Part shown: positions 1 to 64,000 of the stretch, one piece after another
How positions within the stretch are numbered: the first letter of the stretch is position 1
How the letters are laid out: each line of letters starts with the position of its first letter
Origin: Syncephalis fuscata S228
Taxonomy: Eukaryota; Fungi; Zoopagomycota
DNA: 64,000 nucleotides
Reading direction: 5' to 3'
Assembly: GCA_025786725.1 (NCBI GenBank)
Contig: JAHLTZ010000012.1
Span: forward strand, 372,001 to 436,000
Translations under genes and position numbers: made by a program
Notes under the pieces: generated by a model
Told to the model about the DNA's origin: nothing
What the model saw: the letters and a program-made list of their open reading frames with translations, nothing else
Databases searched by the model: none

Positions 1-3136
<3,136 letters not shown>

Positions 3137-3446
3137 CTAATGAGTCAGTGTAATAGAACAATAAACCAAAGATGTATAAATATATAACGATGGAAATAAA
3201 AGGAAAGGCCCAAATAGTAAACAATAACAATAAAACAACAACAACAATAATTATCTATAATATAAATAGATTAATTAAAAGACCTTTTATTAACATCGAA
3301 TCTATTTTATTACGAAAACATCACGTCATAACCGTAATAATATTCACTCACTGTATCACGGTTTAACTTCTCTTTTTCTACTCTTTCTACTCTTCTAGCT
3401 CTACCACTAGTGTTTATTATTGTTATTGTTATTGGTAGTAAAGAGA

Positions 3447-6400
3447 ATGGCGCCTAGTGCCGGCCACCCAACTAGTAGCAGTATCACTACTAATACTGCC
3501 ACACCATCTATTACGGTGTCATCGCCACCCGTGTCTAATAAACATAACAACCAAGAACCCATTCTATACGATGCCGATGTGATTGCCGAATGGTCGCCGG
3601 ACGACGAAGCAGCCGCTTCACTTGCCCATACAGCCGGTACTTCAATTGCTGAACTGCCTAAACGTATGCTTAATAAGGTGCGACAAAAGATCACTCGGCC
3701 ATTGGACGGTTCTAGCGGTATTGCCGTGAATCTACACGAACAATGGTCACAACGACGCGGCGACTGGCCCATCGCCCTATCACCCGATGGTCGGGCCCTC
3801 GCAGTTTGGAGGGACACAACACTTGAACTACGCTATGCCGATGATGGATTTAGTATTGCTCGTGCTACTATTACTACATCTGAAGATGAATTACCATTAT
3901 GGCGTCAACTTACATGGTCACTCGATGGACAACTATTGGCCTTTACCGGTAGTGATGCTATAGTGCAAATCATTGATTTATCTGGTCATCTACTATGGCG
4001 ACTTGCTTCTACTCGATCCAGTCAGTCAGGAACGAGTGCCGTATTACCCATTGATATATCTACTGATGTTAATACTAATGCATCTATATCTACAGCAACT
4101 GCTACATCGACATCGACAACAGCAGCAACAGATACAATAACAGTTATGGAACCCATGGCGGCACTAATATTCAAATCGCCACGTAATTTAATTGATCATC
4201 ATTCTACTACTTTGTTATTCACTCATGAACTATTAACTATTGCTTGTGATGGTACACTTTGTTGTTTCCAATTAAAATATTCGCCTAATGAAAGTTTTGG
4301 TAAACGGAAACGTGATGATGAATCGTCACTATCATCCTCATCTTCCACTAGTGCAAGCACGGCATCAGCTATATTGCGACATACCTTCTCCTTCTCTTCT
4401 ACATATTCAATAGTGACAACAGCAACTTATATTCCAGATAAGGATGTTCTATGTGTAGCTGGATGGCCACTTACTACTACTGGATCCAATTTATCAGAAA
4501 ATGTTACGTCTAACACATCTACCAGTACTACTTCAGCCTCGCTACTCGTCTTTTGGCAATTCACCAATCGTTCTCCTTATTATAAGTTAATAGTATCCTC
4601 GAATGCGATAACTGCTCCATCTTCCAAATCGTTGATATCAACAATTAATGAACGCGAAGAACATGTAGTGGATAAATTACGCGATATGTGGACCCGTTGG
4701 CGATTACCAGGCAGTGAAACTGTTCCATTATTAATCCATCTTGTATCGGTATCGCCATTAGGAAATGCTATTGCCACATTGGCCATCGATGGAGAGATTT
4801 CAGTATGGCAATTGGATAATGAACGTGCACTAACAATGCGTATTAAATGGACACGTAATCAATTACAACACTTGATAGAACAGGCTATTGAAGATGATAC
4901 AGAAAGTGCACCATTACCGGATACCGTTATTAGTCTTTATTGGTGGGATAAAGACCGTCTTATTATTGGATTTGCATCTGGCATTATTGCTGCTGTATCG
5001 ATTGATGATACAACATGTACCAATTGTTTAGGCAATAAGCCATTACGTCTACGTACAAGTGCACCATTGATATGCCATTCTACATTTGGTGCTTTAGTAC
5101 TTGAAAAGGATATTGCCACTTCTCGTGTACGCATACAAGGTGACCGTATCTATATCTCATCCTCCAGTGATGACAACAACGATGGCCATATCAATAGTGA
5201 CGATGAATTAGCGAGTACACTTACCACTTCTAGTAGTGGCTATCAAGCATTAGTACAATTATCAAAGATGGCTGTTCATTCACTTGCTTATCTTACTGAT
5301 ACATTTCTATGGCAATTTGAGAATGATGCATGGAAAGCAGCTCGTGGTCGATATGTTACATTTGAACGACGTACTTTCCGCCTCATTGTTATCCTACAAA
5401 TATCACCGGCTGAGTTAATGCAACGACATATTGCTCTAATGGAATACGATGAAGCATTACATCTGGCCCATAAACATCATTTAAATGCTGATCCTATTTA
5501 TCAAGCCAGATGGCTCGATGCCGATGTTTGTGAAACATCTATTGAGCAGTATTTGTCACAGATCAAACATCGTTTATGGGTATTGGATAGTTGTTTGACA
5601 CGTGTACCATTTACACCAGAAGCCATGCGTCTATTAATAGATTATGGACTAGAACGGACACAATTGCCACTACGAGAGAAATTAAGCGATTATACGGAAG
5701 AAGAGTTGATTATTTGGCAATATCGATGGAAATTACTTGACTATTCAGATCGACTTGAAACGTGGAAGTTAATCGCTGCTGACCGAGTAGATGACGTATC
5801 ATTTGTAGATGATTATGCGTATTTCCGTAATGTCAACTTAGTGGCTCAGTCTATTGAATATGCATATCAAGGTTTATTTTCTGCATTGACTATTCTATTT
5901 GAACGACACACAGTAATATTGCGTCCATTTAGACTATTTATACTTAATCAAATACCGGAAAGTATTTCACCTGAACTGTATCAACATTTATTGCCGCGTG
6001 TTCATATGAATGATGTTACGGGTCATAGTGAGGAGATAACTGCTTGGTCTAGTCATCCATGGCGTGTTCATGATATATTACCACTAGAAATGGAGAAAGC
6101 ACTAAAGCAATCAGTGGGCTGGTTAGATGATGCTCATGATTTGGGATTTGCTTCATTTCCTATTTCAAGTACCGAATATCCAGCTACTACTGATCAGTTA
6201 ACTACGTGGTATAAAGAACGGGCCCGTAATATTGATGAAGTATCTGGTCGACTTGATTATGCTCAATTATTACTAGAATTGGGTATTACTAATAAGGTGG
6301 ATCATTTAACGCTTTTAATTGAAGATGCAAAGTTTCTATATCAACTATGTTATGTGCAACGACCAACTTCATTAACCTGGACCGGTCAAACATTACGTTT

Positions 6401-9400
6401 ATTTGAACGATCGCCAATTACATCCACACTGTCACTAATGTTCTCTCGTGTATTATCTGATCAAATAGTGGATGTATTACATCAATTAGCTATACCATAT
6501 CTACAACATCGACAACAATATCCACGATTAATGAGTATTGAAGAGGGTGAAGAGGGTGAAGAAGGCGAACAGATCCATGGCATGCGTTAATTCAAGTCAT
6601 ATTATCAATGGCTCATGATCAATTGGCCAGTAGTGGTCGTTTATGTCTAGCATTGGCATCGGATGAAATGGCCACTATTTGTCCAATTACTACATCTACA
6701 TTAAATAAGATGTTGTTATCTATCATTTATACCGAATCTACAAGTCTAATATTTAGAAAGGATAAAGAAACAGAAGCGACATTTATGGCGTGTATTGATC
6801 TAGTCCATCGTCAACTATCATTGAATCTATCTAAAGAAGAAGAAGAGGAAGAGGAGGAAGAAAAGAGGACACTATCTTTAGTAGATGTATCTGAATTACC
6901 GAATACATTTCCTGAAACGTTATTTACTTATTTAATGACATTGAATCCAGAAAAGAAAGAAGAAAATCAATCTAAATATTTGGCCCTTCAATATTGGTTA
7001 AAACGGCATAAACAATCGTATGAACTACTTAATCAGTATCATATAAATGTATCATTTTATGATTTATGGCAATCTATTGGTCATCGTATACAACAAAAGT
7101 CATTAATGCATCGATTGATTGAAAAGGCCTGTTTATTATCTGGGCCTAGTAATGAAATGGAAGATGAAGCACGTATTCGGTCCTTGTTAAATACACTGGA
7201 ACAACTTTATGATCTTGGTATATTTGAACAATTATCAAAAGATCAAATGATTGAAGAATATTTCAGTCTATTATTAAGTCGTGGCTGTATCCTTTTTACT
7301 ACTTGTATTACTTATATTACTTTATTATTAATAGTTATGAATTAATGAATGAATGATTATAGTTATTAATGCCTCTAAATTGGTGTTATTACCGCATTCG
7401 GGTGAATCACCATTAAATATGGAGGCTATTGAACGACTTGTATTAAATGCCGCTCGTGATTATTACAATAATGCAGATACTGGCGATAAAGATTCAGGAT
7501 TAATGAAAAAGGCCCTATTATGGTAATAGTACTGGTATTCATATCAATAGTTATTAATATTGCTATGTTTATATAGTCTTCATATGTTACCGGTGACCAA
7601 TAATGTACAAAAAGAACTAGATTTAATTGATATTGCCTATGATATCTATCGATATGCACCCAATATTGCGCCTATTCAGATTAGATTTGCACCTTCTCGA
7701 TTAAATTTGATTCAATTGTTAATTGAAGAGAATTCACAAACATATGAACAAATGGAACGATCTATAAAGACATTAAGTGTCACGGCCGATGCACTACTTG
7801 TTAAACTGGGCTGTCAACAACAACTAGCGGCCCAATTAACTATATTTACTTCGCTATTACGAGTGGCCATTCAACGTAGGAATAAGGAAATGGCCACTGC
7901 AACAGCCGATCAATTATATCGTATTATGAAACAACATCCATTTAATGATTTAAACAATATTGATCGATATATCACGCAAGTAGAGGAAGAATTGAGTACT
8001 TGGCAGACTGGATGGAAGTGTATACGGTCATGGTCAACGATGGATGATCTGTTGTCATTAGATGAACAATTGTACCAATCAAGTCGTCTACTTGAAATAT
8101 GTCCATCAGATGCTCTTACTGATACACTGGAAGAATGGCATCGTATTAAAGAGGCCCAACAACCATCGACACTATTATGTCAAGATGAAACGTTGGCGTT
8201 AACATTTAATGAAATGACAACACCATCACTAGAACAGTCGCTCACCTATCATGAATTCTATCAACCAAGTATTGTATCAAGTGAACGGGAAACTATTGAT
8301 CCAATTGATCTACGTTATCATCGATGGATAGTGGATCAACTAACCAAGAGTTCAACTAATCAATTAACGGTTAAACAAGCCAATAGTAATATTGAGGCGT
8401 ATATGGCATCAGTACGTGGACGAGATCATGCTTTATGGCTATCGGAGCAGTTATGGCATCAAAATATAGTAAGTAATTACTAATTAAAATAGATTGAAAT
8501 TAATCATATTGATTAGCCTGGACCAAATACATTTGAAACATCGCCTTATGAAGCAATGCTTATGGCATATGGAATTGGTCTACAATGTATTGCCCAATTA
8601 GTGCCGCTTGAAGAATGTCGATCTATTTCAGAATATTCAAGTGGCGATGTATTTAAACTGATTCAACAATGGTGTCAATCAACAGAGACGTCATTTAAAG
8701 ATACAGAACTGTATAGACTGGCGACAAAAGCGAATGAATACTTGAAATTGGCCCAATCAAGCCAAGAAAGTGATTTAATTAAAGTGAGTAGTGTATAGAT
8801 GAACAACTAGCTACATGACTAATAGATGATTTAGCATTTGAGTGCCGTTCGATCCGTGGATGTTAATCGATTTGAAGTGGAGATGGACTATGCTAGACAT
8901 ATATTGACGAGTACTGCAGAAGAAGAGTTATCGTTCTCGTTAACCGTTCTATATACTTTGAGTAGTTTACGAGGTATAGATGAGGAAGAGGTAATGGCAT
9001 GGATGTAAATATTCAAACAGAACTAATTATAGCTGTATAGATATTAAAAGCACGACTCAATGGTCTATTTAATCCAAAGCATCCATTTGATGTATTTTTA
9101 AGTCAAATAGCTATTATGAAAAATATAGCAAAAACCAATGCTACACAATTCCATAATGCGCTGATTGCTCTTTATCCAACCGTAAGTTTATAGCCTATAG
9201 TATTATAGCTACCAGTAATAATAATATGGACATTATTAGATACTTGGTACACAACATGGATTGTTGCGTCAATTCTTTATTCTTTATCAAACATGTCAGA
9301 ATGAATTAAAGGCAAGTATTTTTATTTATTATTTAATATAGTAATAACAATGGGTCATTTAGGCGGATTTAAAGGATAAACAACAGATAACCCTTCGTAT

Positions 9401-11734
9401 TCAGTTACTGGGTGAATTGGTTGCGGCATCTGCCTTGGATAAACTTGATTTCCATATATTAGTTGAAGTTGGTCACACAGGCAATATTGAACGATTACAT
9501 GAAGCGTATAAAGAGCTGTTATCTGAAGAGACAGTCTTTACACTAGCTGCTCTTAGTCCTAGGTAATAGTTTAACAATACTACTTATCATTTAATACTAA
9601 TGAATATTGTTATATAGTGTTCAGTCTTTAGTAGCTATTAAGTCACTAGATGCTACTGATACATGGACAGTGCCAGAATCACGTAGTGAATGGACTGAAA
9701 GTGAATTAGAAAGCTATGTTTATGTATGGTTTATTGTATCGCTATTTGACAATATAACCGCGCTAGATGGGTCATCTACCGACTGGTCAAGGTAAGTAGA
9801 TGTATACCTATATACATATTAATATTAATATTGATATGATTGTTAATGGTTAGTGTGGTCGAGTCATTTGAATCATTACTTGATTTCATTCTTGTGCCAC
9901 ATCTTATTGAGCTGTTAAATAATTATGTTTATAAGGCGAGTTTAGTTTTATCTATTTATTTAACTGTTACTTACTTTAATATAGTCAACCAAAGTTAGTA
10001 TTCCATTAGAGATTCGTGCCCGATTAGTGGCATCAGTACAATCTATTGCACCACAGAATGATAAAGAAACGACAGAAGTAATTAAACGATATGATTAATA
10101 TATTCAAATTAATGAATGAATTTAAATAGAAACTTGACAAGATGGCCCAGCATATTCAAAAGATTATTCAAATATCACAATATTCAGATCCAATTCTAGG
10201 CACATCAATATCTTCAAAATGGTTACAGGCACTTGATAATTGTCTTATTGAATCAGAACCGGTAATTATTATTATTTATTTAGCTATCTTTTTAATTAAT
10301 ATCAATTAGATTGATGCCATTCTTGTTAATGCATTGCTGGATGGTGCATCCCCTCTTATTATTGATGAGATTCTACATGAAATAGCACCATTTACACCAA
10401 CCACGGTGGATATCTATGAATTGGCATGGCAGCAAGTAGTAGAAAGTGAAGATGATGTAGTTGAACGATTAACGGCATTAATCTCATCGATGGCTCGTTA
10501 TGACACAGCCGACTATCCACAAATAGAATTGATTCATGGCATATTAGATGAGAAATTAAGAAGTTTTGTACTTGATAGTAGTCGGTTATCAGTTGAAGAC
10601 CGTGTTAAAGTATTTGATCTGATTGATAAGGTAATTAGCTATAAATATATAGATAAATATGGATAATGATTATAATTATAAAATAATTAGTATGGTATTA
10701 CTAATGGAGCAACTGAAACAACCTCCGAATTAGCATCGATTAAAATATTTGCTTTAATCGAGAATGTTTGGCAAACAAAGGTATATATAGTTATTTTATA
10801 TCAATTTATATTAACATATTTATTTGAAATTAGATATCATTAGAAGATATCAAGACGGGTGCTGATAAGCATAACTGGTTTGTAAATCAGTTAACTACCA
10901 TGACCACGACAACAATCCAATGTCAGACTTTATTACGTATTTTGATAAGTTGGTCAGATGATGATTTGAGTGAAAAGATGTCAAGCGATGACATGCTTGA
11001 TTGTTGGTGCCGTTTAATAGATTGGATGATATCACAACAAGCATACACTTGGTGTTATGCAACACGTCTTTATCTTTATAAACGAGAAGAATTGGATTTT
11101 GATGAGGTAATTAGTTTATGATTACAACGACATACAAATAGTTAATCGTTTAATTTAGTTGGATCGACGAGTGCTCGATTTATTAGCAACATCTACAACA
11201 GGTCATGTGCCTTATCTGTACTATTGCTTATTGGCAAGTGATTTACAACTAGTTGCAAAGGCGGTGACAGATATACGCGCTGATTTTATGGATACTCAAA
11301 AGGCTGAGACTTTATTGTCAGATGTGGATCTACCGATTTTACTTTGTGCACGTAGTATGATAACTGAATTGGTGTCAACACCTATGCTAGCCAGTGCTAT
11401 TGATAGTATGTTTGTATGTCCATGTCGACAAGAACAAGAACAAAAGCAGCATGCATGGCGTCGTCTACTTATTGGACAGGTAGCGCTGAATATGGAATTG
11501 GCTGGTTATGATGAAATATCGGCTGATATAGCTGCACGTTATCTTCAATTGCCCAATCATGTGGACAGTCTAGCTGTACGTGCCAGTATACAACGAGCAA
11601 TGGAAACGGCTGCTACAAATGCGGAACACGAAGCTCATGCAGAACACTGGCAACCACCGCTTATCTATCAACTGGATAATTCAATAGACCGACACACACT
11701 GCATCGATGGATGGTTCATCAATTTATGCAATAA
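3447..11734 (+). CDS. SEC39: Sec39/NBAS-like ER tethering protein (N-terminal beta-propeller plus long helical region); multi-exon, apparent frameshift near 6570
   Basis: ATG at 3447 with WD40-like repeats, then an NBAS-like block (PAELMQRHI..EYDEALHLA..L.AD.IYQ..W..WVL..C..RVP..YGL). Many 3' exons with GT-AG introns. Reading continues in another frame (DPWHALIQVILS) after ~6570. Confidence 0.8.
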
Positions 11735-11903
11735 ATAGAGCAATTAACATTGCTTGATAGCTTGTTTAAAATAAAAAATAAAAAATCATTTCTATTAATA
11801 TTTTTCGTTTTAAAATTGATAAATGAATATGTTGAAAAATATCATTTAGTACTGTTACCTTCTCTGCATATGCTTACGTGTATCATCTAAATGTAAATGA
11901 TAT

Positions 11904-13790
11904 TACTACATTCCCAAATGTAAAACCAAAAGATGTACAAGTAAAAGCATCAAGTATATATTTAATTATTTAATACACACTGCCAATTATAATAGTTCAA
12001 CAGGTGCTATTATTTCTTATTAAAAAGCTTGAGTTGCTTTTGATTGATAAAAAGAATGTCGTTGCTACAAAATCAGTAATAAAATGAATTGGATTATAAA
12101 AAGCATATTTATTGTTAGTTGAGTAACAGTATTATGTATTTATAATATTGTTGAGTAATAAAAGCTAAAAATGCCTGATAAGAAAAAGCTAATTACAATA
12201 AATGCAACAATTTTAATTTAAACTTTGCTTATTTACGTAATTTAGTCAATTGTAGCAATATTAACAGCAATGTCAATTGTGTTTCATTTGTCAATAGACT
12301 TTTAATAATATACTGGTGGCAAATGCAACTAAAAAATACAAAACAAAAATATAATATGTAAAATTAGTAATAGTAGTAGTAAAACAGTAGTTAATGCTGT
12401 AATAAACATTTTTATTGAATAAATACAAGCTACTAATGAAACAGCTATTAAAGTAAATAATAAAATGTAATGCAAACAAAAATGATATAATTAGTAATTT
12501 TTTTAAAATATAAAATTGACCAACAGATAAAATTATACTGGTTTGTTTAAAGCGTTTCAGATATCAGATTTAGCAATTAAACAATTTTGAATTACATGAA
12601 AGTATTATTGCTTTGATTAACTTAAATCAGTTAGTTGGTGTATTAAGCAAGAGCGAAGATATGCAAAATAAAGCCGTCAACATGACATTTGTCGTTGATA
12701 AACTAGAACAATCTGTTTATAACATTCATTTTAAACATTGCAGTAGTTGCTCCAATATTCTAATTTAGAAAAGTCATGGGACATGGCAAAAGAGGCTTAT
12801 AAGGGCGCTGTGGTGGATTATTCAACCACTTGATTTGTATCAAATCTTATGATGTTTTTATTAACTAAATAAAAATAACTTTTTCAGCAATATTAAGCAC
12901 ACTGTCCTTTATTTAAGGTAATTTGGTAGTTAAATGGCTATAATACCCACACATTTAAACTAAATAGCTGTTTTATTGAAGATGAAACCGGGTGGTGAGT
13001 GTCATTAATTATTAAACTATTTATTATTATTATTGTACTATACATAGCTATTCTGTATACACATACTATATGTCCATCTATATTAATAATATTGTAAATT
13101 GCAAAAACTATATTAACAAAGCTAAAATTTTATTGCTAAATGTATTCTTTAGTAGATTTTGATTCATTTTGTTTATTAATCTTAGTCAATTGCATCAGTA
13201 TAGTTTCGCTATTACTATTCACGTATTTGATTTGTCTATTTATTTTGTTTTATAATATTCTATGCTTTGTTGCCATGTTTTATTAAATAAGCGTCTTTAT
13301 TCTAATTTCAGCATACTATTATTTGGCTATATGATAATGATAGCTTTGTTACTATCCATACCAATCTATGCCTATAGCTTACACGATATAATTATACACA
13401 TTTTGTTATTTTAACTATTTAATTAATAGTTAATCATTGAATGCAAATAGGACATGATTATAGATTTATCAATTTGATTGTATATAGTTAAGATGGAACC
13501 ATAGATTTATTACTATAAGCTTGCACAGTTGAATAGAAACAACTGATTGCAATCTTGTTGATAAAATAATGATCTCATTGATTAAAGACTGGATAAACCG
13601 GAGCATTGGCCAAAACTTGATATATAAATAGACTGGACGGCGTAGTTGTCAAATGATCTTGCTTTTCACCGAATATATACTATAGTGTATTGGAATAGTG
13701 GCTCAATTGCACTACCAATGCTGATGCCTTGAAACTGTCGATTATGCTGTATTTACAAATAAAATATTATATGCCATTAATTAATTTATA
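11904..13790. repeat. Downstream arm of micro-exon cassette A; inverted near-identical copy at ~54220-56091
   Basis: TACTACATTCCCAAATGTAAAACC at 11904 is the reverse complement of the sequence ending at 56091, and colinear reverse-complement matches continue through the arm. Confidence 0.93.
12160..12450 (+). repeat. ~290-bp diverged direct repeat; second copy ~19785-20075
   Basis: AAAAGCTAAAAATGCCTGATAAGAAAA...AATTACAATAAATGCAAC...CTAATGAAA.AGCTATTA occurs at both positions. Confidence 0.85.
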
Positions 13791-16700
13791 AATCAGTTAA
13801 TATACAATACTACTTACGTCCTATTAATATTAAATTATGAATACACAAAATAAATAGCATGTAATTAGTGAGTAATCAATTTATATACAGTAAAAATTAC
13901 CGCCTATTAATATTGGGTAATTGATATCATCAGTAAATAGCATGCAATTAGTTCATTGCTAATTAATATACGATATTACTTACAGACTATTAATATTAAA
14001 TAATCGGTACAATCAGTAAATAGCATAGTTAATGTATAGTTAGTCAACATATGCTTTACTTACACCCTATTAATATTAAACAATTGGTGCAATTAGTAAA
14101 TAGTATAATTAATATATACTCAGTCGATATACAATAACACTTACTATCTATTAATATTAAATAATTGGTACAATAAGTAAATAGCAGTCAATGTATAGTC
14201 AATGTATATACAATACAACTTACAACCTATTAATATTAAATAATTGATAAAATCAGTAAATAGCATGGGATTAGTGGGTAATCAGGTAATATACAATATC
14301 GCTTACAAGCTATTAATATTAAATAATTGGTACAATCAGTAAATAGCAATTAATGTATAGTCAATTTATATAAAATATCGCTTACAAACTATTAATATTA
14401 AATAAGCAGTACAATTAGTAAATTGCATAGTCAATGTATAGTCAGTTAATATACGATACAACTTACTATCTATTAATATTAAATAATTAACACCATCAGT
14501 AAATAGCATGGTTAATGCATAGTCCGTTAATACACAATACAGCTTACTTCCTATTAATATTAAATAATTGGTACAATCAGTAAATATATAGTTAATGTAT
14601 AGCAAATTAATATACAATACAACTTACGACCTATTAATATTAAATAATTAATACAATCAGTAAATAGCATGTGATTAGTGAGTAGTTAATTAATATACAA
14701 TATCGCTTACATTCTATTAATATTAAATAATTAGTACAATCAGTAAATAGCATGGTTAATGTATAGTCAATTTATATACAATACAACTTACCCTCTATTT
14801 ATATTAAATAAGCAGTGCAATTAGTAAACTGCATAGTCAATGTATAGTTAATTAATATACAATAGCACTTACCCCCTATTATGTTAAGTTATTGATACAC
14901 ACAGCACATAGTATATGATTAGCCAATGTTCAATTAATATACAATATAACTTACAAGCTATTAATATTAAATAGTTGGTGTAACCAGTAAATAACATAGT
15001 TAATGCATAGTTAGTTAATATATAATACGTGGGGGATGTTGGTAGCTTAGTAGCTAAAGGCAGCGTCTTCCGAGCTGAAAACACCGAGTTTAAATCTCAG
15101 TTTAAATCAGTCCTTAAGTGGAAAAATCCCCAGTTTTCTCTAGTTAACAAATTGCAAACCAGAGCCCAATAAGTAGGTCCGAAAACAAGATCTTGGCCAG
15201 AATAGCCAAGGAAAAATCAATTGGAACCAACTTATATGGACCAGATTTGCGCAAAAACATGGCAGTCCACCCGTTAATTTAAAAAAGTTCAATATAGTGG
15301 GAAGCAGCGCAAATTCTTTAATTATGTGCAGCGGGGGCTCACAAGCTTTTCAAAATAAAAAATAAAAAATATACAATACTACTTACGCCCTATTAATATT
15401 AAATTATGAATACACAAAATAAATAGCATGCAATTAGCTTATAGTTAATTTATATACAATAAAAATTACCGCCTATTAATATTGAGCAATTGATATCAGC
15501 AGTAAATAACACGTGATTAATGTATAATTAGTCAATATACAATACCACTTACGATCTATTAATATTAGACAATCAGTGTAATCAGTAAATATATAGTTAA
15601 TATATACCAGTTAATATACAATGCCACTTACCCTCTATTAATATTAAACAATCAATGCAATCAGCAAATAGCATAGTTACTATATAGTTAATATACAATG
15701 CCACTTACGGTCTATTAATATTAAACAATTGGTGTAATCAGTAAATGGCGTGGTTAATGTGTAGTTAATTAATATACAATACAACTTACCCTCTATTAAT
15801 AGTAAACAATTGGTGTAATCATCAAATAGCATAGTTAATGTATATTTAATTAATATACAATACCACTTACTGCCTAGTAATATTAAATAATTGATACAAT
15901 CAGTAGATAGCAGTTAGTATATAATTAATCAATATACAATACAACTTACCCTCTATTCATATTAAATAATTAATACCATCAGTAAATAGCATAGTCAATC
16001 TATTCAATCAATAGACGATACCACTTACCCACTATTAATTTCAATAATTAATATCATCAGCAAATAACGTAATTATATATAGTCAGTTAATATACAATAC
16101 CACTTACTGCCTATTAATGTTAAAAAACCAGTGCAATCAATAAATAGTATGTGATTCGTGAGTAATCAATTAATATACAATATAACTTACATTCTATTAA
16201 TATTTGTTGATACACACAGTACATGGATATAATTAGTGAATAATTAGTTAATATACAATACAACTTACTGGCTATTGTATTGAATTGTTGATACACACAC
16301 AATACATGGATATAATTAGTGTGTAGTCAGTTAATACACAATGTTACTTGCCCACTATTTTATCAAATTATTGATACAAATAGTGTATGACACATGATTA
16401 ATTTATGTCAGTTGATGTACAACGCTACTTACTGCCTATTAGTATGAAGTTATTGATACACACAGCACATATATATGATACAATGTTCAATTAATATACA
16501 ATATAACTTACAAGCTATTAATATTAAATAGTTGGTGTAACCAGTAAATAACATAGTTAATGCATAGTTAGTTAATATATAATACGTGGGGGATGTTGGT
16601 AGCTTAGTAGCTAAAGGCAGCGTCTTCCGAGCTGAAAACACCGAGTTTAAATCTCAGTTTAAATCAGTCCTTAAGTGGAAAAATCCCCCAGTTTTCTCTA

Positions 16701-17493
16701 GTTAACAAATTGCAAACCAAAACCCAATAAGTAGGTTTGGAAACAAGACATTGGCCAGAATAGCCGAGGAAAACAATTGGGACTAACTTCAAAAAATAGT
16801 GCTGTGTAGCACCATTTAAAGGAAGATGGCCCCCGTGTGAAATCTATATAAACCGGATTTTATGCAAAAAAGTGGCAGTCCACCCGTTAATTTAAAAAAA
16901 TTCAATATAGTGGAAGCAGCGTAAACTCTTTAATTATGTGCAGCGGGGGCTCACAAGTTCTTCAAAATAAAAATAGAAATAATACACAATACGCCTTACC
17001 ATCTATGCCATTAAGTTGTCGATACACACAATACATGGTATAATTAATTTATGTCAGCAACATACAATACCACCTACTGCCTATTAGTATTAATTCATTG
17101 ATACACATAGTACATAACATATAATTAATCAATGTTCAATTAGTATACAATACAACTTGCATTCCTCTAATATTAAGTTATTTATGAATACAGTACATGA
17201 CATATAATTAGTGTATGCTCTATTAATATGCAATACAACTTACTAGCTATTGATATTAAGTTATTGATAAACACAACACATAACATGTAATTAGTGAGTA
17301 ATTAATATACAATATAACTTACGGCCTATTATAGTTATTATTTATAAATACTATTAGTAAGTATAATGCTATAGTATATTTATTAATATCACAACATACC
17401 ACGACGAACTAGAGTTGGTTTAGCATCCACCATGGCTGTAACGGCCGCAAGCGCAACGATAATGGCACAAACGACAGCAATAAAAAGCTTCAT
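13742..17493 (-). CDS. Micro-exon gene A: secreted cysteine-rich peptide precursor (68 aa); 94-nt first exon, 35 micro-exons, 5-nt terminal coding exon
   Basis: Exon 1 (17493-17400) = MKLFIAVVCAIIVALAAVTAMVDAKPTLVRR+G, then GTATGT. Micro-exons, each flanked by TAG and GT (two GCAAGT) donors: gcc cta aggaat gca atg ctt gca tgg cca aat gca tgg agg gca agg acc agg atc gcg ggc ctt ggg agg aat gtc gaa ata ttt ctt gtt ata ggt tct gcg gac. Last exon is CAG|CA TAA (13746-13742). Spliced total is 207 nt with no internal stop. Confidence 0.88.
15029..15367 (+). mobile_element. SINE-like insertion (tRNA-like head, A-rich tail) in an intron of micro-exon gene A
   Basis: A-box-like TAGCTTAGTAGCTAAAG and B-box-like GAGTTTAAATCTC, with tail AAAATAAAAAATAAAAA. 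Flanked by AATATATAATAC (15017-15028) and AATATACAATAC (15368-15379), consistent with a 12-bp TSD. Confidence 0.65.
16586..16980 (+). mobile_element. Second copy of the SINE-like insertion at the equivalent intron position
   Basis: Head identical to the 15029 copy, ~55 bp longer internally; flanks AATATATAATAC (16574-16585) and AATACACAATAC (16981-16992). Confidence 0.65.
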
Positions 17494-19690
17494 GGTGATA
17501 TTGATTTGTTAAGACAAACAAATAAAAAGATAGTAGAGTGTGGTTAGTATAAAGTAAAGAGTAAAGAGTATTTAGCAGAAAGTAGAGTGCTGATGGTGAT
17601 ATCGCAGTTGGTGGTTGTGTATATTCTGTGGGCTATTTAAACTTATGGTTACGCCGAGATATTAATATACTGTAGTATACAAGATATATTATTGATGTGT
17701 AATATGAACCAATAAAACAATCCAAATAGTGGTCTGAAGTGCGTATATATTAATAGATTTATGGCGTGACAGTATGTTTCCCAGTCTTGATTTTGATTTG
17801 CTCGGCATTTACACAAATGACACGGTAATTTTAATGAACAATACATATGCGATAGATACATGTACATTATCTGTACTTTCTATTACACGGTCTAACTATT
17901 TGGTAAAAACAGGTATATTGTTTGGTTTTGTAAAAACGATAATGATGCCTTTGCTGTCACTTCCACCAAATGACTCGGGCCCCAATATCTGCATACATAC
18001 AAATAGCGTACAACATTGACGCAAAAAACAAGTTCAATATATCAAAATGGTATTTTATACAAGCTTTTACTGCCATACATAAGCCAGTTGTGATTTTTTA
18101 GATTATAAAGTGTGTTGATTGGTACATGAGTGCATTTCATTTGACACTATTCCCATTATTATGGGGTAATCATTGCTTTGAATTCACAAATGCATCGCAT
18201 CCAGACATATCATGCTACATGTAGTGCAACCACTATCATTCAAATAGCGGCTAATCCAATTATCTAAAGTCGTCTGTACAATAAGTACCGTTTGTAGCAT
18301 GATGCATCGCGGCATTTTGAGCAATGGAACATTCCAACAAGCCATTTTTATCAATTTTCAGCTGTGAACTAATCGCATTGTCTAAATTCTACATAATGTA
18401 ACATGCAGACACTAGACTAGACACAATAGAAAGTTCTGCTCAAATACCAGCAATTTCGAGTGCATAATGTCAATGGATTGTACATAAACCGGTAATCGTC
18501 CAAGGCTTAAGTACTGCTTACATTTCTGAAACCAATCGTGACAAGTCAAGCAAGATGAAATACAGAAGAGCAAATCAAAGCAGAAACCAATGGAAAAACA
18601 ATTGGCAGCTCAAAGGTTTACTGGTTTAACCTATAGCAAATCATTACAGCTATGCTATGCTGAACTGCGTTTATCAAAAGTTGGTTGTTGCTGATGCAGT
18701 TAGAACAGCAGCGTTAAACTAAGCTAACGCACAGAAAACAGAGAGTTGTAGATAAAATTGAATTAACAAGTTTAGTAATTAAATTATTTATTATTGTCAC
18801 TATACTTTATAATTCTGACTGTTTGTACGGATAATATTTACAATCACAATCTAACTTTTTATATACTTGCATGTACATGACCACCATCTAAGCCAACTAT
18901 TATAAGTTTTAATTTAATTACTTATTAAAGCAGCTAATATTATACATTATTACAATAATATAAAGACAAATTGTTTTTGTTTATTGATCATTAATAAAAG
19001 TTGTATAGTTATATATTAAAATAAAATAAAACATTGGATTGAGCGCGTAATATTTACATGATCAAATCATTTTACTTTGGCTCTCACATTTTTTGTTTAC
19101 TCCTTTCACTCCCGTTTCCTATCGCTATCTTATTGTTTTACTCAATAATATATTATACAATAATGCCAAATATAACAATATAAATAACATGTGTATTCGA
19201 ACATTAATAAAAAACATTAATAAAGAACATTATTCAATTCCTAGTCTTTATTTCTCTTATTTTACATCAACACCTGTTCAAGTAATTTCAACGGCATGCT
19301 GTATTCTCTAGTTACAACTGTCGCCACAAGATCTTCCTAATGAAAACACTCAACCCAGCATTATTGTATATGGTGGAGGCCATTTGCTTTATTAATGGTT
19401 GGCAAATAAACTGCACCTACCAAGTTGATACCAAGAATGCTCAAGACAATAGTGAACATCAGAAATGCTGGTCGTTCTACCTTTTTTAGCACCATAAGCG
19501 AGTATTTTACATTACAAATATGCCCAAAATGCAATATTAGAATATTAGAAAATAAAAGAGACCATTCAGACGCAAAAAAACTACACTGTACATAGTAACA
19601 ATAACAACTAAGGGATAACATGAAATTGCAATCATATGGCTTCTATTAATATTCAATCAATTTTTCTACACTTGGCCACAACAATAATAA
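17494..19690. repeat. Upstream/promoter arm of cassette A; inverted copy at ~50640-53146
   Basis: 18040-19690 is the reverse complement of ~50640-52270 with scattered substitutions. The proximal 17494-18040 is homologous but more diverged. Both genes share ATCACC-ATG and a TTTAAATA TATA-like box. Confidence 0.92.
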
Positions 19691-19780
19691 TAATTGGCCT
19701 CGTGAATTAAAAAATAGTTAAATAAAAACATCATAACTATGTTTTTGTACATAACAGTACGACTTGAATTGGGAAATTTT
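19066..19780. mobile_element. Non-autonomous short-TIR element forming the outer end of the cassette arm (right end eroded)
   Basis: Begins CATTTTACTTTGGCTCTC. Positions 19636-19770 match the family subterminal sequence (CTACAC.TGGCCA..ACAA) also seen at ~37940, ~50660 (inverted) and ~61365. Confidence 0.55.
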
Positions 19781-19784
19781 AAAA

Positions 19785-20075
19785 AAAGCTAAAAATGCCT
19801 GATAAGAAAAAGCCAATTACAATAAATGCAACGAATTTTAATCTAAAACTGCTTATTTAAATAATTTAGCTAATCGTAGCAATATCAACAGCAATACCAA
19901 TCGTGCTTTGTTTGTTAAAAGACTTTTAATAATATCCATGTGGCAAATACAACTTAAAAATACAATACAAAAATATAATATGTAAGGATTAGAACTAATA
20001 GTATTGAACTAGTGGTTAATGTTGAAACAAATGTTTTTATTAAACAAATACAAACTACTAATGAAATAGCTATTA
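19785..20075 (+). repeat. Direct repeat copy of 12160-12450
   Basis: Colinear similarity to 12160-12450. Confidence 0.85.
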
Positions 20076-20623
20076 GAAAAAGAAAAGAAAATACCATTAA
20101 AGAGTATTTAATCAGTGGTAAACGTCATTACAAGAAAACTAAGTGTGGGCAAGCAAAAAAATAATTTTATAATAAATAAATTTTATAAATTTAAAACAGT
20201 ATTTTTTTGTAAATAAAATCAAAAAACGACGTATTTTGGTTAATTCACCATTGTTAATACTTTTGTAGTGCGGTTCTGTCGGCACCTAAGCCTGACACCT
20301 GGGCCTCTGGTATATCACCCATAACGGTATGAGTTCCGTGGACGTTTGCTTTTATTGCTTGATTTGATGAATAATACCCTTCTATTCAGAAGGACAAGTA
20401 CAATAAATATTTTTTTACAGATACTTGGACCTGTCTAATTAGAATACTACATAATTCTTTAGCACAATAAAAATAAAAATTAATTCAAAAACTTTCTTTT
20501 TATTCTAAAGTGTGTTTTGCATCCTCTTATTTATGCATCAACGATACAGCTAACACTTCACGGCAATGCCGAGCTACATGGTCACATTGTCATCAAAGGT
20601 CATAATCGTCATTCCTTTGCCAA

Positions 20624-21481
20624 TTAGTCAATTTTCTTTCCACACTTTGGTAGTTTTGTTACACGAATCCAATCGATATCCATCGACATTTCCTTGACAT
20701 TCAATGGTGCCTTTGTACCAAATCCTGGCTCAATGGCAAGGTTAATAATAAGATAGAATGGCTTGTTGAATGGCCATTCCTTTGGATCACTAGTTGTTGG
20801 TGGTGAATAGCTGCCGTAGATCTTGCCATCGAGGAGAAAATCAAATCGATTTTCAGTCCAAACAACCGAATAAGTGTGCCATTGACTGGGGTCGTTTCCT
20901 TCGGCCCAGAAAGACTTGGCTGTGGCACCATGGAACTTGGCAAAATGAAGCCCTCCTGGTGTACGAACTCGATGGGGTTCAAAATTCTTGTTCCAAAGCG
21001 ATTGGTACTCACCAATATCCACTTCGCCACTTGCTGGCCAAATGCCATAGGCATTATCTTGTGGCAACATCCATATGGCGGGGAATGCACCATCGGTGAT
21101 GGGCATGCGGGCACGGACATCGACACGGCCATAAGTAAAGGTGAACTTGCCACGGGTAGTAATCTTGCTTGATGCCCATCGATCACCCTGAGTGCGCTTT
21201 GCTGTAATGCGTAGGTATCTTCCTCTGTAGCCAGTCATCAAACTAGCCTTATCGTATATTTGATGCTCGTTGTTGCCCCATCCACAAATGCCAACGTCGC
21301 AGCCATCGCCCAAGTCATAGCCCCAAGCAGTGGTGTTTAGTGTTTTGGCATTGAAGCTGTCTTCAAATATAACGGCTGGCTTGGGCTTACAGTAATTGCT
21401 TGATATTGATGGCATATTTTCAGGATCGGCCATTGCCGGTAGAATAACGGCGCTGACGATGCATAGATATTTCCAGACCAT
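20624..21481 (-). CDS. Secreted GH16 beta-1,3-glucanase (laminarinase-like), intronless
   Basis: Signal peptide, GWGNNEHQ.Y, FTYGRVDVRARMP, FPAIWMLP, catalytic WPASGEVDIGE (ExDxxE) and WPFNKPFYLIINLA. Confidence 0.95.
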   Translation of the reverse strand: MVWKYLCIVSAVILPAMADPENMPSISSNYCKPKPAVIFEDSFNAKTLNTTAWGYDLGDGCDVGICGWGNNEHQIYDKASLMTGYRGRYLRITAKRTQGDRWASSKITTRGKFTFTYGRVDVRARMPITDGAFPAIWMLPQDNAYGIWPASGEVDIGEYQSLWNKNFEPHRVRTPGGLHFAKFHGATAKSFWAEGNDPSQWHTYSVVWTENRFDFLLDGKIYGSYSPPTTSDPKEWPFNKPFYLIINLAIEPGFGTKAPLNVKEMSMDIDWIRVTKLPKCGKKID

Positions 21482-21562
21482 GGCTGTCTAATAAAATGCT
21501 GTTGAAAATAAAATAAAAACGCTTATGAATAATCAATAACTAAATAATCAGAAAGTGACCAG

Positions 21563-21629
21563 TGCGTGCGTATATGTGTGTATGTGTGTGCGTGTGCGTG
21601 TGCGTGTGTGTCTGTGTGTGTGTGTGTGT
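21563..21629. repeat. (GT)n/(GC)n microsatellite upstream of the GH16 gene
   Basis: Visible tgtgtgcgtgtgcgtgtg... run. Confidence 0.85.
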
Positions 21630-22879
21630 ACTTTAGCCAAAATATGCGCCAGTATTTATATTAAAGTAGGCAGTCTTTGCCAACAAGTAATTTGCTTGAA
21701 GTTATGCACGTGGTCTTTTGCACTTCGACAACTTGCGTTAACATCGTGGTCACATGTACCAATTAAATTTAAGGATTGGCCTTAGCCAAACAGCAATGGA
21801 CCAACAATACATGGTTGAAACATAATTAGAAGTTTGTATAAACTTGCCATTACTTCACTATATGTCAAATAGCTCTATGTTAATTATGTTAATTATTTAT
21901 TTTTAGTTCCAATTAGTAAACAATGTATTAAAAAACCAAACTGACTATTCAAGGCTGCTGATAATTGTTGGCAAAAATGAATTGCCTAAATGAGCTTGTG
22001 TAACAGAAATGTTTGAGCTTTGCAGGCCACAGTAGTCCAAGGAAATATCAGTTAAAACAATTATATCGTTACTAATATTTATCCATGTTTTAAATTTTGT
22101 TTCTGGTGTTCTTTAAACCAATAAAAAGCTTACTAAATGATACAGACACGTACCTTATGGTTTGACTTAGTCTATTTATACATGTACCGCTGCTACTAAA
22201 AATGATTGTAAGTAACTTGGCAAAAAACTGGTTTTTACACAGAAAACTAAACTTGCCTATATTATTATTGTTACTGACATTAGTGATATTTATATAGAAT
22301 ATCTGATATAATGCTGTGCAAAAATTAACATCAGTATGATTATAAATAAGTTAGAATTAAATACAACATTGATATACTTTCATATTTATACGAAAGATTT
22401 AGCAGTAAGCTAGCACTTTGAAAATGCTTTTTTCATTTTCATGTTTCTGCTAATATATATAAAGTATTTTTAATATATTTTATGGCATTTACAAGCAATA
22501 TATGTATTTGCACTATCTTTTTTTACCATGAGGCGATATGGTGATGTAGCTATGATAAAGTTCAGGGAAGCATTATATTCTTCTCTAAAAATGAGTCAAC
22601 ATACAGTATAACGATTACAATTTCAAAGGGACATTAAGTCTCTTTTATTATAATTCATTAGATTGATGCATCTACGGCGGCATTTAAAAAGAGATATTAT
22701 ATATATATATAATTATGTAATGAGCACATTAAATATATAATAAATAGCCCACAGTTGTGCATAGCCTTGTTTTTATTTACTCATTTTAATGTTTATTTTC
22801 TTTATTGCATAGCAATTATAGCGTGATTATTTTATTTAATTATGCTTATAAACATTCATCAGCAGCATTTTTGGAAAAA

Positions 22880-23330
22880 CCATAAAATTCATTATATTTA
22901 TGTCGTTTTATGAAAGATAAAGAAACAGTATTTTTTCAATAGCTGTAAGATTATTTATCAAACAATAGCCTATTTACCTGATTACTGGGAACAGAAATAT
23001 AGGCAAACATTTCCACTAGGTGATGACGAAACAAGAATGGCTTACATGGTATAACTGGCATATCAATGTTAAAACTAAAAGAGTCTACATACAATGTAAA
23101 TCAGGCAAACCAAAAACATTTATTATCATCTACTATTATCAATGTTGATAAAAATCCCTATGATGTTCCACATATTAATCATTTGCCGCTTGTTTGTAAT
23201 TTTGGTTCTATTCGATGGTTCTATGCTTATTATCAACGTCGACAATACGATAGCTTTAGCTTTATACTTTTGTGTTTAAATATGAATCTTAAATGGCCAA
23301 GCTGCAATTTACCCTGGCATTATCTCATAG
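22880..23330 (+). pseudogene. Truncated fragment of the F-box-like paralog family
   Basis: GATTACTGGGAACAGAAATATAGGCAAACATTTCCACTAGGTGA...GAATGGCTTACATGGTATAACTGGCAT closely matches 27009-27091; frameshifted and lacking the C-terminus. Confidence 0.8.
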
Positions 23331-23983
23331 TTTCAGTATTTGATGTTTGCAAATACTTTCTTTAACGCTCAAAATATAACATGTTAACTTATTAGTATTA
23401 ATAATAAATTTATTCTATTTGTTATATTTGAATTGTAATAGTTTATAGTAAACGAGAGATGAAGCTAAAAAAGTAAAATAAGATTAAGCCTATTGATGTT
23501 TATCGATATCAAGTAAAACTATCATTTTATAGCGAATATGACTAATAGTAAAACTTGAATGATGTATACTAATTTGTTTTTAACGTGTGTTATTACCACA
23601 CATGACTATATATAATAAACAATAGGCTGTTGATTATATCTTTTATAGCCTTTTTCGCCTAATAATAAATATTAGACGGATTATAAATTATTAGTATGGT
23701 GAGCATAATAACAAAACTTTAAGTACCATATTAGTGGCAGTGATCGCACAATGTTTTTCTTACCAACACAGCAAACATAATTGGTAACACAGCTTAAGAC
23801 ACAAGATTTAATATTAATTGCTGCACTTTTTTTGTAGAAAATGTCAAGTGCCCAGCACAAGACTGTTGTTTATTTATTTTTCATTTCAGTACGTTAGTAC
23901 AGCTACAATCTGCTGTTACAACTAAGCGTTGTGCAAATAAATAGCTGTAATATTTCATTCATCTTCGTAAACCTCCTGGCATT

Positions 23984-24964
23984 TCATAACCTTCTTTCTT
24001 TTCTTCGACTTTCCTTTGTCTGATTTTTCTTCCTTACCAGAAGACTTGGAAGAGTCGGAACCAGTGTTTTAGTAGGTGGAACTTCAGAAGAATCACCTTT
24101 CACATATGGATGGTTTGCTTCACTGTTGCCTTTAACACCAATGCCTGGATTGTCATTTGTTGCAATAAATACTGTTCTAACACTGTTGTCCTCACGGGCA
24201 GCATCATCGTTGTGGAAGCGATTCCACGGAAGCTTGGCTGGTGGCATATTGACGGGCTTTCTGCCATTACCTCCTTCACCAACTACTGTACCTTCACGAG
24301 TAGGCTGGGCTCCAGACGGAATAGTAACAATCTTGCGATTGAAAAAGTGTTCTTTACCGTCTTTCTTAGCATCAGTATTGGCCCATTCAGGAATTCTTGG
24401 CCTGCCAGGCAACTGACCAACGAACAATTCGGGACCGGTAAGACTGCCTGTGTTACTGCCACCGTTGATTTCAATGTCAACACAGTTCATATAGTATTCA
24501 CGGTTGCCTTCGGCGTTCATCCAAGTCCAGGCAAATATTGCTTCTCCGTTCTTGGCCCCCTTAGGCAATGGAATATTGTAGACCCATGGGGCTTTGTCCA
24601 AAAAGCATAAGTCAATGATAGTTTTAAGCACCACCCAGTTTTGACCATTGTCATAGGAAATTGCAAACTGACAATGTCCACCTCGGTGCGAGTTACCGGT
24701 CTTAAACATTACAGGGAACGACTTGCCAGCCGTATACTTGGCCATAACCGGACCTTTTCTTTGATGGCGGCACGGAAACTTGCCAAGGAATCTGTGGTCG
24801 TTCAATGGCGCATTAAGATCGTAGTCGGCAATTCCAAAGTATTGTTTTTGTATACGTGCGTCACCGCGAGGGATGGGAGCAAATAATCTCATGTGACCAG
24901 CCACGTTTTGTAGTGCACTAAGACCAAGCATGGCCATAGTGGCAATTTTCGTTAGATTCATCAT
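23984..24964 (-). CDS. Secreted lytic polysaccharide monooxygenase, AA11-like (chitin-active type), intronless
   Basis: Signal peptide followed by His1 (AG|HMRLFAP), second His in SHRGGHCQFAISYD, and FAWTWMNAEGNREYYMNCVDI; low-complexity C-terminal tail. Confidence 0.88.
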   Translation of the reverse strand: MMNLTKIATMAMLGLSALQNVAGHMRLFAPIPRGDARIQKQYFGIADYDLNAPLNDHRFLGKFPCRHQRKGPVMAKYTAGKSFPVMFKTGNSHRGGHCQFAISYDNGQNWVVLKTIIDLCFLDKAPWVYNIPLPKGAKNGEAIFAWTWMNAEGNREYYMNCVDIEINGGSNTGSLTGPELFVGQLPGRPRIPEWANTDAKKDGKEHFFNRKIVTIPSGAQPTREGTVVGEGGNGRKPVNMPPAKLPWNRFHNDDAAREDNSVRTVFIATNDNPGIGVKGNSEANHPYVKGDSSEVPPTKTLVPTLPSLLVRKKNQTKESRRKERRL

Positions 24965-26867
24965 GATTCGTTATCGGATAGTGTGTTTGGACGTAAAAAA
25001 ATAGTGGTTAATTGATTTAACAAGGCACCAGGCCGTTGTGTAGAAGAACGTTAGAAAGTGGGACAAAGAGCTGGAGGAACGTTACAAGGATATAGAATCC
25101 TAGTTTGCATTTGCACAAGCGATGCCTTTTATGAGAATTCGATCGATAAAGCTTTATTATTGGTGTTACATAGCTGGTATTGTAGTTGTATCAAAAACTA
25201 GTAATTTAAGGCCTATCAATACTACAGAAACAATAGCATTCAATGGTTTCTATCCTATCATTTAGCAAGTGTTTTCAATTGCAAATTAGACATTGATACG
25301 TATTCGAGAGTGCTGGCAGAAATGTTTGATATGTATGGAGTGCATTATCACAACATGTGCAACTCCGTTATTTTTTTTGAAATACTGATTGCCATTTAAT
25401 ACATGGTTTCAAATGGCAAGTAAGCGCAACATAATATTGTTCATATTACTTTATTGCGTCCTTACCAGTTATCACTGAACTTCATTAATCCGACACGAAA
25501 CGTTTTTTCATGTACCCCGATCACACATCTGCTCAAACTTCCAACGCCCCACTCCATAATCTAGTGTCTTAACTATTAATTATATTGTTTTCTGTTCTTT
25601 TGATAATCTTGTTTAATAAATACAACAATGTGAATCAGTTAAAACAGAGAGATCAAATAGGCTATTAAATTGTAAATAAATATTTAATGCTTAGATTGTG
25701 TAAAATCTTCAATGCTATGCATTCAAAATCCTTCAAAATAGGAGTAAAACAATGTTATACTAGGACAATCGGTACCTTACCAATAAATGCTCATACCGGC
25801 TACTGGGTGTTACACAAAAGGTTTTGGCATGAAATAAATATTGAGCAACAATGTGTCATATAATAATAATGTATATAATTTGTTATAATGTGTAAGAACA
25901 TATCTTATAATTAATTACACGTTATGGACATGTTTAAAACCATTAACAATAATATCATGTACAATATTGACTATGCTGTGATGTAATTGTGAATACTATA
26001 TAGCTCAACAACGTCCGGCTAATTGCTATTGACGCAGTATATTAATAGACATGAAGTGCAATAAAAAAATAAACAGTTTTAAGGTTTAAATAGAATAATC
26101 TAACGTCAAATCGTTGAGTGAAATATGCGATTGTATTGGATTAATTTGCAACAGTAATTACAAAATGGTACATGATAAAGTTTATTAGTATTAGGTTCTT
26201 TTTGAATATAAGCGGGTTAATTTCGTTTTGTTTTTACTTACTTGATGGAATTGATAATAAAGTGTAAAAAATAAAGTTACGCTTAATTTCTCATGATAAG
26301 CCGCTGCGTTTTTATGTAATTTAGTCTATAGGTTATTTGATATATTGTTATTATCCTATTTAGCATTATAAATTGCTAATTTTCACATTCAGTAATTCGT
26401 AAATAAATACTTTTGCATAAATATCAGGTGCTATCTTCAAATAATACGAAGATAGTTATATAAATGTTTTTTTACAAGTGAGTATCGGTGACTGTTAGTT
26501 CGATAGTTTGGTATGTAATTTAAGAGCTAAAAATATATAAAAAATAAGCAAATTGGCAAGATAAAAGCCAAGGCAAGTTAAGTTGTTCAAACAGGAAAAA
26601 TATGTATAGCATCAGGCCTATGCCTTTCGCTACAATGTGACCATTGATGACACATCTTATTAGCAGCCCATATCTACAATTACTTGTAAATAGATATATA
26701 TATTTTATTCTTACTCAATAAAAAGCAATAATCTATCTATTTTTACTGTATCTTTTTACTCATACCTATTTGCAGTCTTTATTGCGATAGCAAGTGTTCG
26801 TATTTTCACTGCATTGCACAAACTGTTCTCAACATACCAATTTTAATATTGCTATTTCTATTTAAAC

Positions 26868-28928
26868 ATGACTTTGAGTGCCAACAGTCATTGCATATGG
26901 CAAACCTATGACATCTTACTGTACTTGTATTACTTTATGGAAGTTCAAGAACTGGTACTCTTTGCCGCCAGCTGTCGATTTATCTACCAGACTATAGTTA
27001 ACCGACCTGATTATTGGGAACGACAATATAGGCAAACATTTCCACTAGGTGATCGACGAGAACAAGAATGGCTTACATGGTATAACTGGCATATTAGTAC
27101 GATGGTAAAATTAAGAGAATCTACACCCGATGTAAATCATAAAAACCAAAAACACTTATTACCATCTACCTCTACCACTGCCGCTGACGAAGATAATGAA
27201 TATACATCATTTATTAATGACATATCATTGTTTTATAATTTTGATGCAACTCAATGGTTTTATGCTTACCAACGGCGTCGGCAAACTAGTCGTAACTTTA
27301 TGACAGGCCAATTCAAAAAGCGGGTATGCCAATTACCAGCTAATGGATCCATTCATCTGGAGCTAGTCAGTGTAAATCCCTGGCACGCGCTAGTGCAGGA
27401 CATAAGAAGATCAAAGGTCTGGTTAATTCAGCATGATGTAGTTAACAAACAAAACGAACATAGTAACAAAGAATTGACTTGGAAGGAATTAACTATTTCA
27501 TCGCCACTTTTATTTAAAGATGTTTCTATTGAAAAAACTTATAAAACAAATCAATTTGTTGTGGCTAGTATTTATACAATAGCATACGATAATGTAAAGC
27601 CAGTGGACTTTGACGATCCAACAGGTAACTAATATTACCAAAACTAATAACTATATCGAGCATTTACTAATACTATTTACAATAGTTAATTTGTCTGAAA
27701 TGGAAGCTCAATACATTAGAGAAAATGTATCTAAAGAGTCTACTATTTTAGATAAATTGGCCATTTTCTCCCCAAGTTCTGCATTTCAAAGGAAATAAGA
27801 ATGAATAATAGACCTGCCATGGCAGTATGGCCTGTTACTGGCAATTCAAACCCCATATTATTCAACTAGAACCACACAAAGATAACTACATGGAAGTAAA
27901 AGATCCATATTATTCGTATCACATTTATAATGATGGATGCTTTTAAACGCACAGACTCTGGCAGAAGATTACTATACAACCTATTTAATTTATCCAAATG
28001 GAAATCAATTGATAAAAGGTCCAACATTGACTAGCTTTACATCACGCACTTGCATTCAGTTTGCTTCCAAGATCAATGCCAATTTTTGACATGGGAAATG
28101 TTTGTTTTTGTAGAAACTGATCCTGACTTTACAAATATCTATACTCAAGATTCACAAATTATTGACAGCGACAACGGATTACTAAAGGTCCAATGGGAGC
28201 TATTTAATGCTCACAAGGGTCAATCTCAGTGTAAAAAAATACTATCGGGTCATGTTATTGTTCCAGATCTTCCAGAGAGCAAAATTGAGGTCAAATCATA
28301 TTCAGGAAGAATATGCTTAGTAATTATAGGCGTCTATGTCAAAGGCTACAACGATGTTCTATCATATGATTACGAAGCTTCGCTATCATTGTTTATACTG
28401 GGGAAGTTTTCATCAAATGATTCGCCTCATTCAATATTCGACACTGGATATTACAACGAACAATTGCCAATTGATAGTTCTGATCAAGGACGTCTACTAT
28501 GGACTCGAACTGTAAACAATAGTTTCATTGAAGATTTGTATAGCGAGAAGCTGATTGTTGTTCAAAGCTGTCAAAAGCTTGACGTACTGGATGCTCGAGA
28601 TGGAAATCTACTACGTTCGATTACTTGTCCCTCCTATTCAAAGCTCACTCCGTTTCTTGGATCGTTATGCACAATATTTGACGAAAATCGCAAAAAAACT
28701 TGGTTTGTTGACATGTATACTGGCCTTATCTGCAACTCATCAACACATCTTACTAAAAAGCAAACCGAAAATGACAAAAAGGTCGAGTCTCTAGGCTCCA
28801 TTGAAACAACACATTTACCAGTTCCAACTGAGGATGAAACGTTGGAATGTTCTGAATATTGTGCATCAAGTGTTGTTATTGGTCGACTTGACGTGAAAAA
28901 TGGAGTTTACGAAACATATATGCTATAA
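26868..28928 (+). CDS. F-box-like protein paralog 1; intron ~27624-27684, several frameshifts ~27790-28040 (pseudogene or assembly errors)
   Basis: N-terminal DILLYLYYFMEVQELVLFAASCRFIYQ...W is F-box-like. The C-terminal beta-rich ORF 28050-28928 is homologous to 30905-32131. Confidence 0.65.
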
Positions 28929-30071
28929 ATAAAGTAGCTTATTTGCAAACATTTAGTACAAATAACTTGAACATTACATGTATCAAATATGCACGTCAAA
29001 TAAATTATTACATATTGAGTAATTGTCTAATGTTTTAAATTGTGTAAATTATTAATACTATGTATATAAACATTTCAAACAGTAATAACAACATATTAAA
29101 TATTTAATGCTTTAAATTGTGTATAATCGCCAATACTATACATTGGGTAATTTCAAATAGTAGTTAAATAGTGTTATATTATGATGATTGGTGCTGTAGC
29201 AGTGAATACTGATATTGCCCATCATGTTAAATAAATGTATTACTATAAGATAAATATTAACTTAATATGCTGTATAGAAATATATGGTATGCATATATTA
29301 TAAAAGTATTATATTGCACTTTTGGCTACTTGGGAATAGAGACAGAGTATAATATAGGTAGTCTATTCATTATTTATTTATTTCTGCTATTGTTATTACC
29401 TATGTTGTGTATCATTTCGTGCTATAATACATTTGTTAATGTTAATATTTAGCGTAATTTGATGGTCAAATGGCTATATTTAATAATATTCACACAACTT
29501 AAACCAAACATTATTTTTATTGCATATAAACCAGATGATGAATGACATCAATTATCAAATACTCATTATTGTATATTTATTATCCAATATGCATATATCC
29601 AATGCCCATCCATACCTTTATTTACAATCATTTATTACTATTTAACATACGCATTGTTATGAACATAATTAATATGAATATTATGCACGCCATTTTATAC
29701 TATATTGTTTTATTTACTATTGATACTGAAAATATAGTTGCAAATTATTACTTTCAAAGCTTTTGCAAATTGCATATATGTTATTATGTATTATGATATT
29801 TATGAACAATGGAATGTTTAAATTGTCATACTTTTTTTAAAATATGTCAGCGCATAATGCAGCTACTGCAGTTTTTAAAGGGGAATAAAGTTACAGACAA
29901 ATATACGAAATCGTGTACTCATTGTTACTGTAAATAGAATAAACAGTCCAAAGTTGTGTATGGTCTTTTCTTTCTACTCTTAAACAAAAAAACTTTTTCT
30001 TTCTATTCACGTCTATTATAATTCATTTTGTTTATCACGTATTAATTTAACGCTGCCATTTCTATTCAAAC

Positions 30072-32131
30072 ATGCCTTTGAATATTGATAGTCAACGCAT
30101 ATGGCAAAACTATGATGTTATACTGTATTTGTGTCGTTTCATGGAAGGTCAGGAACTGGTACTCTTTGCCACCAGCTGTCGATTTATCTATCAGAGTATA
30201 GTTGAGCGATTTGGTTATTGGGAACGACAATATAGACAAGCTTTTCACTAGGCGATCAGAAAGAACAAGAATGGCTTACATGGTATATCTGGCATACCAA
30301 TGCTATAGCAAAATCGAGTGAATCTACATTAGATGCTAATAAGAAAAAGCGAAAGCGCTCATTATCACCTACCATTACAACCAACGACATCAAAGATTAT
30401 GAATGCACACTACCTGATATTTGTATATCGGCCATTTTTGATTTTGACGCTGCACAATGGTTTTATGCATATCAACGTCGCCGCCAAACTGATCGTAATT
30501 TTATGGCTGGTCAGTTTAAAAAGCGAAAGTGCGAATTACCACTTAACAGATGCACGCAACTTAAGCTGATCAGTGTAAATCCATGGAATGCATTGATGAA
30601 AAACAGGCGAGAAATGAGCATGTGGGTAATTCGACATGGTGTTTTTAGCAAACAAAATGAGCAAAGCAACAAGGATTAGCTTGGAAGGAATTAACGATTT
30701 CATCTTCAGCTTTATTTGAGGGTAATCACCGAATCGATGTTATCTATGGAACACATCAATATGTTGTGGCTCAGGTTTTCTTGCCTACATATAACGACGT
30801 AAAGGCTGTCTGTATTGGCGATCCAATAAGTAACTAATAATTACAAACGCTAGTAACTGTGTTGAAATTTACTAATTTTATTAATAATAGTTCGTTTAAC
30901 TGAAATGGAGGCACGGTATATTAAAGACCTTAAATTTAACATATCTAATAGTTCAGATAAACACTACAAGTATTCGGCCACAGAATATTTAAAGAAGCGA
31001 TTTATTATTTTGCGAAAGGCTCTTGTAGTATGGCGTATCAACGGGGATTCATCTCCCGCTATTCTTTATCTTGAAAATACACATAAAGACAACGACTCAA
31101 ACGGGCTACCTTGCCCAATATCCATTCACAATGATTGGATGTTTTACCGAACTGCATGGGGAGACAACCCGCGTTTTGAGGCTGGTTTAGTTCATTTAGA
31201 TAAGAGCCAATGGGTAAAAGGCCCAAGATTAAGCAAGCACCATTCCTTTCCCTGTATCCAGTTTACTTCTCGCGACCAATGTCAATTTATAACACTGAGA
31301 AAAACACATAAATCTGTACAAGACATCAAAACCTCCGCATCTGATGCTACTCAAGGCTTACAAACTACTGGTGATGAAATTCAAACAATGTGTCTCCAAT
31401 GGGATATATTTGATGCGCGAAAGGGCCGATCTCAATGTAAAAAAATACTATCAGGTCAAATTGCCATTCCATACTGTCCGAACACTGTAACTAGTACCAA
31501 GATGTATACGGAAAAAATGTGTTTAATCATTGCATGGGATGGGAAAGGCTATCGCAGTCGCATTCCCGGTGAAGCATTTGACGCTTCATTATCGTTATTT
31601 GCATTAGATAAGTTTTCGCCAACTGCTTCGCCACAATCAATATTCGACGCCAGAGATTACGGCCAATTACTGCCAATCGACGGTTGTGACCAAGGACATG
31701 TAATATGGAGCCGGCCTATAAGCCACTTTCAAATTAAAGGGCTATACAGAGAAAAGCTGATTGTTGTTCAGAACGACAAGACATTTGATGTACTGGATGC
31801 TTGCAATGGCAATCTATTGCGTTCAGTCACTTATCCAATCGACTTGGTACCAACTCCCTTTCTTGGATCTTTATGTCTGATGTTTAGTAATGACTACAAA
31901 GAAAGCTGGTTTGTTGATGTGCGCACGGGCTGTACCTACAAACCACCGCTTTGTCTCGCTAACAACCGGTTTGATAATAATGCAAGAAATATGCCTACAG
32001 GCGCTATCGAAACACCACCACCAGCCCCAAGTGAATACGTGCATTCCGAGCCTTCACGATATCTAGTATCAAATGTCATTATTGGTCAAATTAGCGCGAG
32101 AGGTGGATCATACGAAGCATTTATGTTATAA
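30072..32131 (+). pseudogene. F-box-like protein paralog 2; 5' exon disrupted, 3' exon (408 aa) intact
   Basis: 30072-30830 is colinear with 26868-27623 but has indels and a stop. The 3' ORF shares KG.SQCKKILSG, ASLSLF.L.KFS, EKLIVVQ and LDA..GNLLRS with paralog 1. Confidence 0.65.
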
Positions 32132-32815
32132 AGTATTTATTGCAAACATTTAATGCAAATCATTTGAATAGTACATGTATTAAGTATTCAAACCAACTAG
32201 ATTATTACATATTAAGTAATTAGAGTGTTTTAAACTGTGTAAACTATCAAAATAATGGATTTAGACATGTTCATATTAGTAATTAAGCGGTTTTAAATGT
32301 AATATGTTTATTGCCATTTTTATTATTATCAATGGCGATTATTAAAGCGAATCGTGTCACATTCTTTCTCGTAGTACTAGTAAGCTCCCCTTTTTCTCCT
32401 CTTATTCCACAGGTGTCTTATCCCCCTGCTACTTTGTTCTTTATCTAGTCTTTTCTCTAAAAAATTCGACTTACTAAGTATAAAGTCGATCATATCGCAT
32501 AGTTGACCGGTTTACCTGTGTGTGTGTGTGTCTATATACCATTTTGTTCTCTATCTCGTGGGCGTGTACGTATATGTGTGTGCATGTGTGAGTTGCAGCT
32601 ACGACGCCGACGCACCACCACCACTAAAACAATAGCAGCAGTAACAGCAGCAGTAAAACAGCAGTAAAAAGAGACTCGTTTGTTACGTCACCTTGTTTAA
32701 CTACCTTTGATCGTTTTCTCCACCACTGTTCTAGGCTGCTACTACCAGTTACTGCTACATCTGTGTGCGCACCTTTTAGTGTATTCCAACTTGCCAGTTT
32801 ACTCTTTCTTGCCTC

Positions 32816-34249
32816 ATGGCAGAATCTAACGACAGTTTCGACTTATTTGCCGAGGCAAGTCGAGATCGTGAATGGCAATTTCAAGACGAAGGTAGCCGTG
32901 ATTTAAAACGAACCTCAGGTGTCATCACGCCAGATGCCAAAGAGCTATGCACTAAAAAGCTTAATACATTCACCGAGGAGGACTATTCCTCGGACGAAGC
33001 TCCGACCGAACGACGTAAAAGACAGCAACAGCAGCAATCAGTTTCATTAATATCCTCTTCGTTGCCTTCTAACAATGATACTTTATTCGCAACTGTAAAC
33101 CAACATAGCCATAATACTAAAACTGATATACCATCTACTTCTTCAAAAACGACGGCTACCACGATGACAACGGCCAGTCATTCAAATCAACAGTCTCCTT
33201 CCCATCAGCACGTAGTTCACAGTGGCACTACTAATGTTAATACTAACACATCAATATCAACCGCCACCAGTCATATCACTTCTACTTCTAGTAAAGGTGT
33301 AGATGAGTCCAAAGATATGTTAGCACCAGTAGCTATTAGTGTTTACAATTCAAATCAGTTGCCTCAAGTATCACCGACCGCTACAACTGCCACTGCGTAT
33401 AACGAAACAACTACAACTACACAGCAAGTATCAAATAAGAATGAGCACAACAATAGTAACAAGAGCGATAATAATAGTAATGAAGATAGTAAAAACAACA
33501 ACGACGAAGATGAAGACGATAAAGACGAGACGGCATCATGTGCCAGCTCGACACCAACAGAAATTGTAGATTATGAATCACATCCAGCGTCTATGGAAGT
33601 GTCGTCAACTAGCAATAATAACGATAATAATAGCGGTGATAGCAGTATTAGCACACTTGATCGTATTCGTCATGTGGCCGAATCCATCACTGCTGCATTG
33701 AGGCCCAAAGTATTTCCTAGTAAGTAATATGAACTTTGGCTTATATATTACTTTACTAACAAATCAGTAATATAACATTTATTATTGAATTAATCACAGA
33801 ATTCTTTGTTCGTGATTTTGCTTATCCAGATAATGATCCACGACACAAAGGCATCTATCCACGTCCTGTGTCTGCTTATCGGTCAGTTGCCAATCTATTC
33901 TCATTGAATGACAATTGGGAGAATGACACTGGAGAATGACCAGACAATAACGGCCGAAGATAATGCCATGATAGCGGCGTTTAATGCACGGCCAACATCA
34001 TCCAGTTCGACATCTTCATCGACTGATAAGGAAAAGGGTAGTCGTATAGATGATAGCCGCGATGAATATACTGGACCTGCCAAAGCGATACATGACTTTT
34101 ACGCCGAAGATCCTAAAGATGTATTGTTTAAAGCTGGCGAGGAATGTTGGATTGATCGTCAGTTATCTCGCGGTGTTTTATTAACAGTTAAAAATGGACA
34201 GCGTTGTCATGTGCGAGAAAGCCATTTGGAATTTACTAATCATGAATAG
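32816..34249 (+). CDS. Nbp2-like adaptor with a degenerate C-terminal SH3 domain; intron 33720-33799, apparent frameshift near 33930
   Basis: Exon 2 encodes VRDFAYPDNDPRHKG, resembling the Nbp2 pre-SH3 motif. It is followed by SH3-like AKAIHDFYAEDPKDVLFKAGEECWI. The N-terminus is low complexity. Confidence 0.6.
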
Positions 34250-34659
34250 CTTTATTATAACAAGTAAAAAGAAGAAGGATCACAATAACAACAATAACAA
34301 CGATGACGATGATAACAGCATTGTTTTTAGTAGATGGATCGTCTCGTAATACATACTTACCTATATCGACCCTTTTTGTTAAGGGAATTGTAATTAATGG
34401 TTGCTTTATTATTACTATCATTCGATCAGTACATGTTTGTGTTTGTGTGTTAAAATGTATTCATTATAGAATAGTGTTGGTAAATATGAATCATATTTTG
34501 AGTAGTATGTTGTTAATATTAGTTACTTATTTTTACCAAAGTGTTCTACTATTTACATCATTATTATAACATGATACTGCACATAATAATAATAGTATAC
34601 ACGTTAGTTCTATAATCAGTTATTAATGTTTATCCAATGAATAAAATATCATGGCGCAG

Positions 34660-35079
34660 TTAAAGCGTTTTTTCTTTTTGTATTTCAAGTATATTGCCAA
34701 CAACCTTGAATCCTGGTGAGGCGGGTGTTTTTGGTCGACGTGGCTTATGTGCTTTTTCATAAGCTGTTACATCTTCTGGTGTTGCATGTTCTATCTGCAC
34801 TACTTCCTTTAAGCGTAGCACTGAACCGGCAACACCGGGTGTTACGCGTTGAAATACAGTTCTGCCGCGTTTTGTTAAGCCTAATCCATAAGCCACTCGG
34901 TATAATTTGCGATTAAGTCCGATCAATGAGCGGGCTAGTGTAATCTTGATAAATGACGGCTCAGTAATCGTGGTTTTTGTTGCTGCTGCTGCTTTTGTTG
35001 GTAATGACGTGGCATTCGTACTGGCCAGACGCAATGACCGAGCAGCCGTCAAAGTTAGACCGCGTAGTGGTGATAACAT
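34660..35079 (-). CDS. MRPL33: Mitochondrial ribosomal protein uL30m
   Basis: Arg/Ser/Leu-rich targeting peptide, then the L30 domain FIKITLARSLIGL...LGLTKRGRTV...GSVLRLKEVV. Confidence 0.88.
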   Translation of the reverse strand: MLSPLRGLTLTAARSLRLASTNATSLPTKAAAATKTTITEPSFIKITLARSLIGLNRKLYRVAYGLGLTKRGRTVFQRVTPGVAGSVLRLKEVVQIEHATPEDVTAYEKAHKPRRPKTPASPGFKVVGNILEIQKEKTL

Positions 35080-35227
35080 ACTAGCGTAAAATTGAAAGGA
35101 AAGAATAAGCGGACAAGTGCTAAATTCATTTTCACTTTCTTTCTGTTACTTGATATTTCACATTGTCTATCTATCTATCCATATCCATATCCATATTCGT
35201 ATATGATTGCGGCTGTTTAGACACAAT

Positions 35228-37096
35228 ATGGGGAAACTAACAGCTGCTCTGGGTATTGTGCCGGCCATATTGGTCGCGGCCTACCTTGCTATGCTAGCTA
35301 TCAACGTACTGACGCTATTTAAGCCAACACTATCCATTCCTTTTGTATACGAGCTTACAGGAAGTACTGACGCGTCTGGTCGGCCATTATTGCCTGGTAA
35401 TGCTCCTTATTTGCCGGCAGACCAGTCATTTCGTATGGCATTGCGTCTGTCTACACAAGAAGAGCCAAAACGACCTGAAGATAGCGAGCATGTATGGCAA
35501 AGCAAACTATTTCAACTGGACAATGCTACAGCCTTTCCAATTGAAACAGAAGTCTCGGTAGCATTGCCAGTAAAGTATAAGAAACTGGCAGGCGATCTTT
35601 ACGCGCATATTTACCTTTATCCGATCATAGCTGGACAACAACAACAAGATGAGCAAAGTGACGAAGACATTGAAGTTGCTGATGCTCATCCAGAGTTGCA
35701 TACAGAATGGACAGTTCGTCAAACAATAAATCTTGTACGCTATCAGCCACTTATTGTTAAAGAAGACAAGTTATTGATGGCTGCTACTGACACCAAGTCA
35801 GATACAACAAAGACGAAAAAAAGTAAGAAGAATAAGAAGAATAAGAAGAAGTCAGAGACGACAGACTCTGAGGTACCAGTGCCTCATTGGGTACCGCGTA
35901 TTCAAATAGATCTATTAAACGATCGAACTGAATATCCACGCAATGCTGTGCCATCTGACATTCATAATTATATGTTATGGGTACGCTATAAAGACTCGTA
36001 TGCCTATTTACCGATTATGTCACCGAATCCATTATTGCTTGGGCCAGATGATTTAATACCACTAGAGAAGGATGGAAAGGCAGCGACACCGCAAACACTT
36101 AAATTACGTGTTGCTCTTACGTCACTTGGCTGGTTTCGTATTAGTCGAATTATGTGGTCGACACTACAAGCGGCCAATGGCAAGGGCGATGGACCATCGA
36201 TTGGATTTCGTTTATCTGATGGCGATGTTGAACAGTTCCGTCAAATGATTGCTAATACTGATCCGTTATTACTGCTGGCCACTATTGTTGCTTCTGTACT
36301 TCATTTGCTATTTGAATGGTTAGCATTTAAAGAAGATGTGGCTCATTGGAGTAAACTAAAAAATACAGCCGGTGTTTCTAAAATGGCTGTCGTTCTTGAA
36401 ATGGTCTCACGATGTGTAGCAGTTTTATTCCTTTGGGAGAGACGTAAAGATACAAGCATGATTATTATTGGTGGTGCTTGCGTGACAGCAGCCAGTAAGT
36501 ACTAGCAAATTTTAATGAGTAAATAGATGGCTAATTTATTATAAATAGGTGAAGTTTGGAAGGTATATCGTGTATTAAACGCGCCGCCCGCAACCGTATC
36601 AACGACTACTTTCGAGAAACAAAAAGTTACAAAGGATAGCACTACTAATACCACTAATACTAGTGAATTACAAATTACGGAAGCAGAACGGGTTAGCCGT
36701 GAAGCTGATCGACAATGTAGACGTACTATTGGCATGGCATGTATTCCATTAATGATGGGATATGCTGCTTGGTCGCTTTTCTACTTAAAACATACAAGCT
36801 TCCGTGCTTGGGCCATTGATGCACTTATGGCCGCCATGTATTTACTGGGATTTATTACACTGACACCGCAGCTGTTCTTAAATTATCGACTTCGATCAGT
36901 GGCCGCCATGCCACTACGCGTCTTCCTTTACCGGGCCCTTAATACATTTGTAGATGATTTATTTGCTCTAGTTATTCCTATGCCAAACATGACGCGTATT
37001 GCCGCATTCCGTGATGATATTGTATTTTTCATATTATTATGGCAATGGTGGCGTTATCCTTCACGAAAGGAGACGGAAAAGTTAAAGGAAGAATAA
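35228..37096 (+). CDS. CLPTM1-family membrane protein; intron 36495-36548
   Basis: Motifs PVPHW.P, T.P.LL..T...S.LH..FEWLAFK.D...W, EVWKV, PQLFLNYRLRSVA.MP, YRALNTFVDDLFA..IPMP...R.A.FRDDIVF.I...Q.W.Y. Confidence 0.92.
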
Positions 37097-37234
37097 ATAG
37101 GATCTATACTGATCATTTGTTAATAGTATTTTATATATTATAGTTATATACTTGAGTAAATATAAAGCTACTATTTGTTATAAAGACATACAAAATAAAT
37201 TATAATGTACTATTTATTTAAATAGAAGCTACTG

Positions 37235-38133
37235 TACTTTGACTCTCTAGCTTCAAACTGAGACAAAAAGATCCGTAATTTGAATAATAAACCGTTGATC
37301 AGTTTTTAATACTGGGAAGGGGTTTGTTGAAGCAGGCCACATCAACTCTGATTGAATTAATTAAAGTTTTGATTAATCTGCACTATTTTTAATATTAAAA
37401 TATATATTAATTAGTATTTTCATGTCGCTTACAATAAAATATAATAAATAAATAAACGTTGATTTATATTATTGTTGCCGTAAAGTATTTAAAGTATTAT
37501 AGTTTGATTATTTAATGTCACTCACCATTCAGTTCCATGTTTAGTAGAATAACAAATGTGTAGTTCAATCAAGTAAAGGATGTCAGCTTTAGTCTTTTGA
37601 CACTGGATCAAATGAGTCTATTAATTAGTATATATAAGTTATTTTACTTTTACTTCTATATTTTATTTATTTATTTCATCCTTTTACTTTTAAATACAAT
37701 TAAACACTTATTAATCACTATAACATGTATAATATTGCATCCAACGTTAATTAATTCATGTATAATTATCAGTACAATAATGTAATTAATTAGTTATCTT
37801 TATTATTGCTTTAATATATATATATTGTCATTTATGATATTTATTGTTCAAAATGCCATTTATTTAGTCAGATTGGCTATATGGGAGGTGGCTGTTTAAT
37901 AAACGACTTTATAATAATTATATTAATATTCGATCAATCTTTCTACACATGGCCAACAACAACAATTAGCTTCGTGAATTTCAAAGAAATCAAATAGTAT
38001 GTTACATTCTTTATTTAAATCAATTATTAACAACATTTAATAGAAAGTAATATAACTATGTTGCGTATAACAACGACATGCCTCGGATTGGAACGAATTG
38101 TGCTTTGGGGACTCAGATGTGGGAGTCAAAGTA
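37235..38133. mobile_element. Non-autonomous element with 11-bp TIRs; ORF-less relative of the Fanzor-bearing element at 60.4-61.6 kb
   Basis: TACTTTGACTC (37235) pairs with GAGTCAAAGTA (38123-38133). Blocks 37235-37400, 37450-37530 and 37925-38133 match ~60440-60600, ~61010-61090 and ~61345-61560. Confidence 0.75.
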
Positions 38134-38316
38134 GGATTCAGCCAGTTTCCAATTATCACTATTATTGTGTGGTGTGCATGTGTGTGTGTGTGTGGTAAAG
38201 TGGCTGGATGAGGAAAACTTGCAAAATCATTCTAAAGGCAGATATCGATTACTGGTGTCTAGCCTCCTCCTCCTCGAATCCGTCATCCTCGGCGATAGCC
38301 CCAATAGTTAGGCATC

Positions 38317-39191
38317 ATGGTGCGTATTAATAACCGGCGTATAAGGCGTTTAAAGGGTAGAGTGATGCATTGATGGACGATATAATGGATGTATTATATA
38401 GATAGATAAATAGATGGATGGATGGATGGATGGATATATAGATGGATGTACAGATGAATGAATAGTACAATGTTAAAATTGAGACGGGTAAAGCAAAGAC
38501 GACCATATATGTGTATATTCTAGTTGTTGTTTGTGTCAACAAGCTATAGTATGGACGGTAGCGTGGTGGTTGACGCAAGTCTATAAAGTTACATCATATT
38601 GAAACAGTTCAAATTCATTATTGTCTACTTGCAGAATGATTATAGAACGATAAGATGTATAATATGGTTACACTTATTATATGGGTTCTAGCATTTAGTT
38701 GTACATATTAAATATTAATGTTATTATTGTCATTATAGACCAAGGGTACCACCAGCTTTGGTAAGCGCAACATCAAGACGCACACATTGTGCCGTCGCTG
38801 CGGCCGCCGTGCATTCCACAACCAAAAGAAAGAATGCGCTCAATGCGGTTATCCAAGTGCACGCACTCGTTCCTGTAAGTTATTGTTTATACATAGACAG
38901 AAGATGCATCGCCTTAATGGCAACTGATGCAAACGGGTCTATGATATGAATCATGCTTTTGTGATGCCGTACTAATTACGCGATGCATTTTAGACAACTG
39001 GAGCGCCAAAGGTAAGCGCAGAAGCACCACCGGTACTGGTCGCATGCGCTACCTCAAGACTGTCCACCGTCGTTTCAAGAACGGTTTCCGTGAGGGTATG
39101 TATTTTATCTGCCATTGATATGCAAGAGGACAGTCATTTAACGCATTGGCTGTTTTGTTTATTTATAGGCAAGGTCACTGCCCAGGCCTAA
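38317..39191 (+). CDS. RPL37: 60S ribosomal protein eL37
   Basis: Exons 38739-38874, 38994-39095 and 39169-39191 encode [10 protein letters not shown]...CRRCG...CAQCGYP...[21 protein letters not shown]. The ATG-only first exon is tentatively placed at 38317 (ATG|GTGCGT). Confidence 0.95.
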
Positions 39192-41804
39192 GTCAACTCG
39201 TTGGCTTTCTTTGCTCGCGTTATAACAAGAGATGATCATTGTGGCGGCGTGCGTTCATCAGTCCATCCGTCTAATGAGTAGTCCAACGCGCGGTGTATTC
39301 ATCTTTATTATATAACGACAATGGCTTTGGAACTTTATTGAAATGAACTGCCATTAAACGGAACAATTATTGATTATATCTATTTAAAGTGTTATCATTT
39401 TTATATTATGTCATTGTTTATGAATGGCTTATGCTTTTACTAATTATTGCCATTTATATGATTATATATTTGATTATTGGTTGTTTATATTATACTTAAT
39501 TGCGTATTCGTACACTTGTATTATAATGTATTTAGTCTGTTATATACTTGTTTATCGTTTAGTTAATCGTATCGTTGTACTATTTTATATATATTAAATA
39601 ATGTTTATATTTATACTTATATTACTCGTTAGTTATGTATTTGCTCATATCGTATATAAGTTTTGTATAAACTTCTTACAATGTGCACTAAATATTTAGT
39701 AATATAATTGGCAGTATAGTTGGTCAATCAACATAGCTAGTTATACAGTTGTATAATTTGTATATTTACGAATGTACGCTATATAATGTCTACCATTAAA
39801 TAAATGTATTTATTTATACTTTTACTTAACGCTGTATATTTATTTTGCTTTATACAGTTTTATCATATAATATTACAATTAATATCCTGTATAAATATAC
39901 AATGTGAAAATGTAATAACTTAATGAGCGCTATGTATTGAAAATTACGATAATTAGAATAAATTTATTATAAATAAAGTGCTATTGCTAAATGAATAATG
40001 CTGTTACAATATGTTTATATATAATTTCTGTAAGATAAATTTTTAATTTTGGCGGGTTTAAATACACCAATATCGACAGTTTCCATTTACAAGTTTGCAA
40101 GTGTACAGTCTAAGCAAAAGGTGCTGTTGACTTTATGGTAAGCACTTATGTTAATTTTAAATTATTATTATATTTATTAGCTTGTATTTAATTTTTTAGA
40201 AAAGCGTCCTGTTTGTTTTGAATTCCGATTAAATGTTTAGTTTAGGTGATATACACATACTAATTAAAATTATTACAATTGCTAACTGTTTTATTTAATA
40301 GAACTGGAGTAAACACGCGTCAAGAGCAGCATACATAATATTAGCCCGCCAAAGATGTTGTAACAATATTTTTCATAATAAAATTAAATTAAAAATTATT
40401 TTGTAATGCATGATTTATTATTATTAATGTGTGTAAAAATGGCTGGTAAGTTATTCAATACAATTAATTAACCTTCTAGCTATTTTTTATATTAATCTTT
40501 TATTTTATTATATTTATTATATTGCTATAATTATACATATATCGCAGTATGTCTTGTGATAAAATTTGCCAAAAACGCCAAATAAATCGCTGTTTTGTTA
40601 ATTGGGGAAGCAAACGGTATGGTGAACGATTTTTTTACGAGATCATTCATAGTGATTTGAATAATTATCGAGTTGATTAAATTGATTTATGTCGAATCAC
40701 TATTTGTCTTTGCCCCTAATTTTATTACACTTTTCCCTCACATTGAAAGCTACGAGTTGCAGCCTTGATAATAATTAACGTAATAAATAATTATATTTTT
40801 AAGTGTTACTATTTTTACATTGTTTCTTCTTTGGTGTATAAGCTAGCTCATGTTTTCCCCAAATCTTTATTTAATACTTAGACACGCCTCAATATGTATA
40901 CACGTGAAAGCTACTAATCAAGGTGTGCCTATGGTTTGCTTCATCTTCTAGGCCATAAACCGGCTTTAGCTATTGCCATAATGAAAGACAAAAGGTGTAA
41001 CGGCAGTAGATGATGCCATATCAAGGCCAAATGGGACTATTGTCACAATAAGTCCTTATGGACTCAATACGTTCTGCCGGTAAACGGCGTTTTTATAAAC
41101 AGCTTTGCAACTTTTTATATTTTCGGGGCAATGTAGTCGCCAGCTGAATGCAAGACGGATGGACGAAAAAACAATGTAGGAAAGATCGTTTTGAAAGCAG
41201 TTAATAGCAACTTGTATAGCATGAGTTTGTCTTACAATCATCGGTCCTTGTCGCCCGTGCTCCTATTCTCGTTCTTCCCGTCTATCTATCTATCTTGCCT
41301 TATTGTATCAAACATTTGATACAACGTTACCGCTGCCTCTTCTTTTGTCTTTACGATTTTTATAGCTGTTTTTGCTCATTTGCTACTCAGTAACGCTTTG
41401 TTTTGCTATATTTACGCTTAATACTTCAAACCATTATCTAATTTAATATAACTGCACGGTACATTTCGCATAACGCTCGTCGACTACTTCGTTCAGTTTC
41501 ATATATTTCCTACCGCTTGAAGGTCTTCATTTATATATCTGCGTCCCCTTTCTCTTCCACATCGAACACGATTATCAATATCAATCCATACCTCTGTTAC
41601 CACTTAGTAGTGAGCATCGCAAATTAACCATTGATTAGATAGTTTATGATAAGAAAAGCACTGATTTAAATTGCGTATCAATTCAAGCTCATTTAGCAGT
41701 CCAATAGAGCAACTCAAATCCATCTTGTTGTTTTATTTTGGTAACTATTCTCGCTTTTGTCCATAGATTCTGTCGACGCGAGCAGGTCTTCGTCACCAGC
41801 CATC

Positions 41805-43115
41805 ATGTCGTTCTTCCATGCTACTATTGCATTGCACTTTATCTCCCTCGTCTTATGTATACCATTTGGTTATGTGCAATATCGTTTACGCAATATGATT
41901 TTGCTTGCCTTATTGGTGCCGGTCGCTGTACTGCATACATTACTGTTGACCGGTTTCTTTACGTGGGGGACTCATGTTAGCGGCATTAGTCCCTGGAAAT
42001 GCGCTTTTCGTAAGGGCGTCTACGTCTATTCGGCCCAAGGAGCCGAAATTCTTTCATCGATGGTTGTAATCCGTTTATGGATGACAACATTTGGCTATTT
42101 GCCCTCGACTGGAAAGCAAGTCGAAAGATTTGAGCGAACTGCAGTAATTGTTTGCCTAGTGCTGGCCATGCTTCCCGCATCAATTGCTAGTATACCGCAA
42201 ATTATTTCGCAAGACTATGTATCGGATCTGCCACGTTTAAACAAATGCTCTAGCGGCTATATTAAATCCTGGCAAGTATTTACAAGTGGTGCAGCATTTT
42301 CAGCGCCAACAGCGCTTGCTGCGCTACTTGCATTGGGCGCCATTAGCTGGCGTCTATGCTTTCTTATTTATCATCGAAAAACATTAGTAAGTGCGACTCA
42401 ATCGCGTGAGGCCATGAGAAATGCAATGTTTACGTTACTGCGTGTCATTGCATGCTTCCTCTGTGTTGGCGCGGTGCACATCTACTACATATTGGCCGAT
42501 TTTCTTGTTATTTACCAAACAAGCGGTACTTCTCTTGGTAAAAGTACTAACGACAACCATGGCAATCAATTTGGCCATTTTATGCTGAGCATATGGGGCA
42601 TTATGTTATTTCTTATCTTCAACACCAGTCGACAAAGTTTATGGGTATTACGAACAAGCTGGAAAGTCAGCATCTATAGCGCTAGGAACTCAAAGTATCA
42701 AGATGACCTGGATGACGACCACGTTTACGCTGGCACGCCGCCAACCTCAAATGAATACGCCACCGAATCGACTTCTCACTCGCCGATCACGTTTCCTCTT
42801 AGCTATTCAAATACCAAAACAAGCGTTTCTAGCGAAATTTCAACACCTCCTTTAATGTCAAAACCAGCTTATGCCACGTCGACTGCAGCACCAGTTCAAC
42901 CAACACTACTGCCAACACCTGGTGTGCCAACAGTAGCTCGTTGTAAACGCGATCGATGCATGAACCAGCGCGGCCATTCCATTGACTGGACAGTTGCCGA
43001 ATCAAACGCTGCATTGCGAAGACCGTGTGCTGGCGAAATGATAAGGACAGTGGGGCCTTCTGTGTTTCCGCGTCGTCCATCTGATACTGATCATTATAGT
43101 GTGGTCAATCGTTAA
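41805..43115 (+). CDS. Seven-transmembrane GPCR-like protein with Ser/Thr/Pro-rich C-terminal tail
   Basis: About seven hydrophobic segments, Cys at the start of TM3 (KCAF) and in the second extracellular loop (NKC), a basic third intracellular loop, and GIMLFLIF in TM7. First ATG is 41805. Confidence 0.65.
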   Translation: MSFFHATIALHFISLVLCIPFGYVQYRLRNMILLALLVPVAVLHTLLLTGFFTWGTHVSGISPWKCAFRKGVYVYSAQGAEILSSMVVIRLWMTTFGYLPSTGKQVERFERTAVIVCLVLAMLPASIASIPQIISQDYVSDLPRLNKCSSGYIKSWQVFTSGAAFSAPTALAALLALGAISWRLCFLIYHRKTLVSATQSREAMRNAMFTLLRVIACFLCVGAVHIYYILADFLVIYQTSGTSLGKSTNDNHGNQFGHFMLSIWGIMLFLIFNTSRQSLWVLRTSWKVSIYSARNSKYQDDLDDDHVYAGTPPTSNEYATESTSHSPITFPLSYSNTKTSVSSEISTPPLMSKPAYATSTAAPVQPTLLPTPGVPTVARCKRDRCMNQRGHSIDWTVAESNAALRRPCAGEMIRTVGPSVFPRRPSDTDHYSVVNR

Positions 43116-44329
43116 AGCTATTTTAAGAATTAAATATAACAATATGTATTTAATAATTAACCATAAAGACTGAATAAATGACCTATTATAACGAGCTATC
43201 TAAAATGAATGTAAAATTGAAAAGCAGAATGGCTTATTGTTCTTGGCAATATAGATCCGCCAAGTAGTTAATTTATTGTTATTGTGACTGATATTTTATG
43301 ATCTACTATTTACAAGCTGAGCAAACCATGGTGTAAATATAAAATGCAACAATGACATCAATTATCAAATACTCATCATAGATTTATTATCCAGTATGCA
43401 TATGTCCAGTACACATATATACTCTATTCACCTGTATAGTTAACAATGTATGTCTATACTAATATACAGCACTATATGATTACTAGAAACATTCTATTGT
43501 TTATATGTTCCATCAAACTTCACTCATTCCATTCATTGCGTTATATGCACTATAACTTCAACAGCGTGTTATATGCTTTCTTACCGTACATTCATCATTT
43601 TATATATCGTTCTATACTTGCATAGTCTTCCTTTATCCAAAACCGCTTTTATTTTTGTTCTAGTTTTATTATTTGCAAATCTCAACTAATGTCGGTCATT
43701 GATCATGCATATATGCTTAATAGCTTTAACTTTGCTAATCTCGTTCAATATTGCGTATTCATTATAATGTTATCATTTATTATATATTGTTATACGCTGT
43801 CTATAACCGTTGTCGGTATGGTTACAGCTCTTTTATTAATAAAAATTGACATATCGCACTTTGTTTGTTCACTGAATTGTATTGATAGAACAAATAATAT
43901 GAATATGAACGGAGTTATGTTTTATTAAGATTATTTATAATAAACTAGATCATGTCGATTGGTTATGATTTTAATGTTAATCAAGCAAAGTGACGGGTAT
44001 AAATAAATTGAATGCTATCAAGTGTTAGTCATTTGAACATCGAATCATGTTATGGTTTATAGCTTATTTAATATTAATAAAATGAATTTCACATAAATAA
44101 ATAAATATGTAGTATTTGGTGTAATCATTTCAAAATAATTTATAATCATTATAGTGTTATAATGGCGGGATGGATAAACAATAAGTAGTATTGCGATGAT
44201 AAGAAAAGAATAGGAAATTAGTAAGACACGATCGGAAGATAGCATGGAATTGGGAAGAATCTATAAAAACACATACAAATAACAACAAGATATAAACGAG
44301 TGTGAGAAAGGGAAGCAATGTCAAGTGTA

Positions 44330-46339
44330 TCATGTACAGTAGGCTTGTTGTTCCAACAAAGAAGGGTGGTTAGGATTAGAATCGTGCCAGGCTAGTAGAT
44401 CGGTAGATTGATCATTCCAGCTAAGCCTGCTTGCTTGATTATATTCTTCTTGTTCTTCTCCTTGTTGTTGTTGTTGCTGCTGCTGCTGCGTATTAACATA
44501 AAGACTATGTTCATAGCTTGCGTTGATATTGTCCCGTTCAAATGAATCCATAGCATCATCGGCAAGATAAGAGTCGTCCAAAGCACCTCGTTCTAATAGA
44601 TTAGATACTAGACCGAGCACATTTTCTGGACATATGCGTATACCTAAATAAATTAATAGCCGGCATTAGGTGTGCATATTGTTTAATTATAGTGTCAAGC
44701 TTACCAAATGATGTATTAAACGCTTGTTGATCAAGTAGACCATCTTCAAATGACTCAATCATCGATAGTTCGTCGCCAATTGAGCTTTCCGATTCATTGT
44801 CCGGCCACGGGCCATGTCGATACTCGTCGTTGACAGTGGCATCGGTCGTTGTAAAGTCACTTTCGGCTATTTCAGGTGCAATAGCACATGATCGACGAGA
44901 TGTGCCAGGTGGATCGGTGGTAGGAATTGTAAAGCTGGCCAGCGAGACAGGTGGCTCTTTAGGAATAGCAGCGACCCATTCTTGAATGCTATTACTGGCA
45001 CGATCTCGGAAGTCCGGCCAGCTACTGGCATCCTCTTCCATATCTTCATCACCGTTGCTGCTATGTCGATTATTACCATCGTCTTCATCGTCTTCGCTTC
45101 GCACTCATCCAATACGCTATTCTTTTCATGTAATCGAGCCATTTCCGAAGGTAATAGGAAATCGGATAGCGTAAACGTTGGGCGGGGTCGAGTTGGTGCA
45201 ATAGGCGATGGCAATGGCGAGTGAATGTCACAGCTACCAGGTAACTGCAGTGGTGGCGGTGATGCTGGCTGCCAAGGCCAGCTTAGACGAGACCAGCGAT
45301 GATTGGAGACAGGCTTGCAGGTGCATGCGGCAGATGCTATTGGGCCAGGTTGTGCAGTTAAAGAAGTATTCGACAAATTAGATATTTCGACCATAGTGTT
45401 GGCACGAATATGACGCGTTGACTGGTATTCGGTCTCGCCGGGAGAACGATAAAAGCCAGGATCAATTGTAAATGCTTCGCTAGATTCGGCCTTAAGCTGT
45501 CGACGTTTGGAAAAACGACGAAATACTGATGAAGACCACGTTGTTTTAGTTTCATTGACAGAGCTGTTTGGTAAATGGCGCAATGGTCTGGCAGTAACAT
45601 GGTTACTTAGTGTCAGTTAAATTTACTACAGTAATTCAATAACCTACCGAGATAATGTTAATTCATCAGTACTAGAAGGTAAGCCCAATTCTGATGATAA
45701 ATTTCTAGCGTGTTGCCGCTGGCTATGTGGATGTTTTGTCTTTTTCCGATGCCTTCTTTTTATTCTGTTATTATCGCTATTTTCGGTCGTGGTCGGCTTT
45801 GAAGTAGATTCACTTCGCGCACCAAATAGCTTTGTCGTTAGCATTGTAAAAGCCGCGTTCCATAGCCGGATGCCTCGCTTGTAGCATTATTATCGGTCTT
45901 TTTTGGAACATTTGCCGCATTATTAATAGACTGCTGCGGACCTGATACCGCCATTTGTACCTCATCGTTCAAATGCCTATCTGACGCTATAATTGAGTAT
46001 TAGCGACAATAATCAGTATACTGTGTCATTAAATCAATCAGTCATTAACATACGTTGATTTGCAGTCGGGCAGGCTACCCATGCAATGGCCGATGGTGGC
46101 TGAACAAATGTATTATACGAATTAAACGACAGTCGAGTATTTTGTTTAATCTGATGCTGATGAAGCCAATCACGAAGCTGTGTGGGTCGGGGATTTAAAT
46201 CATGAGATTCTGTGGCTGTTTGACACAAGCCCAGCTCAATAAGCCGAATTAATACCGCTGGCAACTGAGTCCGCGGCCATTGTGCTAAAGCACGACGTGC
46301 TGACAGCGGCAGCTCGTCCAAATCCAAAGCAACATGCAT
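44330..46339 (-). CDS. Hypothetical low-complexity multi-exon protein; apparent frameshift near 45105
   Basis: Consecutive same-strand ORFs (46339-46034, 45844-45644, 45583-, 45104-, 44620-44330) separated by short intron-like gaps; no recognised domain. Confidence 0.55.
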
Positions 46340-48147
46340 TGCCAGCCACCCTTTGTATTATAGTGTGCAAATAATGAGCAAATCAAAGATAGCACGTTAA
46401 TAATCCAGATATCACTACCGATAGGTGTAACAAAGAGTACTAATAGGCATTAAAGATGATAGTGCAGATATAACAACGATAGTAAAAATGTTGTAGCCAG
46501 TATATCTCTTATTAAACTCGTTCGTTTGTGAATTAAGTACTGCTTAGTTGTATGAAAAAGAACCGCAAAACGAAGCGCAAACAAATACGAATAGAACGTG
46601 ACAACAGGTCGTGAGAGAGAAAGAAAGAAAAGTATCAAGTAGTGTTGTTGGTAGTTGGTAGGTGTGTTCATATGCGTATCTGCATATGTATGTGAGTATG
46701 TCTGTGCGTGTGTGGGTGTGTAGGTATAGCTACTATAAAGAAGTAATAAAACGGAAAGAAAGTAGTTGTAATAAGAAAATCAATGGAATAAAGAGACATA
46801 TCAATATTTGGTCGTATTTCACTTCGTATCACCTGTTTGGGCAATAATATCATTTAGATCCATTATTGAAGGGTCAGCTGCGCATGGCCACGAGATAACG
46901 GTGGTAATAGTGGCAGTGGCAGTGGCAGTGGCAACGACGACGACAACGGTGCCGAGTTAGCCAGTTACTGTCCTCTATTTTTGTCGCCTCGTTATTTCCT
47001 TCCTTATACTGGTTTATTTATTGCCATCTCTGTGGGCGGGTGGGTGTGCGTACATGTGTGCGTGTCTATCTTTGTACTAATAAGACAATGATCTAAATTT
47101 GGCTAATCTGTTGGTTTAGGCAATACTATATTCTACTCAATGTACCCCGTAGCCAGTAAACTAACAAGCTTTGTTCGCAATGCTCAAGCCACTTTACTCG
47201 CTTATCCAGCACAATATGCTAAGACTGTTACTCGAACATCGTTGGTCGTACTAGTACTATATCTAGAACGCAATAGGCATGCTAAAAGACATCCAGCTCA
47301 AGTTGGACGACCAAACTCTTGCCAGACAGCATGCACCACGGTCCACGTGGTCTACTTGGCTTGCTTTTCTCTCATGTGTCAATATAGACACTAAATATGC
47401 CTGTATATTTGTATATACAATATACATATAATATCCATATAAAATAGACACTACTCGTATACTAACTAACCAACCAACGGCTGGCTTCACTATTCAATAA
47501 ATATTTATATTTAGACAAACAGACAATCTATAATAATGAAGTTATAAGGTTCGTTGTTGTCACTGTTGCTATTTTTATCGTTGCTATATGGTCTTTATCT
47601 TCTTTCAAAAATTAAACAACGCCATCAAGGCATTGCTCCGATCGGTCCATTATGGTCAATGGTCAATAGTTAGCGCTATTCAGCGGGTACAAGTTCACCT
47701 GGATAAACAACGACATGGCAGGATTTACTTACGGCCATTATGCACCCTGTTCTCCATGCGGGCACGTATACTCTGCTTGCTTGGTAGCAACACATTAAAG
47801 CTTCCTTTCTCTTCTTTACATTTAACATCTACTATTATAGTTACCGTATCCATTTGCTTCTGTCGAAGCTATACTTGTCATTGCTCATCTGCCGCGTCTT
47901 GCATCACTCTCAAACGTACACGCACTACGCTCTAGCATAAACACTCGCGTCTACTTACACTTTCTCATTACGTTGTGCCTATTTCGCGGGCAGAACTGTT
48001 CTCCATTGGTTTCCATTCGCTTCCTACATATTTACTTCATCTGACGCGGTCATTTAAATAACAACTCTTTTCTGCAACTGTTTGACACGCATAAAATACA
48101 CCACTATTCCCTGCACCTTTCACTTAGTTACTCTCTAGTCAGCTGCC

Positions 48148-49557
48148 ATGTCTTTTCCAATCGGTGCCCCGCCTTCCGTACGTCGAACTGGTGGTGTTGC
48201 TCGTCCCGGCCGCTCCCGGCCTCGGCCCAACATCCAGTTGAACGTGCCGTCAATCATTTCGCGTAGCAGCAGTCCCGGCGACCAGGACTCGGTTCCGACC
48301 GATAATAGCGAAATCTCGATTGATGACGCCTTCAATAGGTGCTATGCACGCAATGCCGAGACATTGCTGGCCTTGCCTACTGGCGAAATGGTCTCGCCAC
48401 CCGTAGCGGCTGTCGGCGACCTTCGCCAGGAAGATGTACAATCGGTACGCAAGCTAGGCGAAGGCGCAGGCGGTACTGTCATGCTATGTCGACACGTACC
48501 CAGTAATACGATTATGGCTAAAAAGGTAGGAACAGCCAACGGCTTTAATATTGGCAATTAGCATTGTTGGCCAATATAGCATATGGTGTCTAATGAACGC
48601 GATCTAACAACGTATACTCTATTGATTCAATTATCGATTTATAGTCGGTGCCAGCAGATCCAAATCCAACTGTTCAGCGCCAAATCATTCGTGAGTTGCG
48701 TGCGCTTCGTCGGTGCAATTCACCATATATCGTCTCTTTCTACGGCGCATACATCGAAGATGATGACATTGCCATCTGTATGGAGTACTGCGAAGGTGGC
48801 AGCTTAGATGCCATTTATAAGCGCATCAAAACACTTGATGCACGTATTGGCGAGGGTGTACTCGGAAAGGTATCTGAGGCTGTGCTTAACGGCCTTGTTT
48901 ATTTACATCAGCTCGAGATTATTCATCGAGACGTAAAGCCAAGCAACATTTTGATCAATGGACTTGGCTTGATTAAATTGTGTGACTTCGGCGTTAGTGG
49001 TGAATTGGTTGATTCGGTGGCGCGTACATTCCTTGGCACTAGTTACTATATGGCGGTAAGTAGACGATTTATTTTATTAAACTGTAATAGCGTCAAATTA
49101 ATCACTAACTATGCATGATGTATTTATATGTATTGCTATTTGACTTTGATAATAAAGCCTGAGCGTATCCAGGGTGGTGGCAAAGGCTATAAAGTTAGTA
49201 GCGATGTTTGGTCACTTGGCCTAACTATTATGGAAGTGGCAGAAGGCCGATTCCCCTTCCCGCCCCAAGGCCATCGACCGCTGGCAATGTTTGAACTATT
49301 AGATTATGTAGTCACTATGCCAGTGCCTGAACTGGGTGCTGACTGGAGTGATGAGTTACGCGACTTTGTCCGTTGCTGGTATGTTTATTATTGCTAAATT
49401 GATATTATTCAGACTTATTCATGTTATTACATTTAGCTTGAGAAAAGATCCAAATCAGCGTCCTACGCCTAAACAAATGCTTACACATCGATTTGTCGTA
49501 CAATCCAGTCAGCAGGAAGTGGATTTGAAAACCTGGATTAATGAAGTATGGGCCTAA
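48148..49557 (+). CDS. MKK1: MAP kinase kinase, Mkk1/Pek1 (cell-wall integrity) type; introns 48526-48644, 49056-49157, 49379-49436
   Basis: [62 protein letters not shown] and SDVWSLG. Confidence 0.88.
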
Positions 49558-50065
49558 ATTGGCATAGAAACATTATTCCACGTTTGTTATCGATGGCACC
49601 CAATTGATTCTACCAACTATCTTATCAATTTATGTACTGTCGATGTCTGAACCAGCTATATATTTGTGGTTTTTATTATTTGACTATTGCTCACTGCACC
49701 TATGATTATTATTGCCAAACAAGCGACAATTATCGTTTTAATAAGAATACTTGTTCGTTATTAGTCGTTGTTTACGCTCTGTAAGCAATACTATTTGTGT
49801 TTAATGTTTGTCGATGATTTTAGTGAAACAGATTTACGACTAAATTAACACGTTATTATTATTATCATTATTGTTTCGTGTCCTTGTATTATGTTGAATT
49901 ACAATTTAATTAATTAATGACGTGATCATACAGATGGTTTATTTTGCACTATGTTTAATAATAATAGCAACGAAATCAGACTTATATGATCGTTAATGCT
50001 ACTGATACTCACATGTTATTTTGTTTAATGCCGACCGCTTAGCTTTTGATCGGTAATGGTATTAC

Positions 50066-50449
50066 GATTCGATTGTCATTGTAGGTTATCCGATACTCAC
50101 TCGAATGTTACTATTTTTGGCAAGTGCCAATGGATCGGAGGTAGAAAAATAGCCGACTACATGCCGAAGCAACTACAAATTAGATTAGCCAAATAAAATG
50201 ACAAATTATAGACCTGTGATAGCAAAATAGCAATAAACTGCTATTCATTTAAAGGACTGATTATATAGTGATTGCTTGTTAATTATACTATTTGAATTTT
50301 GTAAACGTCTCACCATGGAACCTGCAGTATCTATTCATTCACAAAATATACATATCGAAGAAGCATCAACCAAGCAGAAGGATGTCGAACCAATAATTGC
50401 CAATAATGAAGTCAAGACTTCGGCATTAGTGCTGCAATATTTGTTAAAT
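50066..50449 (+). repeat. 384-bp direct duplicate of 56549-56932 (promoter and first ~45 codons of the DUF3533-like gene)
   Basis: Matches from GATTCGATTGTCATTG to CAATATTTGTTAAAT; the reading frame stops almost immediately after the junction. Confidence 0.95.
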
Positions 50450-50459
50450 TAACGATTAG

Positions 50460-51254
50460 CATTTACTTTACACTCTCTAGTTTGAGTTTTCAAAGCAAAT
50501 TTATTTTAATCCGAGTCATGTCGTTGTTATGCACAACATAGTTATATTATTTCCTATTAAAGTATTGTTAATAGATTGATTTAAATAAACAATGTAACAT
50601 ACTATCCGACTACTTTGAAACATTTAAGCTTAATCATTGTTGTTGTGGCCATGTGTAGAAAGATTAGTAGAATATTAATAGAAGCCATATAATTGCAATT
50701 TCATGTTATCCCTTAGTTGTTATTGTTACTATGTACAGTGTAGTTTTTTTTGCGTCTGAATGGCCTCTTTTATTTTCTAATATCCTAATATTGCATTTTG
50801 GGCATATTTGCAATGTAAGACACTCGTTTATGGTGCTAAAAAGGTAGAACGACTAGCATTTCTAGTGTTCACCATTGTCTTGAGCATTCTTTGTATCAAC
50901 TTGGTAGGTGCAGTTTATTTTCCAACCATTAATAAAGCAAATGGCCTCCACCATATACAATAATGCTGGGTTGAGTGTTTTCACCAGGAAGATCTTGTGG
51001 CGACAGTTGTAACCAGAGAATACGGCATACCATTGAGGCTACTTGAACAGGTGTTGATGTAAAATAAGAGAAATAAAAACTAGGAATTGAATAGTGTTTT
51101 TATTGATGTTCTTTATTAATGTTTGAATACACATGTTGTTTATATTGTTATATTTGGCATTATTGTTTAATATATTATTGAGTAAAACAATAAGATAGCG
51201 ATAGGAAACGGGAGTGAAAGGAGTAAACAAAAAATGTGAGAGTCAAAGTAAAAT
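50460..51254. mobile_element. Short-TIR element at the outer end of cassette B (inverted counterpart of 19066-19780)
   Basis: Left end CATTTACTTTACACTCTC and right end GAGAGTCAAAGTAAAATG. Positions 50460-50690 are the reverse complement of the family end at ~37925-38133 and ~61340-61560. Confidence 0.65.
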
Positions 51255-52317
51255 GATTTGATCATGTAAATATTACGCGCTCAATCCAATGTTTTATTTT
51301 ATTTTAATATATAGCTATACAACTTTTATTAATGATCAATAAACAAAAACAATTTGTCTTTATATTATTGTAATAATGTATAATATTAGCTGCTTTAATA
51401 AGTAATTAAATTAAAACTTATAATAGTTGACTTAGATGGTGGTCATGTACATGCAAGTATATAAAAGTTAGATTGTGATTGTAAATATTATCTGTACAAA
51501 CAGTCAGAATTATAAAGTATAGTGACAATAATAAATAATTTAATTACTAACTTGTTAATTCAATTTTATCTACAACTCTCTGTTTTCTGTGCGTTAGCTT
51601 AGTTTAACGCTGCTGTTCTAACTGCATCAGCAACAACCAACTTTTGATAAACGCAGTTCAGCATAGCATAGCTGTAATGATTTGCTATAGGTTAAACCAG
51701 TAAACCTTTGAGCTGCCAATTGTTTTTCCATTGGTTTCTGCTTTGATTTGCTCTTCTATATTTCATCTTGCTTGACTTGTCACGATTGGTTTCAGAAATG
51801 TAAGCAGTACTTAGGCCTTGGACGATTACCGGTTTATGTACAATCCATTGACATTATGCACTCGAAACTGCTGGTATTTGGGCAGAACTTTCTATTGTGT
51901 CTAGTCTAGTGTCTGCATGTTACATTATGTAGAATTTAGACAATGCGATTAGTTCACAGCTGAAAATTGATAAAAATGGCTTGTTGGAATGTTCCATTGC
52001 TTAAAATGCCGCGATGCATCATGCTACAAACGGTACTTATTGTACAGACGACTTTAGATAATTGGATTAGCCGCTATTTGAATGATAGTGGTTGCACTAC
52101 ATGTAGCATGATATGTCTGGATGTAATGCATTTGTGAATTCAAAGCAATGATTACCCCATAATAATGGGCATAGTGTCAAATGAAATGCACTCATGTACC
52201 AATCAACACACTTTATAATTTAAAAATCATGGCTGACCTATGTGTAGCAGTAAAAGCTTGTATAAAAATACCGGTTTGCTACATTAAACTCGTTTTTGTA
52301 TCAGTGTCATTTGCTAT

Positions 52318-52780
52318 TCTGTATGCAACAGATATTGAGGACCGAATCGGTAGAAATGGTAGCAAAAGCACCACTATTGTTTTACAAAGCCAAACAATAT
52401 ACTTATTTTTACTAAATAGTTAAACCATGTAACAAAAAAATGCAGGCTAGTATGTCTATTTTTATTTCATATGTACTGGATTATTAACACTATTGTGTCA
52501 TTCATGTAAATTACTAGCAAGTTGAAGTAATGACCGGACAGGTTATGCACTATTTTGTATGCATGCAGATATTGAGGACCGAATCGGTAGAAATGGCAGC
52601 AAAAGCACCACTATCGTTTTTACAAAGTCAAACAATATACTTATTTTTACCGAATAGTGAAACCATGTAACAAAAAATACAGACTAATAGGCTTATCTCT
52701 ATCGCACATGTGCTGGATTATGAACACTATTACAGTACTCGTACAAATGACTAGCAGATTGGAGTAAAGACCGGATAGGT
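52318..52780 (+). repeat. Local tandem duplication (~240-bp unit) in the promoter arm of gene B
   Basis: CAGATATTGAGGACCGAATCGGTAGAAATGG.AGCAAAAGCACCACTAT occurs at ~52329 and ~52566. Confidence 0.85.
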
Positions 52781-53146
52781 TAAATTAAGACTAGGCAGAC
52801 TGAAGTAAAGGCTGGGAGCATTCTATCACACCATGAATCTATTGGTACATGCGCATTTCAAACCATTATTTGAATTACTTTATTGGTTCATACTACGCAG
52901 CAATGGTATATCTCGTGTGCTACAATATACTGACATCTCACCATAGCCGTAAGTTTAAATAGTCTACAAATATACACAACCAGCTGCGATATTATTATCA
53001 CACTTTACTTTCTGCTAAACACACACTACTATTCACTTTATATCAATCACACTCTACTTTTTGCTATACACGCACTACTCTCCACTCTATACCAACCACA
53101 CTCTACTATCTCTTTTATTTGTTTGTCTTAACAAATCAATATCACC

Positions 53147-54269
53147 ATGAAGCTTTCTATTGCTGTCGTTTACACCATCGCTGTGGCTTTGATAGCCACT
53201 ACAGCCATGGTGGATGCTAAACCAATCATGGTTCGTCGTAGTATGTTTCAATGACAATAGATATATTATATTATTATGCTTACTAACAAAATTTTTAACT
53301 TAATATTAATAGGTTGTAAGTTGTATTATATATTGACTGACTATGCACTAATTATGTGCCATGTATTATGCGTATAAACAACTTAATATTAATAGTGTGT
53401 AAGTTGTACTATATATTGACTGACTATGCACTAATTATGTACCATGTACTATGCATATAAACAACTTAATATTAACAGGGAGTAAGTTATATTATATATT
53501 GACTGACTATGCACTAATTATGTACCATGTATTATACGTATAAATAACTTAATATTAATAGATTGTAAGTTGTATTATATATTGACCGACTATGCACTGA
53601 CTATGTATTATACATATAAATAATTCAATATTAACAGGCAGTAAGTTCTATTATATATCAACCGACTATGCACTAATTATGTACCATGTATTATGTGTAT
53701 AAATAACCTAATATTAATAGCCTGTAAGTTGTATTATATACTAATGACTATCACTAATTATATACCATGTATTGTGCGTATAAACAACTTAATATTGGCA
53801 GTCTGTAAGTTTTATTATATATCAACCGACTATGCACTAATTATGTACCATGTATTATGTGTATAAACAACTTAATATTAATAGGGGGTAAATTATATTA
53901 TATATTGACTGGCTATGCACTAATTATTATTATATACTATGCGTATAAATAATTCAATATTAACAGGCAGTAAGTTGTATTATATATAACTGACTATGCA
54001 CTAATTATGTATATATACTATGCGTATAAATAACCTAATATTAATAGTGTAAGTTGTATTATATATTGATAATTATGCACTAATTATTTACCATGTATTG
54101 TGCGTATAAATAACTTAATATTAACAGGTCGTAAGTAGTATTATACGTTGACTGACCACATATTAATTATGCTATTTACTGATTGTACCGATTATTTAAT
54201 ATCAATATATTGATGGCTTATAAATTAATTATATGGCATATAATATCTTTATTTGTAAATACAGAATAA
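53147..54269 (+). CDS. Micro-exon gene B: secreted peptide precursor; 94-nt first exon, 11 micro-exons, terminal exon
   Basis: Exon 1 (53147-53240) = MKLSIAVVYTIAVALIATTAMVDAKPIMVRR+A, then GTATGT...TACTAAC...TAG. Micro-exons: gtt 53313, tgt 53396, gga 53479, att 53562, gca 53638, cct 53721, tct 53802, ggg 53885, gca 53967, t 54048, gtc 54128. Last exon CAG|AA TAA (54265-54269). Mature peptide begins SLWNCTFWG. Confidence 0.8.
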
Positions 54270-56091
54270 TCAATGGTTTCAAGACATCAGCATTGGTAGT
54301 GCAATCAAGCCACTATTCCAATACACTTTAGGTATATATTCGGTGAAAAGCAAGACCATTTGGCAACTACGCTGTCCAGTCTATTTATATATCAAGTTTT
54401 GGCCAATGCTCCGGTTTATCCAGTCTTTAATCAATGAGATCATTATTTTATCAACAAGATTGCAATCAGTTGTTTCTATTCAACTGTGCAAGCTTATAGT
54501 AATAAACCTATGGTTCCATCTTAACTATATACAATCAAATTGCTAAATCTATAATCATGTCCTATTTGCATTCAATTATTAATCAAATAATTAAATTAAT
54601 AACAAAATGTGTATGATCATATCGTGTAAGCTATAGGCATAGATTGGTATGGATAGTAACAAAGCTATTATTATCATATAGCCAAATAATAGTATGCTGA
54701 AATTAGAATAAATATGTTTTTTAATAAAACATGACAACAAAGCATAGAATATTATAAAACAAAATAAATAGACAAATCAAATACGTGAATAGTAATAGCG
54801 AAACTATACTGATGCAATTGACTAAAAGTAATGAACAAAATGAATCAAAATCTACTAAAGAATACATTTAGCAATAAAATTTTAGCGTTTGTTAATATAG
54901 TTTTTGCAATTTACAATATTATTAATATAGATGGACATATAGTATGTGTATAGAGAATAGACATGTACCGTATAATAATAATAAATAGTTTAATAATCAA
55001 TGACACTCACCACCCAGTTTCATCTTCAATAAAACAGCTATTAGTTTAAATGTGTGGGTATTATAGCCATTTAACTACCAAATTACTTAAATAAAGGACA
55101 GTGTGCTTAATATTGCTGAAAAAGTTATTTTTATTTAGTTAATAAAAACATCATAAGATTTGATACAAATCAAGTGGTTGAATAATCCGCCACAGCACCT
55201 TATAAGCCTCTTTCGCCATGTCCCATGACTTTTCTAAATTAGAATATTGGAGCAACTACTGCAATGTTTAAAATGAATGTTATAAGCAGATTGTTCTAGT
55301 TTATCAACGACAAATGTCATGTTGACGGCTTTATTTTGCATATCTTCGCTCTTGCTTAATACACCAACTAACTGATTTGAGTTAATCAAAGCAATAACAC
55401 TTTCATGTAATTCAAAATTGTTTAATTGCTAAATCTGATACTGAAACGCTTTAAACAAACCAGTATAATTTTATCTGTTGGTCAATTTTATATTTTAAAA
55501 AAATTATTAATTATATCATTTTTGTTTGCATTACATTTTATTATTTACTTTAATAGCTGTTTCATTAGTAGCTTGTATTTATTCAATAAAATTTATTACA
55601 GCATTAACTACTGTTTACTACTACTATTGCTAATTTACATATTATATTTTTGTTTTGTATTTTTAGTTGCATTTGCCACCAGTATATTATTAAAAGTCTA
55701 TTGGCAAATGAAACACAATTGACATTGCTGTTGGTATTGCTACAATTGACTAAATTACGTAAATAAGCAAAGTTTAAATTAAAATTGTTGCATTTATTGT
55801 AATTAGCTTTTTCTTATCAGGCATTTTTAGCTCTTATTACTCAACAATATTATAAATACATAATACTGTTACTCAACTAACAATAAATATGCTTTTTATA
55901 GTCCAATTCATTTTATTACTGATTTTGTAGCAACGACATTCTTTTTATCAATCAAAAGCAATTCAAGCTTTTTAATAAGAAATAATAGCGCCTGTTGAGC
56001 TATTATAATTGGCAGTGTGTATTAAATAATTAAATATATACTTGATGCTTTTACTTGTACATTTTTTGGTTTTACATTTGGGAATGTAGTA
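54220..56091. repeat. Downstream arm of cassette B (inverted copy of 11904-13790)
   Basis: Colinear reverse-complement identity with scattered differences. Confidence 0.93.
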
Positions 56092-56797
56092 GTATAATTT
56101 GTAATATAATTAGTAATAAATTTGATAATACCATTGTTACGGTTCTAGTTTAGAAATCATAATCTAGATGAGCAAGCAACATCTTATCCTGGAGTTATCT
56201 TATAACATTAATTTCTGATGTATATTAACGCTTACCTTTACGCTTAGAATATATGTATTGGTCGTATCGATTTGCTAATAGAACTTGGATGCTTTTTAGT
56301 ATTTCATCATTAACGCAGCATGCTAGTTCATGTGACTGCTCATATGCTCACAATTAGCAAGTAGCTATTCGTCATATCTTCTTAATAGACATTTGTTACT
56401 AGTAATCGGTACTAATATCCGATAAGTATATTAGTTCTGTGATCAATCACATGCAACTTTAGCTGGTTATCCAATCACATGGTATATCTCTTAATCACCC
56501 TTTTACAATATTCTGTCCGGAATATTAAAATAGTAACAACGGCATTGTGATTCGATTGTCATTGTAGGTTATCCGATACTCACTCGAATGTTACTATTTT
56601 TGGCAAGTGCCAATGGATCGGAGGTAGAAAAATAGCCGACTACATGCCGAAGCAACTACAAATTAGATTAGCCAAATAAAATGACAAATTATAGACCTGT
56701 GATAGCAAAATAGCAATAAACTGCTATTCATTTAAAGGACTGATTATATAGTGATTGCTTGTTAATTATACTATTTGAATTTTGTAAACGTCTCACC

Positions 56798-58240
56798 ATG
56801 GAACCTGCAGTATCTATTCATTCACAAAATATACATATCGAAGAAGCATCAACCAAGCAGAAGGATGTCGAACCAATAATTGCCAATAATGAAGTCAAGA
56901 CTTCGGCATTAGTGCTGCAATATTTGTTAAATCGACGTAATATTATATTGCTATTTGGTCTTGGTATAACCGTTTACATATACGCCTGGCTTTATATTGG
57001 AGGACTGTGGAATCCTATTAGCCATATAAGAAATGTCGAGATTGCATTACTTAATAGTGATAAGGGGTTTAATTTTACTAATGTACCGGATACTACCCGT
57101 GAATTAATACTTCAATCAACGGGGGGCCGTTCATTAGGCGAAGTCATTGGCAAAGCATTAACGAACGTACCAGATGCTAATTTTGACTGGAAATCGCAAG
57201 AATTCCAAATGACGCGCGATCAATTGCTTAAATCGATTGACGATGGCAATTTCGTAGCCGGCATCTATATCCCCACAACGTTTAGTCAGGACTTTTTATC
57301 GGCCTTTTCTGCGCCAAATACCTCGCAAAGTTACCAGAAAATGCAGATTGAGTATATCCACGACCAGGGTAGAAATTACGGCGCCGATAGCATTATCAGT
57401 CTTATCATTCAACGATTAATTACTGGTGTTAGTAGCGGGTTTGAAAAGCAACTTTTATCAAGTCCTAAAGCAGCTCAAATCGTCTTGGCAGCCCAGCCAA
57501 CTTTTTGGGAAACGCCGATTCAAACTATATCGACTACGCTGCATCCCGTTCATCGTTATGGACAAGGCTTTGCCTCATACGCATCAGTTGTCGTAATAAT
57601 TATTGGCTGCATCGGTGTTGTAACAGTTATAAATCGTTACGTCGATACAATGCCAGTCGTGCGTTTATTAAATCACGTTAATCAGAACGATGTTAGAACA
57701 ACTAAACCGACATTTAGCGTAGCACGCATTGTTATCATTAAACTAGGCATTATGATAGGTGGATTATTTATTTGCTCAATCTTTATATGGTCAGTACCGC
57801 TTTCGTTAGATGGTCATCAATTCGATGGTGCCTCGGCAGCAGCAGCTTTATTTTTTATTTTTTTGGCAGGTTTATCGGTACTTGGTTTCATCTCGTTATT
57901 ATGTGATTTAATTGGAGTAGAAATGTTTTCTGGTCCCGCGTCGACTCTGCTTATTTTATTTCTCACAACAGGCAGTGCCATTATGGATGACGAACTATCA
58001 GGAAGTATTTTTTACATGGGGCGCGCTTTTCCATTTTATTACGCCGTACGAGGATTGCGATTCATCTATTTTGGATCACTTCATAATAAGATGTGGATCA
58101 ACTGTGTCGTGCTTGCCGCATGGGCAATTGTAGCGCTAACTGCGACGGTGTTTGTAAATGCACGCCGCCTTTACCGGCAACGCCAAATCATATCTACTGG
58201 CGATAGTGGTCGAGCAACGGAGATGGCGGCACATCATTAA
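56798..58240 (+). CDS. DUF3533/SNG1-like (YhgE/Pip-related) multi-pass membrane protein, intronless
   Basis: One N-terminal TM, GGLWNP, IALLNSDKG, a large extracellular loop, HPV.RYGQGFASY, five further TMs and PFYYAVRGLRFIYFG. Confidence 0.75.
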   Translation: MEPAVSIHSQNIHIEEASTKQKDVEPIIANNEVKTSALVLQYLLNRRNIILLFGLGITVYIYAWLYIGGLWNPISHIRNVEIALLNSDKGFNFTNVPDTTRELILQSTGGRSLGEVIGKALTNVPDANFDWKSQEFQMTRDQLLKSIDDGNFVAGIYIPTTFSQDFLSAFSAPNTSQSYQKMQIEYIHDQGRNYGADSIISLIIQRLITGVSSGFEKQLLSSPKAAQIVLAAQPTFWETPIQTISTTLHPVHRYGQGFASYASVVVIIIGCIGVVTVINRYVDTMPVVRLLNHVNQNDVRTTKPTFSVARIVIIKLGIMIGGLFICSIFIWSVPLSLDGHQFDGASAAAALFFIFLAGLSVLGFISLLCDLIGVEMFSGPASTLLILFLTTGSAIMDDELSGSIFYMGRAFPFYYAVRGLRFIYFGSLHNKMWINCVVLAAWAIVALTATVFVNARRLYRQRQIISTGDSGRATEMAAHH

Positions 58241-58714
58241 GCTTTTCCGTATGCTATGCCATTTCTGATCTAACTATTTTTATGATTAACAGTGCAGTTT
58301 TAGTGAATACAGTTCATGTTATACTGATGGTCGGAGTAGTGTTCCCGTTTCGGCTGTACATGCAATGTCCCCGAAATTTATCCGTACCCCCATTGGGTTG
58401 ACCAGTCACTAAATTCATGATTCGACCATCTCATTTGTCCACCAACGTGTTTTGCAATCCTGTTATTATTTATTCATTGACGCAAATGCCGTATTATTTT
58501 TTTGAAAATACACTGAACGGATAAGAACATTTGCGTCAAGTCCTTAGCTTGGCTTGCAACGGCATGGGATAATTTACTATTATATTTTAACCGATTAAAA
58601 CCATGCTTCATTTTTATTGTTTATAAAAAGACTGATGGTTTTGATTATTTCTCGTTTACATCATTAGTTTCAGTTATAGGTAGTTTGTGTTGTTTATTTT
58701 CGTTTATACACATC

Positions 58715-60276
58715 ATGGCAAATCCATCAGCATCACCAAGCTGGCATATGCCACGCAGTATATTTCCTAGTTTGATTAACAAGAAAATCATCATTGCGCT
58801 GATATTTGTTTCATTTATTCCATTTATTTACATGTGGCTGTACATGGGCGGCATTTGGAACCCAATGAAATATATGAACAATGTTGAAGTTGCTTTTATC
58901 AACGCCGATGCTGGATTCGACTTTACCAATGTGCCCGCACCTTTGGCAGAAGCAATTAAATCGGCCACCAATGGGCAATCGATGGGTGCAACAGTTGAAG
59001 CACAAATTGTAGGCCAAAAACAAATCAAATTTGACTGGAAAATACTAGATGGATCCGAGTACACCTATGAAGCATTACGCGACGCAATCGACTATGGTAC
59101 CTACCAATTCGGTATTTATATTCCCAAAAACTTTAGCGCCAACTACCTTAGCGCCTTCTCTACCAATAGCACCGCAGAGTACCGCCCAATGGTCATTCAA
59201 TATGCTTATGATCAAGGCCGTGACTACTCAACTGCTTCTATGATTACTGCGCCTATATCGCGTCTAGTAGTAGCGGTCAGTCAAGGCATGGCGCGCAAAC
59301 TGCTTACTGGACCAAATGCCGTTAACAGTCGAAATGCCATGGTTCCTGCCTTCTGGATCGAGCCAATTGCCCTTGCTACAGATGTCTTGCACCCAATTAA
59401 CAGATTCGGCCAAGGTACTGCTTCTTACATGTCCATCATGGTGATGTACATCGCTTCAATTGCTATTGTTACCGTTACACGTCGTTTCGTTGTTGGGGAC
59501 CCGGTTGTTTTTGGCTATGTTAATCAGACCGGTGATCTGCCATTGAATCAAGTAGAGACACGCGATGTTGGCACTAGTCCACAAGATAATCATGTTTACA
59601 ACGTGGACACGCCAGCAGATTCCGATATCGATTTAAGCGATGATGAAAGCGGCACAAATACACCAAAAGAGGCGAATACCGACGAAAAGCCGCAGCCAAT
59701 CTTTTCAATTTTCCGTATTGTTCTTGCTAAATACGTTATTATGCTAGGTGCACTCTTCTGTGTGCATTGTTAGTATGGTCGGTACCCATGTCACTTGAAG
59801 GAGCTCAATTCGAAGGCGCACCATCAGTAGCAGCACTGTTTTATCTTCTTTTTATCGGATTCTGCTTTATCAATCTTCTTAGTCTTTTCTGCAATCTATT
59901 CGGCCTTGATGGATTCTCGCTGCCTGCATCGCTATTTATGATTTTCATGATGAGCACCGGCAGTGCTATGCTTTCTGACGTTTTATCACCAAGATTTTTC
60001 CGCATTGGCCGAGGTCTTCCCTTCCACTATGGTGTGCAAGGCCTTCGATTCATTTTCTTTGGCTCGCTTAAAAGCCAAATGGGTCTGTGCTGTGGTGTGA
60101 TAATCGCTTGGACTGTAGCCACGCTCATTCCAGGAGTGTGGGCTGCTGTTCGTGCCGAACGAATTCGTCGAGGCGAACACATTAAGCGCGTAACTAAACG
60201 CCATCGCTTGCAAATGCGTCGACTTCGTCGCAAACAAACTGCAGAAATTGTAGAGCAAGCTAACAAAGCTGTATAA
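58715..60276 (+). CDS. Tandem paralog of the DUF3533/YhgE-like protein; apparent frameshift near 59765
   Basis: GGIWNP, VAFINADAG, DQGRDY and HPINRFGQG; continues in a shifted frame as LVWSVPMSLEG...LPFHYGVQGLRFIFFGSL. Confidence 0.75.
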
Positions 60277-60437
60277 TTTACAGCTTTAATTTAGCTACTA
60301 ATATACATTATAGCACAATGTAATACTTTATTTAGTTATTTAATTTTTATCAAGCTATTATTATACGTTATTTCATTACTAAGTAAATAAAGATAGATTA
60401 TTTAAAATACTTATTTATTAATTAAATATATGGGAGT

Positions 60438-61562
60438 CATTTTACTTTGAGTCCCTATTCTTAAATGGGACAAAAGATTCATAGCTCAAATAAACCATCA
60501 ATCAGTTTATAATACTAAGAATTGCTATTTGTTGAAGCAGTGCCACATCAACTCCGATTAAATTAATCAGTGTCAATTAATCAGCACCATTTTCAATATT
60601 TGATATCAATGGTAAGAAATTAGAAGGCCTTGATTCACCACTGGCCATTGTACTGAATATACCGTGCATGTTTCTGCTGGCATTAACATCACGCTGTCAT
60701 ACCGTACGACAATCATTGTTTTGACAAACAAGTACGCTATACATTGTGCCGCTGGTTTCTTCCAAATGTAAACCTGCCATCTCCTTTTTCTTGCATTTGG
60801 AACAGACTTTGATGTATTGTATTCGTCAATATCTACAATCACCAGAAATCCTTGTTGCTCAGCAGCTTTGAGCATCTTTCTGCAGCGATTGGCCAGTCCA
60901 GCAACCTTGTATTTCATAGAAGTGGCAAATCGAGCAGCTCCAAAAGCAATAAGTGGAATTTTATTATCAAGTGGCCGAATAGGTAGAGGCCATATGTTAG
61001 TGTAAATGTTAATAAATGTTGATCCATATTATTGTTACTGTAAAGTATTTAAACATTATATTTTGATATTTAATGCCATTCACCATCCATCATCATGTTT
61101 ATATATTGAATGCTATTAAATAAAGTCATTTTAATCACAAAGCATACTAAATGGCTAATAAATTCAATTAAATTGCATAATAATGTTAAATAACACACAA
61201 TATTTTATATAATGATACGGTTTATTTAACTCAATTAACAAGCATTAAAATTAAAGTCAAAAATAAAATGGTACATAGCATGTATATATTAGTGTAACAA
61301 TAACGACTGCGGAATGACATGAAATCGTGATCAATGGCTTCTATTGATATTCAATCAATCCTCCTACACATGGCCAACAACAATAATAATCAACCTCAAA
61401 TGTTCCAAAGAAATCAAATAGTATGTTACATTGTTTATTAAATCAATTTATTGACAACATTTTTATGAAAAAATAATATAGTTATGTTGTGTATAATGAC
61501 GGCATGACTCTGATCGGAATAATTTTGCTTTAGAAATCCAAAATGTAAAAGTAAAAGTAAAA
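60438..61562 (-). mobile_element. Internally deleted short-TIR element carrying a Fanzor/TnpB remnant
   Basis: Ends CATTTTACTTTGAG and AAAAGTAAAAGTAAAAT; homologous to 37235-38133 in three blocks. Confidence 0.7.
60610..60995 (-). pseudogene. Fanzor/TnpB-like nuclease C-terminal remnant (RuvC-II, Zn finger, RuvC-III)
   Basis: Conceptual translation with one frameshift (~60808) and one TGA (60697-60699): KIPLIAFGAARFATSMKYKVAGLANRCRKMLKAAEQQGFLVIVDIDEYNTSK/CSKCKKKEMAGLHLEETSGTMYSVLVCQNNDCRTV*QRDVNASRNMHGIFSTMASGESRPSNF. Confidence 0.85.
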
Positions 61563-61760
61563 TTCAACTTTATCAGTGTTATGATTCGCATTATATTTTG
61601 TTTCTAAAAAACAAAGCTTTGAATAAAAAGTTTAGTAGACTGTATACAAATATACTATATAAGTAATAAACATTAATTTAGATCAGCAATAGTATTATCA
61701 AGTTTTCTAAAAATCCTATTTTATGCTTCAAGCGTATCATTAACAATGGCTCATTTGTGT

Positions 61761-62933
<1,173 letters not shown>

Positions 62934-63114
62934 AGTCAAGGGGTCGATAAAGAACACGTGTATTGTATTGCTATAAGTATTGTTAGTAGGCAATGAAACG
63001 CAAGCTTGTACTAGATGTACGATGGAGAGAAAGCAAGTGAATACAAGCAGTGAAACCTTCAAACACTTCTTTATTTTCTTTTCAGTCACAATCTACATCG
63101 AATCTTTGGCAAGA

Positions 63115-63634
63115 ATGGCGACTGACGTAAACAACCTTAAGGATGAGGCCAACGACGGCAACAACACAGAAGATCCCGTCACAGTGAAGCTAATTAGCGC
63201 TGAGGCAAGGTGTTTACTGTGAATCGTGATGCAGCTATGTGCTCTGGCACTATTAAGAATATGCTTTCTGGCGAAGGTAAGGTTAACTAGGCACTAATCA
63301 ATACTTTATTCAGCTAACACTTGAGTCGTAGCTTGTTTCATGGAAAGCACCAATAATGAAATTAATTTCCTGAGATTAAGTATGTTTATTAGCTCATTGG
63401 CTAAAGTGGTCACTAATCGCTAAGAAAATAGAACCGAGATTTTACAGCAAGTTTGTGAGTATTTGGAGTTCAAACACAAATATCGAGATCATACGGAGAA
63501 CATTCCTGAATTTCATATCGACCTCGAAGATGCATTGGAACTCCTGATAGCTGCAGACTATTTGGATAGTAAGTAGTGATTGATTAAGCAACGGAACCAG
63601 GTCCTGCATATGCTAACAACGCTTATTAGTGTAA
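63115..63634 (+). CDS. ELC1: Elongin C (Skp1/BTB family); three introns, apparent frameshifts near 63205 and 63370
   Basis: VKLISAE..F.V.R.AA..SGTIKNMLS, FMES..NEI.F, ILQQVCEYL..K..Y, IPEFHID.E.ALELLIAADYLD. Confidence 0.88.
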
Positions 63635-63965
63635 TTGAATCTATTTGTTCGATACAGGGAGCCAATAAAATGTTATTGAAACTGATTTTTAATTATTTGT
63701 TTTTACTAAGCAATGCATGATGACATTACACTATGTAATTAATCCCTTAAAATATGACAATAACATAGTGGTAGTTATGGTAATACCCAATTAATTTGTT
63801 GACGTTTTAATCGTACTGCATATGAATTGACTAGCGCCTATTAAGGGGATTTGGCTATAAATACGCGAGGAATTAGCGCTCAATCTAGTCAACAGCATCC
63901 ACCAGTAGTAATCTGTAATCTGTTACATCTTCGTTTAGCTCGTTTAAATTTTTTGCTTATTCAAG

Positions 63966-64000
63966 ATGATGTACGCTAAACTTCTCGCTGTGCTTGCACT
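63966..64000 (+). CDS. Possible start of a secreted protein, truncated by window end
   Basis: MMYAKLLAVLA looks like a signal-peptide start, with TATAAATA at ~63856 upstream. Confidence 0.3.
   Translation, partial: MMYAKLLAVLA

Follow-up and report, generated by a model that had tools for sequence, protein, structure and literature searches.

A Syncephalis fuscata gene with eleven consecutive 3-nt exons and its family of putative prepropeptide genes

The zoopagomycete Syncephalis fuscata lives as a parasite of other moulds. The window, the 64-kb stretch of its genome that was analysed, contains two related genes, here called A and B. Gene B lies at 53147-54269 on the plus strand, and a base-by-base check showed that it runs from a 94-nt exon 1 through 11 tandem units of ~83 nt to a terminal exon, a whole short intron and one variable micro-exon making up each unit. 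The features of the locus, all on the plus strand, are as follows.

50636-52438 (+): upstream part of a duplicated cassette, without long ORF; 94% identical to 19688-17877 beside gene A
52997-53146 (+): 5′ UTR and conserved upstream region; the same sequence lies upstream of paralogs
52997-53111 (+): 49-nt motif, 2.3 copies, inside the upstream region (Tandem Repeats Finder)
53147-53240 (+): exon 1, 94 nt (31 codons plus 1 nt), ATG at 53147; covered by RNA contigs
53241-53312 (+): intron 1, 72 nt, with GTATGT donor, TACTAAC branch-site motif and TAG acceptor (sequence)
53313-53315 (+): micro-exon 1, GTT (sequence; six RNA-contig letters aligned beyond exon 1)
53396-53398 (+): micro-exon 2, TGT (sequence; RNA contig)
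53479-53481 (+): micro-exon 3, GGA (sequence; first triplet of 27 RNA letters in a joint)
53562-53564 (+): micro-exon 4, ATT (sequence; RNA contig)
53638-53640 (+): micro-exon 5, GCA (sequence; RNA contig)
53721-53723 (+): micro-exon 6, CCT (sequence; RNA contig)
53802-53804 (+): micro-exon 7, TCT (sequence; RNA contig)
53885-53887 (+): micro-exon 8, GGG, followed by a GTAAAT donor (sequence; RNA contig)
53967-53969 (+): micro-exon 9, GCA (sequence; RNA contig)
54048-54048 (+): micro-exon 10, a single T in the assembly and AAT in the RNA contig (conflict of assembly and transcript)
54128-54130 (+): micro-exon 11, GTC (sequence; RNA contig)
53316-54127 (+): ten homologous introns of 73-80 nt (sequence; RNA-contig depth almost nil)
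54131-54264 (+): last intron, 134 nt, an array unit fused to a decayed unit; ends ...TTTGTAAATACAG
54265-54269 (+): start of the terminal exon, AA completing CAA (Gln) and the stop TAA (sequence; RNA contig)
54270-54465 (+): 3′ UTR; family column identity 81-98%, RNA-contig depth high to ~54463 and then dropping
54466-56100 (+): downstream part of the duplicated cassette, common to the gene A locus and other loci

Exon 1 encodes Met-Lys, ~18 hydrophobic or small residues and then the pro-region MVDAKPIMVRR, and it ends with an extra base A before the GTATGT donor at 53241, so that the first intron is in phase 1. The array was reported by Tandem Repeats Finder as a repeat at 53296-54156 with a period of 83, 10.6 copies and 81% matches, the 5′ part of intron 1 falling outside it; the 11 units measure 76-83 nt. 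They share the format ...AATATTAA(T/C)AG / NNN / GTAAGT, and the array introns carry a GTAAGT donor, a CACTAAT branch-site motif and a AATATTAA(T/C)AG acceptor before which AG is absent. The last intron finishes in TACAG at 54264, and the acceptor 54264/54265 was used in the RNA. In the assembly the micro-exons read, in order, GTT TGT GGA ATT GCA CCT TCT GGG GCA T GTC; 10 of the 11 are 3 nt long, as are all 11 in the RNA contig. The number of 11 micro-exons agreed with the preliminary description of this DNA.

The conservation of the array was the reverse of what is usual for exons and introns. The intron bases flanking the micro-exons (25 + 25) had a pairwise identity of 82%, compared with 30% for the micro-exon triplets, and the column entropy was 1.6-1.7 bits in the micro-exon columns and 0.40 in the flanking intron columns. 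High-entropy exon columns set between low-entropy intron flanks indicated that the micro-exon pattern goes beyond chance.

Gene A lies on the minus strand with its ATG at 17493. Its exon 1 also ends in phase 1; compared with that of gene B, 8 of 31 residues are changed, as are 22 of 94 bases. The terminal exon of gene A, CA + TAA, is of the same kind as the AA + TAA of gene B. The homologous 94-nt exon 1 with eight changed residues, the phase-1 donor and the common form of the terminal exon, all claimed previously, were thus borne out base by base.

Transcription of gene B was inspected in the only public run (X1) found to contain part of the locus, which is available as contigs and was aligned to 52800-54700. 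The record of this run does not state RNA; its RNA nature was inferred from the contig positions. Contigs were found on 53020-53247 (5′ UTR and exon 1, the first starting at ~53020-53056) and on 54144-54527 (the end of the last intron, the terminal exon and the 3′ UTR), and the array between them (53248-54143) had next to no contigs. Sequencing of DNA from a genome that has hundreds of such arrays could not leave the array bare, and the run was therefore treated as cDNA. Contig depth cannot rank genes and rare isoforms are lost from contigs; only the contig positions were used.

Five joints in the run linked the exon-1 donor region to 54265/54266. In one contig, with a joint from 53246 to 54265, the letters between the two sides were GGA ATT GCA CCT TCT GGG GCA AAT GTC, which are micro-exons 3-11 of gene B in genomic order. 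The six letters that precede these 27, aligned on GTATGT, would be GTT and TGT with one mismatch, the letters themselves having been deduced from the alignment. Between exon 1 and the terminal exon the RNA contig therefore holds 33 letters (11 × 3), and the spliced frame reads ...VRR-SLWNCTFWGKCQ-stop, a precursor of 43 residues. The RNA evidence specific to gene B is this one contig of one run. Since a de Bruijn contig cannot invent 24 letters that match eight dispersed triplets in order, it is direct evidence that the 3-nt exons of gene B are spliced as predicted. The preliminary description had made its reading depend on a spliced transcript, and the one found here carries the micro-exons in order. 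In the 29.4-Mb assembly, the best non-self full-length match to exon 1 and the 5′ UTR of gene B was 91% identical; two matches of 95% were partial and came from one intronless gene with another payload. This exon-1 search argues that the spliced contig would have no other genomic source.

Assembly and transcript disagree at unit 10, where the assembly has T at 54048 and the RNA contig AAT. Read literally, the assembly gives a frameshift (...FWGMSIINGF...) with a 32-residue tail to a stop in the 3′ UTR, and skipping of unit 10 in silico gives ...FWGSQ-stop. With the AAT of the RNA the peptide ends in GKCQ-stop. The previously proposed product ...VRR-SLWNCTFWG was therefore reproduced, but its continuation from M was replaced by this ending. 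The literal frame and the decayed members that clearly exist in the family would fit a layout that is real in general and an assembled copy of gene B that is a pseudogene, with a 2-nt loss in micro-exon 10 and a contig from an intact allele, nucleus or strain. However, the rest of the contig matches the gene B locus exactly, and no second near-identical gene B locus was found in the assembly, the closest 3′ array being 88% identical. The closest paralog, L055, retains G-K-C at the position homologous to unit 10, and 2-nt indels are a common type of error in AT-rich long-read assemblies. A pseudogene at this locus is thus considered unlikely, though it deserves weight. No canonical splice sites able to give AAT were found in the assembled sequence, and we think that the conflict is explained by an assembly error or an allelic 2-nt loss.

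Gene B belongs to a large family. Its exon 1 and 5′ UTR gave 40 scored matches with 87-95% identity and 302 first-look candidates in the assembly (371 contigs), and the 3′ part of its array gave 240 candidates. The family was estimated at about 150-300 loci, which are satellite-like in appearance. The census covered 20 long loci, 36 short loci and the window, and all array matches examined were other arrays of the same family. Exon 1 ending in RR or GR was 94, 97, 112 or 115 nt long, all 1 modulo 3; two near-identical loci with a 92-nt exon 1 look broken. RR ends exon 1 in gene B, gene A and nearly all paralogs, directly before the payload, and GR takes its place in the pair L048 and L050.

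A splice-site chain model was applied to 16 long loci and 5 B-like loci. Many of the predicted peptides were open exactly to the TAA of the terminal exon, and they are Cys- and Trp-rich with mostly even Cys counts. In-frame stops in the automatic models of winA, L037, L041, L051 and L053 indicate pseudogenes or parser errors. Up to ~38 consecutive 3-nt exons were found in sister loci. The sub-family of gene B consists of predicted short loop peptides, among them an 8-mer with C-x4-C in L033, a 14-mer with C-x7-C in L050 and a 17-mer with four Cys in L055. The last shares W-N...C-x-F-x-G-K-C with gene B, and the codons for N, F, G and K differ synonymously between the two.

Queried with an intronless sister, a word-indexed protein search found two proteins, both from Syncephalis fuscata, and a profile search of 1.84 billion representatives returned 14. 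The ten profile matches that were looked up and the two proteins of the word search were all S. fuscata 'hypothetical protein' entries. In the two proteins of the word search the leader is followed by a wrong tail translated from intron sequence. Searches for relatives of leader and payload found nothing in Pfam (E up to 1) or among PDB chains (E up to 10). We take gene B to be a functional member of a large family of putative prepropeptide genes that, as far as these searches show, is restricted to Syncephalis fuscata.

If the micro-exons encode peptides, stop codons should be rare in the spliced frame. This was examined on 46 non-redundant runs, 321 units in all, in which successive 3-nt exons could be recognised with confidence. 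In the phase-1 reading, where a codon consists of the last base of one exon and the first two of the next, 2 stops were observed in 275 codons, compared with 15.3 ± 3.0 expected after shuffling of the exon order within runs and 18.7 from base composition. None of 2000 and none of 5000 shuffles gave a count as low (minima of 7 and 6). In the same runs, phase 2 had 16 stops in 275. Cys was the commonest residue in the phase-1 reading (14%). Neighbouring triplets are 80 nt apart in the DNA, so that a link between them can come only from selection acting on the spliced product. Arrays riddled with stops at the rate of chance, the other outcome named as decisive in the preliminary description, were therefore not what was observed.

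Intronless sisters were found at 5 of 22 long loci. They carry an uninterrupted ORF and keep the upstream region, leader, stop context and 3′ UTR of the family; three of them encode 6-Cys peptides of 27-38 residues. The intronless L048 encodes ...GR-GWKPCWPRPWC, and L050, 20 kb away on the same contig, gives ...GR-ALEPCWRPRPLWCP when its array is spliced. L048 (...CWPRPWC) is collinear with spliced L050 (...CWRPRPLWC), which provides independent validation of the in-silico splicing. The intronless sisters fit intron loss through an RNA copy. The spliced contig, the depletion of phase-1 stops and the collinear paralogs independently support the earlier proposal of a family with a constant secretion/processing leader and a variable payload assembled at about one codon per exon.

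The existence of intronless members, and an assembly that, being in 371 contigs, may be incomplete, also leave room for the reading that the array of gene B is unspliced, that the contig came from an unassembled intronless retrocopy and that the arrays are dead relics of tandem repeats. But an intronless copy needs a spliced mRNA of such an array, so that splicing is implied anyway, and the stop depletion was measured on the arrays themselves. Of 294 units, 286 have kept their splice signals and AG-free tracts, and no other full-length match to exon 1 of gene B exceeded 91%. A retrocopy as the source is accordingly very improbable.

The surroundings of gene B were also compared with those of gene A. 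Alignment of 53300-56100 to 14726-11895 at the gene A locus gave 87% identity, and the multi-copy cassette around gene B is ~5.5 kb long. Two identical direct copies of 384 bp, at 50066-50449 and 56549-56932, bracket it. A transposon reading of the cassette was rejected, as no ORF of at least 100 aa occurs within 50400-56600. Such a cassette without long ORFs, flanked by a direct duplication, and the ordinary 83-nt repeat reported by Tandem Repeats Finder would suit a non-coding sequence, either a satellite or what is left of a mobile element, with AG-NNN-GTAAGT repeated through common descent and a peptide that is accidental. This is contradicted by the spliced contig. Moreover, the exon columns are near maximal entropy in a repeat that is 82% conserved, stops are depleted in one phase only, and the predicted peptides are Cys-rich with mostly even Cys numbers. 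A satellite origin of the pattern can be practically dismissed. We are confident that gene B is a real, transcribed and spliced gene with eleven 3-nt exons.

The introns of the family were analysed on 294 regular units, whose consensus is GTAAGTTGTATTGTATATTAA...CATTAAT/CACTAAT...TTTAATATTAATAG. The best-conserved parts are the donor, the CTAAT-type branch motif and the acceptor region, with donor and acceptor near-invariant. In 286 of the 294 units no AG occurs in the 43 nt preceding the acceptor; elsewhere in the intron AG makes up 0.9% of the dinucleotides. An intron subtype with GACTATGCACTAATTATG, a sequence that contains the branch site, had been thought private to gene B. It was found, with at most one mismatch, 3-7 times also in L032-L036, L050 and L055/L007, and it marks a sub-family (at least seven loci share it), not one locus. 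The earlier suggestion that intron units are homogenised within each locus was upheld in part: the nearest neighbour of a unit lay in the same locus for 116 of 294 units compared with 19.7 expected, but for gene B in only 4 of 10, the other six being in L055 and L050 with 90-95% identity, and the subtype spans the sub-family. Local tandem duplication explains the clustering by locus as well as homogenisation does.

Three gene B introns and two junction-centred segments were folded, and z values of -1.4 to +1.3 gave no support for an RNA structure that presents the micro-exon. A pairing of the 5′ splice site with the region before the acceptor (AAGUUGU with ACAACUU) appeared in two of the three folded introns and was non-significant.

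From these signals a route from gene to peptide can be proposed. Exon 1 would supply the signal peptide and, up to its final Arg-Arg, a short pro-region, and the eleven consecutive 3-nt exons, each between short (~80 nt), near-identical spliceosomal introns, would encode the mature peptide. With phase-1 introns, each residue is made of the last base of one micro-exon and the first two of the next. Ordinary intron-definition splicing would remove the twelve introns to leave an mRNA of ~430 nt, each intron being recognised through its GTAAGT donor, CTAAT branch site, AG-free tract and YAG acceptor. As only three variable bases lie upstream, the donor presumably cannot depend on the exon for pairing with U1, and its intron-side bases are perfectly preserved. 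As each donor lies 3 nt from the preceding acceptor, both could hardly be occupied simultaneously, and the introns would be removed one after another. Such an order would resemble recursive splice sites, with 3 nt left at each step. Arrays may gain whole 83-nt units through tandem duplication, or lose them, each unit being worth one codon of mRNA; substitutions within a three-base exon would alter the peptide and leave the intron as it is, and some copies may have lost every intron via an RNA copy.

The signal peptide was recognised by inspection, from Met-Lys and the following ~18 hydrophobic or small residues. A kexin P-domain (PF01483) was found in the genome at C317:798682-798852 with an E-value of 4.3e-15 and 60 bits, above the curated cut-off. 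The 43-residue precursor ending in SLWNCTFWGKCQ would be secreted and then cut after RR by a kexin-type protease, and one disulfide would close the mature peptide into a Trp-rich loop. The peptide probably acts outside the cell, in the dealings of the mycoparasite with hosts or competitors. We propose for the family putative secreted, kexin-cut, disulfide-closed peptides that may serve in antagonism or host interaction.

Several known systems resemble gene B in part. Schistosome micro-exon genes (MEGs), described for 35 genes, have exons of 3-81 bp, in multiples of three, and introns of up to 5 kb; their first exon specifies a signal peptide and their products are secreted (PMC10526429). Like the MEGs of Schistosoma and other flatworms, gene B has a conventional first exon for a (here putative) signal peptide and a conventional last exon, with most of the coding sequence between them in very short exons with lengths in multiples of three. 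Both occur in parasites, in lineage-restricted families without homologues elsewhere, and with products that are secreted (here presumably so). In contrast to MEGs, every internal exon of gene B is exactly 3 nt long; its introns are 72-134 nt, those of the array being in tandem and 82% identical to each other; and all are in phase 1, so that codons are split between exons. The organism is a zoopagomycete fungus, and no sequence relationship was found by Pfam and profile search. Gene B resembles a MEG in the way it works, yet it does not belong to the MEGs. In MEGs, alternative splicing is the hallmark of variation.

Toxin superfamilies of cone snails likewise combine a conserved signal and pro-region, a basic cleavage site and a short, hypervariable, disulfide-rich mature peptide (here predicted), in large and strongly expressed families. 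The mature region of conotoxins lies in one ordinary exon, whereas the variable region of the S. fuscata family is split into 3-nt exons, and there is no homology. In fungi, Kex2-processed peptides (KEPs, pheromone and RiPP precursors) have a signal peptide, a pro-region with a dibasic end and a short core, features predicted here too, and a kexin P-domain gene is present in S. fuscata. Those precursors usually carry repeated cores in one exon, in contrast to the single core of each gene of the S. fuscata family.

With recursive splicing at ratchet points, gene B shares an acceptor followed almost at once by a donor, and sequential adjacent reactions. Ratchet points, however, leave 0 nt in the mRNA and remove one long animal intron stepwise, whereas the steps in gene B leave 3 coding bases and its introns are separate and short. 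As in intron gain through tandem duplication of AG/GT segments and in introner-like elements, introns are copied from existing sequence and many are near-identical. Introners disperse into unrelated genes of fungi and algae; in S. fuscata, by contrast, the copied unit is an intron plus one 3-nt exon, placed head to tail inside one gene family.

The layout of gene B is missed by public annotation. Searches of full-text literature outside subscription journals gave no description of arrays of 3-nt exons, whether under tandem or consecutive micro-exons, fungal or Zoopagomycota micro-exons, or Syncephalis fuscata. According to a passage in a 2024 paper, functional micro-exons are undescribed in filamentous fungi (PMC11121469).

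Public metagenome contigs were scanned for ATAG-NNN-GTAAGT occurring three times in succession at a spacing of 60-90 nt. Matches were obtained on at least 120 contigs with a GC content of 15-48% and periods of 68-99 nt. Many of the contigs listed contain arrays of 5-20 units with variable triplets, and among the matches listed the units carry GTAAGT donors, CTRAY branch sites and YAG acceptors of their own. The listed contigs showed no similarity to the leader or the intron unit of gene B. In 44 of 48 arrays the flanks were more conserved than the triplets, a biased count, as arrays had been chosen for at least four distinct triplets; only arrays with a flank identity of at least 0.8 were taken as convincing. 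Among the matches listed, several arrays with a flank identity of 80-92% had a triplet identity of 23-57%, and when each triplet was read as a codon, 1 of 398 was a stop compared with 14.5 expected; phases 1 and 2 had stops at about the shuffle rate. A signal-peptide first exon was sought upstream of the listed arrays, and no more than one weak candidate was obtained. Three arrays with an invariant GGA look like plain satellites. The metagenome arrays are regarded as a lead and not as a result. That tandem arrays of introns and 3-nt exons are a general, unrecognised way of building and evolving peptide genes, beyond one fungus, is at present a tentative idea, and one that may well prove wrong.

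If the metagenome arrays are expressed, the layout would have arisen repeatedly. It would then allow insertion and deletion of single residues that are always in frame and shuffling of residues through unequal recombination between intron repeats, and peptide variants by unit skipping would be possible. Public annotation misses the loci of the family or assigns wrong tails to them, and the same blind spot probably exists for other genomes and metagenomes.

Isolated 3-nt exons are a known but rare occurrence. A series of eleven, and of up to ~38 in sisters, each exon setting two splice sites only 3 nt apart and all of them spliced precisely in an apparently abundant mRNA, would set a new lower bound for what the standard spliceosome handles routinely, and the arrays would offer a natural substrate for splicing without exon definition. 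Since the unit is an intron plus one codon's worth of exon, its gain or loss would edit the peptide residue by residue and never shift the frame; in S. fuscata the arrays reverse the usual pattern of conserved exons and freely changing introns. For this mycoparasite the outcome would be a large, hypervariable set of small, Cys- and Trp-rich, putatively secreted peptides, which are candidate antifungal or host-manipulating molecules.

At least 120 contigs from public metagenomes (loci L057-L176; for example L094, L104, L129, L144, L160 and L171) contained tandem arrays of intron-like units. In each unit the donor was GTAAGT, the branch motif CTRAY and the acceptor YAG, and 3-nt spacers of variable sequence separated one unit from the next. 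Among the matches listed, the repeat period was 68-99 nt and the GC content of the contigs was 15-48%. When the spacers were read as one codon each (phase 0), only 1 of 398 triplets was a stop compared with 14.5 expected, a depletion of stop triplets under this reading. The metagenome units showed no sequence relationship to those of S. fuscata, and no first exon was found for the arrays of L057-L176.

In S. fuscata itself, P0001, P0002 and most of P0004-P0014 (NCBI KAI95...) are public protein models of members of the prepropeptide family. Their leaders are correct, and their tails are intron sequence or wrong exons; the 3-nt exons are invisible to the annotation pipeline behind these models. 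Other members of the family are intronless:

L040/L056, contig C347, 4088-4984
L044, contig C57, 350447
L048, contig C13, 198444
L049, contig C240, 2512

In these intronless members, the upstream region and the 3' UTR are identical. L040 and L056 lie on the same contig in opposite orientation, about 630 bp from each other. In L048, as in some array genes, the pro-region motif (VDAKP.. / VDDKP..) is repeated in tandem, with two or three copies.

The multi-copy cassette carrying gene B, the micro-exon gene at 53147-54269, is bordered by repeats and contains a duplication:

50066-50449 and 56549-56932, 384-bp direct copies, 100% identical, flanking the cassette on both sides
52314-52782, 237-bp segment in tandem duplicate, 84% identity, directly upstream of the gene B promoter region

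The identical 384-bp copies suggest that the cassette arrived through an event that duplicated its target; the second of them extends into the start of a DUF3533 membrane-protein gene (56759). No transposase-like ORF was found within the cassette. One copy of the 237-bp segment matches 18006-17843, beside the minus-strand paralog, gene A.

The intron array of gene A is itself broken by two copies of an element:

15000-15390, minus strand, ~400-nt element
16590-17000, minus strand, ~400-nt element

Both copies terminate in ...GCTCGGAAGACGCTGCCTTTAGCTACTAAGCTACCAACATCCCCC, which looks tRNA-related. If gene A is still spliced, the introns that contain the elements would measure about 430 and 560 nt.
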